Shown: positions 1-54,504 of the stretch, one piece after another
Layout of the letters: each line of letters opens with the position of its first letter
Position numbering within the stretch: the stretch's first letter is position 1
Assembly (NCBI GenBank): GCA_030830105.1
Contig: JAURNP010000070.1
Location: forward strand, 1 to 54,504
Source of the DNA: Rhodothermales bacterium
Lineage (GTDB): Bacteria; Bacteroidota; Rhodothermia; Rhodothermales; UBA10348
Direction of reading: 5' to 3'
Length of the DNA stretch: 54,504 bases
Position numbers and translations under genes: made by a program
The notes under the pieces: model-generated
What the model was told of the DNA's origin: nothing
The model's input: the letters and a program-made list of their open reading frames with translations, nothing else
Databases searched by the model: none

Positions 1-333
1 GCGGCACACATCTTCCCGCACGCGCACTGTCCGCCTTAACGAATCTTCGCCTGCAGCATTGGAGACCGTTAATCTGACGTTGTATGTCCCGGGCCGAACG
101 AAAATGTGCCAGGGCTCGCATTCGCTGCTGCTACGTCCATCGCCGAAATCCCAGGCACAGAAGACATCGTTCCCGGACAACGTCGGTACGAAGGTCAGCG
201 TATCCCCTTCGGCCGGAGAAGGACGTGATACAGTCATGCTGCGCACCCGAGCCGGCTCAATGCGTTCGGATACTAAGACACCAGTCGAGAAGGTGCACGC
301 GTGCGAATGGATGCCATGAAAGGTGTCGGGCAT
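1..333 (-). CDS. PKD-domain protein, N-terminal part (continues past the left edge of the window)
   Basis: My own minus-strand translation from the ATG at 333-331 reads ...TLTFVPTLSGNDVFCAWDFGDGRSSSECEPWHIFVRPGTYNVRLTVSNAAGEDSLRRTVRV... This is the classic PKD signature (WDFGDG, H.., GTY.V.LTV.N..G). The frame stays open to base 1, so the ORF is missing from the supplied track. The start is uncertain: there is an alternative ATG at 237-235, and the frame is also open upstream of 333. Confidence 0.5.
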   Translation of the reverse strand, partial: MPDTFHGIHSHACTFSTGVLVSERIEPARVRSMTVSRPSPAEGDTLTFVPTLSGNDVFCAWDFGDGRSSSECEPWHIFVRPGTYNVRLTVSNAAGEDSLRRTVRVREDVCR

Positions 334-422
334 GCGTGGCCGCCATTCGGACCCTCGGAAATCGCGGATTTCTTTGGGCTGTGAGCTCGGTCCGCTGTGT
401 TCGACGCCGGAGCAGCCGTGCG

Positions 423-1589
423 CTATCCGAGAAGCGGGAGCCAGCTCTCGGCAACCCAGAACCCAAGGAAGGTACCGACCGCGTATCCGAGCGATCCGAT
501 CAAGATCGAAGGCAAAACCAGGTCTTCGCGTCCCAGGCTGCGAGCAAGCGCGAGGGCCGACGTGCCGCCGCCCACGTTCGCTTGGGACGCTATGGAGGCG
601 ATGACTGGATTTACCCGGAAGGCCCACGCCAATCCATACACGATCAGTCCGTGGACAAGCACGGTAACCAGGGTGAATATCAGCAGGGTCACACCCAGTT
701 CTCCCAGGCCATTCATTGCACCGATATCGCAGTAGGCACCGATTACGCACAGAAACAGATACACAGCAAACATGCCCATCACTTTCAGACCGGGGAGGCG
801 GGAAATTCCGGGAATCTGCGCCAGGACGAGAGCGATACCCGTCAGGAATAAAGCCGACGGAATGGATGGTAAAACGGTTGCAATACGCTCGGAAAGCCAC
901 ACTGCACCAAGCCCGAGCGCCAGGACAACACCGATATCGACAGGGTGAACGGTTTCCGTGTCTTCTTCCTCACCGGTGGTTACCTCACCGATCAATTGCT
1001 TCATCTCGGCCCCGGGCTTCTTGGGCCAGATATGTGCCGCGGCGCGAGGTATGGCCAGTGTGAGGATCATCCAAAGGGTGGTCACAATGTTGTCCACCAC
1101 GATGGATCCCCCATACAACATTCCTTCCTCCATGACGCCATAGTGCAGTCCCAGCGTGTTGAAGTTGACACTTCCACCGGTGTATGTCCCCACAAACATG
1201 CCTCCAATGGCGTTGAAGAGCGGACCGATGGATTCGGAGCCGTCAATCACCCACATTCCTACGAAAACACCGACGGCAGTAGCCACACTACCCAGCAGGA
1301 ACATGATGATGATGGAACGACCTGCCTTGAGGATGTCTTTCAGGTTGATGGGCAGTAGTAGCCAGAAAATGGCCAGTGGTGCCACCGTGTTGAAGACGAA
1401 CGTGTAGGCAGGGATGGGAGTGTCGGATCCCGTACCTGTTGGCAACAAGCCGAGGTTGGCGATCAGCGCGGTGAACAGGATTACCAGTAAGGCCGTCCCA
1501 AGATGTTTCAGGAAGGTCCGCCTTACAAGTAATTCAGTCAGGAATACCACCGCGCTCAGAACGCCGATGATGTACGTGGCTTCTGTCAT
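423..1589 (-). CDS. Polytopic inner-membrane protein, DUF819-like
   Basis: 388-aa ORF that is hydrophobic throughout with about 10 or more predicted TM segments. The N-terminus (MTEATYIIGVLSAVVFLTELL...) resembles the DUF819 family from memory. The overlapping plus-strand ORFs are Arg-rich antisense artefacts. Confidence 0.5.
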   Translation of the reverse strand: MTEATYIIGVLSAVVFLTELLVRRTFLKHLGTALLVILFTALIANLGLLPTGTGSDTPIPAYTFVFNTVAPLAIFWLLLPINLKDILKAGRSIIIMFLLGSVATAVGVFVGMWVIDGSESIGPLFNAIGGMFVGTYTGGSVNFNTLGLHYGVMEEGMLYGGSIVVDNIVTTLWMILTLAIPRAAAHIWPKKPGAEMKQLIGEVTTGEEEDTETVHPVDIGVVLALGLGAVWLSERIATVLPSIPSALFLTGIALVLAQIPGISRLPGLKVMGMFAVYLFLCVIGAYCDIGAMNGLGELGVTLLIFTLVTVLVHGLIVYGLAWAFRVNPVIASIASQANVGGGTSALALARSLGREDLVLPSILIGSLGYAVGTFLGFWVAESWLPLLG

Positions 1590-1756
1590 GGACTCGTTGG
1601 GCTGTTCATTTGCGCTATCCTAGGGGTTCCGGCGGGACCAATACGGTCCGGCTTCGTTCAAGCGAGCGGCTTGACCGGGGGCAGACTCATTGCGCTGCCG
1701 ATCGAGTATCGCCAAAACCTGTTCGCCTTCCAAACCTGACTCAGGCCTCCCGGATC

Positions 1757-2944
1757 ATGCTGCTGCCCGAAGAGCGGTCCAGATATGCGCGTCATCTCCT
1801 GCTGCCACAGGTGGGGGAACCCGGACAAATGCGCCTGAAGGATGCGTCCGTGCTGGTGGTGGGTGCCGGCGGCCTAGGGACGCCGATGCTGCAATACTTG
1901 GCGGCTGCAGGCATAGGGAAACTCGGTATCATTGACGATGATGAGGTCAGTCTGAGCAATCTGCACCGCCAGATCCTGTTTGGAACGGCGGACGTTGGTC
2001 GACCGAAAGCCGAAGTGGCATCAGAAGTCCTTCAGCGACTCAATCCTCATGTGGAGATAGCCTCCATCGTGAAGCGTCTGGATCGTGATAATGCATTGGA
2101 GATCCTGGGGCAATTCGACGTGATCGCCGACGGTACGGACAATTTCGCAACCCGGTATCTGGTCAATGACGCGTGTGTCCTTCTTGGAAAACCCAATATT
2201 TACGCATCCATTTACCGCTTCGATGGGCAGGTATCCGTGTTCGGAGCTCCCGATGGACCTTGCTATCGTTGCCTGTTTCCAGAGCCTCCTCCTCCTGGAA
2301 CGGTGCCTTCGTGTGCCGAAGGAGGTGTCCTTGGCGTTCTTCCCGGTATGGTGGGTACTCTGCAGGCGACTGAAGTAATCAAGTGGGTGACAGGTATTGG
2401 GGAGGCGCTGGTAGGTCGATTGCTCTTGGTTGATGCGCTTACCATGGAAATGCGCACACTGAAGGTCGTTCGTGATCCTGATTGTCCGGTTTGTGGGGAT
2501 TCGCCTTCCATCACAGAACTGCAGGACTACGAAACGTTTTGCGGAATGCCTCCACATACGGGGGCGTCCATATCAGTGACCTCCCATTCAAACACTGCTT
2601 TAACCATGTTTTTCGGCCCACCTGTCCCTGAGGTAACGGCTACCAAGTTGTCCGAACTGAAGGCATCGGGAGAAGAATTCCTGCTGCTTGACGTCCGCCA
2701 TCCGGAAGAATTGGCCATTGCCGATCTGGGAGGAACGCTGGTTCCTATGGAAGAGTTATCCACCAAATTGGAAGAAGTAGCGCCGCAGAAAGAGGGACAC
2801 ATTGTCGTGATGTGTCGATCAGGCTCTCGGTCCGCGCACGTGGTCGCGTGGATGCAGCAGCTGGGGTATACGAACGTGTTCAATCTCGCTGGAGGCATCA
2901 TTGCCTGGTCCCGGGAAGTCGATCCGTCTGTCGCCATTTATTGA
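1757..2944 (+). CDS. moeB: ThiF/MoeB-type adenylyltransferase with C-terminal rhodanese domain (MoeB/MoeZ-like)
   Basis: Contains RYARHLLLPQVGEPGQ, the GAGGLG nucleotide loop, the zinc-site pairs CYRC and CPVC, and a C-terminal rhodanese domain with active-site loop CRSGSRS. I placed the start at the ATG at 1757 (MLLPEERSRYARH...) because the 49 upstream codons of the tracked ORF look non-coding. Confidence 0.85.
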   Translation: MLLPEERSRYARHLLLPQVGEPGQMRLKDASVLVVGAGGLGTPMLQYLAAAGIGKLGIIDDDEVSLSNLHRQILFGTADVGRPKAEVASEVLQRLNPHVEIASIVKRLDRDNALEILGQFDVIADGTDNFATRYLVNDACVLLGKPNIYASIYRFDGQVSVFGAPDGPCYRCLFPEPPPPGTVPSCAEGGVLGVLPGMVGTLQATEVIKWVTGIGEALVGRLLLVDALTMEMRTLKVVRDPDCPVCGDSPSITELQDYETFCGMPPHTGASISVTSHSNTALTMFFGPPVPEVTATKLSELKASGEEFLLLDVRHPEELAIADLGGTLVPMEELSTKLEEVAPQKEGHIVVMCRSGSRSAHVVAWMQQLGYTNVFNLAGGIIAWSREVDPSVAIY

Positions 2945-3006
2945 CCGGTTGGAGTCCGGCGTCCTTCGCTCGGACGACTTCCATCCAAGTATTTCGATTG
3001 CCCCCC

Positions 3007-5244
3007 ATGATCTACCGACTGACCGGTCTGTTCTTGACCGTCGTTGTCCTCGGACTCGGCCTCTGCACCGAAGCTCTCGCCCAGGACCCCACGCGACTCG
3101 TTCGAATAAGCCAGCCCATCGACCTCGATGGCTATCCGGACGAGCAGGTCTGGAATGATGTGCCTGCGCTTGACCTGACTATGTACGAACCCATTTCGGG
3201 CGGATCCATGACGGAGAGAACCGAAATCCGTGTCGCCTACGATGACGACTTCCTGTACGTGTCTGGAAAAATGTTCGACTCGGATCCCGAGCAGATTCGC
3301 GGAAATACGCTCTATCGCGACCGGTATTCGGGAGATGACACCTTTGCCATCGTTCTCGACACATTCAACGATAACGAGAATGCATTGTGGTTTTTCACCA
3401 CGCCGACCGGGGTCCGGTTTGATCACGCGGTATCTGCTGACGCGAATGGAAGAGGAGGTGGGTCCTTCGGCGGTGGCGCAGTCAATAGCTCCTGGAATAC
3501 GTTCTGGGATGTGGCTACGCAGGTGGATGAGCGAGGATGGTTCGCCGAGATGCGTATTCCATTTTCGAGTCTGGCCTTCCAGGAGACCAATGGTCAGGTG
3601 GACATGGGCATGATTGTCTACCGCTATATCTCCCGGAAAGGGGAACGTCATATTTATCCATCCATCGCTCCCAATTGGAGTCTTGGATTCGCAAAGCCAT
3701 CTCAGGCTGTCAAGGTGCGACTGGAAGGGGTGAAGGCGCAGAAGCCGTTCTATATCACGCCCTACGCGACGGGTGGCAGCACGGGGCTGCATACCCTGAA
3801 TGAAGCGGGTACCGCTTACGAGTTCGACAGCGAGTTCACGCGACAGGCGGGAGTCGACTTCAAGTATTCGATCAACAGTAACCTGACGTTCGATGCGACG
3901 ATCAATACAGACTTTGCGCAGGTAGAGGCCGATGACCAGCAGGTGAATCTCTCCCGATTCTCACTGTTCTTTCCCGAAAAGCGGCAGTTCTTCCAGGAGC
4001 GCTCGGCGCTATTCGATTTTTCAACCGGCCGCCGCGATCGTCTCTTCCATAGTCGGCAGATTGGTCTCAACAATGGGCAGACCGTTCGCATTCTCGGGGG
4101 CGGCCGCCTGGTCGGGCGCATCGGAGAATGGGACATTGGCGCCATCAGCATGCAGACTGAATCCCAGGGTGCCCTGCCGGCTGAAAACTTCGGCGTATTG
4201 CGGCTACGTCGCCGGGTGGTCAACGATCAATCGTACGCAGGCATCATGGGAACGAGCCGCCTGAGTGATGATGGATCCTGGAACATGGCCTACGGGGCGG
4301 ATGCCACGATTCGTCTGAGTGATTTCAACATGCTGGAGATGAAGTGGGCCCAGACATTCGATGATGACCTGATCGACCTGAATGGTACATCGCTGACAGG
4401 TTCGGCCTATGGTTCGGTCCAGCTTCAGCGTCAAACGGATATCGGATGGTCTTTTCGGACGAGTGCGGCCTACTCGGGAGAGGATTTCGAGCCGGGTGTC
4501 GGATTCGTCCAGCGCACAGACTTCTCTCGGTACTCGTGGGATGTTCAGTATGGGTGGTTGTCTCCGGACGAAGCAAAACTTCGCACCCATGATGGATCCA
4601 CATACGGATCGATCTATCTGCGCAATGAAGACGGATCGCTTGAGTCGTTGCGTACCGGAGCGAGCTGGGACTTTGACTTCAAGAACAGTTCGAGCGCGCG
4701 TCTGAGCTCGAATTACCTTGTCGAGGATCTGCCGGCAGATCTTTCTTTCCCTGGCAATACCACCGTTCCACAAGGGCGCTATGGCTTTGTGGAGGTGGCA
4801 GGGAGCTATGATTTTCCGAGCGGAAGTTTGTTTCGGGGGCAGCTCGAGGCCCAGGTCGGGACATTCTATGATGGCACGCGCTACTCGATCGGGGTGAACC
4901 CGACGTGGAATATGAATCGCTTTATAGAGCTGGCCGGAGACTACGAGTTCACGCACCTGGAATTTCCCGATCGCAACCAGCAGGCTTTCATTCATCTTTT
5001 GGGGGTTCGCTCTCAGATTGGCCTGAACACGAAGCTCTCCCTCAACGGGTTCGTCCAATACAACACGGCCGCCAACATCGTGGCCTCAAACGTCCGTTTC
5101 CGCTACAACGTTGCGGAAGGCAATGATCTTTGGATCGTGTACACGGAGAACCTGAATACAGATCGCTTTCGCGAAATACCGGCCCTTCCAGTTTCGCGCA
5201 ATCGCACTTTGTTGCTGAAGTACACCTATACCTTCATCCAATAG
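3007..5244 (+). CDS. Secreted DUF5916 / carbohydrate-binding family 9-like protein
   Basis: The ATG at 3007 gives the signal peptide MIYRLTGLFLTVVVLGLGLCTEALAQ. The N-terminal module is CBM9/DOMON-like (IDLDGYPDEQVWNDVP...EIRVAYDDDFLYV). The core carries NTDFAQVEADDQQVNLSRFSLFFPEKRQFFQE, typical of DUF5916, and the C-terminus is beta-rich (LLLKYTYTF). Stop codon is TAG at 5242-5244. Confidence 0.65.
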   Translation: MIYRLTGLFLTVVVLGLGLCTEALAQDPTRLVRISQPIDLDGYPDEQVWNDVPALDLTMYEPISGGSMTERTEIRVAYDDDFLYVSGKMFDSDPEQIRGNTLYRDRYSGDDTFAIVLDTFNDNENALWFFTTPTGVRFDHAVSADANGRGGGSFGGGAVNSSWNTFWDVATQVDERGWFAEMRIPFSSLAFQETNGQVDMGMIVYRYISRKGERHIYPSIAPNWSLGFAKPSQAVKVRLEGVKAQKPFYITPYATGGSTGLHTLNEAGTAYEFDSEFTRQAGVDFKYSINSNLTFDATINTDFAQVEADDQQVNLSRFSLFFPEKRQFFQERSALFDFSTGRRDRLFHSRQIGLNNGQTVRILGGGRLVGRIGEWDIGAISMQTESQGALPAENFGVLRLRRRVVNDQSYAGIMGTSRLSDDGSWNMAYGADATIRLSDFNMLEMKWAQTFDDDLIDLNGTSLTGSAYGSVQLQRQTDIGWSFRTSAAYSGEDFEPGVGFVQRTDFSRYSWDVQYGWLSPDEAKLRTHDGSTYGSIYLRNEDGSLESLRTGASWDFDFKNSSSARLSSNYLVEDLPADLSFPGNTTVPQGRYGFVEVAGSYDFPSGSLFRGQLEAQVGTFYDGTRYSIGVNPTWNMNRFIELAGDYEFTHLEFPDRNQQAFIHLLGVRSQIGLNTKLSLNGFVQYNTAANIVASNVRFRYNVAEGNDLWIVYTENLNTDRFREIPALPVSRNRTLLLKYTYTFIQ

Positions 5245-5275
5245 CCTCGGACTGGCTCTCCGGGCTGACTCAGCT

Positions 5276-5815
5276 TCAGCGGTTTCGTTTACGGATGACG
5301 TCGGGCGAGTCGATTGGCAGGATCGCCCCTTCGGTTATTACATCCTGCAAGGATGCCTCCGAGAGATTCGCGCCGGTGAAATCTGCTCCCGTAAGTATCG
5401 TTTCCCGGAATCGAGCCTGTCGCAACGAGACTCCGCGCATCTTCGTGTTGAACAGGATGGCTTCTGACAGACGGCATCCATCCATGCACGCTTCGGAGAA
5501 GTCTGCAAATGTCAGCGTGGCAAACGACAGGTCGACACCGTCCAGCTTGGCTCCGCGTGCTACGACATGGCTTAGATCCGCACCGGTCAAGTTTCCTCCG
5601 CTCAAGTCGGCTTCCGAGAAATCGGCTTTTTCCAGTTCGCAGACTGTCAGAAATGCTCCCTTCAGATTGGCTTTTGAGAGATTGTATCCTTGAAGCCAGC
5701 GCCCGGTCAGGTCGGCGCCGGATAGATCTGGAATCGTACCGGGCTCGCTGTCGCGCCAGGCATTCCATGATTCCGCGCCTGATTCCAGCTTCTTAAGATG
5801 CTCCGAATTAGCCAA
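5276..5815 (-). CDS. Pentapeptide-repeat protein
   Basis: Continuous A(D/N)LxX repeats (ADLTGRWL, ANLKGAFL, ADLSGGNLTGADLSHV, AKLDGVDLSFATLTFADFSEA...) run across nearly all 179 aa. Confidence 0.8.
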   Translation of the reverse strand: MANSEHLKKLESGAESWNAWRDSEPGTIPDLSGADLTGRWLQGYNLSKANLKGAFLTVCELEKADFSEADLSGGNLTGADLSHVVARGAKLDGVDLSFATLTFADFSEACMDGCRLSEAILFNTKMRGVSLRQARFRETILTGADFTGANLSEASLQDVITEGAILPIDSPDVIRKRNR

Positions 5816-5972
5816 CGTAAGGGGGGTCTGCGTTGTGGGGGTGGTTCTACAATAGGATTGCAGGCTGACTTTTTCAGCGCTTTCGGTAAGGTGACGAAGG
5901 AATACCCTTCAAAATCCGCAACACGTTTCTGATCGGTGGTGTACACGCAGGTATGTTATCACTACAATCTAC

Positions 5973-6200
5973 TTGCCGAATGCCGTGGTCCTGATCACGT
6001 TATTTTTGATGACGATGCTCGCCTGGCGGCTTGGAGCTTTTACCGAGTGGTCAGCCCATCACCAGCTGCAAGGATTCGAGGCGGAAGTCTTGAAGGAGTC
6101 CGATGAGGCAGACTGGGAGGACCGGCATCGTGCCTTTCGTCGACAACACCCGAAGCTGGGGCACAATCGGCCGCACATGTCGTTGGGACGCAGGAAATAG
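5973..6200 (+). CDS. Hypothetical small membrane protein (weak call)
   Basis: 75-aa ORF with one N-terminal hydrophobic helix (VVLITLFLMTMLAWRLGAF) and a charged tail. It has a TTG start and no recognisable family. Confidence 0.2.
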   Translation: MPNAVVLITLFLMTMLAWRLGAFTEWSAHHQLQGFEAEVLKESDEADWEDRHRAFRRQHPKLGHNRPHMSLGRRK

Positions 6201-6252
6201 CGCCTTCCCAAGTTATCTGGGTCGGCGCAGTCCTTGAAGCGACTCCAACTCG

Positions 6253-7707
6253 ATGAACCTCGATTCCTTTCTGGCACTGCTCCCCATCCTGACCCTACTG
6301 GTAGTCAGCCTCTGGAGAGGAGTCCGTCCTGCCGTTTTTTCCGGCTTTGCGCTGACGGTCCTCCTCTTTTTTGTCTTGGATGGCCAGATTCCTGCAATGG
6401 GAGCGTCCATTGCAACGGCGGCGGTTCAGACGGTGAATATCCTCATGATCATTTTCGGGGCCTTGTTCCTGTATCAGATCATGGAGGACCATGGGTTCAT
6501 CGACCGTATCAAAGAGACCTTTCTGCAGATCCACCCGGATCGCCACGTGCGTCTTTTTTTTCTGGCCATCTTCCTAACGGCATTTTTTGAAAGCGTTGCC
6601 GGTTTCGGGACGCCGGGAGCCATCGTTCCGTTGTTATTGATCGGTATGGGATTCAGCCCGGTCTTGTCTATTGCCATCGTCCTCCTTCTGAATGGCTTCT
6701 TCGCCGTATCTGGTGCCGTGGGCGTTCCTGTCAGTGATGGATTGAAGGCTCCACTTGGGCTGAATTTGGAACAGGTCGGCTCCATCTACGGCATCGCAGC
6801 CTTCGGGGTGCTTGTTTCCGGGATAGTGGTGGTGGCAATCCTGTACCGATACCTGAGGAAGGAAGCGGGTCAACCCATCAGCAAGTGGGGATGGGTACTC
6901 TCAGGTCTGACCCTGGGGACCTACGCGCTGCTTGCACCCTACACCCAGGAGTTGACCGGTATTGTGGCGGCATCCGTGATGGGTGTATTTGCCTATATCT
7001 TTGTTTTCAAGGAGCGGCGGCTGCAGCTGCGACCATGGATTCCATACATCGCTCTCGTCGGTTTGTTGATGCTGCCGAAAGTGGTAGCACCGTTGAGCGA
7101 ATTCTTGCGTTGGGAGTGGGGCCTTCGGGATCTGTTCGGTACGGACATTTCTGCGTCCATTCGCCCCCTTCAATCCCCGCTGATTCCGTTTCTACTCTCC
7201 GGTGGACTCGCTCTTCTAATGGCCGGCACCTCCCGCGTTCAGGTCAGACCTGTCGTTGGCAAGACGATCACGGTTTTCCTGATCCTCTTTCCGTCATTAG
7301 CCATCACCCAGCTGATGATCAACAGTGGCGGTGAGGGGGCTTCCATGATCGACTTCATTGCGGGGATCTTTGTATTGACAGGTGATGCCTTCCCTTTGCT
7401 CAGTCCATTCCTCGGCGCCGTCGGTGCTTTCATGACGGGTAGCACAACCGTATCCAACATGATATTCGGTCCCGTCCAGATGGCATCTGCTCAGCAACTG
7501 GGGCTTTCCGAGACGCTCATCCTGGGCCAGCAGCTGGCCGGAGCGTCCCTCGGAAACGCGGTATGCCTCTTCAACATCATCGCTGCTGGAGCGATCGCTG
7601 GCGTGCAGGATTTCAAATCGGTGCTTCGGAAGACGCTGGTTCCAACCATGTTGGCCGCTGCGGTTGTCGGCATCATGGGAGCTGTCTGGTTGAGCATCGG
7701 CTCTTAG
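6253..7707 (+). CDS. L-lactate permease (LctP) family transporter
   Basis: 484-aa polytopic protein. FFESVAGFGTPGAIVPLLLIGMGF and FLGAVGAFMTGSTTVSNMIFG are LctP-family hallmarks from memory. Stop codon is TAG at 7705-7707. Confidence 0.7.
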   Translation: MNLDSFLALLPILTLLVVSLWRGVRPAVFSGFALTVLLFFVLDGQIPAMGASIATAAVQTVNILMIIFGALFLYQIMEDHGFIDRIKETFLQIHPDRHVRLFFLAIFLTAFFESVAGFGTPGAIVPLLLIGMGFSPVLSIAIVLLLNGFFAVSGAVGVPVSDGLKAPLGLNLEQVGSIYGIAAFGVLVSGIVVVAILYRYLRKEAGQPISKWGWVLSGLTLGTYALLAPYTQELTGIVAASVMGVFAYIFVFKERRLQLRPWIPYIALVGLLMLPKVVAPLSEFLRWEWGLRDLFGTDISASIRPLQSPLIPFLLSGGLALLMAGTSRVQVRPVVGKTITVFLILFPSLAITQLMINSGGEGASMIDFIAGIFVLTGDAFPLLSPFLGAVGAFMTGSTTVSNMIFGPVQMASAQQLGLSETLILGQQLAGASLGNAVCLFNIIAAGAIAGVQDFKSVLRKTLVPTMLAAAVVGIMGAVWLSIGS

Positions 7708-7761
7708 ATCAAGAGCCTGCAGTATGAGTGCCTCCGTTCCAGGGGCCACGTTCCTCGCTCC

Positions 7762-7803
7762 TGGTAACCGGTGCCCCGTGCTTGGTAACCGGTGCCCTGT
7801 GCC
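7762..7803. repeat. Tandem 21-bp direct repeat, 2 copies
   Basis: TGGTAACCGGTGCCCCGTGCT (7762-7782) is followed directly by TGGTAACCGGTGCCCTGTGCC (7783-7803), 19/21 identical. Each unit contains the near-palindrome GGTAACCGGTGCC. Confidence 0.8.
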
Positions 7804-7820
7804 TACATGGACACGCGCCA

Positions 7821-7857
7821 AATAAAAAGCCCGGTTCTGGATTCCAGAACCGGGCTT
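7821..7857 (-). terminator. Intrinsic terminator downstream of tRNA-Ala
   Basis: Perfect 12-bp stem GCCCGGTTCTGG/CCAGAACCGGGC (7829-7856) with a 4-nt loop. On the minus strand it is followed by TTTTTATTT (7828-7820). Confidence 0.65.
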
Positions 7858-7867
7858 CTACATGTTG

Positions 7868-7940
7868 TGGAGCTAAGCGGAGTCGAACCGCTGACCTCTT
7901 GAATGCCATTCAAGCGCTCTACCAGCTGAGCTATAGCCCC
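7868..7940 (-). tRNA. tRNA-Ala (anticodon GGC)
   Basis: The reverse complement is GGGGCTATAGCTCAGCTGGTAGAGCGCTTGAATGGCATTCAAGAGGTCAGCGGTTCGACTCCGCTTAGCTCCA. It folds by eye into a 73-nt cloverleaf with a 7-bp acceptor stem carrying the G3:U70 alanine identity pair, anticodon loop AUGGCAU and T-loop GGTTCGACTCC. The CCA tail is not encoded. Confidence 0.95.
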
Positions 7941-7985
7941 GTTGCCGAGCGAATCGCGTGAAGACGCGAACCGCGAAGCGAGCAG

Positions 7986-8017
7986 CAAAGATAGGGTTTT
8001 GAAATCGGATCAGGCAA
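7986..8017 (-). promoter_or_regulatory. Bacteroidota-type promoter for tRNA-Ala (TTG-N21-TATCTTTG)
   Basis: On the minus strand, TTG (8017-8015) is followed by a 21-nt spacer and then TATCTTTG (7993-7986), matching the TAnnTTTG -7 element. It lies 45 nt upstream of the mature tRNA 5' end. Confidence 0.4.
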
Positions 8018-8092
8018 GATTCCAGCTACCCGGCGCCCCTCGATCCATCATCATTTCACGAGCGGGGGGGCTACTGCAGAGAAAATGAGGCC

Positions 8093-8563
8093 TTATCGCT
8101 GAGAAAACAGGGATATAAGCGTTCCAACGAATGCCGTGTACAAGGCAGATCCAATCCAAAGCCCTGTCACGAGAAAAGCATTACGGGCCCCTGCCTGAAG
8201 GGCCAGCAAGGTGACGAAAATGCCCTGGTGTACGAGGGCTACAACCAATCCTCCCAGGAATGCCTGTCGTGGAAGGATGAGCAGGCCTTCCCGCTCAGAG
8301 CTGGGAAACAACCCCAGCGTAAAGCCGATGATGGTCTTCACCAGCATATGCAGGCCCCACGTGTTGTAGACAGCGTCCATCAGGAATCCGAATACAAATC
8401 CACCCACGGCTCCCCATTGACGTCCCTTTCGGACTCCGAGCCAAGCCACGAACAGCAGGACGGCATCGGGGTAGGCGCCCCAGAGTGTGATGCGTCCCAG
8501 AATAAGCCACTGCGCCAGGAAGATTCCCAAGCCGGTCAGGACGATGCGCAGAAAAGCAGGCAT
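8093..8563 (-). CDS. MreD-like rod-shape membrane protein (orphan, no mreC beside it)
   Basis: 156 aa with about 5 TM segments. PDAVLLFVAWLG....GAVGGFVFGFLMDAVY matches the MreD G..GL..D core motif. Confidence 0.45.
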   Translation of the reverse strand: MPAFLRIVLTGLGIFLAQWLILGRITLWGAYPDAVLLFVAWLGVRKGRQWGAVGGFVFGFLMDAVYNTWGLHMLVKTIIGFTLGLFPSSEREGLLILPRQAFLGGLVVALVHQGIFVTLLALQAGARNAFLVTGLWIGSALYTAFVGTLISLFSQR

Positions 8564-8732
8564 GATTGGGGTATTCGTTGAAGGGAAGGAAGGACCGTAA
8601 TCTACGAAGGGGGACAGGCGATTCCTTCCAGATCGGGAGAGGAACCTGCCTCGTCACTTCGGGTTCGGAGCGAAGGTAGCAGCGCACCCTTAAAGGCGCC
8701 ATTATGGACCATCCAAACCCATTCTAACATCC

Positions 8733-9005
8733 ATGGCAGAGCGAAAGAAACGCAGTGGTGGCAGACGCGCCAATCAGCGATCCCGCGGAAAGGCCCGTGG
8801 CGTCATGGTTTTCGAGCGGAAGAATTATCTCCTGCTCATGCTGGGCGTAGCGCTGATCGTGGTTGGCTACGTCATTATGCGCGTGGACAATGAGGTCGAT
8901 GGATTCCTCTCCCTGTACGTGGCGCCATTGATGATTCTTGGAGGCTACCTCGAAGTCATATGGGCCATCATGTGGCGGCCTGGTGAGGAATCAGCTTCCG
9001 CCTGA
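8733..9005 (+). CDS. DUF3098-like small membrane protein
   Basis: 90 aa with a basic N-terminus followed by FERKNYLLLMLGVALIVVGYVIM and a second TM segment. This layout is typical of Bacteroidota DUF3098. Confidence 0.5.
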   Translation: MAERKKRSGGRRANQRSRGKARGVMVFERKNYLLLMLGVALIVVGYVIMRVDNEVDGFLSLYVAPLMILGGYLEVIWAIMWRPGEESASA

Positions 9006-9007
9006 TT

Positions 9008-10390
9008 TCAGTAGAGCAAGTAGGGTTTACGCTGCTTCGTGAAAGCAGCAATGTCGTCTTCCCAAGTCCACTCCCAGGCATCAAGGTCCATTCGGCCTTT
9101 GACTCGGTCCAAGGTCGCGGTCGAGCCTGATAGAAGGGCCATCCATCGCTCGCGGAAGAAATCTTCTTTGACCGAGTCGGGAGCAACCGCATACATGCGG
9201 CCCACCAAATCCAGCCCCAGCGCAACGGCAGAGACGTCATTTGCATCGGTGATGCTGATTTCCAGTGTCTCAATGGGCATGTCTTTCCACTTCGGGTTCA
9301 TGGAAGCACCCGGAACGCTGGCGGGCGTGATGGCTCCGGCTTCGATGGTGACGCCCGCCGGTTCCCAGCGGGAGAGGTCTTCAGCCAGCGAATGTGCATC
9401 CAGCCAAGGTGCTCCTACTGTGAGGAAAGGTGTGGGAGTCCCGCGGCCTTCGCTGGCAGTCGTCGCCTCGAAAAAGCAGGTTCCAGGGTATATCAACGCG
9501 GCTTCAAAGGAGGGTAGGTTCGGACTTGGCGCAATCCAGATCAGTCCGGTTTCGGGCCACAGCATGTCGCGCTCCCAGCCTTGCATCTGCACGACGCGCA
9601 GGTCGAGCGTAGTCAGGCCGGGTATCCAACCCTCACCCTGGATCATGTGCGCCAGTTCACCAACGGTCAATCCATGCTGAACCGGAATGGGGTATTGGGA
9701 GACAAAAGAAACCAGGGAGTCTCCTCGCAGGTAGCCGGCCATACGCTCGCCACCCAGCGGATTAGGACGGTCGAGGACGATAAAGGGCACTCCAGCTTCA
9801 GCGGCGGACTGCATGGAGAGTCCCATGGTCGAGATGTAGGTGTAGAACCGTGCTCCTACATCCTGGATGTCGAATACGAGTGCATCCAGGCCTTCCATCA
9901 TCTCGGAGGTCGGGCGCCGGTGTTCGCCGTACAAGCTGTAGACGGGCACGCCGGTGGAATCGTCAATGCCGTCTGAGATCTTGGCGCCAGCATCTTCGTC
10001 GCCTCGGATACCATGCTCGGGACCAAAAAGAGCGCCCAGCTCCACGTTTTCCGCAGCGTGCACCCAGTCGATGAGGTGCTCATTGCCCGATCGCGCCGTA
10101 TGGTTCACGATCAAGCCCACTTTCAGGCCGTGCAGTGCTTCGTATCCCGATTCGACCAGAACATCGGCACCGGTAGAAACGACAGCGGGCGGGCGCCTGT
10201 TTGAATCTACAGCCGCGTCATCCGAAGATGCGCCATCGGCCCGCCCGCCGGGAAGATCACATGCGGACGCTACCAGAAGCAGGACCGCTATTGTAAACAG
10301 CTTAGCCGCCGTTGTTGATGATCTCGAATTCGGGAAAGAAGTAATTCGCTTCCTGCCGGCCGTTTTCGATGGAATCCGATCCGTGGGCAA
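9008..10390 (-). CDS. DUF1343 protein (exo-beta-N-acetylmuramidase NamZ-like), probable lipoprotein
   Basis: Contains [51 protein letters not shown] and LDRPNP, all DUF1343 hallmarks. A lipobox LLLVASAC is present. The stop is firm but the start is unresolved: ATG 10465, TTG 10390 or CTG 10300 (see findings). Confidence 0.75.
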
Positions 10391-10742
10391 TGTTCTGACC
10401 TTTGTTGTCTGCAAACAGCTTGCGGATCGTACCCTCTGCAGCTTCCTCAGGATCCGTAGCGCCAATCAGCGTACGGTAGTCAGCCACAGCTTTCTCTTTC
10501 TCCAGGACCATCGGGACGCAGGGGCCAGAGGTCATGAAATCAACGAGCTCACCGAAAAATGGGCGCTCTTTGTGGACAGCGTAAAACCCTTCGGCTTCAG
10601 CTCGGGAGAGCTGAACGAGTTTCATTGCGCGGATTTTGAATCCAGCTTCCTGGATGCGGCGGGTGACTTCGCCGATGAGGTCTTTGCGGACGCAATCCGG
10701 CTTGAGGATGGCGAGCGTGCGTTCTACAGCCATGGTAGTCAA
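10302..10742 (-). CDS. ndk: Nucleoside-diphosphate kinase
   Basis: Contains [23 protein letters not shown] and the active-site NIAHGSDS. The start is the ATG at 10742 or 10733. Confidence 0.95.
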
Positions 10743-10878
10743 GAACAGTTTCGTGGTGAGAATCAGTCGGCGCTAACGCCCTTCCATCACACCGGGATGC
10801 CGACGGGCCGGGAAGAAAAGATGAATCGTTCTGGGTCGAAAGGGTAGATTCAAGCCTCATCAAGCAGATGCATTCGAG

Positions 10879-11370
10879 TCAGGGTAGGTTCGCATCCAGC
10901 GGTTCGACGATCAGCAACACTTTGTACGAATCCATTTTTCGATCCACTCCAGAGACGGGATAAGGGTCAACCTGCAAGAGCCTGAAGCGATATCCCTGAA
11001 ACTGGATGATGTCGTTGTACTCATACGGCGTTGCCACCAGGCCTGGTATGTACGCCACAAGTTGATATCGAACCGACTGGGCATCGGTCACACTCAAAAG
11101 TACCCCGGCGCGACCGGCCTGCACACAATCAACCTGATCTGCGCAGCGATTATCCTCCGTCACCATGGTAAACTCTACGGTGAAGTCGATGTCGTCGAGT
11201 ATCACACGCTGTCCAAAATTCAATTCGAACGGGACGGAAAGAGTGGCTACCCCATCTCCTTCCATGCTGGACGCATCGCCTCCATTCGAGTCCAGCGCGA
11301 AGTCACGGCATCCAGCAAACAGCAGTGTGCCAGTCAAGGCCAACAGGATATAGGGTCGAAATCGGGACAC
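10879..11370 (-). CDS. Hypothetical lipoprotein
   Basis: 163 aa with a signal peptide and lipobox (LLALTGTLLFAGC). No recognisable family. Confidence 0.5.
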   Translation of the reverse strand: MSRFRPYILLALTGTLLFAGCRDFALDSNGGDASSMEGDGVATLSVPFELNFGQRVILDDIDFTVEFTMVTEDNRCADQVDCVQAGRAGVLLSVTDAQSVRYQLVAYIPGLVATPYEYNDIIQFQGYRFRLLQVDPYPVSGVDRKMDSYKVLLIVEPLDANLP

Positions 11371-11660
11371 GTGAAGTAAGATCTGTCAGAGAAGGCGGAG
11401 ACCGCTTAATTCGATTACTAACTAAGGGCGATTCGGTGCCCGTGTGCAAACGAAGCGTCTGGCTGATCGAAATGGCAGTATGACCGGTCTGCCTTGTCCC
11501 TTCATCGGTGGATTTCATTTTGCCCTTTCACCAATTGCCTCAGACGGCATGGTTGCATGTATCTGCCTGAGGACGGACGCGGGTCCGAAATCCACTCCCA
11601 CATGCTCATGCCCACTTGTTCGTGCTCGATTGGAATTGCTTCGATGTCCAATTCCCGGTT

Positions 11661-12857
11661 TCAGGCAGCGCCGTGACCGGATCCTTGCCCTTCACCAAAT
11701 GGGGAGAACCAACGGGGTGCTGGACGATCTGAGGCATGCTCGCGCTCAGCTTCACGCTGGAGCCAGAGCAAAAGGATGTCATCGCCGAACTCGCGGATTT
11801 CACTATCGTCCAGGACGTGCTGGATCAGTCGGTCTACCGGTTGACGGGATCCGAAGGCTTCGCGCACTGCCTCCGTAATACCTTCTTCTCCCAACTGACC
11901 GCCGGATTTCATCTGCTGCTCGAGCAGTCCATCCGTATACGATACCAAGGCTGATCCTGGCTGGAGCGAAAGGGAAGTATCTTTGAACTCGGCATTGGCG
12001 TCGAGTCCGAGGATGATGTCGGAATAGGGCACGATTTCAGCGCCGCGATGGCTGATTACCACGGGTCGGCAGTGCCCAGCATTGGCATACGTTACCAGAT
12101 TCTTCTCAGGCTCCCATTTCAGGAGGAGAAGGGAGGCGAACGTGTCTTCCAGTGGTGGGTCATCCATCAGTACCTGATTGACGCGCTTCATCAATTCAGC
12201 GGGTGAATTGGTCGTGCGCAGCATGGTGTGCAAGGTGGAGCGGATGTACCCAAGGAAGCTGAAAGCATAGAACTTGGCCTGCAAACCCTTGCCCATCACG
12301 TCGCCTATCGTGATGAAAAAAGTGCCGGGGCGCGGCTCGGTCCAATCAAAGATGTCGCCGCCACCGTGTTCGCGCGGCGAATTATGGAACCAGGAGCTGT
12401 AACCGGAAGCTTCTGGCATGCGCTTTGGCATGAGCTTCTCGGAGAAGTCCTTTCCAATACGGGCATCCAGCTGGTTCTGGAACTGAGCCGTACGCTGAAG
12501 CAGACGATCTACCCTCGACAACAACTGGTCAATGTCGAACGGTTTGGTAATGTAATCGTCCACGCCCGTTCGTCTACCTCTCAGCTGGCTGGCTTCATCA
12601 GCCTTGGCCGTCAGAAAGATAAACGGAATGGCCTTGGTATCAGCCCGTTCCTGGAGAGCCGCCTGCATGGCGAACCCATCCATTTTGGGCATCATGATAT
12701 CGGAGATGATGAGATCGGGCAGCTGCTCGTTTACACGCTCGATGCCTTCCTCGCCGTTAGCCGCGGTTCGGACATCGTACTGCTTCCCTAGTCGATACTC
12801 CAAGATTCGACGCAGGGTGTGCTCATCTTCCACTATGAGAATGGAATGTCGAGACAT
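11661..12857 (-). CDS. Response-regulator receiver fused to a PP2C/SpoIIE-type phosphatase (RsbU-like)
   Basis: The N-terminal REC domain has ILIVEDE...DLIISDIMMPKMDGF...FLTAK. The C-terminal PPM domain has GGGDIFDW, FFITIGDVMGKG, YANAGH, VSYTDGLLE and DDILLL. Confidence 0.85.
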   Translation of the reverse strand: MSRHSILIVEDEHTLRRILEYRLGKQYDVRTAANGEEGIERVNEQLPDLIISDIMMPKMDGFAMQAALQERADTKAIPFIFLTAKADEASQLRGRRTGVDDYITKPFDIDQLLSRVDRLLQRTAQFQNQLDARIGKDFSEKLMPKRMPEASGYSSWFHNSPREHGGGDIFDWTEPRPGTFFITIGDVMGKGLQAKFYAFSFLGYIRSTLHTMLRTTNSPAELMKRVNQVLMDDPPLEDTFASLLLLKWEPEKNLVTYANAGHCRPVVISHRGAEIVPYSDIILGLDANAEFKDTSLSLQPGSALVSYTDGLLEQQMKSGGQLGEEGITEAVREAFGSRQPVDRLIQHVLDDSEIREFGDDILLLWLQREAEREHASDRPAPRWFSPFGEGQGSGHGAA

Positions 12858-13306
12858 GAGTTTGCTTCGCTTGAAACGGTGAACTCGAGGCGGCGACGAC
12901 CGTCGTCGGTCTGGGAGTATTCGAAATACTCTGTCGCTGCATTGAGCATCAAAAGCCCCATCCCGCGTTCGGGGAAGGGCGTGAGGGCGCTGCGCTGAAC
13001 GTCGAGCTGCTCCGGAAACGGAAATCCTTCCGAATTATTCTCAATGACACACCGCACGCGGCGGCCATTGGGAATGACATCCAGTGTGATGTTCGGTTCG
13101 CGATTGCTGAAATCGGCATGTTGAACCAGATTGGCCACCCATTCATGCACGGCCAAGCGGAATAGCTGGATCGTATCCGGATCCGGGTGAGAGAGCAACG
13201 CATCTGCGCGCTCCCATTCCTCGAACAGGCCGTGAAGCTCATCGATCACGCGATGAAGCTCGATAAAATGTTGACGGGTGACTTCCATTGATTCCCGGAA
13301 GGGCAA
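12833..13306 (-). CDS. RsbW/SpoIIAB-like anti-sigma-type serine kinase (HATPase_c)
   Basis: 157 aa containing LAVHEWVANLVQHA (N-box-like) and RGMGLLMLN (G-box-like). It sits between the STAS and PP2C genes, and its last 25 nt overlap the phosphatase start. Confidence 0.55.
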   Translation of the reverse strand: MPFRESMEVTRQHFIELHRVIDELHGLFEEWERADALLSHPDPDTIQLFRLAVHEWVANLVQHADFSNREPNITLDVIPNGRRVRCVIENNSEGFPFPEQLDVQRSALTPFPERGMGLLMLNAATEYFEYSQTDDGRRRLEFTVSSEANSCLDIPFS

Positions 13307-13345
13307 AAACGGTTTCTGGATTCAGGCTGGCGCCGAAAATTCCGG

Positions 13346-13699
13346 TTAGCGCAGGGCTTCTCGAGCGGCATCTACCGACGGGAACTGGCGGAACACCTTG
13401 TAGGTGCGCGTCAGTTGGACCACCACCTGTACTGGTCGGGAAACCGACGCAAATACGACCTGGCCACTCATGGGAGAGACCTGGCGATACAGGGAGAAGA
13501 TGGATCCGAGTCCTGTGGAGTCGAGGATGCCGGTGTCGTTGAAGTCAAGGATGAAACTCCGGACTCCGGAGCACACCTGTTCCTGAGCGGCTGCTTTGAA
13601 ATCTGCCGCATTACGGAAATCGAGCGCTTTGCCGATCCGGATCACGACGGTATCGTGCGTCACCGGTTCGATCTGAAAATTCATTGTAGTGGTATGCAT
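13346..13699 (-). CDS. STAS-domain anti-sigma-factor antagonist (RsbV/SpoIIAA-like)
   Basis: 117 aa. FILDFNDTGILDSTGLGSIFSLY contains the conserved phosphorylatable Ser/Thr in the DSTGLG motif. Confidence 0.85.
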   Translation of the reverse strand: MHTTTMNFQIEPVTHDTVVIRIGKALDFRNAADFKAAAQEQVCSGVRSFILDFNDTGILDSTGLGSIFSLYRQVSPMSGQVVFASVSRPVQVVVQLTRTYKVFRQFPSVDAAREALR

Positions 13700-13874
13700 G
13701 ACCAGTTGTTGTGCTTGTTGTACACGGTGTACCTGCTCTGGTTATCGGCAAACCATGGGTAAACTAAAGCACGCGATCGGACGTAAAATCGACCTGTTTG
13801 CAGTCTGGGAGACCGGCCAGGAAGCACGACGCTGCCGCGATTTCCAGCCTGCTGAAATCAATATATCAAACGGT

Positions 13875-14633
13875 ATGCGAATCGACGTGGCCCACAACGG
13901 CCCGGACTCTCTCCGACTTGGCCTTGTAGCTGCTCTGGAAGTCCAGCCAGAAACCGACGTACCCGAATTGGATCAGCTGATTGCCGACCGGATTCAGCGT
14001 TTGGCAGGTGGGCTGACCGATCAGCAAGACGCGTATCGGGCTACGGTGCGCGATGTATTCAGAAACGGGCGGTACAAGCCTACCGGAAGAGGCAAGCCTG
14101 CGTCAGAGTATCTGTTGCGTGCTGCCTCGGAAGACCGGTTTCCCCGCATCAATACGTTGGTTGATGTCTGTAATTACCTGAGCATGGCCTCCCTACTGCC
14201 TATTTCTATTTGGGACTTGGATCTGGCAGCAGTCCATGCGGGCCAGCAGGCAGATGAGACCGCTGAATTCCAGTTTCGGCTGGGAGCGGTCAATGAATCC
14301 TACGTTTTCAATACGGGTGGGCAGGAAATTGAATTGGCTGATTTGATTATTGGGGCGGTCCAGCCCAAAACGGTCCAGCCCGGAGCTGTCGCCCCATCCA
14401 CGACAAACGGTCTCCCGATAGTGAATGCTATCAAGGACAGCCAGGCGACGAAAACTACGGCGGCCACGCGACGCGTGGCCGCCGCCATCTATGCCCCGCT
14501 TCAAGACGGGCCGGATATGTCGCTGGCGGATGTGGGCCAGGCGTTCTGTGATCTGCTCGGGGCGACCAGCGCCGAAAGCCGGTGTTCGCACTCCATTCTG
14601 ATGCCGGGTGACGAAATCGCTCTTTCCATCTAA
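13875..14633 (+). CDS. B3/B4 tRNA-binding-domain protein (PheT B3_4-like)
   Basis: FRNGRYKPTGRGKPASEYLLRAASEDRFPRINTLVDVCNYLSMASLLPISIWDLD matches the B3_4 domain core. I chose the ATG at 13875 because the tracked 13689 start overlaps the divergent STAS gene. Confidence 0.6.
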   Translation: MRIDVAHNGPDSLRLGLVAALEVQPETDVPELDQLIADRIQRLAGGLTDQQDAYRATVRDVFRNGRYKPTGRGKPASEYLLRAASEDRFPRINTLVDVCNYLSMASLLPISIWDLDLAAVHAGQQADETAEFQFRLGAVNESYVFNTGGQEIELADLIIGAVQPKTVQPGAVAPSTTNGLPIVNAIKDSQATKTTAATRRVAAAIYAPLQDGPDMSLADVGQAFCDLLGATSAESRCSHSILMPGDEIALSI

Positions 14634-14692
14634 CCTGCGCTTGCTAACCAATCCTCACCAGCCATTTAATCCTTGCTTGCCATCCAATCCGC

Positions 14693-15298
14693 GTGCCCTA
14701 CCTTCCCGAGGGCTGCTCTACCAACTTTGAAAGCGTGCACCGAATTTCCATCATAGCCTCATTCTTCGTCTTGATCCTGGCCGGCTGCGAGATGCATGAG
14801 TCCGAAGTGACGATTCAGACACTCAAGGACGACGACGCACCGGTCGCGGAAAGTTGGGGTACGGCCATGATGATCACGGAGGACGGTAAGAACCGGCTGC
14901 ACATGAATGCTGATTACATGGCCAGGTACGAAACGCCGGACAGCACTTGGATGGTTTTGACCGGCGCGGATGAGGCCATTGACCGGGTTTACGTAGTGAT
15001 TTTTGATGCTGAAGGCGACACTTCTGCCGTTGTGACATCGCAGCGCATCGTTTGGCATGAACGTGGACGCCGGTTTGTTGCTACTGGTGATGTGCAGGCA
15101 GACGCGGGAGAGGAGCGCGAGTTGGACAGTGAGCACCTTGCTTGGTCAGAGCGGACGGGACGTGTGAGCACGCCCGGATTCGCAACCATTCAGACGCCTA
15201 ACGAGACCCTGTCAGGCTACGGCCTCGATGCCGACGAGAACCTGCAGGAATTCACCCTCGCCCGTGTAACCGGTACAGTCCTGATTGACGATGAGTGA
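14693..15298 (+). CDS. LptC-like periplasmic lipoprotein
   Basis: Has the lipobox FFVLILAGC and a beta-rich body (RLHMNADYMARYE...VVIFDAEGDTSAVVTSQRIVWHERGRRFVATGDV). It lies immediately upstream of the OstA-like gene and lptB. Confidence 0.5.
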   Translation: MPYLPEGCSTNFESVHRISIIASFFVLILAGCEMHESEVTIQTLKDDDAPVAESWGTAMMITEDGKNRLHMNADYMARYETPDSTWMVLTGADEAIDRVYVVIFDAEGDTSAVVTSQRIVWHERGRRFVATGDVQADAGEERELDSEHLAWSERTGRVSTPGFATIQTPNETLSGYGLDADENLQEFTLARVTGTVLIDDE

Positions 15299-16736
15299 TC
15301 GGTGCACATTGATGATCTCGTTGACAATGGCGCTGACAATGGCGCTGGTCATCGTCTCGCTGCAGGCTTCGCCGGCGTTCGCCCAGGATGCCGAGGAAGA
15401 AGGTCCACGGGAAGTTCAGGTAGCTTTCGATTCTCTTCGCGTCCGCACGATAGAGGGCCGAACCGTATCCGAATGGCTTCGCCCGGTGCTCCGGCAGGAA
15501 GACTTTCAGCTGCGTGCTGCCAATGGGTATGATGAAGGAAATGGCTTCATCCGGTTCTGGGGCGATGTTGTGATCATCGAAAAAGGGGACACCATCCGGG
15601 CTGTACAGGTCCGATATCAACGCGAAGATCGAATAGGAGAGGCACGTGGCAATGTCCGCATGACGGACGGCGAAGTGACACTCCTGGCGCCATTTGCTCG
15701 CTATTTTTCCGAGCAGGAACTGACCGTCTTTGAAGAGGGCGTCACGTATGAGGACAGCGCTGCCGTTCTGATTGCTGATTGGGCGCGGTATCTGTCCGAG
15801 GACAACCGGGCCGAATTTGCGGGCAACGTGATCCTGTCCCAGGAAGGCATGGACTTGCAGGCCGACTCGGTCCTGCACCTGCGGGAAACGGAAGAGAGCT
15901 GGGCCTGGGGCTCCATCGCTGCGGATCGCATCAGTGAGGACGATTCCACCCGGACCTTGATCCTTGCCGATTCCCTCTACCGCGCGGCGCAGGTTGATTC
16001 CATCCGAGTGACCGGGAATGCACGACTGCTCCAGATGGAGCCAGCGGCGTCTGACACCTTGATCCTGGAAGCCAGCGTCATCACTGTGCGTCCCGGCGAA
16101 TCATTGTCTGCGCAGGATTCGGTGGTTGTGGCTTCGGCGGGATACTCCGTCCGTGCCGATTCGCTTGCCAGTATCGAAGGCCCCGAAGGCCGTACCGAAA
16201 GTGAGCTGAGAGGCAGTCCAATCGCTTGGGTCGAGGATACTCAGTTGGTAGCTGACCGGATGGACCTTTCCGACAACGGGCGGGCGGACACGATCCGTGC
16301 CAGTGGCAACGTGTTTGTGGCGACGCCGGATAGCCTGTCAGGCCGCGTGAACCAGCTATCCGGGCGACATCTTGTGGTTGTCCTGGATGCAGACTCTTTG
16401 CGGCTACTGGACATCAGGGAGCAAGCCCGTGCGGTCCTGTTCATGGAGTCCGAAGAAGACGGTTCAACCGTTGGCTTCAATGGTTCGGGAGACGGATTGC
16501 AGTTCCAGTTTGCAGATGGTGAATTGGACCGCGTATCGTTTTACACTGGTGTAGAAGGCACCTATTATGCCGGAGCACTCCTCGATCAGCTCTCCAACCT
16601 CTCCGGTTTTATCTTCACGCCCGATGACCGCCCAAAACGGCAACGGCTGATTGCCGCGTTCTGGATGACTTGGTTCGAGCGAACCATGCGATCTGAGCGG
16701 CAACAGATTAAGACGTCCTGCGGCGATTCGTGCTGA
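15285..16736 (+). CDS. OstA/LptA-like repeat protein (secreted)
   Basis: Has a signal peptide (...[14 protein letters not shown]) and repeated OstA-type beta-jellyroll segments ([53 protein letters not shown]). Alternative start ATG at 15312. Confidence 0.55.
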
Positions 16737-17839
16737 GTCCTCCTCACGGAGCAGGCGATACCGATCATGATCTAATGGCGCTTTCTGAAATTGAACAGGC
16801 ACTGGGACACTTCAAGGCTAGCAAGCCTGGGGAGGCGATTCCCATGTTGGAAGAGCTCGCCAACCTTGTGCCCACCTATGTGCTGGCACACGTTCTTCTG
16901 GCTCAGGCATACGAGTCCGTTCAGGAAGAGCAGAAGGCGGTACGAGCGTGGCGCAAGGCTTATCAGATGATTCCAAATTCGCCGTTGCTGGAAGCTGACG
17001 CCGGGGACGAATTGCTGAACGATCCGGTAATGGACGAAATCATCCGACGGGCGACAGAGGTGACAAGTACCCTCGATACGCCTGAAGCGGTGGTTCCTTC
17101 GGATGGAATGCGCTTGCGCACGGACGGACTGGTCAAACGCTACAAGAAGCGAAGCGTCGTCAAGGCCGTAGAGCTCGAGGTTCGGCAAGGCGAGATCGTA
17201 GGACTGCTCGGACCCAACGGTGCCGGTAAGACAACTACCTTCTATATGATCGTGGGGATGATCCGTCCTGACGGAGGTCGTGTCATTCTCGGAGATCAGG
17301 ACATTACCGGACAGCCTATGTACGAGCGCGCGCGGCAGGGCATCGGATACCTGGCGCAGGAAGCATCCATCTTCTCGCACCTGAGTGTGGAAGCCAATCT
17401 GCACGCGGTTCTCGAATATCAGGATCTCAGCCGGGAAGAGCGTTCCGAGCGTGTGGAGGAACTGATTGCCGAATTTGGACTCGAGAAAGTTCGCCAATCA
17501 AAGGGATACACCCTTTCCGGAGGCGAGCGCAGACGTACCGAAATTGCCCGGGCGCTGGCGACCAAGCCACGTTTCTTCCTGCTGGATGAGCCGTTTGCCG
17601 GCGTCGATCCCATTGCGGTGGAGGACATCCAGACCATCGTGGCCCGTCTCAAGCAACGGGGCATCGGCGTGTTGATCACAGACCACAATGTACACGAGAC
17701 CTTGGCCATCACGGACCGGGCCTATCTGCTTTACGAAGGCAAGATCTTGAAGCAGGGTACGGCAGAAGCCTTAGCCTCTGACCCAGAGGTGCGGCGGCGT
17801 TATCTTGGGGAGAAGTTCAGGCTCGAACGATATCGCTGA
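16730..17839 (+). CDS. lptB: LPS export ABC transporter ATP-binding protein LptB with an in-frame N-terminal helical extension
   Basis: Contains Walker [10 protein letters not shown], signature LSGGERRR, Walker [13 protein letters not shown] and the switch ITDHN. The canonical LptB core begins at MRLRTDGL (17108). The 126 upstream codons are in frame and free of stops. Confidence 0.9.
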
Positions 17840-17946
17840 GGAACAGCATAGACAGCGACGGGTCTGATAGGCCTTTTCCTGTGGATTCAGAGCGTTTTCC
17901 CACCTTTCCAACCACCTGGTATGCCGGATACGAGCCGGCTTGACGC

Positions 17947-19236
17947 ATGAGTAACAAGGGCAACATTTACGAAGAGTTTGAGTGGCGCGGGCTTCTGTAT
18001 GATGCCACGCCTGAACTGAAGGACGTTCTTGGGAAGGAGTCCGTGACGGCCTACATCGGATTCGACCCGACGGCGGCCAGCCTTCACGTGGGATCCCTGC
18101 TGCCCATAATGGGCCTCGCCCGGATGCAACAGTTCGGCCACACTCCCATCGCCCTGGTTGGAGGCGGAACGGGACTCATTGGCGATCCGTCCGGGAAGAC
18201 TGCTGAACGTCAGCTGTTGACCAGCGAGAAGGTTGCCGAGAATATCGAAGGCATCCGTGCACAGTTATCCCACTTTCTTGATTTTGAGCGCGAAGAAAAT
18301 CCGGCTCGCATAGAGAACAACCACGACTGGTTGGGTGGCTTACAGCTGATCGATTTCCTGCGTGACACCGGGAAGCACTTCACCGTCAACTACATGTTGT
18401 CAAAGGAGTCCGTCAAACGTCGTATCGAGTCGGAAGACGGGATTTCCTACACCGAGTTCACCTACATGATGCTTCAGGCCTACGACTTCCTGGAGCTGAA
18501 CAGACGATTGGACTGCACCTTGCAGATGGGAGGCTCGGACCAATGGGGTAACATCCTGGCGGGTACAGATCTCATTCGACGCGTAAATGGCAACAAGGCC
18601 CACGGGCTGGTCTTCCCGCTGGTGACCAATGCGTCCGGCACAAAATTCGGAAAGACGGAAGCCGGAAATGTCTGGCTCGACCCGGAGCTGACGTCTCCGT
18701 ACAAATTCTACCAGTTCTGGCTGAACACGGACGACCGCGATGTCATCCACTACCTGAAGGCATTTACGTGGCTGGATCGTGACGCCATCGGTGAGCTGGA
18801 GAAATCCCTTGCCGAAAACCCAGGTGCCCGCGAACCTCATCGCAGACTGGGTCGGGAAGTCACGACCATGCTTCACGGCGAAAGTGAGCTGGCCAAGGCC
18901 GAGCAAGCCGCGAAAGTGTTATTCGGGGGCTCGCTGGAGAACCTCAGCGTGAATGACCTCAAGGATATCTTCGAAGATGTTCCATCTACAGTCATTGATC
19001 GAGAGGAGTTGTCCGGCGAAGGCATGGGCGCTCTGGAGCTGTGCACCCGTACTGGATTGACGTCGTCGAATGGCGAAGCCCGTCGCCTCATCCGCCAGGG
19101 TGGCCTGTTCGTGAACAACGAGCGTTTCGCCGACGAGTCAGGGCGTGTCACAGTGGATCAGGGCATCGATGGCCAGCTGCTGGTCCTTCGAAAAGGCAAG
19201 AAATCGTACCACATCGTTCAGATCGGTCAGGGCTGA
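17947..19236 (+). CDS. tyrS: Tyrosine--tRNA ligase
   Basis: Contains a HIGH-type motif (SLHVGSLLP), a KMSKS-type motif (KFGKTE) and a C-terminal S4 domain (SNGEARRLIRQGGLFVN). Confidence 0.95.
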   Translation: MSNKGNIYEEFEWRGLLYDATPELKDVLGKESVTAYIGFDPTAASLHVGSLLPIMGLARMQQFGHTPIALVGGGTGLIGDPSGKTAERQLLTSEKVAENIEGIRAQLSHFLDFEREENPARIENNHDWLGGLQLIDFLRDTGKHFTVNYMLSKESVKRRIESEDGISYTEFTYMMLQAYDFLELNRRLDCTLQMGGSDQWGNILAGTDLIRRVNGNKAHGLVFPLVTNASGTKFGKTEAGNVWLDPELTSPYKFYQFWLNTDDRDVIHYLKAFTWLDRDAIGELEKSLAENPGAREPHRRLGREVTTMLHGESELAKAEQAAKVLFGGSLENLSVNDLKDIFEDVPSTVIDREELSGEGMGALELCTRTGLTSSNGEARRLIRQGGLFVNNERFADESGRVTVDQGIDGQLLVLRKGKKSYHIVQIGQG

Positions 19237-20252
19237 TGGTAGTAGTTATGGAAGTTGGGGCCGACGAGTCCCAAATTGAATCGGTCATTGCGACACTGAG
19301 CGATCACGGCTTTGACGTGCATCGCTCCAGCGGAAGTCAGCGCACGGTTTTGGGCGCCGTTGGCGTCCAACCCGACTTCGACAAGCGACATATCGAGCTG
19401 CTCGAAGGCGTCTATACCGTGCATCGTGTTTCAGAACCCTACAAGTTCGCCAGCCGATCGTGGAAGAAGGAGCCGACTGAAGCCAAAGTGGGCAACGTGG
19501 TAATCGGTGGGAAGGAATTGGCTGTAATGGCTGGTCCGTGCTCGGTGGAGTCGGAAGAACAGATTCATGCCTCGGCCGAAGCCGTAGCGAAAGCCGGTGC
19601 CCGCATTCTTCGGGGCGGTGCATTCAAACCCCGATCTTCGCCGTATTCCTTCCAGGGCCTTGGAGAAGACGGGCTGAAAATGATGCGTAAGGCGGCCGAT
19701 GCCCACGGATTGGCCGTGGTGACCGAATTGATGGATCCGTCTCACGCGGATCTGATGGCCCGGTACACGGACATGGTCCAGATTGGAGCGCGAAACATGC
19801 AGAACTTCCCGTTGCTGCGTGTTGCCGGTCAGCTTGGTTTGCCTGTCTTGCTCAAGCGTGGTCTGTCAGCCACGATCCAAGAGTGGCTCATGAGCGCCGA
19901 GTACATACTGGCCGAAGACAACCCGAACGTTGTGCTTTGCGAGCGCGGTATCCGCACGTTCGAGACCATGACGCGTAACACGCTTGACCTTTCAGCCGTG
20001 CCGGTCTTGAAGGCTCGTAGCCACCTGCCCGTGATCGTGGACCCGAGCCACGGAACGGGTATCCGGAACAAGGTGATACCGATGGCACGCGCCGGCGTGG
20101 CCGCCGGCGCGGATGGCCTCATGATCGAAGTGCATCCCGATCCGGACACCGCCTTGTCAGACGGTCCGCAGTCGCTCTATTTCTCGCAATTCGAGGAGTT
20201 GATGACCCAGATCCGGCGTATTGCCGAAGTCATCGGGCGGAAAGTGGTCTGA
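19236..20252 (+). CDS. 3-deoxy-7-phosphoheptulonate (DAHP) synthase, type I-beta with N-terminal ferredoxin-like regulatory domain
   Basis: [17 protein letters not shown]...AGPCSVES...[23 protein letters not shown]...IGARNMQNF...LLKRG...CERGIRTFE...VDPSH aligns along its whole length with Thermotoga-type DAHPS from memory. The ATG at 19236 overlaps the tyrS stop (TGATG). Confidence 0.9.
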
Positions 20253-20468
20253 TGCTGAGTTAGCGGCATGTCAACGAAGGTGAGTCTCCGCAAACGCTCC
20301 ATTTGGTAAGGAAGCGCTTTTCGGCAGGATTATTGAAGGTTTTAGCGGGTGTAGTTCCTTTCACCGGATTAACAATTCAGATAAAACACCCCGAAACCGC
20401 TTTAAATATGCAAAAAAGCGTATTTCAGATCGTGTCTTCTACCCCTTTAAAGCTCCGGATTTGTTTTT

Positions 20469-22301
<1,833 letters not shown>

Positions 22302-22481
22302 GACCCGGCCAGCGTTTATTCCTTCCAAGCGGCACCAACAGACCCTGCGCTCTGGTTAATCGAGTCATTGCGCCTCCCCCAACGAAGAAACGCGCACCCA
22401 TGCAGGTGCGCGCTCTTCGTGGAGGTTCACTCTTCAGCGAAGAGTGAGAATGTGGGGTGATCCGGCTATGCGGATCCTGGA

Positions 22482-22862
22482 TTACCGGGGCGAGATTCCG
22501 GCAGCTTTATGCTCAAAGACAGCAATTGGTTTTTGGGAAGCATCTTGGGACGGCGTCAGATCATACGCTGCGAACGTCGCATCCGAAATGCGGTAGTCGC
22601 GAACGGTATCGAACACCAGGTAGGTTTCGCGATCGTTGATCCACCAGGTAACCTCGGTCGTCTCATTGGCTTCCTGCAATGCCATCGCAAGAACTTGTTC
22701 GTCACTCATACCAGATTTGCGAAAATCCTCGATATCGATAGGCTTCGGGCGGGTAGCCAGGCCGTCGATCACATAGAAGACGGTGAAGCAGGTGATAAGC
22801 CAGAGAATAACACCACGTACGGATCTTGACGCGGTTATCTGGTGGTAAGGAGAAGCGAGCAT
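22482..22862 (-). CDS. Hypothetical single-pass membrane protein
   Basis: The ATG at 22862 gives MLASPYHQITASRSVRGVILWLITCFTVFYVIDGL... (one TM segment). No family recognised, and the start is uncertain (tracked ORF start 22934). Confidence 0.35.
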   Translation of the reverse strand: MLASPYHQITASRSVRGVILWLITCFTVFYVIDGLATRPKPIDIEDFRKSGMSDEQVLAMALQEANETTEVTWWINDRETYLVFDTVRDYRISDATFAAYDLTPSQDASQKPIAVFEHKAAGISPR

Positions 22863-23184
22863 GAGGGGCGATTCTATTCTATCGTTGAGCGGTCCATCCG
22901 TCCGGAAGAGCCGTTGGCATTCTCGATTGCACAAAGCGTGCCAACATCATCATGACGTCTTCCAAGTATTTATTACGGTCGGTTTTCGATGATTTGCGTT
23001 CGCTGTGCCCGAAAATTTCTACCCACGAGTCCCACACTTGGAAGCCCTGTCTCATATTGATCCGGCTACGTGGCTCGCTGGCGCATTTCCTGAACCAATG
23101 ACGACTGCCTGCGTACATCGCCGACCCTGGGCAACGCCATCCGCGAGGCCCGGATGATTCGCCTCTCATCCCACCCGTTGCTCC

Positions 23185-24261
23185 ATGATCAACCCCGATA
23201 TCCTGAATGGAATCAAGGACCGGTTCGCGGAAATCACTCGTGAAATGTCCGATCCTGAGGTGGCAACAGATCCCTCCAAAATGGCCACCCTTGGCCGCGA
23301 GCATACCACGCTCAATGAGGTCGTCCGTCACATCGACGCATACAGTGGGCAGGTCAACGAGATCGGGGATCTGAAAGAGATGGTGGAGACGGAGACGGAT
23401 CTGGACCTCAGGGAGATGGCTGCAATGGAGCTTTCCGAATTGGAAGGCTCGCTACCGGCGATGGAAGAGGAGCTTCGACTGATGCTCATTCCCAAGAACC
23501 CGGAAGACACCAAGGATGCCATCGTGGAAATCCGCGCTGGTACAGGGGGGGATGAGGCCGCCCTGTTCGCTGGAGATCTGTTCCGCCTTTACTCACGCAT
23601 GGCGGAGAAAAAGAGTTGGAAGGTCGATTTGATGAACAGTTCGGAAGGCACTCAGGGTGGCTTCAAGGAGATTGTCTTCAGTATCAGCGGCCCGGATGCC
23701 TTCGGTACCATGAAATACGAGAGCGGAGTACACCGCGTCCAGCGTGTTCCCGCAACGGAGTCCTCAGGACGAATCCATACTTCGGCTGCTACGGTGGCGG
23801 TACTTCCGGAGGCCGAGGAGGTGGATATCGACCTTCATCCAAACGATTTGAAGATCGACGTGTATCGTTCGAGTGGTCCTGGAGGACAGAGTGTGAACAC
23901 GACGGATTCAGCAGTGCGAATCACCCACATTCCTACGGGTACTGTTGTGACCTGTCAGGATGAAAAGAGTCAGCATAAGAACAAGGACAAGGCGTTACGC
24001 GTGCTGCGCTCACGTCTGTACGAAGCCAAACTGGCCGAAATCGAGTCCGAGCGTAGTGAGGCGCGTCGATCCCAGGTCTCCACGGGAGATCGGAGCGCAA
24101 AGATCCGCACATATAATTGGCCACAGGGTCGTGTGACAGACCACCGTCTGGAAGGGGATTCGAAGAACCACGCGCTTGAGCGTGTAATGGGAGGTGAGCT
24201 GGACGAAATCATCAAAGCGCTCCGGACACTCGAAAATGCGGACCGTTTGGCCAGTCTTTAG
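23185..24261 (+). CDS. prfA: Peptide chain release factor 1
   Basis: Contains the GGQ motif ([23 protein letters not shown]) and the RF1-type tripeptide PAT ([14 protein letters not shown]). Confidence 0.95.
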
Positions 24262-24440
24262 GCCTTTCTGGCCGTAGAAATCTCCTGCATCAGGCTGTTG
24301 AGATTCGGCGAATTGAGGGTCAGTGGGTGACTTGAGCCCTCAGGCGCCGTACTTTACAGTTCTGTACAATCCCTGCTCCGAAAGAACGGCCAGTGAGGCC
24401 CGGGCGTCGGGGCATAGCCCATCACCATCCAAAGGGATAA

Positions 24441-24824
24441 ATGGCTAGCAATAAGCATACGTACGAGCTTACGTACATCGTCAATTCGGTTATTTCCGAT
24501 GAGCAGGTCAAGGACATGGTCTCCCGTGTCACGGCTTACGTAACGGAGAACGCAGGCGAAATCATTGAAGTGGACGAGTGGGGCGCACGTCGCCTGGCTT
24601 TTCCAATCCAGAAGAAGCGCAATGGCTACTACGTCAACATGTACTTCAAGGCAGCGGGAGAACTGATCCCCCGCCTGGAGCGCGCGATGGAGATCGATGA
24701 CAACATCCTCCGTTACCTCTCGCTTCGCATGGATCCGAAAATGGTCCGTCACTACGAAGCCACGAAAACCAAACGTGCCGCGGAAGCTGAAGCCGCCGAG
24801 GCAGAAACTACCGAAGAGGCATAA
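24441..24824 (+). CDS. rpsF: 30S ribosomal protein S6
   Basis: Contains YELTYIVNS...[22 protein letters not shown] and an acidic C-terminal tail. The gene order is rpsF-rpsR-rplI. Confidence 0.95.
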
Positions 24825-24829
24825 GCACC

Positions 24830-25036
24830 ATGTCGAACAAGACCTCCTTTGTCGAGCCGGATTACGTCGACTACAAAGACACAGAAATGCTTAAGCGTTT
24901 CCTGAATGAGCAGGGCAAGATCCTGCCCCGTCGCATCACGAACGTATCCGCGAAATTCCAGCGCCAGCTGACCCGTGCCGTAAAACGCGCTCGTCACCTC
25001 GCCCTGATTCCATTCGTAGCGGACTCGCTCAAGTAA
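24830..25036 (+). CDS. rpsR: 30S ribosomal protein S18
   Basis: Contains [49 protein letters not shown]. Confidence 0.9.
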
Positions 25037-25075
25037 TCCGAACCGGACGGACTACCGTCACAGCCCGACAGAATC

Positions 25076-25531
25076 ATGAAAGTACTCCTTCTCGAAGAAG
25101 TAGAAAATCTGGGTGAGGCCGGCGAAATCGTGACCGTCAAGGACGGATACGGCCGTAATTTCCTCATCCCCCGTGGCCTGGCTCGCATCGCCACCAATGG
25201 CGTAGTCAAAGCATGGCAGGAAGAGCGCCGTCAGGCATCTCGCAAGATGTCCAAGGCCAAAGATGACGCCGAAGCGCTCGCAGCCGAAATGGCCGGAGTC
25301 GAAGTCGTGCTCTTTGTCAAAGTTGGCGAAGAGAACCGCATCTTCGGTTCGGTCACGCCCGTGCACGTCGCGGATGGCCTGGCCAAGCATGGCATTGAAG
25401 CGGATCGTCGTAAGATCACCGTCAACGACGATATCAAACATACAGGTGTCTACACTGCTTCCGTGAAAATCCACCCTGAAGTGGTCGCAGAAGTAAAGGT
25501 CCGTGTCGAGCCCGAAACGGCTGCCGCCTGA
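25076..25531 (+). CDS. rplI: 50S ribosomal protein L9
   Basis: Begins MKVLLLEEVENLGEAGEIVTVKDGYGRNFLIPRGLA, the canonical L9 N-terminus. Confidence 0.95.
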   Translation: MKVLLLEEVENLGEAGEIVTVKDGYGRNFLIPRGLARIATNGVVKAWQEERRQASRKMSKAKDDAEALAAEMAGVEVVLFVKVGEENRIFGSVTPVHVADGLAKHGIEADRRKITVNDDIKHTGVYTASVKIHPEVVAEVKVRVEPETAAA

Positions 25532-25566
25532 CCGACACCAACCGGCAAGACCGGCAACAACGTGAG

Positions 25567-25614
25567 CAGGGTATCCGTTGACCATCAGGTCCGTGGATAC
25601 CCTGTTCCTGTTTC
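25567..25614 (+). terminator. Candidate intrinsic terminator after rplI
   Basis: 10-bp stem CAGGGTATCC/GGATACCCTG (25567-25576 and 25595-25604) followed by TTCCTGTTTC. The 18-nt loop is long, which limits confidence. Confidence 0.45.
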
Positions 25615-25686
25615 AGGCCCTGCCTCTTTTTTGGTCTTGGTCCTGGCCCCGGCCCCGGCTTTTCGATTCTGAACCCCTGATCTCCC

Positions 25687-27687
25687 ATGGAATCCGATTT
25701 CAACTGTCGCATCAACGTGTCCCTGCGAACGTTCCGCTTCGCAGTGATCCTGGTGCTGGCTATGCTGTTCGCGTTGCCAGGCAGCGCCGTGGCGCAATTC
25801 GGACCGCAGATACAGGGGCCGGAAGCATACGTATCGTGGTCGGTGCGCCCGATTCCTTCCGGCATCGGTGTGCAGGATACGTCTGTCGTCAAGATCTCAG
25901 CGACGATCGCCGAGGACTGGAAGATGTATGCATTGGATGCGTCCCTTCCCTCCATGGACGAGGTGCTGACGAGACCTTACGGCGTCGAGGTGACCGTACC
26001 CGACAGCATTCAGGGTGCATCCTGGCTAACCTTGGTTGGGCAGTCGCCCCCGAATTCGGGCTATGATGACATCTTCGAAATGAACCTGAATTGGTTTTAC
26101 ACGGAGGCTTCCTTCTTTACCGGAGTGGTCTCCCACGATTCGGTAGATGCCACGATCGAGCTTCCTTTCGCCGTCCGCTACCAGATCTGTAATGACGAAT
26201 TAGGGGTATGTCTGCGCCCGGATATCGCGGAGCTGAAGACAGTCCTTTCGATCGATTCGTCCTGCATCGACTGCTCTGCGACCGACGATGATATTGCACT
26301 TACCACGAATGCGCAGCTCGAGTCGGCGTCTTCAGAAATGGTGGCTGGGAACGGATTGCTACCGTTCATTCTGCTGGCCATCGGAGCGGGCCTGGCCTCG
26401 CTGCTGACTCCGTGTGTCTTCCCCATGATTCCGCTCACCGTGTCCTACTTCACCAAGTACGGCCACACGAAACGGGAAGCATTGCAGCTGGCTCTGCTCT
26501 ATGGGTCAGCCATCGTGATCACTTTCACCTCCATCGGGATCGTGATGGCAGTCCTCGTAGGTTCGGCGGGAGCATTGGTGATTGCCGCGAATCCATGGGT
26601 GAATGTGTTCATTGCCGTCGTCCTGGTCGGTTTCGCGCTCTCATTACTTGGATTGTACGAGATCCGGGTGCCCTCCTCCTTGCTGAACTGGGTGAATGCA
26701 CGTGGCGGCGAAGACAAGGGGTGGGCAGGTGTTCTATTCATGGGTTTGACCCTGACCCTGGTCTCCTTCTCATGCACCGCTCCTTTTGTGGGGGGATTGC
26801 TTGCTGCGGCTTCAACCGGCACGTGGGTATACCCATTGCTGGGCATGGTCGCCTACAGTACCACCTTCGCGCTTCCGTTCGTCCTTTTGGCTCTGTTTCC
26901 GCGTTCTCTCGATCGCCTTCCCAAGTCTGGGTCGTGGATGAACAGCTTGAAGGTTGTCCTTGGTTTTGTAGAGCTGGCCGCAGCCGTCAAGTTCTTTTCG
27001 AATGCCGATCTGGTCTGGGGACTGGGCATATTGCCGCGAACCCTCGGAGTTTTCCTGGTGTTTGTAAGCACCTTGCTCATTGGACTGTACCTGTTGGGAT
27101 GGCTTCGCATCGGATATGCCGACGAGGCGCGCCCCTCTCGCTTGCGTCAGGTGATTGCGGTGGTTTTCATTTTAGCCGCGCTTCGAATGGCGCCTGGAAT
27201 GGCTGGGCAGCCCCTGGGCTTCCTGGATGCCTATTTGCCTCCGCATCAGGACAGCGATCGTGCCTTGCTGGCTCGGTTTGGTATCGAGAACGCTGAAGCC
27301 GACCATGAGGAAGGCTGGGTTGTGGATGATATTGAGGGTGCCTTCGCCATGGCAATCGAGCGGAATGTGCCTGTGATGGTGGACTTCTCTGGGTACACCT
27401 GTACCAACTGCCGCGATATGGAAGCCACTATCTTTCCACGGACGGATGTCAAGGCGCGGCTGGACAGCGCATTTGTGCCTCTTCGTCTGTACACGGATGA
27501 TCTGCAGACGGGAGATGCCTTCCACGCCTTCCAGATGGAGCTGACGGGAACGCCGGCGTTACCCACCTATGCCATTGTACATCCGGCTGACAGCACGGTT
27601 ATCGCTCAACAGAGTGCCATGATGAGCGAGCACGATTTCATTGCGTTCCTGGATCAGGGGTCCTACGATTTCCAATCGGGACAATAA
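25687..27687 (+). CDS. DsbD-family thiol:disulfide interchange protein (CcdA-type membrane core plus C-terminal thioredoxin domain)
   Basis: Has a signal peptide, then the conserved LTPCVFPMIPLTV and SFSCTAPFVGG membrane cysteines, and a C-terminal thioredoxin fold with the CxxC motif (FSGYTCTNCRDME). Confidence 0.8.
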   Translation: MESDFNCRINVSLRTFRFAVILVLAMLFALPGSAVAQFGPQIQGPEAYVSWSVRPIPSGIGVQDTSVVKISATIAEDWKMYALDASLPSMDEVLTRPYGVEVTVPDSIQGASWLTLVGQSPPNSGYDDIFEMNLNWFYTEASFFTGVVSHDSVDATIELPFAVRYQICNDELGVCLRPDIAELKTVLSIDSSCIDCSATDDDIALTTNAQLESASSEMVAGNGLLPFILLAIGAGLASLLTPCVFPMIPLTVSYFTKYGHTKREALQLALLYGSAIVITFTSIGIVMAVLVGSAGALVIAANPWVNVFIAVVLVGFALSLLGLYEIRVPSSLLNWVNARGGEDKGWAGVLFMGLTLTLVSFSCTAPFVGGLLAAASTGTWVYPLLGMVAYSTTFALPFVLLALFPRSLDRLPKSGSWMNSLKVVLGFVELAAAVKFFSNADLVWGLGILPRTLGVFLVFVSTLLIGLYLLGWLRIGYADEARPSRLRQVIAVVFILAALRMAPGMAGQPLGFLDAYLPPHQDSDRALLARFGIENAEADHEEGWVVDDIEGAFAMAIERNVPVMVDFSGYTCTNCRDMEATIFPRTDVKARLDSAFVPLRLYTDDLQTGDAFHAFQMELTGTPALPTYAIVHPADSTVIAQQSAMMSEHDFIAFLDQGSYDFQSGQ

Positions 27688-28148
27688 TTCAATCGTCGTC
27701 GTTGGATGGGGAAGAGGACGACGGCCTGTTTGGCCTCCCGAGCTACCGTATTGGTAACTGATCCCAGCAGCATGCGCTCAATGGCAGAGTGTCGACGCTT
27801 TGCCATAAGGATCATGTCGATGTCCATATCATCGGCATCATCGAGAATGATGCGGGCTGGATCCCCTTCATGGAGCGCTGGGCGAAGCGAGATATCAAAG
27901 CGCTCTTTCAGGAAGGCGTCGAAATCGTGTTGTTCGGCTTCCACGATCGCATCTTCAACGGCTGGGTCATACAAGGCATAGGCGATGTCTCCGAATCCAC
28001 TCAATGGATCTACTCCCAACGGCGTGGTGGGAGTCGGCACGTGTACGTGCAGTACGAACAAATCTGCGTCGAGTCGACGCACGAGGCGCTGGACGTGATC
28101 GGTGACTTCCTTTGGCTCAGATAGGTCGGTGGCGAACATCACTTTCAT
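27663..28148 (-). CDS. Universal stress protein (UspA family)
   Basis: MKVMFATDLSEP...LFVLHV...DMILMAKRRHSAIERMLLGSVTNTVAREAKQAVVLFP is a typical Usp fold signature. Its 3' end overlaps the convergent dsbD-like gene by 25 nt. Confidence 0.8.
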   Translation of the reverse strand: MKVMFATDLSEPKEVTDHVQRLVRRLDADLFVLHVHVPTPTTPLGVDPLSGFGDIAYALYDPAVEDAIVEAEQHDFDAFLKERFDISLRPALHEGDPARIILDDADDMDIDMILMAKRRHSAIERMLLGSVTNTVAREAKQAVVLFPIQRRRLNYCPDWKS

Positions 28149-28482
28149 GGCGATCCCCGTGGTTTGGACGTACGATTTCAAGGATCAGAGTAGTCGTGCC
28201 CGGTCCGTTTCACAATGGGAAAATCCCTACAGCGAATGTGGTCGATTGAAGGGAAGCAGAAGATGGGCCTGGTCCTGAACGGGTACAAACCACACTACCG
28301 GGTTACGCCGCTTACATCCATGGGTCTTTGAAGTGACTCCTAGCAGATTCTTCTCTGGCTCCTGCGATCACTTCATGTCTGAAAAACTCATCGGTGCGGC
28401 AAATGAAACCACAGCCGTCGCCAACACAGAATTATGCGTGGTGCGTCTTCAATCCTAGGTAAACGCCTATCTGAGGGCGTGC

Positions 28483-28944
28483 ATGCGACGCGAGTCGTTG
28501 TTGACCGAAGAGGATCTGAAAGACGTCAGTGCGGAAGTGGTTGCAACCATCTGGTCGCGAAAGAATGACCTGGACCATCCACTCAGATATGCGCGGAAAG
28601 TGGTACGTCACCGACTGATTCAATTCTTGCGCGAAAAACGACGTCAATTGGAGGTACTGTCGGAATGGCATAATTCCAGAACCGAATCGATCTTTCTCGG
28701 GTCTGAGCCTTCACTGGGTCAGTCTTTGGGAACCGCTGTGCGACCCCGCCAGGAATTCGTACGCGCCTGCCTCAAGCGTCAAGATGGCCAGACGCGACTG
28801 ATTCTTCACCTTCGATACGAAGCTGGGTTCTCCTGGCGATTGATTGCAGAAGCAGTGGGAGGATCTGCCGCATCGGTGCGCATGAAGGAGCAGCGATTCT
28901 GTCGGCGCATCCTGGCAGCGTGGGAAACAGAGCGCATGGTCTAG
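28483..28944 (+). CDS. Short sigma-70/ECF-like factor (regions 2 and 4 only)
   Basis: Region-2-like YARKVVRHRLIQFLREKRR and a region-4 HTH, RLILHLRYEAGFSWRLIAEAVGGSAASVRMKEQRFCRRI. At 153 aa it is unusually short, and the start is uncertain. Confidence 0.45.
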   Translation: MRRESLLTEEDLKDVSAEVVATIWSRKNDLDHPLRYARKVVRHRLIQFLREKRRQLEVLSEWHNSRTESIFLGSEPSLGQSLGTAVRPRQEFVRACLKRQDGQTRLILHLRYEAGFSWRLIAEAVGGSAASVRMKEQRFCRRILAAWETERMV

Positions 28945-29010
28945 TTCATCTTGATGCGAAGTCCTTACCGGCAGCGAATCAGGAGACATGTTGGTCCGTA
29001 AGACGTTTTT

Positions 29011-29658
29011 TTGAACGCCCCCTTTACTAGACCGGGATCCACTGTGTTCTACGATACCCCGTTCACGCTTTTCCTGTTGCTGATCAACATCCTGGTCAGC
29101 GGTTATGCCCTGTATCAGGACAAGTCGCTGATAGGAAAGCTCTCCTTCAAGCCCCGAGAGATTCTACAGAACAAGGAGTGGTACCGGATGATTACGGGCG
29201 GCTTCGTTCATGGGGGACTGGGCCACCTGGCGTTCAACATGATTACGCTGTACTACTTCGGGCCCTATCTCGAAGCACAAATTGGCTCACTGGCCTTCCT
29301 GGTAGTGTATTTCGGAGCCGAGTTGGCGGCTCATGGCCTTACACTGCTGTTGCACAAGGATACGCCGGGGTATAGCGCTGTAGGAGCTTCCGGCGCAATT
29401 TCCGGACTGGTGTTCTCCTTCTGCCTTTTCCAGCCCTTCGCAAGTATCTACCTCTTCTTTGCCATTGGAATCCCGGCGTGGCTTTTTGCCTTCAGTTTTG
29501 TCGGGTTTTCAGTTTGGGCCATGCGAAAGCGCGAGTCTGCTGCTATGGGAGGCATTGCCCATGAAGCGCACCTCGGAGGCGCTATTGGCGGTTTGGTTTT
29601 CACATTGCTCATGCATCCCAGTGCCCTGAAGTCCTTCCTCAGTCAGATTGGTATGTGA
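29011..29658 (+). CDS. Rhomboid-family intramembrane serine protease
   Basis: Contains WYRMITGGFVHGGLGHLAFNM, the catalytic GASGAISGLV and HLGGAIGG, with 6 TM segments. TTG start as tracked. Confidence 0.85.
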   Translation: MNAPFTRPGSTVFYDTPFTLFLLLINILVSGYALYQDKSLIGKLSFKPREILQNKEWYRMITGGFVHGGLGHLAFNMITLYYFGPYLEAQIGSLAFLVVYFGAELAAHGLTLLLHKDTPGYSAVGASGAISGLVFSFCLFQPFASIYLFFAIGIPAWLFAFSFVGFSVWAMRKRESAAMGGIAHEAHLGGAIGGLVFTLLMHPSALKSFLSQIGM

Positions 29659-29763
29659 GTCGGTACAGGATATATCCGTTATTGCATAAGGATATAGATA
29701 GTGGATATACGGAGCCATTCTTAATACGTAATGGGAGCGAGGCAAGAAAACCGTTATTGGCCG

Positions 29764-29795
29764 GTTGCAGTAACCCGTCGCTATTCCCTATCTTT
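29764..29795 (+). promoter_or_regulatory. Candidate Bacteroidota-type promoter (TTG-N21-TATCTTTG) inside the ORF-free gap
   Basis: TTG (29764-29766), a 21-nt spacer, then TATCTTTG (29788-29795). The octamer and the spacing are identical to the element upstream of tRNA-Ala in this window. Confidence 0.3.
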
Positions 29796-29868
29796 GTACT
29801 ACTCATGCCGCCTGGGATTGCGTCCCTGTTAAGGGACACTCAGTCGCGCAGTGACTATGGGCACCAAA

Positions 29869-29896
29869 AAGCTCGGTTCGTAAGGGCCGGGCTTTT
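29869..29896 (+). terminator. Intrinsic terminator-like hairpin (A-tract/T-tract flanked, possibly bidirectional)
   Basis: 10-bp stem AGCTCGGTTC/GGGCCGGGCT (3 G-U pairs) capped by a GUAA tetraloop, followed by a run of five Ts (29892-29896, the first closing the stem) and preceded by AAAAA. Confidence 0.5.
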
Positions 29897-30178
29897 TGCA
29901 CATCTGGTCGAGCCCACCATCAGGCCACTTCGCTGGTCGCGCTGGGAGTTGGACCCTCCGATAAGATCGCTATCGCACAGAAGCATCGCGGCACAATAGC
30001 GCAGAGGATTACGGGCAACCAGGCAAAGAGGCAACCAGGCAAGCGGCATACCGGCTTGCTGTCAACGCTGCCGTCAGGAGAGAGGCAGGCGACTCAACAC
30101 TCCCGCATCCGGATGGTTATGCACAGATGTGGCAAAGTCACTGTGAATTTCTTGTGGAAGAAATGGGGTGGGGTGATT

Positions 30179-30207
30179 ATTGACTCCGCTGAGAGGTGGG
30201 CCTATAA
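30179..30207 (+). promoter_or_regulatory. Near-consensus sigma-70-type promoter TTGACT-N17-TATAAT
   Basis: TTGACT at 30179-30184, a 17-nt spacer, then TATAAT at 30202-30207. It is preceded by a 7-bp AT-rich hairpin (30146-30163). Whether this organism's housekeeping sigma uses -35/-10 elements is unknown. Confidence 0.35.
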
Positions 30208-30213
30208 TGGCCC

Positions 30214-30961
30214 CAGTGCCTAACGGCACAGTTCCTTGATGCGACTGAGTCTCTAGGCTGCATGAGGCAAGCCACGCCACCCGAAAGGGAGGCACTGTAA
30301 GGCCCCTGCACCGATGATGATCACCGAGGTTTCGAGCAAACCAAGGTGGGAGTTGGAGTAGTGCCGGATCCATGCCAGGGGGATGTTCGAAGATGAGGGT
30401 CGCAAGACCAGCGTCGGACGGCAGATAATCCCGGGTGATGAACCGACATCCCGAGCAAAGACCGGACGGTTTCGACCGCGAGGAAAGTGTCAGGGAGGGA
30501 TATCGAAGAGAAGTGTGAATTGGAAGCGTCCCGGCGCTCCGGTCCAAACCCCTCTTCGGGACGACAAGGCGGAAAATCAACGCAATCGGCTTCGGCCGGC
30601 GGCAGATTGGAAGTCGAGACGTCTAAACAATGGACCTGCTCTCTCGAATGTCTTTTCGGAGGCGGACTGGAGGGAAGCCATTGCCCGGCTGATGAAAACC
30701 GACCCGCAAGGGAACGGAGCATTGGACGGAGACCTTGCAAGGCTCTCGTCTTTATCGTGTGCCCATACGATGGAGACAACACGGTTCACCGTTCGCGGAG
30801 ACCGTGTTACCCTGATCTCGGTCAAACGAGTGATGGGATCCACTGAGACTCGAACCTCCCGTTGCTGGTGCGGAGGAAACGCTTCGGCGTAGAAGCCACA
30901 CCAGGGGAGGTTCTCGTGTCGGGAGCAGAAAAGAAGCTGTCCTTAAGGGACGGCTTTTTTT
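30214..30961 (+). ncRNA. Candidate large (~750 nt) highly structured non-coding RNA, family not recognised
   Basis: There is no credible ORF. The region holds many tetraloop-capped hairpins read by eye: 30215-30228, 30275-30292 (GAAA), 30397-30408 (GCAA), 30466-30477 (UUCG), 30586-30597 (UUCG), 30698-30716 (GCAA), 30728-30744, 30747-30776 (11 bp) and 30777-30807 with an inner UUCG. Nested helices pair 30851-30859 with 30904-30912 and 30864-30869 with 30898-30903, around a UUCG hairpin at 30878-30889. The region ends in a strong terminator. The boundaries are inferred. Confidence 0.4.
30934..30961 (+). terminator. Strong intrinsic terminator (stem plus T8), followed by a second T7 tract
   Basis: AGCTGTCC / GGACGGCT forms an 8-bp stem (one G-U) with loop TTAAG, then TTTTTTTT (30954-30961). 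GTCCCTGC plus TTTTTTT follows at 30962-30976. On the opposite strand the same hairpin is followed by TTCTTTTCT, so it may also terminate the convergent HAD gene. Confidence 0.7.
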
Positions 30962-30988
30962 TGTCCCTGCTTTTTTTGGAGACAGTCT

Positions 30989-31750
30989 CTATCCCGCCAG
31001 CTGGTTCACCAGATCTGGTATGCTATCCCAGTCCGTGAACGAGTAGACATCCGGATGATCATGGGACGACTCGGAGAACCAGGCAACCTTCCACCCGGCG
31101 CCAATACTGCCGTTTACGTCCGAGGTGATCGAGTCGCCGACGTAGAGAATTTCGTAAGCCTCCATGCCAGCGCGCCGCGCAGACTCGGCAAACAATCGAG
31201 GATCAGGTTTTAGAACTCCCACTTCTTCGCTGATCACGATAACGCTGGAAACGTCGTCCAGCATGGGAAATCGTTGGAGCTTGGCCTGCTGGATTTCAAC
31301 GAATCCGTTCGTAAGAATGCCTACAGGAAGGAGCTCTGCGACCGCTACAAACGCTTCAAAAGCGCCTTCGATGGCCTGCCAGTGATTGGAGTACGCGTCC
31401 AGATAGCGGTGCGCCAACTCCTCATCGACGCCCGTATCCAACCCGAGACCTTCGAGCAGCTGAGAAAAACGGCCGACCTTGGCTTGACGCTTGGTGAACT
31501 CGCCGGCCGAATACTTACGCCACACGACTGGATTGATCTCCCGGTACAGGGCGTGAACCGCATCAAAGGAATGATCGCCAAATGGGCGATCTGAGCTCGC
31601 ATGCATGTCCCGCAGCGCCCCGTGCTCAGCGTGCGTATGGTCCAGCAGTGTGTCATCCAGGTCGAAGTAAACGAAGCGGATGGGTCCTGGACGGGGCGCG
31701 TTGCTATGGCGAGGCGCTCCTTTTTTTCGAAGGTCAGAGTCGTGGCTCAT
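30989..31750 (-). CDS. HAD-superfamily hydrolase (subfamily IA-like)
   Basis: Contains motif I FVYFDLDDTLLD, motif II GILTNG and motif IV YVGDSITSDVNG. Its ATG overlaps the stop of the upstream GNAT-fold gene (TGATG). Confidence 0.85.
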   Translation of the reverse strand: MSHDSDLRKKGAPRHSNAPRPGPIRFVYFDLDDTLLDHTHAEHGALRDMHASSDRPFGDHSFDAVHALYREINPVVWRKYSAGEFTKRQAKVGRFSQLLEGLGLDTGVDEELAHRYLDAYSNHWQAIEGAFEAFVAVAELLPVGILTNGFVEIQQAKLQRFPMLDDVSSVIVISEEVGVLKPDPRLFAESARRAGMEAYEILYVGDSITSDVNGSIGAGWKVAWFSESSHDHPDVYSFTDWDSIPDLVNQLAG

Positions 31751-32904
31751 CAGATGGACACCTCAAACATGGCGTATTCCTTGTCCACCACGCCACCCAT
31801 GGATTCGAGAGAGTTGATCAGCACTTTGTTGCTGTCCAACACCCAGCTCATCTCAGCGGCGAGTACGCCCACTTCCAGACTCTTTACGACAATCTCGTGC
31901 ACGAGAAGCGTATCAATAGCCTTTCCCTGATGGGCTTTGCGCACTCCCATGAGGGGCAACCTCGCCTCTCGGATGACGCCGCTGGTTCCAATGGTCAACA
32001 GCTTGATAAGCCCAAGCGGTAGAAGACGTCCTGAAGGGATGGTCTTGAACACGTAATTCAGATCGGGAAGTAAGACGGCAAATCCTACTTCTTCACCATC
32101 TATTTCGGCGAACACCACCAGGCGCTCATCGATGATCTGTTTCATGTCCTTGGCCAACTGGGAGAATTCGGCATCGGTCATGGGCACATGTCCCCAGTTC
32201 TCCGACCAGGCATCATTGTAGATATCCATGATGAGCCGGGCTTCCTCTTCGAAGCGGTCCATATTCAGCTGCCGAATGGTCAGCGTCGGGTAGCGCCGTT
32301 TCAACAGACTGATGCCCCGAGCCATCTTCTCCTTGCTGAAGAACTTGGTATGAGCGTAATAGGCCCACATCGTCATCTTGCGCTCAAACCCGTAGTCCAG
32401 CAGAAATCCTTCATACCAAGGATGATTGTAGGGCATCAGAATAGCAGGCTGTTTATCGAATCCATCAACGAGCAATCCTGCAACGTCATTCATGGATGGA
32501 TTAGTGGGCCCGCGCATGGCGGTCAGTCCCTGGTCCTTGAGCCACCCGCTGGCAGCGTCAAGCAGTGCTTTGGCGACAGCATCATCATGGATGGTGTCAA
32601 AAAATCCAAAAAAGCCGACCTGATCATCGTATTTCTCGAGATGCATGCCGTTGCGGATTCCAGCGATCCGACCAACTACTTTACCATCTTGGTCCCGCGC
32701 CAGAAACAGCTGTATGTCCCCGTGCTCGAAGAATGCGTTCTTCTTTGGATTGATGAGTTTGGCCACGTCCATACGGAGCGGCGGGACCCATACATCCGTA
32801 TCGCCAAACAGATCGAACGGGAACTGGATGAATGCCTTACGATCCCAGCGCGACCGCACGGGGCGGACGACCACGGATTGGACAGAAGAGGGAAGAGAGG
32901 GCAC
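31750..32904 (-). CDS. GNAT-fold acyl-CoA N-acyltransferase-like protein (~384 aa family)
   Basis: It has a conserved-looking N-terminus (RPVRSRWDRKAFIQFPFDLFGDTDVWVPPL...GRIAGI) and a C-terminal GNAT motif A-like segment, LMGVRKAHQGKAIDTLLVHEIV. It lies between the AOS and HAD genes. Confidence 0.55.
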   Translation of the reverse strand: MPSLPSSVQSVVVRPVRSRWDRKAFIQFPFDLFGDTDVWVPPLRMDVAKLINPKKNAFFEHGDIQLFLARDQDGKVVGRIAGIRNGMHLEKYDDQVGFFGFFDTIHDDAVAKALLDAASGWLKDQGLTAMRGPTNPSMNDVAGLLVDGFDKQPAILMPYNHPWYEGFLLDYGFERKMTMWAYYAHTKFFSKEKMARGISLLKRRYPTLTIRQLNMDRFEEEARLIMDIYNDAWSENWGHVPMTDAEFSQLAKDMKQIIDERLVVFAEIDGEEVGFAVLLPDLNYVFKTIPSGRLLPLGLIKLLTIGTSGVIREARLPLMGVRKAHQGKAIDTLLVHEIVVKSLEVGVLAAEMSWVLDSNKVLINSLESMGGVVDKEYAMFEVSI

Positions 32905-32971
32905 GCGGGAACGGAATTACGCTGGGCAGCAAGCAGATTGTCCAAAGGTACGATGCAATCTGCAGATCACA

Positions 32972-34312
32972 CTAAGCGGCAGAGCCGTTCGGAGTGATGA
33001 TGCCGTGCTTCAGACCGACGCGGCGGAATGCCTCGAGGATGAAGTCCAGGTCTTCGTTCGTGTGCGTGGCCATGTACGAGGTACGTAGAAGTGACTGACC
33101 TTGTGGGACGGCTGGCGGAATCACCGCATTCACAAAGACACCCTCGTCCAACAGGTCATGCCACATCTCCAGGCACGTTCGCATAGTGGTGGCAACCACC
33201 GGGATAATCGGGGCCTGGCTCTTGAGGACGTTGAAGCCCAACGCCTTGAAGCCGTCACGCATGTAGTCTGATATCTCCCACAGACGACTCAGGCGCTCTG
33301 GCTCCTGGATGAGGATTTCCAGACATTTCAGAGCGGTGGCAATGGCTGAAGGCGGCATGGAAGCACTGAAAATGTGCGCGGATGCCGTATGGCGAATGTA
33401 TTCGATGATCTTCTTGTCACCAACAACAAAACCACCCAACGAGGCGAAGCTCTTGGAGAACGTACCCGTGGTCAGATGAACCCGGTCCGATAATCCAAAA
33501 TGGGCCGCACTGCCACGGCCACCTGGACCGATGACTCCGACCGCATGGGCATCGTCCAACATGAGAGCGGCGCCAAATTCCTCCGCCAGGGAGACCAGTT
33601 CCGGTACTTTGGCGATGGCTCCACTCATGGAGAAGACGCCATCCGTTACGATGAACTTACCAGCGTTTGGATTGTCGATGGCCGCTTTTTCGAGCAGACG
33701 ACGCAGGTGTGCCATGTCATCGTGCTTGAATCGGACGATGTCGGCCAAGGAGACCTTGGTCCCGGCGACGATGCAAGCGTGATTATCCTTGTCCGAAAAA
33801 ACGATGTCGCCCTTCTTGGCCAAGGACTCAATGACACCCTGATTGGTCATGTATCCTGTAGAGAACAGCACACACGCTTCGGCGCCCATGAATTCAGCGA
33901 GTTGCTCTTCCAACTGGAGGTGCAAATCGAGCGTACCATTGAGGAAACGCGAGCCCGTGCAACCCGAACCGTATTGTTCTATGGCATCCCCGGCAGCCTC
34001 CTTCACCCGCCGATCAGAGAGTAGCCCAAGGTAATTGTTCGACCCCGCCATGATGATCTCTCGGCCGTCCATGATGGCGCGCGTTCCATCATTCTTCTCG
34101 ATCGGGCGAAAGTAGGGATAGAGGTCCGCTTCTTTGACCTGGGCAAACAGTCCGTTCTCGTCGAAGAACCGATCACATTTGTCAAAAAGTGCGGGCTGCG
34201 CGGGTGCGGCCGAGACTCCAGAGGAGCTGGCCGGCTTGGTGTACCTGTCAGACATAATGCGAAAACCCGATTTCAGAGCATCGGCTTGGGCGTCGATTGC
34301 CATCTTTACCAA
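32972..34312 (-). CDS. Alpha-oxoamine synthase family PLP enzyme (serine palmitoyltransferase / 8-amino-7-oxononanoate synthase-like)
   Basis: Contains GSNNYLGL, SGCTGSRFLNG, DDAHAVGVIG and the PLP-lysine context TGTFSKSFASLGGF. The roughly 60-aa N-terminal extension is as seen in Spt-type members. Confidence 0.85.
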   Translation of the reverse strand: MVKMAIDAQADALKSGFRIMSDRYTKPASSSGVSAAPAQPALFDKCDRFFDENGLFAQVKEADLYPYFRPIEKNDGTRAIMDGREIIMAGSNNYLGLLSDRRVKEAAGDAIEQYGSGCTGSRFLNGTLDLHLQLEEQLAEFMGAEACVLFSTGYMTNQGVIESLAKKGDIVFSDKDNHACIVAGTKVSLADIVRFKHDDMAHLRRLLEKAAIDNPNAGKFIVTDGVFSMSGAIAKVPELVSLAEEFGAALMLDDAHAVGVIGPGGRGSAAHFGLSDRVHLTTGTFSKSFASLGGFVVGDKKIIEYIRHTASAHIFSASMPPSAIATALKCLEILIQEPERLSRLWEISDYMRDGFKALGFNVLKSQAPIIPVVATTMRTCLEMWHDLLDEGVFVNAVIPPAVPQGQSLLRTSYMATHTNEDLDFILEAFRRVGLKHGIITPNGSAA

Positions 34313-34483
34313 AGCGTATGGTTATGGTTGGGCGAAGGCCGTCAAACGTTTCAGCGTCCCATCCGCATTGGATGCTTTGCCGAATCACGATCAGCGCCCT
34401 TCTCTGGCCAACGAAACCAAAAACGCCTGCAAATGCACTGCCCCCAAACGGGTTCCGGCGGTTCACCCTAGGGCAAAACCACC

Positions 34484-35107
34484 TCACTCGGCATTGCCGA
34501 GGTGGAGTCGAGCTGACAGGCGGATTCCGCCCGGTGTCGGTGCAGCCTGTAAGCTCAGGTCCTCTCCAACGTCAAAATCGAGTAAGTGCGCACTTACAAA
34601 AGCGTCCAGCATCGCCAGACCATACACTAAGCCGATGCCAACAAAAGAAAAGTCACGCGACCTGCGAAAAATATTTTGCTGGGATTGTAGGGGGCGAGAA
34701 GAAATGGGCCCGAACTCCGCGGAAATCTCGTCATAGGAGCTTTTGAAGCCGATATTGGGATTCGTTTCAGCTTCGCCGGCTTCTACTAATTCTTGCCAGG
34801 CTTTGTACTGATAGGCTTTACGGTACAGCTGATAGTCGCTGTTTCGGGAAATGGCGCGGTAGGCCAGAAAGCCGAGGCCGCCGTAGACGAAAGGCAACTT
34901 GATATACTGGCGATTGTAGATCTGTCCCCAACCGGGCAGGGCCGCCCCGCGCCATAATGCGCCATTGGGAGAATGAATCCCGGACTGGACAGAAAACGTG
35001 CTGTCCGCCTGCACGAGCTGTGCGGACGCTGAGGGCGCGAACAGCAACGTGATGAGCACGCAACCCATTCCCAGCTCCAGGGGGATTGATCGGAGTCGAA
35101 CAGACAT
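34484..35107 (-). CDS. DUF5683-like membrane protein downstream of parB
   Basis: The ATG at 35107 gives a signal-like N-terminus (MSVRLRSIPLELGMGCVLITLLFAPSASAQ). ALPGWGQIYNRQYIKLPFVYGGLGFLAY is the DUF5683 core from memory. The position after parAB is typical for Bacteroidota. Confidence 0.5.
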   Translation of the reverse strand: MSVRLRSIPLELGMGCVLITLLFAPSASAQLVQADSTFSVQSGIHSPNGALWRGAALPGWGQIYNRQYIKLPFVYGGLGFLAYRAISRNSDYQLYRKAYQYKAWQELVEAGEAETNPNIGFKSSYDEISAEFGPISSRPLQSQQNIFRRSRDFSFVGIGLVYGLAMLDAFVSAHLLDFDVGEDLSLQAAPTPGGIRLSARLHLGNAE

Positions 35108-35111
35108 CAGT

Positions 35112-36044
35112 CTACTGCTCGAAAAAGTCGACGATGCGCTCCAGGTCCTCGTCTGAATAGTACTCCAGCTCCACGCGTCCGCCCTTGCCTTCGGATCCAG
35201 GTTTGATCTGCACCTTGGTGCCAAGAGCTCGTCGCATACGATCGGCCATAGCGCCCATTTCAGCGGACACAGCCTGATCGGTTTGCCTGGAGGGCTTTTT
35301 TGCAGGTTTGGAAGCCGGCTTCAGCAGATGACGGACTTTTTGCTCGACTTGGCGGACGGACAGTCCGGAAGCTGTAATTTCATCCATCAGAGACTGCTGT
35401 AGGGTCTCGTCTTCCAGTGGGAGTAGGGCGCGGGCATGACCGGTTGTCAGAAGACCATCACGAAGGCCTGCCTGAATGAGGGGTGGAAGATTGAGCAGAC
35501 GAAGAAAGTTGGCGATCGTGGATCGGTTCTTGCCCACCTTGGTGGCCACCTGCTCCTGCGTCATGGCGCACTCGTCGACCAGCCGCTGATACCCGATGGC
35601 AACCTCAATGGGATTGAGCTGCTCGCGCTGCACGTTTTCCACGATGGCCATTTCGAGCATGGCTTCGCTGTCCGCTTCCCGTACAAAGGCCGGAATGACG
35701 AGCAAGCCCGCTCTTCGGGCCGCCTTGAGACGACGCTCACCAGAAATCAGTTCATAGCGCTCGCCGCCGGTCTTGCGAACTGTGATTGGCTGGATGATGC
35801 CTAACTGCTGGATCGAAGAGGACAATTCCTGAAGCGCAGTCTCGTCAAAGTGGGTGCGCGGCTGGTACGGGTTGGGCGAAACCTTGTCTAAGTCCACTTC
35901 CGCAATGGTACCTGCAGCACGGATCCGCTCATCGAAGTTGTAGAGCTTGGTGCTTTCAATACCTGAGGATTTGGGCGAACTCTCTTCGGACTCCGGAAGG
36001 AGCGCTCCCAGGCCTCGGCCAAGTGCTGATTTCTGCTTACTCAT
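35112..36044 (-). CDS. parB: Chromosome partitioning protein ParB/Spo0J
   Basis: Contains NPYQPR, GIIQPITVR, the arginine box ISGERRLKAARRAGL, and the HTH MTQEQVATKVGKNRSTIANFLRLL. Confidence 0.95.
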   Translation of the reverse strand: MSKQKSALGRGLGALLPESEESSPKSSGIESTKLYNFDERIRAAGTIAEVDLDKVSPNPYQPRTHFDETALQELSSSIQQLGIIQPITVRKTGGERYELISGERRLKAARRAGLLVIPAFVREADSEAMLEMAIVENVQREQLNPIEVAIGYQRLVDECAMTQEQVATKVGKNRSTIANFLRLLNLPPLIQAGLRDGLLTTGHARALLPLEDETLQQSLMDEITASGLSVRQVEQKVRHLLKPASKPAKKPSRQTDQAVSAEMGAMADRMRRALGTKVQIKPGSEGKGGRVELEYYSDEDLERIVDFFEQ

Positions 36045-36859
36045 TCGTGATCCCCATGCTGCCCGGAGGCATCTTCTTCTACCGTTTCAAACACGTGGCG
36101 ATTAGCGCGCAGTACTTCACGTGCGAGCCCGATATAGTTGCGGGACCCGGTGCTGGTCGCATCGTATAGCAGAACGGGACGACCGAAACTGGGTGCTTCC
36201 GACAGGCGGACGTTGCGTTGAACGATCGTGCTGAAGACTTTTTCCCCAAAGTAACGCCGGACTTCACCAGCGACCTGATTAGCCAGACGAAGACGGGTAT
36301 CGAACATGGTCAAAACCACGCCTTCGATATCCAATGCCGGGTTGAGATGCTGGCGCACAAGCTTGATCGTATTGAGCAGCTGCCCCAAGCCTTCCAGTGC
36401 GAAATATTCTGCTTGAACCGGGATGATTACGGAGTTCGAAGCCGTCAGTGCATTGAGCGTCAGGAGACCGAGGGAGGGCGGGCAATCGATGATAATGAAG
36501 TCAAATCGATCGCGGATGGGTGCAAGGGCGCGGGAGAGCATCCGCTCCCGGTCCGGAAACTCGACCATCTCGATTTCCGCTCCAACCAGGTTGATGTGGC
36601 TCGGAATGAGAGAGAGGTACGGCGATTCGGTTTCAACAATCGCGTCGTTTGCCGGCAGCGTACCAATCAGGATCTCGTAGGATGATCCTTCCACTCCCCG
36701 GGGGTCAATTCCGACACCGGAGGTTCCGTTGGCCTGCGGGTCGAAATCCAACAGCAAGGTAGGATGCTCCATGGCTGCGAGCGAGGCAGCAAGGTTCACC
36801 GCAGTTGTGGTCTTTCCCACACCTCCCTTCTGGTTGGCCACAGCGATGATTTTTCCCAT
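36041..36859 (-). CDS. parA: Chromosome partitioning ATPase ParA/Soj
   Basis: Has the deviant Walker A NQKGGVGKTTT plus IIIDCPPSLG. It overlaps parB by 4 nt. Confidence 0.95.
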   Translation of the reverse strand: MGKIIAVANQKGGVGKTTTAVNLAASLAAMEHPTLLLDFDPQANGTSGVGIDPRGVEGSSYEILIGTLPANDAIVETESPYLSLIPSHINLVGAEIEMVEFPDRERMLSRALAPIRDRFDFIIIDCPPSLGLLTLNALTASNSVIIPVQAEYFALEGLGQLLNTIKLVRQHLNPALDIEGVVLTMFDTRLRLANQVAGEVRRYFGEKVFSTIVQRNVRLSEAPSFGRPVLLYDATSTGSRNYIGLAREVLRANRHVFETVEEDASGQHGDHE

Positions 36860-36929
36860 ATCGGGTTCGGAACCGGGTTGTTCTTCGTATAACTAATGAA
36901 TCTATGAAGACGTTCGGCGCGCTTCCACC

Positions 36930-39128
36930 GTGGAGGGCTCCATAGATGGACGAGTTATCCACGAAATGTCCGCTGATCCCGACCGGGATCGTATCGGTCG
37001 GGCGCGTGTTGTTGACCACATGGCGCGTCGTATTGTCATCTCACCCGAAGAGTTTCCTGTTGCCGATCCAGACGGATTGGACTTCCGCGAAGCCTTGAAT
37101 GAAAAGCAGTACGAGGCGGCCATTTGGGGAGCTGGTCCCGTCCTGGTAGTGGCGGGTGCCGGAACTGGAAAGACACGAACGCTGATCCACCGCGTTGCCT
37201 GGCTGGTCGGGCACGGGGTCGCCCCGGAACAGCTGGTTTTACTGACATTCACCCGTCGTGCTGCGCAGCAGATGCTCACTCGTGCTTCAACGCTGCTCGA
37301 TGGTCGCTGCTCGCGCGTTCGAGGTGGGACGTTCCATGCCTTCTGTTTGACATTGCTCAAACAGTATGCCCCCAAGCTCGGCTATCGGGAAGGATTCACC
37401 GTGCTTGACGCCCAGGACGCGGCCGATGTAGTCGATCTGCTTCGCGGGCCGGTTGTGGCCCGGTTCAAGGATCGTCGCTTTCCCAAAAAGCGAACGATGG
37501 CGTCCATTTTTTCCTCGGTTTGCAACACCGGACGTTCCCTCGAAGATGTACTCGAGTCGTCCTATCCGCACTTTCTGGAGTTCGCCGATCCACTGAATGG
37601 CCTGTTTGAACAGTACATTCAGTACAAGAAGGAGCAAGGTCTAATGGACTACGATGATCTACTCCTCCTGACCTTGAAGCTCTTCCAACAGGATCCCAAG
37701 GTGCTTCGCGAAGTGGCATCCGGATGCAAGTATGTTTTGGTGGACGAATACCAGGACACCAATCGGGCACAGGCACTCCTCGTCAAGGCGCTTTCCAGTG
37801 TCCATGGCAATGTGATGGTCGTTGGGGACGATGCACAGAGTATTTACCGATTCCGTGGGGCGGACTTGGGCAATATCTTGCGGTTTCCGGAGGAGTACGC
37901 CGGTGCATCCGTCATCAAGTTGGAGCACAACTATCGATCGACCCAGGCTATTCTGGACTTGGCCAATGAAGTACTCACGCAAGCCAAGCACCGGTTCGAC
38001 AAGCGGCTTTACACGGAAAGGGGGAAGGGTGATTTGCCCGGGATTGTGCCTGCGCCCGACGACCGGTTCGAGAGTCGCTTCGTCTCCCAGATGATCCTGG
38101 CCCTGCGAGAGCAAGGCGATCCGCTCAATCGGATGGCAGTGCTGTTCCGAAGTGGCCACAATTCATATGATCTCGAGGTGGAGCTCAACAAGCGGGGTAT
38201 TCCGTTCGTCAAGTACGGTGGCCTGAAGTTGGCTGAAGCTGCTCACATCAAAGATGTGATCGCTCACCTGAAGATACTTGAGAACCCTCGCGACATTGTT
38301 GCCTGGAATCGCATCCTGCAGCTCCTGGACGGAATTGGTCCCAAGACAGCAGTTCGCATCATTGAATGGGTTCAGGGAGGGGAATCGCCGCGGTACACGA
38401 CTGATGGCTTTCCTTTTTCCGCCGCCTACGTTGCTTCGCTTTCGCGGTTATTCGATGTACTGGGACGCTTGCGCAAACCTGATGTACCGCTGGACGAGCA
38501 GTTGGAGTCGATCGTTTCCTACTACGCACCCATCCTGCGCGACACGTATACGGAAGATTACCCAAAGCGGGAGACTGATCTGGAGCACTTGAGTGGTGTG
38601 GCGGCGCGCTTCACGGATCGAGCCTCCCTGTTGGATTCCCTGGCGCTGGATCCCATCGAACTGAGCGCCATGGACGTTGATGAGGAGGAAAAGGACGAGC
38701 CGCCGCTCATCCTTTCCACGATTCACTCGGCCAAGGGGTTGGAGTTCAAGTCGGTTTTTGTGATCCAAGCCCTGGACGGAGTGCTCCCGTCTTCCTATTC
38801 CGTGGGAGACATCGAAGCGATGGACGAGGAACTCCGGCTCCTTTATGTAGCCATTACACGGGCCGAGGATCAGCTGTTTCTTTCGTACCCCATGGTGCAA
38901 TTCCGACGGTATGAAGGGCAGTATTTCACCAAGCCGAGCCGTTTTCTAGAAGGGCTCCCTCACTCTATTCTGGAACCTTGTACTCTGGTGGAGGCGCCCC
39001 GCGATGCGTTGCCGGTTGACGATCAACCACAACTCGCCGAAGGGTTTGAGGAGGCTTCTAGATCGTTGAAGGAATCGAACCATCCGCAGGGTGACGCGTC
39101 CGATACGCTGGACAATCTGCCGTTTTGA
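36930..39128 (+). CDS. UvrD/Rep/PcrA-family ATP-dependent DNA helicase
   Basis: Contains motif I AGAGTGKT, motif II VDEYQDTN, motif III VGDDAQSIYRFRGA, YRS, and the C-terminal TIHSAKGLEF and LLYVAITRA. Alternative start ATG at 37020. Confidence 0.9.
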   Translation: MEGSIDGRVIHEMSADPDRDRIGRARVVDHMARRIVISPEEFPVADPDGLDFREALNEKQYEAAIWGAGPVLVVAGAGTGKTRTLIHRVAWLVGHGVAPEQLVLLTFTRRAAQQMLTRASTLLDGRCSRVRGGTFHAFCLTLLKQYAPKLGYREGFTVLDAQDAADVVDLLRGPVVARFKDRRFPKKRTMASIFSSVCNTGRSLEDVLESSYPHFLEFADPLNGLFEQYIQYKKEQGLMDYDDLLLLTLKLFQQDPKVLREVASGCKYVLVDEYQDTNRAQALLVKALSSVHGNVMVVGDDAQSIYRFRGADLGNILRFPEEYAGASVIKLEHNYRSTQAILDLANEVLTQAKHRFDKRLYTERGKGDLPGIVPAPDDRFESRFVSQMILALREQGDPLNRMAVLFRSGHNSYDLEVELNKRGIPFVKYGGLKLAEAAHIKDVIAHLKILENPRDIVAWNRILQLLDGIGPKTAVRIIEWVQGGESPRYTTDGFPFSAAYVASLSRLFDVLGRLRKPDVPLDEQLESIVSYYAPILRDTYTEDYPKRETDLEHLSGVAARFTDRASLLDSLALDPIELSAMDVDEEEKDEPPLILSTIHSAKGLEFKSVFVIQALDGVLPSSYSVGDIEAMDEELRLLYVAITRAEDQLFLSYPMVQFRRYEGQYFTKPSRFLEGLPHSILEPCTLVEAPRDALPVDDQPQLAEGFEEASRSLKESNHPQGDASDTLDNLPF

Positions 39129-39625
39129 CTGCCATGGAGCGCTTCGACTACACGCCACCCCTTACTGTACACCCCCGCAACGTCCCGGGGCTGAGTATCC
39201 GTGAGATTCCGTTGGAGGCTATTGAAGCCGTTCGCGAAATGAACCGGATCATCTTCCGCGAAGAGCGCATCATCAACACGTTTGAGCGCGACGAAGTGAT
39301 GATCCTGGAAGCCTCGATCGATGGTGAGCCGGTCGCATTCAAGATTGGATACCGAGAAAGCCGTCACACGTTTTACAGCGCGAAAGGAGGCGTGATGCCC
39401 GGATTCCGCCGCCGTGGCATTGCTGTTGCCTTGTTGGGAGACATGATGCGGCGGGTCGAAGAGCTGGGATATCGCCGTATCGCGTTCGACACGTTCCCCA
39501 ATCTTCACCCGGGGATGACCATTCTTGCTCTGGCCCGGGGATTCCAACTGACCAAGTCGGACTTCAACAGTGCCTATCGTGAGTACCGGCTTCGCTTTGA
39601 GAAGCGTCTGGACCTGGAGTCCTGA
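39125..39625 (+). CDS. GNAT-family N-acetyltransferase
   Basis: 166 aa. VMPGFRRRGIAVALLGDMM matches GNAT motif A (R..G.A). It overlaps the helicase stop by 4 nt. Confidence 0.7.
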   Translation: MTAMERFDYTPPLTVHPRNVPGLSIREIPLEAIEAVREMNRIIFREERIINTFERDEVMILEASIDGEPVAFKIGYRESRHTFYSAKGGVMPGFRRRGIAVALLGDMMRRVEELGYRRIAFDTFPNLHPGMTILALARGFQLTKSDFNSAYREYRLRFEKRLDLES

Positions 39626-39683
39626 AGCCGGAACTACCTCATAATTCGCCCAGATACGTTATTCACCCAGCACTGCCACCCGC

Positions 39684-39842
39684 CTAGAAGAGAGCGTAGA
39701 TGAACGGTGCCAGGGCTGATCCTTGCGCCAATACGATGACGAGGCTCAGGAGGAGTAAGATCACGAGAATCGGGGCAAGCCAGAACTTCTTGCGGACTTT
39801 CAGAAATTGCCAGAATTCGCCAAGTACACTCAGCTTGCCCAT
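39684..39842 (-). CDS. DUF5989-like small membrane protein
   Basis: The ATG at 39842 gives MGKLSVLGEFWQFLKVRKKFWLAPILVILLLLSLVIVLAQGSALAPFIYALF (52 aa). This matches the DUF5989 pattern from memory. Confidence 0.5.
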   Translation of the reverse strand: MGKLSVLGEFWQFLKVRKKFWLAPILVILLLLSLVIVLAQGSALAPFIYALF

Positions 39843-40007
39843 GTCGCTCCGGGGTTGTGAATCGAATAGTCCGGAAATTAATTCTGACACCCCTTTGTTC
39901 CTCATTCTTGGAGACTTGCTGAAGATCGGCCAGGGCCCGAATTGTTATGCAACACGACCAAACGGGTCACGTACGACTAAAGATCTGAATTCAAATTTCC
40001 TCCCTCC

Positions 40008-41240
40008 GTGCATCGATTCTTTTTCGAGTTTTTCGAGTCCATCCTGATTGCAGTCAGGGCAGTATGGTCCAACAAGATGCGGGCTGTACTTACCACACTG
40101 GGTATCATCATCGGGATCGTATCGGTCACGGGGATGGCCACGGTGGTCAATGGTATCGAGCAGGGATTTGAGAATGATATTTCCTCGTTGGGTACCGACG
40201 TGGTCTATATCGAAAAATGGCCCTGGGTACGGTCAGGGAAGTGGTGGGAGTACATCAATCGCCCGAATATCACCGCCCAACTGGCTTCTGATATCAATGA
40301 TCAGTCCCGTATGGTCAAGGCCGCGACGGCGGTTGTGAGCACATCCGAGTCATTGAAGACGGAGTATGAATCTATTTCTTCAACGCGCATTGTTGGCGTT
40401 CAGGCCAACTTTGGCGACGTTCAAGTCGTGGATCTGGCAGAGGGATATTTCATCACCCCGTTTGACGATCAGGGAGCACGAAACGTCGCCATCATTGGTG
40501 CCAGCGTTGCAGATGAGTTGTTTCCATTTGGAAGCCCGCTGGGTAAAGAGCTGAAGATCGCAGGCAACGCCTTCCGCGTGATTGGCGTGATGACCCGTCA
40601 AGGACAAGGATCTGAGGGAAGTGCTTCCGAGGACTGGGCTGTCCAGATTCCCTTCAACAGCTTCAAGAAGTTCTTCGGTACCCGCTGGCGCGATGTCAGC
40701 GTTCGTGCCAAGGTTATTGAAGGCGTTGCCCTTGCTGATGCCAAGGACGAGATAAGAGGTGTCGCTCGACTCTCAAGGGGATTGACGGTAGGGGAAGAGG
40801 ACAATTTCGAGATCAACGAACAGGAAACGTTGCGGGCTACGATAGAGCCCATCAAGAATGCCATCTATGGTATCGGTATTGGTCTGACGGCTCTGGCGCT
40901 GTTGGTCGGTGGTATCGGCGTGATGAATATCATGTTTGTGACCGTTCGGGAGCGAACCCGTGAAATCGGTATTCGAAAAGCTGTAGGTGCGCGCCGCATC
41001 AGCATTTTGATGCAGTTTCTCGTTGAAGCCATCGTTATCTGTATGGTTGGAGGCCTGATCGGTGTGGGGCTGGCCTTTCCATTATCCATGCTCATCGGTG
41101 CAGTACTTCCAGCCAGCCTGGACATGAATACAGTGATCATGGCGTTTATCATCTGTGTTGCGATCGGTACTGTTTTTGGTCTTGCCCCCGCATGGTCCGC
41201 AGCAAAAGCTCCCCCCATCGAAGCACTCCGGTACGAATAG
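40008..41240 (+). CDS. MacB/FtsX-type ABC transporter permease
   Basis: Layout is an N-terminal TM segment, a large periplasmic MacB_PCD-like domain, then a C-terminal FtsX core (ERTREIGIRKAVGARRISILMQFLVEA). Confidence 0.85.
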   Translation: MHRFFFEFFESILIAVRAVWSNKMRAVLTTLGIIIGIVSVTGMATVVNGIEQGFENDISSLGTDVVYIEKWPWVRSGKWWEYINRPNITAQLASDINDQSRMVKAATAVVSTSESLKTEYESISSTRIVGVQANFGDVQVVDLAEGYFITPFDDQGARNVAIIGASVADELFPFGSPLGKELKIAGNAFRVIGVMTRQGQGSEGSASEDWAVQIPFNSFKKFFGTRWRDVSVRAKVIEGVALADAKDEIRGVARLSRGLTVGEEDNFEINEQETLRATIEPIKNAIYGIGIGLTALALLVGGIGVMNIMFVTVRERTREIGIRKAVGARRISILMQFLVEAIVICMVGGLIGVGLAFPLSMLIGAVLPASLDMNTVIMAFIICVAIGTVFGLAPAWSAAKAPPIEALRYE

Positions 41241-41241
41241 C

Positions 41242-42468
41242 ATGGGCATACTTGAAGCCGCCCGCATGTCTGTTGCATCCTTGCGTGATCACAAGGTTCG
41301 CTCTGCGCTAACGCTGCTCGGAATGGTGATCGGCGTATTCGCCATCATTGTGTCGGTGACCGCTGTGCAGGTCATCGATGTGTATTTCAAGGACCGCCTC
41401 CAATTTCTTGGGTCGTCGACCTTTTCCATTTCGAAAACGTCCATGGTTCAGATGGGTCGTTCAGATCGAAGCAAGCGTAACCGTCCCAATATCACATTCG
41501 ATCAGATCGAACGGTTTCGAGATGCCATGTCTGTACCGGTTACCGTCAGTGTGATGGAGATGTTTTCGATTGGGAAAGTGGTCTACAGTGACCGGGAAAC
41601 AGAACCGAGTGTCATGGTAATGGGCGTTGATCAGCACATGCTCGGCAACTATTCCTATGAACTGGACTTCGGACGGTTTTTCACGAGCGATGATGTACAG
41701 TATGCGCGACCGAGCTGCGTACTTGGATCGGAGATTGCTGAAGAGATTTTTGAAACAGAAAATGCCATCGGGAAAGTCGTGCGCGTTTCCGGAATGCGGT
41801 GTGAAGTTGTCGGCGTCTTGAAGAAGAAAGGGAGCTTTCTGGGCTTTTCACAAGACAACCGGGTATACATACCCATTACACGAGGTTTTACAGTCTTCGG
41901 CGGAACGAATCGAGATATCGGTATCTCAGTTCGGGTCAATAATCCTGTTCTTATCAACGCGGCCAAGGAAGAGGCGACGGGCCATATGCGTGTAATCCGG
42001 AAGGTGGAGCCGGGAGAGGACAACAATTTCGAAATCTCCACAAACGACTCGTTGCAATCCATTTTTGATGCCTTCACTGGTACGCTGACAGCTGGAGGTG
42101 CTGGGATCGGACTCATTTCGCTGCTCGCAGCGGGTATCGGCATCATGAACATCATGCTGGTCTCGGTCACAGAGCGTACCAGGGAGATCGGGATCAGAAA
42201 AAGCGTTGGCGCCAGACGCAGGGATATCATGCACCAATTCTTGCTGGAGGCCTTTTTTCTGTGCCAAATTGGTGGATTGATCGGTATTGCCCTCGGGGCT
42301 CTGCTGGGCAACGGTGTGGCCATTTATTTCGATATATCTGCGACCTTCCCGACCAACTGGGCGATTGGGGCTGTTGTCATGGTGACCGTAATCGCGCTTG
42401 TTTTCGGCGGTTACCCTGCGTTCAAGGCGGCGCGCTTGAGTCCGATCGATTCCCTTCGCTTCGAATAG
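41242..42468 (+). CDS. MacB/FtsX-type ABC transporter permease (paralogue)
   Basis: Same architecture as the preceding gene, with ERTREIGIRKSVGARRRDIMHQFLLEA. The ATG at 41242 lies directly after the preceding stop. Confidence 0.85.
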   Translation: MGILEAARMSVASLRDHKVRSALTLLGMVIGVFAIIVSVTAVQVIDVYFKDRLQFLGSSTFSISKTSMVQMGRSDRSKRNRPNITFDQIERFRDAMSVPVTVSVMEMFSIGKVVYSDRETEPSVMVMGVDQHMLGNYSYELDFGRFFTSDDVQYARPSCVLGSEIAEEIFETENAIGKVVRVSGMRCEVVGVLKKKGSFLGFSQDNRVYIPITRGFTVFGGTNRDIGISVRVNNPVLINAAKEEATGHMRVIRKVEPGEDNNFEISTNDSLQSIFDAFTGTLTAGGAGIGLISLLAAGIGIMNIMLVSVTERTREIGIRKSVGARRRDIMHQFLLEAFFLCQIGGLIGIALGALLGNGVAIYFDISATFPTNWAIGAVVMVTVIALVFGGYPAFKAARLSPIDSLRFE

Positions 42469-42537
42469 GATCACGTTCGCCCCAGAGGTGTGTGCGCCGT
42501 AGATTGCTGGCGCATCTCAACGCCATCCCTTGCCTCC

Positions 42538-43236
42538 ATGTCTGAACTGCAAGCTGCCGCCAAGCGCGCGGTCGGTGAATACGTCGCTTCGATGATTTCC
42601 ACCGGTATGACCCTCGGAATTGGAACCGGTTCGACCGCTGCCATGGCCATCGAGGCGCTCGGAGCTCGTATCCGGGAAGAGGGGCTGCAGGTGAAGGGAG
42701 TCGCAACATCCTTTGCAGCAGAGCGGCTGGCTCGTCAGCACGGTGTAGCATTAACCACCCTGGATGAATCTCCCAATTTGGATCTGGCCTTTGATGGTGC
42801 GGACGAAGTGGATCCGGCCTTCATCTTGATCAAGGGAAGAGGCGCAGCACAAACACGAGAGAAAATAGTGGCATCCTGTGCGGAGCAATTCGTCGTCCTC
42901 GTGGACGAAAGTAAGATGGTCGACCAGCTGGGTCATCGCATGCCCCTGCCAGTGGAAGTGGTTCCCATGGCTGTTTCCCCCATCATGCAGGTTCTGAGGA
43001 GCTTGGGTGGGAAGCCTGAAATCCGGATGGGAAAGATGAAAGACGGCCCTGTCGTATCAGACCAGGGTATGTGGGTGCTGGATGCTCACTTCGACGGGAT
43101 CCAGGATCCTGATCACGTGAATGATGTCCTGCTTAAAACGCCAGGTGTGGTTGACCACGGCCTGTTCATCAATCTGGCAACCCAAGTGCTGGTAGGCCGC
43201 TCGGACGGTGGTGTGGATGTACTGGGGAAATCCTAG
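42538..43236 (+). CDS. rpiA: Ribose-5-phosphate isomerase A
   Basis: Contains LGIGTGSTA, AFDGADEVD and LIKGRGAAQTREK. I chose the ATG at 42538 (MSELQAAAKRA...). Confidence 0.9.
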   Translation: MSELQAAAKRAVGEYVASMISTGMTLGIGTGSTAAMAIEALGARIREEGLQVKGVATSFAAERLARQHGVALTTLDESPNLDLAFDGADEVDPAFILIKGRGAAQTREKIVASCAEQFVVLVDESKMVDQLGHRMPLPVEVVPMAVSPIMQVLRSLGGKPEIRMGKMKDGPVVSDQGMWVLDAHFDGIQDPDHVNDVLLKTPGVVDHGLFINLATQVLVGRSDGGVDVLGKS

Positions 43237-43308
43237 ATAGCCGTCTTTTCGGTGGCACTGGTCTGGCGGCTAAGGACCGCTACTTCGGCAAAAAATGTCC
43301 AAGCCAGT

Positions 43309-44670
43309 TCAGAATAGTAGGCTGATCATGTGCTCAAGGGATTTCAATCCCACACACTCCAGGCCTTTTGGGGTGCTTTTTCGATCCAGTCCTTTGCCAG
43401 GAACGTAGGCCTGTGTGAATCCCAATCGAGACGTCTCTACGAGGCGTGCCTCCAACTGGGATACCGCACGTACCTCACCACCCAGTCCTACTTCGCCAGT
43501 GATCATGGCCTGCGAGGGCAGCGGGATGTCTCGCCAGGACGATGCCACAGCCGCCGCGATGGCTAGATCTGCAGCCGGTTCGGTCAGACGGAGGCCGCCG
43601 GTTACGTTGACGAAAATGTCACATGTTGAGAGCGGCATGCCGACTCGTTTCTCCAGCACGGCCAACAGCATCTGTAAGCGGCGGCCGTCAAATCCGCTGG
43701 CCGTGCGCTGTGGGTTGGAGTAGGAGGTCGGAGTGACGAGAGCCTGGATCTCTGCCAACATTGGACGCGAGCCTTCGAGCGAACACACGACCGCCGAGCC
43801 AGGAGACAAAAGATTGCGATCGGACAGAAAGAGCTCACTGGGATTTTCGACGGGAGTCAATCCCCGGGCCTCCATTTCGAAGACGCCTATCTCGTTGGTG
43901 GATCCGAATCGGTTCTTGACGGCACGCAATATGCGGAAGACGTGATGACGGTCTCCTTCGAGGTACAGCACCGTATCGACCATGTGCTCGAGCACGCGCG
44001 GTCCAGCAATGGTCCCGGACTTGGTTACGTGACCAACAATGAACGTAGCTGTGCCTGATGCTTTGGCCATCTGAATCAGCGCAGAGGCACTTTCGCGGAC
44101 CTGGGTGACGGATCCAGGCGCACTGGTGAGGTCCGAGCGAAAAATGGTCTGGATAGAGTCCACCACGAGTACAGAAGGCTCCTCGTCCTGGACGCAGCGG
44201 ATGATGGATTCGACTTCCGTTTCGGCCAGCAGGAGAAAATTGTCCGAAGCAATACCCATGCGCTCGGCACGCATCTTCACCTGGGATGGAGATTCTTCGC
44301 CAGTGACGTAGAGCAGTTTGACCGACTTCAACAGGGTGGCCAATTCGGTCATGAGAGTGGATTTCCCGATTCCCGGATCCCCGGCGATCAGGACGACCGA
44401 TCCCTCCACAATGCCGCCGCCGAGTACCCGATCCAATTCCGCGTTTCCGGTACCAATACGGGATTCGGACCCACTTTTTACTTCGCTGAGGCGAACTGGC
44501 TTCGGGGAGAGTCCCTTTCTGCCACGGATAATGCCGGGTTTGTGACTGGACGATGCCGTTCGCTCTTCGACCAGCGAATTCCACGCTCCGCAAGCTGGGC
44601 ATTGTCCCAGCCATTTGGGCGATTCGTTGCCACAATCCTGACAGAAAAATATGGTCTTGGTCTTGGCCAT
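43309..44670 (-). CDS. radA: DNA repair protein RadA/Sms
   Basis: The ATG at 44670 gives MAKTKTIFFCQDCGNESPKWLGQCPACGAWNS (zinc finger). Also present are Walker A GDPGIGKST, KNRFG and a Lon-like C-terminal domain. Confidence 0.95.
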   Translation of the reverse strand: MAKTKTIFFCQDCGNESPKWLGQCPACGAWNSLVEERTASSSHKPGIIRGRKGLSPKPVRLSEVKSGSESRIGTGNAELDRVLGGGIVEGSVVLIAGDPGIGKSTLMTELATLLKSVKLLYVTGEESPSQVKMRAERMGIASDNFLLLAETEVESIIRCVQDEEPSVLVVDSIQTIFRSDLTSAPGSVTQVRESASALIQMAKASGTATFIVGHVTKSGTIAGPRVLEHMVDTVLYLEGDRHHVFRILRAVKNRFGSTNEIGVFEMEARGLTPVENPSELFLSDRNLLSPGSAVVCSLEGSRPMLAEIQALVTPTSYSNPQRTASGFDGRRLQMLLAVLEKRVGMPLSTCDIFVNVTGGLRLTEPAADLAIAAAVASSWRDIPLPSQAMITGEVGLGGEVRAVSQLEARLVETSRLGFTQAYVPGKGLDRKSTPKGLECVGLKSLEHMISLLF

Positions 44671-44864
44671 GAACCGAATATAGGTGAGGGGAGTGTCAGC
44701 CTCCTGACACATGGGCCCTATGCCGCGTGACTTCCGTGAGAATCGTTGCGCCTGCTCCTGTGACGAATCCGTGCAGAGCGTCAAGAAGACACGGATGATC
44801 CGTACTTTCCTCCTCGCATGCTCATGCATGTATAGGATGGCGAATCGCACCAGACATCGCGCTT

Positions 44865-45629
44865 GTGGTCAAACAGACCCTAGATATTGTTTTGAATCCC
44901 CTAGCGACCTTGGGTCGCTATAGTCGGCTTCTGTTCCATGCTTTTGGGGCCGTCGCGGAATTGTCCATCTACCGGAAAAATCTCTGGGAGCAGATGGTCA
45001 AGAGTGGAGTGGATTCAATACCCATCGTTTGCATGGCTGCAGGGTTTTCAGGGGCCGTCTCCACGGTGCAAACCGCCTATCAGCTGGTGACACCGCTCAT
45101 TCCCCGAAGCACAATCGGAGCCATCGTCGTGCCGTCCATGATTCTGGAGCTGGGTGCCGTGGTAACCGGATTCATTCTGGCCGGCCGCGTAGGAGCGCGT
45201 ATAGCCGCAGAGCTGGGTACCATGCGCGTGACCGAACAGATCGATGCGCTGGAGAGCATGGGGCTGAATTCGATTGGATATCTGATCGTACCCCGGGTAC
45301 TTGCCGGGATCATCATGTTTCCGGTCCTTTACGTCGCTGCTTGCTTCGTCGGGATCGGAAGTGGCATGTTGATTGGTGATCTGGGCGGTTTTGTGCCCGC
45401 AGAAGAGTTTCTAGTTGGGGCCCGTGAATTCTTCCAGCCGTTTGACCCTATTTTCGGCGTGATCAAATCCATCGTGTTCGGGTTTTTGATCACGTCGATT
45501 TCCTGCTTCAAAGGGTACTACACGCAAGGCGGAGCCGAAGGCGTAGGCCGCTCTACGACACAGGCTGCCGTGGCCAGTTGTGTATTTCTGTTGTTGGCCG
45601 ACCTAGTGCTGGCGGCTACCTTGCTTTGA
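44865..45629 (+). CDS. mlaE: MlaE-family ABC transporter permease
   Basis: Contains GVDSIPIV, the MlaE core EQIDALESMG, and 5-6 TM segments. GTG start as tracked. Confidence 0.85.
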   Translation: MVKQTLDIVLNPLATLGRYSRLLFHAFGAVAELSIYRKNLWEQMVKSGVDSIPIVCMAAGFSGAVSTVQTAYQLVTPLIPRSTIGAIVVPSMILELGAVVTGFILAGRVGARIAAELGTMRVTEQIDALESMGLNSIGYLIVPRVLAGIIMFPVLYVAACFVGIGSGMLIGDLGGFVPAEEFLVGAREFFQPFDPIFGVIKSIVFGFLITSISCFKGYYTQGGAEGVGRSTTQAAVASCVFLLLADLVLAATLL

Positions 45630-45645
45630 TTCCATCCTCTACCCC

Positions 45646-46389
45646 ATGATCAGCGTCACCAAAGTCAACAAGAGTTTCAACGACAAGCACGTCCTGAAGG
45701 ATGTATCGGTCGATATCCCCGAGGGCGAAACCATCGCCATCATCGGGCGATCCGGCTCGGGCAAGAGCGTGCTTATGAAGCACTTGATTGGACTGTTGAG
45801 TCCGGATAGTGGGACCGTGACGGTGGACGGAATCGATATCAATGCGATTACCTACGCAGAGCTTCGACGTGTACGGCGCAATTTTGGCGTCCTATTCCAG
45901 GGCGGTGCGTTGTTCGATTCCATGAACTCCTTCGAGAACGTGGCCTTTCCACTTCGCACATTCACCGAGATGGGAGAGCCTGAAATCGAGGACGTCGTCA
46001 AACGTTGTCTGGCCATGGTTGAACTGGAGGATGTTGGAGCAAAGCTTCCCTCGGAATTATCGGGTGGAATGCAGAAGCGTGTGGCTCTGGCACGTGCTGT
46101 TGCCCTTCAGCCACGCTACATCATCTACGATGAACCAACGTCTGGTCTGGACCCGGAAACCTCGAACACGATCGACGAATTGATCCGCAATCTGGCTGAT
46201 CAACTGAATGTGACAAGTATTGTCGTGACCCACGACATGCACTCGGTACTCAACATTGCTGACCGTGCGGCCTTCATTTACGAGGGGCGTATGCATTGGA
46301 CAGGCACTATCGATGAGCTCCATCGCAGCGATGATCAGGTCCTGAAGGCCTTTGTTACGGCCAACGAATACAAGATTGGTCTGTCCTGA
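45646..46389 (+). CDS. mlaF: MlaF-type ABC transporter ATP-binding protein
   Basis: Contains Walker A GRSGSGKS, signature LSGGMQKRVALARA, Walker B IIYDEPTSGLD and VTHD. Confidence 0.9.
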   Translation: MISVTKVNKSFNDKHVLKDVSVDIPEGETIAIIGRSGSGKSVLMKHLIGLLSPDSGTVTVDGIDINAITYAELRRVRRNFGVLFQGGALFDSMNSFENVAFPLRTFTEMGEPEIEDVVKRCLAMVELEDVGAKLPSELSGGMQKRVALARAVALQPRYIIYDEPTSGLDPETSNTIDELIRNLADQLNVTSIVVTHDMHSVLNIADRAAFIYEGRMHWTGTIDELHRSDDQVLKAFVTANEYKIGLS

Positions 46390-46415
46390 CCACCAACTAA
46401 CCATCCGATTCTGAC

Positions 46416-47348
46416 GTGAAATTTTCGAACGAGATCAAGGTGGGCCTGACTATCATCGTAGCGACGGTGATCTTCATTCTGGGCGTCCGCTATTTCGAAG
46501 ACCTGCCCCTGTTTGATTCGACCTACGACCTGGTAGCAGAATTCGACAATGCCGGCGGATTGATCGGTGGCAACATCGTGCGCGTGAACGGCGTGGTGGT
46601 TGGCTCGGTCGAGGATGTCTACATCTCCGAGGCAACTGGCAAGGTGATGGTTGAATTCCATGTCGATCCGAACATTCCTGTCACGGAAGGCACGTATGCC
46701 ACCATTACCGGCTTCGACGCCTTGGGCGTGGTTCGTATGGACCTGGTTCTTGGCCCTGCGGATGGTCCCAAAATACCGGAGGGCGGAATGATAGCTGCAG
46801 GTACGGGAGGCGACCTGATGTCGGACCTGACAGCTCAAGCACCCGAAATGCTGGAAGACGTAAGCTCCGTAGTCGACCAATTGAACGGAGTGCTGGCCGA
46901 AACCAATGCTATGTTATCCGCGCCGGACTCAGATTTTCGCCAGACACTGACCGCCGCCCGCGGAAGCGTTGAACAGATTGAAGGGCTGCTGGCATCCGAG
47001 AGGGATCGCATAGCGTCCATCCTCTCCAATACGGATTCCCTCACCGCTGACCTGAATGCATCTCTCGGCGAAGACGGCGAAGCGGTTGCGGCTCTGATTG
47101 CCCAGATGGAAGAGACCATGGCTACGCTGAATGAGGATCTTGAGCGGTTCCAGGAAACCAATGAGCAGCTGAACGAGCTGCTACAGAAATTGAATAACGG
47201 AGAAGGAACGCTGGGACTCCTGATCAACGACTCGTCCATGTATCATCGCATGGACTCGACCTTGTCGGGACTGAATGGACTGATTGCCGATTTTCAGTCC
47301 AACCCCGGACGGTACCTGAAAGAAATGAAAATCGTCGACTTATTCTGA
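46416..47348 (+). CDS. mlaD: MlaD/MCE-domain protein
   Basis: Has an N-terminal TM segment (KVGLTIIVATVIFILGV), an MCE fold (GGLIGGNIVRVNGVVVGSVEDV) and a long helical C-terminal region. Confidence 0.8.
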   Translation: MKFSNEIKVGLTIIVATVIFILGVRYFEDLPLFDSTYDLVAEFDNAGGLIGGNIVRVNGVVVGSVEDVYISEATGKVMVEFHVDPNIPVTEGTYATITGFDALGVVRMDLVLGPADGPKIPEGGMIAAGTGGDLMSDLTAQAPEMLEDVSSVVDQLNGVLAETNAMLSAPDSDFRQTLTAARGSVEQIEGLLASERDRIASILSNTDSLTADLNASLGEDGEAVAALIAQMEETMATLNEDLERFQETNEQLNELLQKLNNGEGTLGLLINDSSMYHRMDSTLSGLNGLIADFQSNPGRYLKEMKIVDLF

Positions 47349-47349
47349 T

Positions 47350-47913
47350 ATGCCCAGTTACGAAGACGCCCTCGAACTTTTCCACACATGGACGAAGACG
47401 GACAGCCTTCGTCGACACGCCTACGCGGTCGAGGCTGGAATGGGATTCTATGCCCACAAGTATGGTGAAGATGAGTCGCTCTGGCGCATGACGGGCCTGT
47501 TGCACGACATGGATTACGAGAAGCACCAGACTCTGGAAGAGCATCCGTACGTGGGAGTGGGGGTATTGCGTGAAGCCGGCTATCCAGAAGAAGTCCTTGA
47601 TGCCATCATGGGTCATGCACCCCATACGGGTACGGTGCGCGAATCCCTCTTGGCCAAAGTGCTTTTCGCTGTGGACGAATTGGCTGGATTCATTACGGCT
47701 GTCGCCTACGTGCGACCCAAAGGTCTGGCAGGCATGAAGCCAAAATCAGTGACCAAGAAGCTGAAGGACAAGGGTTTTGCTGCTGCTGTAAGCCGGGACG
47801 ATATCCGGACAGGGGCAGAAGATCTCGGGATTGAGTTGTCCGAACACATTGCGCATGTGATTGCAGGAATGCAGGCCGATGCAACCCGTTTGGGCTTTTC
47901 TGCGTCCGAGTAG
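47350..47913 (+). CDS. HD-domain (HDIG-type) metal-dependent phosphohydrolase
   Basis: Contains RRHAYAVE....GLLHDMDYE....MGHAPHTG, giving the H...HD...H metal-ligand pattern. It starts 2 nt after the mlaD stop. Confidence 0.75.
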   Translation: MPSYEDALELFHTWTKTDSLRRHAYAVEAGMGFYAHKYGEDESLWRMTGLLHDMDYEKHQTLEEHPYVGVGVLREAGYPEEVLDAIMGHAPHTGTVRESLLAKVLFAVDELAGFITAVAYVRPKGLAGMKPKSVTKKLKDKGFAAAVSRDDIRTGAEDLGIELSEHIAHVIAGMQADATRLGFSASE

Positions 47914-47940
47914 GGCCGTAGGAAACCCCCCATCGTACAC

Positions 47941-49227
47941 GTGACGCAAGACGATCACATTCAGGAAGACCAGCCGACCCCTCAGACCGGGGTGACAGTT
48001 GCTGAGGCCAAGGAAGTAACCCGGGCCCGGGCCGCAGATTTTCGGCATTTGGTTGCGACCTACATTCGTCGCCATCTACCCTCTGGCGGCGACTCGGACA
48101 AGCCCCGTCACGCGCCTCCGCGTGTCTTGGGATCGCATGCAAGGCTTCTACCCTTGTTGCAGATCATTCCATGGGGTCTGATGATCATGTTCGGGGCTTC
48201 GTTCCTGTGGGACTTCCCGGGCATGGAGCTGAGCCTCTTCGGTCAAATACTGCCATTGGAAGGGCTGATGCGCATTGTGGCTGTGAGCGGCATGATAGGC
48301 TTTCTGACCAACTGGGTTGCCATCACCATGTTGTTCAACCCGCGGCAGGTACGTCCCATCTTTGGCCAGGGCCTCATTCCCGCGCAACGCGAACGGGTGA
48401 TTTACCGTCTGGCGACGGCCGTGAGCGAGGAGCTGATCAATGAGGAGATCATCAAGCAGAAAATCGAGGAGAACCAGATCATCCCGAAATACCGGGAGCT
48501 GGCCATGTCAGTTGCTCGTGGTGTTCTCGAGGATCCGGAATTCCGCAGCGATCTCAAGCGACTGACAGGCGACTACGTAGAGACCGTCCTTACATCGGAC
48601 GAGGTACGTAAGCGCATCGTGGATTTCGTGGTCGAGAAAATTGAGGCGTATGTGGGCGAAGGTGTCGGGGGTATGGCGCTTAAGGCGTATCGCTATCTGA
48701 ACGAAGAGGATTTCAAGAAGCGCATTGACCAGGCTGTTCATGGAATTCCGACACAGCTTGACGTCGTACTGGACGAAATGGACGCGCTGCTGGACAAAGT
48801 CCCCGAAAAAATCGAGGCCCGGGCTGAAGACATCGAGGAGTTTGCAACGCGGTTGGTGCTTGGGTTCGTAGAGAACCTGGATGTCTACGACATGGTCATG
48901 AGCAACATGATGGCCTATGATGAGGGCCGTCTCGAAGCGCTGATCAAGAACTCATCTAACGAACAGCTCAACTACATCAAGTATCTGGGCGGTTTGCTGG
49001 GTGCGGTCGGTGGCTTGGTCATTTGGCAGCCCTTGCCGGCGCTCGTTGCGTTCGGTGGCGTGGGAGCCGTTCTATTCGGTTTGGACGAAGTCCTGTACCG
49101 AGTTGGTCAGGCGCGGACTGCGCTTCCCGGAGAGTCGGAAGCCGCTTCGGAAGAAGCCGGCGTCGCCGACGCCTTGGAAGATGCGTCCGATTCCGTTGAG
49201 GATTCCACCGAGTCTGACGACGATTGA
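47941..49227 (+). CDS. DUF445-family membrane protein with acidic C-terminal tail
   Basis: Contains FLTNWVAITMLFNPRQVRPIFGQGLIPAQRERV (DUF445 core from memory) and a terminal TM pair. GTG start, uncertain. Confidence 0.6.
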   Translation: MTQDDHIQEDQPTPQTGVTVAEAKEVTRARAADFRHLVATYIRRHLPSGGDSDKPRHAPPRVLGSHARLLPLLQIIPWGLMIMFGASFLWDFPGMELSLFGQILPLEGLMRIVAVSGMIGFLTNWVAITMLFNPRQVRPIFGQGLIPAQRERVIYRLATAVSEELINEEIIKQKIEENQIIPKYRELAMSVARGVLEDPEFRSDLKRLTGDYVETVLTSDEVRKRIVDFVVEKIEAYVGEGVGGMALKAYRYLNEEDFKKRIDQAVHGIPTQLDVVLDEMDALLDKVPEKIEARAEDIEEFATRLVLGFVENLDVYDMVMSNMMAYDEGRLEALIKNSSNEQLNYIKYLGGLLGAVGGLVIWQPLPALVAFGGVGAVLFGLDEVLYRVGQARTALPGESEAASEEAGVADALEDASDSVEDSTESDDD

Positions 49228-49862
49228 GCCGTCTTTTCGCCCTTGGACAGGGCCAGATCGAAGCAGTCGCGACAGCGCGGCTCATACGATTCCTGTGCGC
49301 CTAGTTGGAAGCGACTCGTGCTACCGGAGAGGCGTTGTGAGTGATTGGCCGGATTACCGCAGACTACGCAAATGGCGTGCAGCTTGGTGACGTATTCGGC
49401 GATGGCCATGATCTGGGGCATCGGCTCGAATGGCTGACCCAGGTAGTCTTGATCCAGACCCGCAACGATTACCCGCTTGCCCGATTCCGCCAACTCCCGG
49501 CAGACTTCAGTCAGGTCATCTCCAAAAAACTGCGCTTCATCGACCCCCACGACATCAGAATCTTGAGCCAGAAGGACGATTTGAGAGGCAGTAGCCACTG
49601 CCGTGGAGCGCAACGCGGAGTCATCGTGTGAAACGACCTCGTCCTCGGAATATCGGGTATCAAGGGCCGGTTTGAATATTTCCGTTCGCTGCCGGGCAAT
49701 GTTGGCACGACGGACCCGCCGAATGAGCTCTTCGGTCTTACCACTGAACATCGAGCCGCAGACGACTTCAATCCAGCCTACTTTGCGCGAGGTTTTTAGT
49801 ACGTGGGGTTCGAGAGTCACGATTCGAGTGTTGCCAGGGGGTCGTCGTTGGTGGCTGTCCAC
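49107..49862 (-). CDS. tdk: Thymidine kinase with Ser-rich C-terminal extension
   Basis: Contains the P-loop GSMFSGKTEELI, VVGVDEAQFF, and the zinc ribbon CVVCGNPANHSQR...EPRCRDC. About 45 extra C-terminal residues run antisense into the DUF445 gene. Confidence 0.9.
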   Translation of the reverse strand: MDSHQRRPPGNTRIVTLEPHVLKTSRKVGWIEVVCGSMFSGKTEELIRRVRRANIARQRTEIFKPALDTRYSEDEVVSHDDSALRSTAVATASQIVLLAQDSDVVGVDEAQFFGDDLTEVCRELAESGKRVIVAGLDQDYLGQPFEPMPQIMAIAEYVTKLHAICVVCGNPANHSQRLSGSTSRFQLGAQESYEPRCRDCFDLALSKGEKTAQSSSDSVESSTESDASSKASATPASSEAASDSPGSAVRA

Positions 49863-49903
49863 GCGATGTGGTTGCCATGTGGCGTCCGAAGATACGGATA
49901 CGA

Positions 49904-50662
49904 TCAGATATCGCCGAGCGAAGTAGAGGGTACCCAGCCACGTGTCCCGTTTGGGATTTCTACGAGCTGCCAGTTGGTCGCCGAAGCTCGGACTTCAACA
50001 ATCAACCCTTCGTGTACTTCCACAACAGAATCAGCCTGTTCGCTAGCTTGCTCGCGGAGTTCGAGCCGTTCTTCCAATACCACAGATCGGTCGGGGAATG
50101 CGGGCCAGAGGGACGAAGAGAGGGCATACGTCATCAGGACCAAACCGACTATAAGTGCCGTCTGGCGGCCCCGTCGGTACCACTCGCCTTCGACAGCAAA
50201 GACGGCCTTGGCTACCCACCCGGCGGTAAATACCAGCCAGCATGCTATCCCGATCAGGAATGCGACTCCAAGAGGCAGGGTGGCAACCAACCATTGCTGG
50301 GCATCTTTCCAGAACGGTTTGGGCAACTTCGAAAAGCGATCAACCTGCCGCCGCTGTGCAACGGCCAGCGAGTGCTGAGTCCGCGGATTTTCCTGGTTGA
50401 GCAGTCGGGCCTTTTCCAAATAGCGAATGGCCTGTCCCAATTCGTCGAGCCGGTAATAGGCCAATCCTATGTTGTAATAGAGGGCATCCGATGCCCATCC
50501 TGATTTTTCGACCGGCTCGAAAAGCCGTAACGCATCCTGGAATCGGCCGTCGATAAGCGCCGCCGTACCCTCATCGAAGAGGCGAACTGCTTCGGCATCC
50601 TGGGCGCGCACCGGAAAGGTGAGCGAGACCAGTACAATCGCTATGGACACATAGTGGATCAT
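49904..50662 (-). CDS. batE: BatE-like protein (TPR plus TM segments plus C-terminal SH3b domain)
   Basis: Has a signal peptide, TPR repeats (ALYYNIGLAYYRLDELGQAIRYLEKA), two TM segments and an SH3b-like end (WQLVEIPNGTRGWVPSTSL). It overlaps the batD stop by 4 nt. Confidence 0.65.
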   Translation of the reverse strand: MIHYVSIAIVLVSLTFPVRAQDAEAVRLFDEGTAALIDGRFQDALRLFEPVEKSGWASDALYYNIGLAYYRLDELGQAIRYLEKARLLNQENPRTQHSLAVAQRRQVDRFSKLPKPFWKDAQQWLVATLPLGVAFLIGIACWLVFTAGWVAKAVFAVEGEWYRRGRQTALIVGLVLMTYALSSSLWPAFPDRSVVLEERLELREQASEQADSVVEVHEGLIVEVRASATNWQLVEIPNGTRGWVPSTSLGDI

Positions 50663-52521
50663 GCGTCGAGTTGCTCGTCCAGATCCGGAATGAGAGCCGA
50701 AGCATCGTCGAAGGCAGACTCCTTGTTTTCAGGCGAAAACGAGGCGGGAGCAAACCGGCCACGATCACAAAGGTCCAGCAATGCCTTCAGTCTGTTACGC
50801 AGCGATTCATGAATGCCGCGTTCAGCCAGGAGTCCATCCAGTTGTGGACGGGTCAAGCCTTTCTCAGCGATGTCGAGTCGATTACCGATGAATCCGAGAA
50901 CAGCCCGCTCCACTTCTTCGAAATACCCCTGGGTATCTCCGGATTCGAGCAGCTCCATTGCCTGTTTCAGGTGCTTACGACTGAGCGGGTGCGCACGGCG
51001 TCCACGGGCCCATCGGGGATCACGAACGAGTCGATTCTGATGGCGCCGCCATACGCGAACGCCTCCCATGACAGCGAGAGGAAGGAGAATGAGGGACCAC
51101 ACCCACCATCGGGCGTGCAGCGGTAACCGATCCGTTGGCGTCCAGGCCTCGGCAGCCGTAAAAAGGGGTGCGAAGTCGTCCACAGGCATCCCATTGGTAG
51201 TAGCCGTCACTGACAAGGGAGAGGTGGCGGTACCCGTCACCGAGACGGGAATGGGATCGGTCAATGATGTCCGGTACCTGCCTGTGCCTGGATCGAACCA
51301 GGAAAAAGTAATCGGGGGGATCTCGAATGTCCCGTTGGTCCGCGGGATCAGGATATAGCGGAACGTCTTGCTGCCCTTCAGTTGCGAACCTGCTCGGTCC
51401 AGCAATGTGGATACATCCGGGTCATAGACGTCGAATGCACCGGGTATATCCAGAATTGGAGCTTCCATCGTGGCCAGGTTGCCACGTCCGTTGACGGTGA
51501 CCGACAGCTGCATCGATTCGCCCACTTCCAGCGAGGTCCGGTCGGGTCTGGCCGTCATCGCGTAGGAGCCTACGGCGCCATTGAATGAGAACGGTGCCCC
51601 CTCTGGGAGTGGCCGGGTAGCGATGGTCACTTCGGGGGACTCGAGCTGTACCGGCGTGAATCGGGTCTGCATAGCGAAGAGTGAGCGGAACGGATCCCGG
51701 GATCCGAACGGCAACATTGCCTCGCTTTCAATCTTGAGTGGATCCACGGACAGGTCCCCCGCCCGCGTGGGAAACACAGCAGCGCGCTTGAGAACAATCG
51801 TGTTGTATCGCAGCCCGTTTTCGACGACGATGCGCGGGATCGGCCGTGTTTCTACGTCCAATTCCTCACGCCAAAAGCCTTCTGCATCCCATGAATCGGT
51901 CAGGCGGCTCTGGCGCAGCTGGATTCCTTCCCGAAAGAAGAGGCGGTACTCGATGACCACCTGCTCGTTCTGCCAGGCGGGTCGTTTACTCGGTACGGCA
52001 CGAATAAACAGATCGGATTCATCCGGTTCGGGAGCTGGCTCTGTGGCAGGAGGGTCGAAGGGTGAGCGGAAGGCTCCTGCAAACGGGTCCGTTCGGCGAG
52101 CACGAGCTGGCCGCTGATCCTGTGGGACGACCTGCACTTGAATGGCCTGCGTATGGTACTCGCGGTCTTTCACCCGCACGGTCGACGCTTCAATTCGCGC
52201 CGTCCCTTGCCCTGTGGGCCGGTACGTCCAGGAGTAGCCGAAGCTGCGACTCATCTGCCCACCGATGATCGAGACGCTCTGCTGGGTCCGCGGGATGGTT
52301 TGCAGCAGGGCTAATCCCACCGCTTCCGGCGGCTGCGGGACCTGTACATCGGAGCCATCCGAGCCATCGATCGTGATGGTCAACGTGACGCTCTCTTCTG
52401 TACCGATGGTGGTTGCGTCCACGGAGGCTTGTACATCCACCTGGCGCGCCAAAGCAGACGACGCTCCAGTCAAGGCGACGAACACGAACACCAGCGTGCC
52501 TGCGATCGCTCGCTTTCCCAT
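50659..52521 (-). CDS. batD: BatD-like oxygen-tolerance protein
   Basis: Roughly 620-aa secreted beta-rich protein with a single C-proximal TM segment (WWVWSLILLPLAVMGGV). Size and position between batC and batE fit BatD. I used the ATG at 52521; the tracked TTG is at 52554. Confidence 0.7.
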   Translation of the reverse strand: MGKRAIAGTLVFVFVALTGASSALARQVDVQASVDATTIGTEESVTLTITIDGSDGSDVQVPQPPEAVGLALLQTIPRTQQSVSIIGGQMSRSFGYSWTYRPTGQGTARIEASTVRVKDREYHTQAIQVQVVPQDQRPARARRTDPFAGAFRSPFDPPATEPAPEPDESDLFIRAVPSKRPAWQNEQVVIEYRLFFREGIQLRQSRLTDSWDAEGFWREELDVETRPIPRIVVENGLRYNTIVLKRAAVFPTRAGDLSVDPLKIESEAMLPFGSRDPFRSLFAMQTRFTPVQLESPEVTIATRPLPEGAPFSFNGAVGSYAMTARPDRTSLEVGESMQLSVTVNGRGNLATMEAPILDIPGAFDVYDPDVSTLLDRAGSQLKGSKTFRYILIPRTNGTFEIPPITFSWFDPGTGRYRTSLTDPIPVSVTGTATSPLSVTATTNGMPVDDFAPLFTAAEAWTPTDRLPLHARWWVWSLILLPLAVMGGVRVWRRHQNRLVRDPRWARGRRAHPLSRKHLKQAMELLESGDTQGYFEEVERAVLGFIGNRLDIAEKGLTRPQLDGLLAERGIHESLRNRLKALLDLCDRGRFAPASFSPENKESAFDDASALIPDLDEQLDA

Positions 52522-52547
52522 GATGTGGCCGGCAATTTCCTTCACGG

Positions 52548-53309
52548 CTACCAATCCTTCTCTACCCGGCGTGGCCGGGACTTCATTTTCTGGACCTGTC
52601 TCAGCAATTGCTGTTCCTCATTCTCGAGTGCTTGCAGGATCCGTTGTGCTTCCTCCTCACTCAATTGGGTCGGGTCCTCACGTTCCTGCTGTTGCTGCTG
52701 CTGGTCCTGTTCTTGCTGATTTTCCTGATCCTGGGAGTTTTGCTGCTGCTGATCCTGCTGCTGGTCGTTCTGGTCGCTTTGCTCCCCGTCTTGATCTTGT
52801 TGATCCTGGTTATCCTGATTCTCCTGGTCTTGTTGATCCTGGTTGTCCTGATTCTCCTGGTCCTGCTCTTGTTGCTCCTCGAGCTGACGTTTGACGAATT
52901 CGTAATTGAACTTGGCGTCCTGATTCGAGGGGTCATTCAAGAGCGCGCGTCGGTAATGCTCCAGCGATTGTTCGAGTTGCTGGGTCTGATAGGCCGCGTT
53001 TCCAGCATTATAGCTGGCCCTGACCAGGTTTTCGGTACCTATGGCCATGGAGGCCGCGCTGGCAAATGCGATTCCTGCCCCTTCAGCGTCGCCGGAACGA
53101 TAAAGGGCAGCCCCCAGGTTGTTCAGTAGTCCACTGTGAACGGCTCCGGGACCACCGTCCTGTACGGAGATGATGCCCTCACGATATGAAGCAGCAGCTT
53201 CCTCGTACTGTTCCTGAGCGTACAGGGTATTGCCCTGACGGCCCTTCTTTTTGCCGTCACCAGGCCCTGCAATCAGGGCAGCCAGCAGTATGAACAGGAT
53301 GGGTTTCAT
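52548..53309 (-). CDS. batC: BatC-like TPR protein with Q/D/E/N-rich low-complexity tail
   Basis: Has a signal peptide, TPR repeats (GNTLYAQEQYEEAAASYREGI; YNAGNAAYQTQQLEQSLEHYRRAL), and then about 75 residues composed almost only of Q, D, E and N. Confidence 0.65.
   Translation of the reverse strand: MKPILFILLAALIAGPGDGKKKGRQGNTLYAQEQYEEAAASYREGIISVQDGGPGAVHSGLLNNLGAALYRSGDAEGAGIAFASAASMAIGTENLVRASYNAGNAAYQTQQLEQSLEHYRRALLNDPSNQDAKFNYEFVKRQLEEQQEQDQENQDNQDQQDQENQDNQDQQDQDGEQSDQNDQQQDQQQQNSQDQENQQEQDQQQQQQEREDPTQLSEEEAQRILQALENEEQQLLRQVQKMKSRPRRVEKDW
52796..52861. repeat. Tandem 33-bp in-frame duplication inside batC
   Basis: CTTGTTGATCCTGGTTATCCTGATTCTCCTGGT (52796-52828) is repeated at 52829-52861 with one A/G difference. 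It encodes QENQDNQDQQD twice. Confidence 0.9.
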
Positions 53310-53348
53310 GGATTTGTTCGGAGGTGTTCGAAGCCATTTTGCTTCGGG

Positions 53349-54398
53349 TCACACGGTTTCCTCGCTGGTTCTGAAACGACGACCATTGTCGCTGCGTTTC
53401 CGCTCGGGTGTCATCCACTCTCCAAACAGGAGCAGGAGTCCCAAGAGCAGCGGCCACTGAAAGCGTTCCTGGTACTCTTCGAATTCTTCCTGTCCAAACG
53501 TAGTCTGATCCAGTTGATCTAGGGCAGCCGTTATTCGGGGGAGAGAGCTCGATGTCCTGGCGATACGGAAATAGGCACCGTCACGAGCCAGGTCCTGGAG
53601 GACAGCTTCTTCCAGTCTCGTGGTAACAACATTGCCTGTACGATCCTTTTTCCAGTCGATACGTCGTCCGTTCCGGTAGACCGGAATAGGTGCTCCGTCC
53701 GTTTCGCCGACTCCGGCAGCGTAAACGACCACGCCCTCATTGCGCGCATCCTGCAGGATGGTTTCCAGCTCAGAAATATGATTTTCGCCATCAGATACAA
53801 ACAAGATGGCACGTGTCCGGGCCTCTGTGTCCGGCGTACCGGTGGGCGCTTCAAATGCCTGCAGTGCCATTTCCAGCGCAGCGCTGAAATCCGTACCCGG
53901 GGTCGGGATGAGCGAGGGATCGGCTACATCCAAGAATAGGCGCAAAGCCCCGTAATCCGTCGTCAACGGACACTGAATGAAGGCATCACCAGCAAATGTG
54001 ACCAGGGCAATCCGGTCTCCGTCCATATCGCCCAATAAATTCTTGATCTCGTTGCGCGCACGGTCCAGTCGGTTGGGCGCCACGTCTTCTGCCATCATCG
54101 AGGCGGACACGTCCATGGCGATGACCAGGTCGATACCTTCGCGCGTGACTTCTTTCAATCGAGTGCCAAATCGTGGGCCGATCAGCGCCAATACGATCAA
54201 TGCGATTCCGAGCGTTTTGAGGGCGGCTTTCCACCGGCGTCGACGCGGGCTCAGTGAGGCGGCGAGACGCGAGATCGAGGACTGTGTCCCGAATCGCTGC
54301 GCGAGCTGCCGCCGCCGGAAAGCCGCCAACAGAAACAGCCCGATCACGATCGGAATCAGTACTAAGGTCCAACCATATTGAGGATTCAGCCATTCCAT
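53349..54398 (-). CDS. batB: BatB-like von Willebrand factor A (VWA) membrane protein
   Basis: Has two N-terminal TM segments, a VWA domain with MIDAS motif DLVIAMDVSASM...SDGE, and a C-terminal TM segment. Its ATG overlaps the batA stop (TGATG). Confidence 0.85.
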   Translation of the reverse strand: MEWLNPQYGWTLVLIPIVIGLFLLAAFRRRQLAQRFGTQSSISRLAASLSPRRRRWKAALKTLGIALIVLALIGPRFGTRLKEVTREGIDLVIAMDVSASMMAEDVAPNRLDRARNEIKNLLGDMDGDRIALVTFAGDAFIQCPLTTDYGALRLFLDVADPSLIPTPGTDFSAALEMALQAFEAPTGTPDTEARTRAILFVSDGENHISELETILQDARNEGVVVYAAGVGETDGAPIPVYRNGRRIDWKKDRTGNVVTTRLEEAVLQDLARDGAYFRIARTSSSLPRITAALDQLDQTTFGQEEFEEYQERFQWPLLLGLLLLFGEWMTPERKRSDNGRRFRTSEETV

Positions 54399-54504
54399 CA
54401 GGGAAACCTCCGGAATAGGGTGGTTGCCAGCAGGACCTCGAACAACAACAGCAAGAGGCCGGGGAAGAGGAGGCTGGCATACCGCTCCTCATAATCCATA
54501 TAAC
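54398..54504 (-). CDS. batA: BatA-like VWA protein, C-terminal fragment (continues past the right edge)
   Basis: My own minus-strand translation gives ...YMDYEERYASLLFPGLLLLLFEVLLATTLFRRFP*, a terminal TM anchor typical of BatA. The frame is open to the window end. Confidence 0.6.
   Translation of the reverse strand, partial: YMDYEERYASLLFPGLLLLLFEVLLATTLFRRFP

Follow-up and report, generated by a model that had tools for sequence, protein, structure and literature searches.

The 1.33-kb gap between a rhomboid-family gene (29011-29658, plus strand) and a HAD/YjjG-like hydrolase gene (30989-31750, minus strand) holds two conserved non-coding RNA genes, a small RNA of about 100 nt (sRNA A) and a structured RNA of about 750 nt (RNA B). 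Both genes lie in the 54,504-nt stretch of Rhodothermales DNA that we analyzed as a whole (the window), and the genes flanking them converge on the gap. The explanation that we favor, and hold to be probable, is a conserved two-gene RNA module in which A would dock on B as a heterodimeric complex or switch. A preliminary description of the window had read the gap as a single structured RNA, previously undescribed, that is encoded on the plus strand over about 750 nt and has a promoter and a terminator of its own. This core reading is supported by our analysis, which adds three features overlooked there: a second RNA gene in the first 250 nt of the gap (about 29765-29902), the pairing of its product with the large RNA at three sites, and a DnaA-box-like array. 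The two genes and the DNA between them are arranged as follows:

29800-29902, plus strand: sRNA A, about 100 nt, with the 5′ end placed from its promoter and the 3′ end at the terminator U tract
29907-30111, no strand: spacer between A and B, lineage-specific and unconserved
30215-30962, plus strand: large structured RNA B, a primary transcript of about 750 nt supported by a 174-pair consensus and transcript-like contigs

The spacer measures 205 nt in this window, compared with 9-121 nt in other species; a 13-nt sequence (GGCAACCAGGCAA) is directly repeated within it, at 30013-30025 and 30029-30041. Sequence conservation of the B unit starts around 30112, in a stretch upstream of the B promoter that corresponds to the regulatory box array. 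Besides the rhomboid gene and the HAD gene, which is nucleotidase-like, the neighbors of the locus are genes for an ECF-like sigma factor, a USP and a DsbD-like protein.

The two-gene module is specific to one Rhodothermales clade. The order rhomboid, A and B, with the HAD gene facing them, recurs at some 30 loci in genomes and in the majority of 61 contigs from metagenomes. In every case with upstream sequence to examine, A (conserved at 80-93% identity) immediately precedes B. The rhomboid/HAD site also exists in Salinibacter-type genomes, where it lacks the module, and in related genomes with an empty site just 17-255 nt separate the two protein genes. Larger rhomboid-HAD gaps in five loci without a match (L029, L033, L048, L054 and L059) contain long ORFs and lack the family motifs. 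One further locus (L042) has a 984-nt rhomboid-HAD gap without a long ORF. A phage or mobile origin of the module was rejected, as a scan of viral contigs for the conserved 5′ motif returned no matches and the chromosomal synteny is strict.

Full-length copies of RNA B are conserved in at least 19 non-redundant lineages of Rhodothermales, and B reaches 1.1-1.2 kb in some lineages. Its consensus structure is paired at 90.3%, compared with 41-46% in slid controls, and 81 of the 174 pairs carry changes on both sides (34-49 in the slid controls); in 500 shuffles, values as high as those observed never arose. RNAalifold predicted 129 pairs and found compensatory changes in 53. The pairing pattern obeys RNA rules, G-U pairs included, and describes a multi-domain molecule with about 30 conserved helices over its whole length. 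The folding energy (z-scores of -5.6 for the plus strand and -4.95 for the minus strand, from 20 shuffles each) is weak evidence when taken alone. Every hairpin listed in the preliminary description is part of the consensus, which did not recover the outer AACACGG/CCGUGUU stem also proposed there. Compensatory substitutions are abundant in the proposed helices among many Rhodothermales homologs; they affect several pairs in each, except in a conserved 9-bp helix with one. The coordinates given for these helices were mostly 1 nt too low; the 9-bp helix, for example, pairs 30852-30860 with 30905-30913. Four elements of the fold are central to what follows:

30231-30243, plus strand: 5′ strands of the closing helices P1 and P1′, which pair with 30915-30926
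30247-30253, plus strand: 5′ strand of P2, which pairs with 30845-30851
30748-30777, plus strand: the most conserved hairpin of B, with a 13-bp stem and the apical sequence UGCCCAU (30760-30766, segment Z′)
30845-30926, plus strand: 3′ domain, containing the P2 3′ strand, three nested helices and the 3′ strands of P1′ and P1

The long-range helices P1, P1′ and P2 are predicted to clamp the 5′ and 3′ ends of B. P1/P1′ is a continuous helix of 14-15 bp in distant lineages, with 96.5% of cells paired and one-sided changes only. P2 shows a G-C to A-U change in three sequences and a matched 1-nt insertion on both strands in two others (L047 and L094). Between the 3′ strands of P2 and P1′ in the 3′ domain are the nested helices 31-33 (30852-30860/30905-30913, 30865-30873/30896-30904 and 30879-30882/30887-30890), which are paired at 89-100% and have changes on both sides. 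Farther upstream, the Z′ loop is almost invariant in lineages whose stem sequences differ.

The gene has its own transcription signals, as had been claimed. The promoter, TTGACT-N17-TATAAT, is the sole match to this pattern in the 54.5-kb window, where 0.01 would be expected by chance. Its hexamers (TTGAC-N18-TATAAT) are conserved across about 29 species with a spacer of variable sequence. The alternative that TATAAT is the loop of an RNA hairpin (GGGCC-TATAAT-GGCCC) was rejected because the spacer of other species is neither conserved nor complementary, and the promoter reading therefore stands. The terminator was also found at the expected end of the gene.

30180-30208, plus strand: B promoter, with conserved hexamers
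30928-30962, plus strand: B intrinsic terminator, in which an A-rich strand pairs with the U tract (helix 34)

About 12 contigs consist of the RNA alone. They share a start nucleotide, approximately 9 nt after the predicted start of B, and end at the P1 3′ strand; the B terminator is missing from eight of them. In one contig (L115), B is fused to eukaryotic LSU rRNA, a chimera that makes the RNA-only contigs look like assembled transcripts. Their boundaries and the chimera thus point to a metatranscriptomic origin. The terminator is probably trimmed from the mature RNA, which probably spans about 30224-30926. Marine and salt-marsh samples contain enough of this RNA family for it to assemble from apparent metatranscriptomes.

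The small RNA gene upstream has a different type of promoter and three segments complementary to B, co-linear in the two RNAs:

29765-29796, plus strand: sRNA A promoter, TTG-N21-TATCTTTG, of the Bacteroidota -33/-7 type
29802-29815, plus strand: A segment X, CUCAUGCCGCCUGG, partner of X′
29822-29837, plus strand: A internal hairpin, of variable sequence
29838-29848, plus strand: A segment Y, ACUCAGUCGCG, partner of Y′
29857-29863, plus strand: A segment Z, AUGGGCA, partner of the apical loop Z′
29865-29902, plus strand: A intrinsic terminator, a 15-bp stem followed by a U tract
30240-30250, plus strand: B segment Y′, target of Y, overlapping P1′ and P2
30253-30266, plus strand: B segment X′, target of X, nearly invariant

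TTG and TAnnTTTG are conserved at the promoter position in 15 species. The pattern occurs twice in the window, and its other copy is the promoter of the tRNA gene. The A promoter is of the housekeeping (tRNA-type) Bacteroidota kind. The structure of A is supported by compensatory changes: 98.7% of cells are paired overall and 10 pairs change on both sides, including five of the six in the internal hairpin (98.9% paired) and five in the terminator (98.7%). An alternative fold of free A places X against Y. We rejected this internal fold because a cross-tabulation of X7 and Y11 did not show the two positions covarying consistently, in contrast to the intermolecular partners.

The complementarity between A and B extends over 14 bp (X-X′), 11 bp (Y-Y′) and 7 bp (Z-Z′), about 32 bp in total. 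X-X′ has both-sided compensatory changes at X1, X7, X10 and X12. Segment X′ is probably single-stranded; a local hairpin over it (helix 4) lacks both-sided changes and is probably not real. For Y-Y′, compensatory changes occur at Y1 and Y2 (L090, L111 and L113) and the other changes in Y are mostly wobble-compatible, with the exceptions of U7>C in L104 and G>A at the terminal Y11. Segment Z pairs with the loop of the most conserved hairpin of B, about 530 nt downstream, and two independent both-sided changes at Z4 and Z5 preserve the match (AUGGACA/UGUCCAU in L030, L100 and L108; AUGAGCA/GCUCAU in L083). When partners were permuted, the observed pairing was reached in 115 (X), 35 (Y) and 186 (Z) of 20,000 trials, or about p = 0.002-0.009 in a test that ignores phylogeny. 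As the 5′ 45 nt of B and the pairing segments of A are nearly invariant, the covariation between the two RNAs rests on a handful of events. Furthermore, the clade of L017, L020 and L021 has an A-A mismatch at Y2 although P2 is compensated, which indicates that the Y-Y′ pairing is not maintained everywhere. Co-folding A with the 5′ region of B gave -86.8 kcal/mol compared with -63.5 kcal/mol for the separate molecules, a predicted dimer favored by 23 kcal/mol. Together, these patterns suggest that A and B co-evolve at three trans-pairing segments and would associate.

In the mechanism that we propose, docking of A on B would produce a heterodimeric RNA complex, and A would land on the Z′ loop and on X′, an accessible strand. 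The Y segment would in turn compete with the 3′ end of B for the B 5′ strand. Y shares the sequence GUCGCG with the B 3′ strand, and this competition would make A a trans-acting staple or switch. A could either keep hold of the B 5′ strand until synthesis of the 3′ strand is complete, or open the closed form. Two-piece tmRNA, crRNA:tracrRNA and U4/U6 offer precedents for separate RNA chains joined by conserved, covarying intermolecular helices. Unlike these, A and B have no tRNA-like domain, tag ORF, CRISPR array or cas genes and no sequence relation to them, and the assembly of A with B is predicted.

An unlikely, though not negligible, alternative is that B mainly serves as a decoy that titrates A, whose real targets would be mRNAs elsewhere recognized through X, Y or Z seeds. 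Three A-complementary sites on B fit such a sponge, and separate promoters of different types would allow control of the A:B ratio. Pairs such as GcvB/SroC and RyeA/SdsR are likewise two non-coding RNAs that pair in trans. However, short sites suffice for titration, yet B has 750-1200 nt and about 30 conserved helices. The genes for A and B are also co-inherited and adjacent in all loci with available upstream sequence, which together with some 32 bp of pairing over three sites and the conserved large fold of B sets them apart from known sponge pairs. A search of the 54-kb window for perfect complements of at least 10 nt to the pairing segments of A found a single one, inside B.

A second alternative, to which we assign a low probability, is a type I toxin-antitoxin-like pair or an antisense-controlled mRNA, with B encoding a peptide from an AUG at 30383, folding back as hok does, and A acting as the antitoxin. 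This AUG is conserved and preceded by GGAGG, and it opens ORFs of 27-38 amino acids in 13 of 19 species. The layout also resembles hok/sok, where a long RNA closed from 5′ to 3′ end is paired near its 5′ end by a small adjacent RNA and 3′ trimming is likely. Against this, the ORF has just 4-6 amino acids in L013, L104 and L112 and 17 in L016, the peptide is not hydrophobic, and the would-be coding stretch coincides with helices 12-14, which carry compensatory changes. The pairing sites of A lie about 120 nt upstream of the AUG and, in the distant loop, about 380 nt downstream of it, away from a ribosome-binding site. B greatly exceeds toxin mRNAs in size and structure: it is 2-3 times longer than the target RNA of hok/sok-type pairs and is structured throughout. 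It has no conserved toxin ORF, and its three-part pairing with A reaches a distant hairpin loop.

The module matches no described RNA family. The preliminary description had compared B to GOLLD, ROOL and OLE, large ornate bacterial RNAs for which cryo-EM structures are available (PMC12286853); the likeness holds for style and does not extend to detectable homology. As in B, these RNAs exceed 600 nt, combine many short GNRA- or UUCG-capped helices with purine-rich joining regions, and show strong covariation within a narrow phylogenetic range. The known RNAs function as homo-oligomers, form them, or bind Oap proteins, whereas B has a separately transcribed sRNA partner with three sites. OLE is associated with oapA, oapB and oapC in Firmicutes extremophiles, whereas B has other neighbors and a Rhodothermales host; GOLLD and ROOL often reside in prophages and phages or beside tRNA genes, in contrast to the strictly chromosomal, syntenic B locus. 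This size and tetraloop-rich style are what could suggest a highly divergent member of a known family (RNase P, tmRNA, 6S, group I/II intron, OLE, GOLLD, ROOL or HEARO), a reading that we find highly improbable. Of the 4227 models of Rfam 15, which include RNase P, tmRNA, SRP, 6S, OLE, GOLLD, ROOL, HEARO, raiA and group I/II introns, only tRNA had a gathering-score match in the whole window (at 7868-7940). Relaxing the threshold to E<=10 returned eight short chance matches of at most 20 bits in the gap region. Neither sRNA A nor 20 distant homologs of B matched a family, aside from the chimeric piece of eukaryotic rRNA. ARAGORN found neither a tRNA nor a tmRNA in 29500-31100, no genes for IscB, reverse transcriptase or Oap lie near the locus, and literature searches found no description of this RNA.

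The stretch adjoining the B promoter has an array of motifs that resemble DnaA boxes:

30117-30161, no strand: DnaA-box-like array, TTATGCACA, TGTGGCAAA, TGTGAATTT and TGTGGAAGA

Of 58 non-redundant loci, 45% contain a perfect TTWTNCACA, compared with 1% of background windows (about 45-fold), and 55% contain two or more near-perfect boxes, compared with 1.7% (near-perfect boxes are enriched about 16-fold). The motifs are phased with a spacing of 11-12 bp. From the motifs alone, the array is a putative set of DnaA sites. DnaA-regulated promoters such as those of dnaA and nrdAB similarly have several TTWTNCACA-like boxes beside the -35 element; here the product would instead be a large non-coding RNA, a combination for which we know of no described case. 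The conserved, phased array could also mean that the locus functions mainly as DNA, as a chromosomal origin or a datA/DARS-like DnaA-titrating site, with the transcripts as secondary features. We give this very little credence, as conservation and covariation continue for at least 750 nt past the boxes and follow RNA pairing rules, and RNA-only contigs exist. An oriC at the locus was specifically rejected: the cumulative GC skew rises steadily across the window, the skew is positive on both sides of the locus without a sign switch or a minimum there, and the flanking genes converge.

B encodes no conserved protein. The gap had been described as lacking a believable ORF and, consistent with this, four long overlapping ORFs do exist but have no Pfam match; a Pfam search of five gap ORFs also found no family. 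Gene callers annotate an ORF of 169 amino acids as a hypothetical protein. Among 5.8 billion database proteins it matched three, each a false gene call at this RNA locus in a relative. Read from the conserved AUG, its frame spans 4-38 amino acids in 16 of 18 other species (the exceptions are L010, with 50 amino acids from a different AUG, and L011, with 105) and is unconserved even at 82% nucleotide identity. Indels in B are not multiples of 3 and are located in hairpin loops. With no protein match or frame conservation and with strong compensatory pairing, a decayed protein gene or IS remnant with incidental structure is effectively refuted.

The two-gene module with A docking on B may extend to a more elaborate scheme, which we advance tentatively and regard as possible rather than probable: an obligate two-chain RNA machine in which A staples the B 5′ end to a distant hairpin and gates closure, and DnaA licenses B in a replication-coupled manner. 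More speculatively, DnaA occupancy would set the transcription of B and tie its amount to the replication or growth state of the cell, with A produced constitutively.

Large, intricately folded bacterial RNAs are rare, and RNase P, tmRNA, OLE, GOLLD, ROOL and HEARO each opened new biology or structural principles. To our knowledge, a separate sRNA with three segments that co-evolve with a large RNA, one of them directed against its closing helix, has not been described. The identification of the RNA genes corrects spurious "hypothetical protein" calls in public databases. Furthermore, it makes testable the existence of natural bacterial RNA-RNA heterodimers of such size and the use of a dedicated sRNA as a folding staple or switch. 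If the box array is functional, the module would be the first link known to us between the replication initiator and a large non-coding RNA.

The gap between a rhomboid-family gene (29011–29658, + strand) and the convergent gene for a HAD/YjjG-like hydrolase (30989–31750, − strand) spans positions 29659–30988. Using the adjacent HAD protein as query against 185,579 species genomes, we recovered 80 Rhodothermales loci, about 30 of which share two blocks conserved in blastn and nhmmer comparisons:

about 29786–29906, + strand: block A, with a small RNA (sRNA A) of about 100 nt
about 30110–30980, + strand: block B, with a large structured RNA (B) of about 750 nt

The invariant 5′ motif of B, used as an exact pattern, matched 61 metagenome contigs and none of the viral contigs scanned. 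Wherever flanks are present, rhomboid gene, A and B follow one another on one strand, usually with the HAD gene converging on them. The rhomboid and HAD genes of Salinibacter, Salinivenus, Longimonas and many other Rhodothermales lie 17–255 nt apart, without A or B (17–105 nt at the empty sites L032, L034, L037, L039, L046, L051, L055–L057, L060–L063, L069, L072–L074, L077, L079 and L081). Because the site is empty in so many relatives, the A–B module is a discrete unit of about 1–1.6 kb belonging to one clade only. One further locus has a 984-nt rhomboid–HAD gap (L042:10697–11680) without a long ORF or any motif of the A–B family; an unrelated element, or one that has diverged strongly, may occupy it.

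We aligned 19 non-redundant full-length B sequences (745–798 nt); of the 129 pairs that RNAalifold predicted in them, 53 show compensatory changes. The consensus of 174 pairs was 90.3% paired, versus 41–46% with partners slid by 1–3 columns, and showed both-sided changes in 81 pairs (34–49 when slid) and 308 cells (71–92 when slid). On four of the five measures, none of 500 shuffles reached the observed value. All hairpins listed in the preliminary description of an ornate RNA were recovered with both-sided changes, with most of its coordinates 1 nt too low; its outer AACACGG/CCGUGUU stem was not recovered. New relative to that account are the long-range helices that close B:

30231–30243 with 30915–30926, + strand: closing helices P1 and P1′ of the consensus structure
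30247–30253 with 30845–30851, + strand: closing helix P2 of the consensus structure

In P2, a G-C pair is exchanged for A-U, and L047 and L094 have matching 1-nt insertions in its two strands; in distant lineages, P1 and P1′ merge into one continuous helix of 14–15 bp. Some lineages have a longer B (1.09–1.24 kb) with an expanded central region (L097, L105, L122, L126, L132, L147, L120 and L146). Folding energy by itself settles nothing, since z is similar on the plus (−5.6) and minus (−4.95) strands.

A protein-coding reading of the gap would draw on its overlapping long ORFs, which exist as previously listed. We rejected it because none has a Pfam match, the only homologues are spurious calls and frame length is not kept across 19 species. 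The 169-aa ORF had three matches among 5.8 billion proteins, each an unannotated prediction at this locus in a relative. The frame from the conserved AUG encodes 169 aa in the window’s species, 4–38 aa in 16 others and only 28 aa in a relative with 82% nucleotide identity. The public ‘hypothetical protein’ entries (P0001–P0003; window 30383–30892) are spurious ORF calls on B.

The promoter proposed for B, TTGACT-N17-TATAAT at 30180–30208, is the sole such site in the 54.5-kb window (0.01 expected by chance), and the proposed terminator, a hairpin followed by T8, was confirmed at the region’s end (about 30936–30962). About 29 species keep TTGAC and TATAAT but not the 17–18-nt spacer between them, the signature of a promoter rather than an RNA helix. 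A further element adjoins this promoter:

30117–30161, directly upstream of the −35 of B: phased DnaA-box-like array of TTATGCACA, TGTGGCAAA, TGTGAATTT and TGTGGAAGA

Other species carry perfect TTATCCACA or TTTTCCACA boxes upstream of B, often three spaced 11–12 bp. Among 58 non-redundant loci, 45% have a perfect TTWTNCACA there (1% of background windows) and 55% at least two near-perfect boxes (1.7% of background). We rejected the locus as an origin of replication, as GC skew is positive to either side of it and cumulative skew climbs steadily over the window. Upstream of the rhomboid gene is a small ECF-type sigma-like ORF (28483–28944) that scores below family cut-offs, an arrangement seen again in several module-carrying species; a tie to the unusual promoter of B is conceivable.

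The first part of the gap, previously regarded as empty, contains a second conserved RNA gene, A (29765–29902), with its own signals:

29765–29796, + strand: promoter of A, TTG-N21-TATCTTTG
29822–29837, + strand: covarying hairpin of A
29865–29898, + strand: 15-bp terminator of A

Hairpin and terminator combined are 98.7% paired, with both-sided changes at 10 pairs. TTG-N21-TAnnTTTG occurs in the window only at A (29765–29796, +) and at a tRNA gene promoter (7986–8017, −), and B has the window’s only TTGAC-N18-TATAAT; thus, the adjacent RNA genes differ in promoter class. The distance from A to the B unit is 9–121 nt in other species and 205 nt in the window because of a lineage-specific insertion. 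This insertion of about 200 nt (29907–30111) is absent or much shorter elsewhere and contains a 13-nt direct repeat, GGCAACCAGGCAA, at 30013–30025 and 30029–30041.

Three segments of A (X, Y and Z) are complementary to partners in B:

29802–29815 (A) with 30253–30266 (B): X–X′
29838–29848 (A) with 30240–30250 (B): Y–Y′
29857–29863 (A, AUGGGCA) with 30760–30766 (B, UGCCCAU): Z–Z′

Both-sided changes affect X1 (C-G to U-A in L030 and L100), X7 (C-G to U-A in L027, L113 and L125), X10 (C-G to U-A in L035) and X12 (U-A to C-G in L036), and some lineages have A-U or G-U in place of the lone C-U mismatch of X–X′. Y1 and Y2 change on both sides in L090, L111 and L113, most other Y–Y′ substitutions being wobble-compatible. 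Z′ sits at the apex of the most conserved hairpin of B and hardly varies, though the stem sequence differs among lineages, and Z′ co-changes with Z (AUGGACA with UGUCCAU in L030, L100 and L108; AUGAGCA with GCUCAU in L083). When A and B partners were permuted, phylogeny ignored, the observed pairing was reached for X in 115 of 20,000 permutations, for Y in 35 and for Z in 186. Furthermore, A co-folded with the first 72 nt of B at −86.8 kcal/mol, versus −63.5 kcal/mol folded apart. Exceptions temper the model: Y2 is mismatched but P2 compensated in L017, L020 and L021, and L104 has one internal Y mismatch.

About twelve contigs of the metagenome collection (1.09–1.24 kb) consist of B and nothing else. 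A common 5′ end (cGGCAC), about 9 nt past the predicted start, is shared by eight contigs; eight contigs also stop at the P1 3′ strand, lacking the terminator hairpin. In L115, B is joined to eukaryotic LSU rRNA (L115:866–1127); such rRNA chimeras are typical of metatranscriptome assemblies. Judged from sequence, these contigs would fit assembled transcripts and a mature B of roughly 30224–30926. Their ends suggest that B is processed at the 5′ end within its first hairpin loop and loses the 3′ terminator as far back as P1.

The region showed no known-family identity: Rfam 15 gave no family match for the window, the region (E ≤ 10) or 20 distant homologues. ARAGORN found nothing in the region, and the literature searched contained no description of B. 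The resemblance to GOLLD, ROOL and OLE holds in style, but we detected no homology, and B has neither the genes associated with those RNAs nor a link to phages. We classify B as a new RNA family, in a two-RNA arrangement that is likewise new.

The 5′ strands of P1′ and P2 share nucleotides with Y′, and GUCGCG in A is identical to the 3′ strand in B. Thus, A and the 3′ end of B are alternative partners for the same nucleotides, a dual constraint (pairing with A and closure of B) that explains the near-invariance of the first 45 nt of B. We infer that A most likely docks on B through X′ and the Z′ loop, after which Y would either stabilise or open the closure, making A a stably bound subunit of B or a switch. 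The module resembles hok/sok in the 5′–3′ fold-back of B and the adjacent pairing sRNA but differs in that B has no conserved toxin ORF. Given the docking that we infer, a heterodimeric RNA complex is likelier than either a simple sponge or antisense toxin control. The separate promoter types, housekeeping −33/−7 for A and TTGACA/TATAAT with DnaA-like boxes for B, would let the A:B ratio vary.
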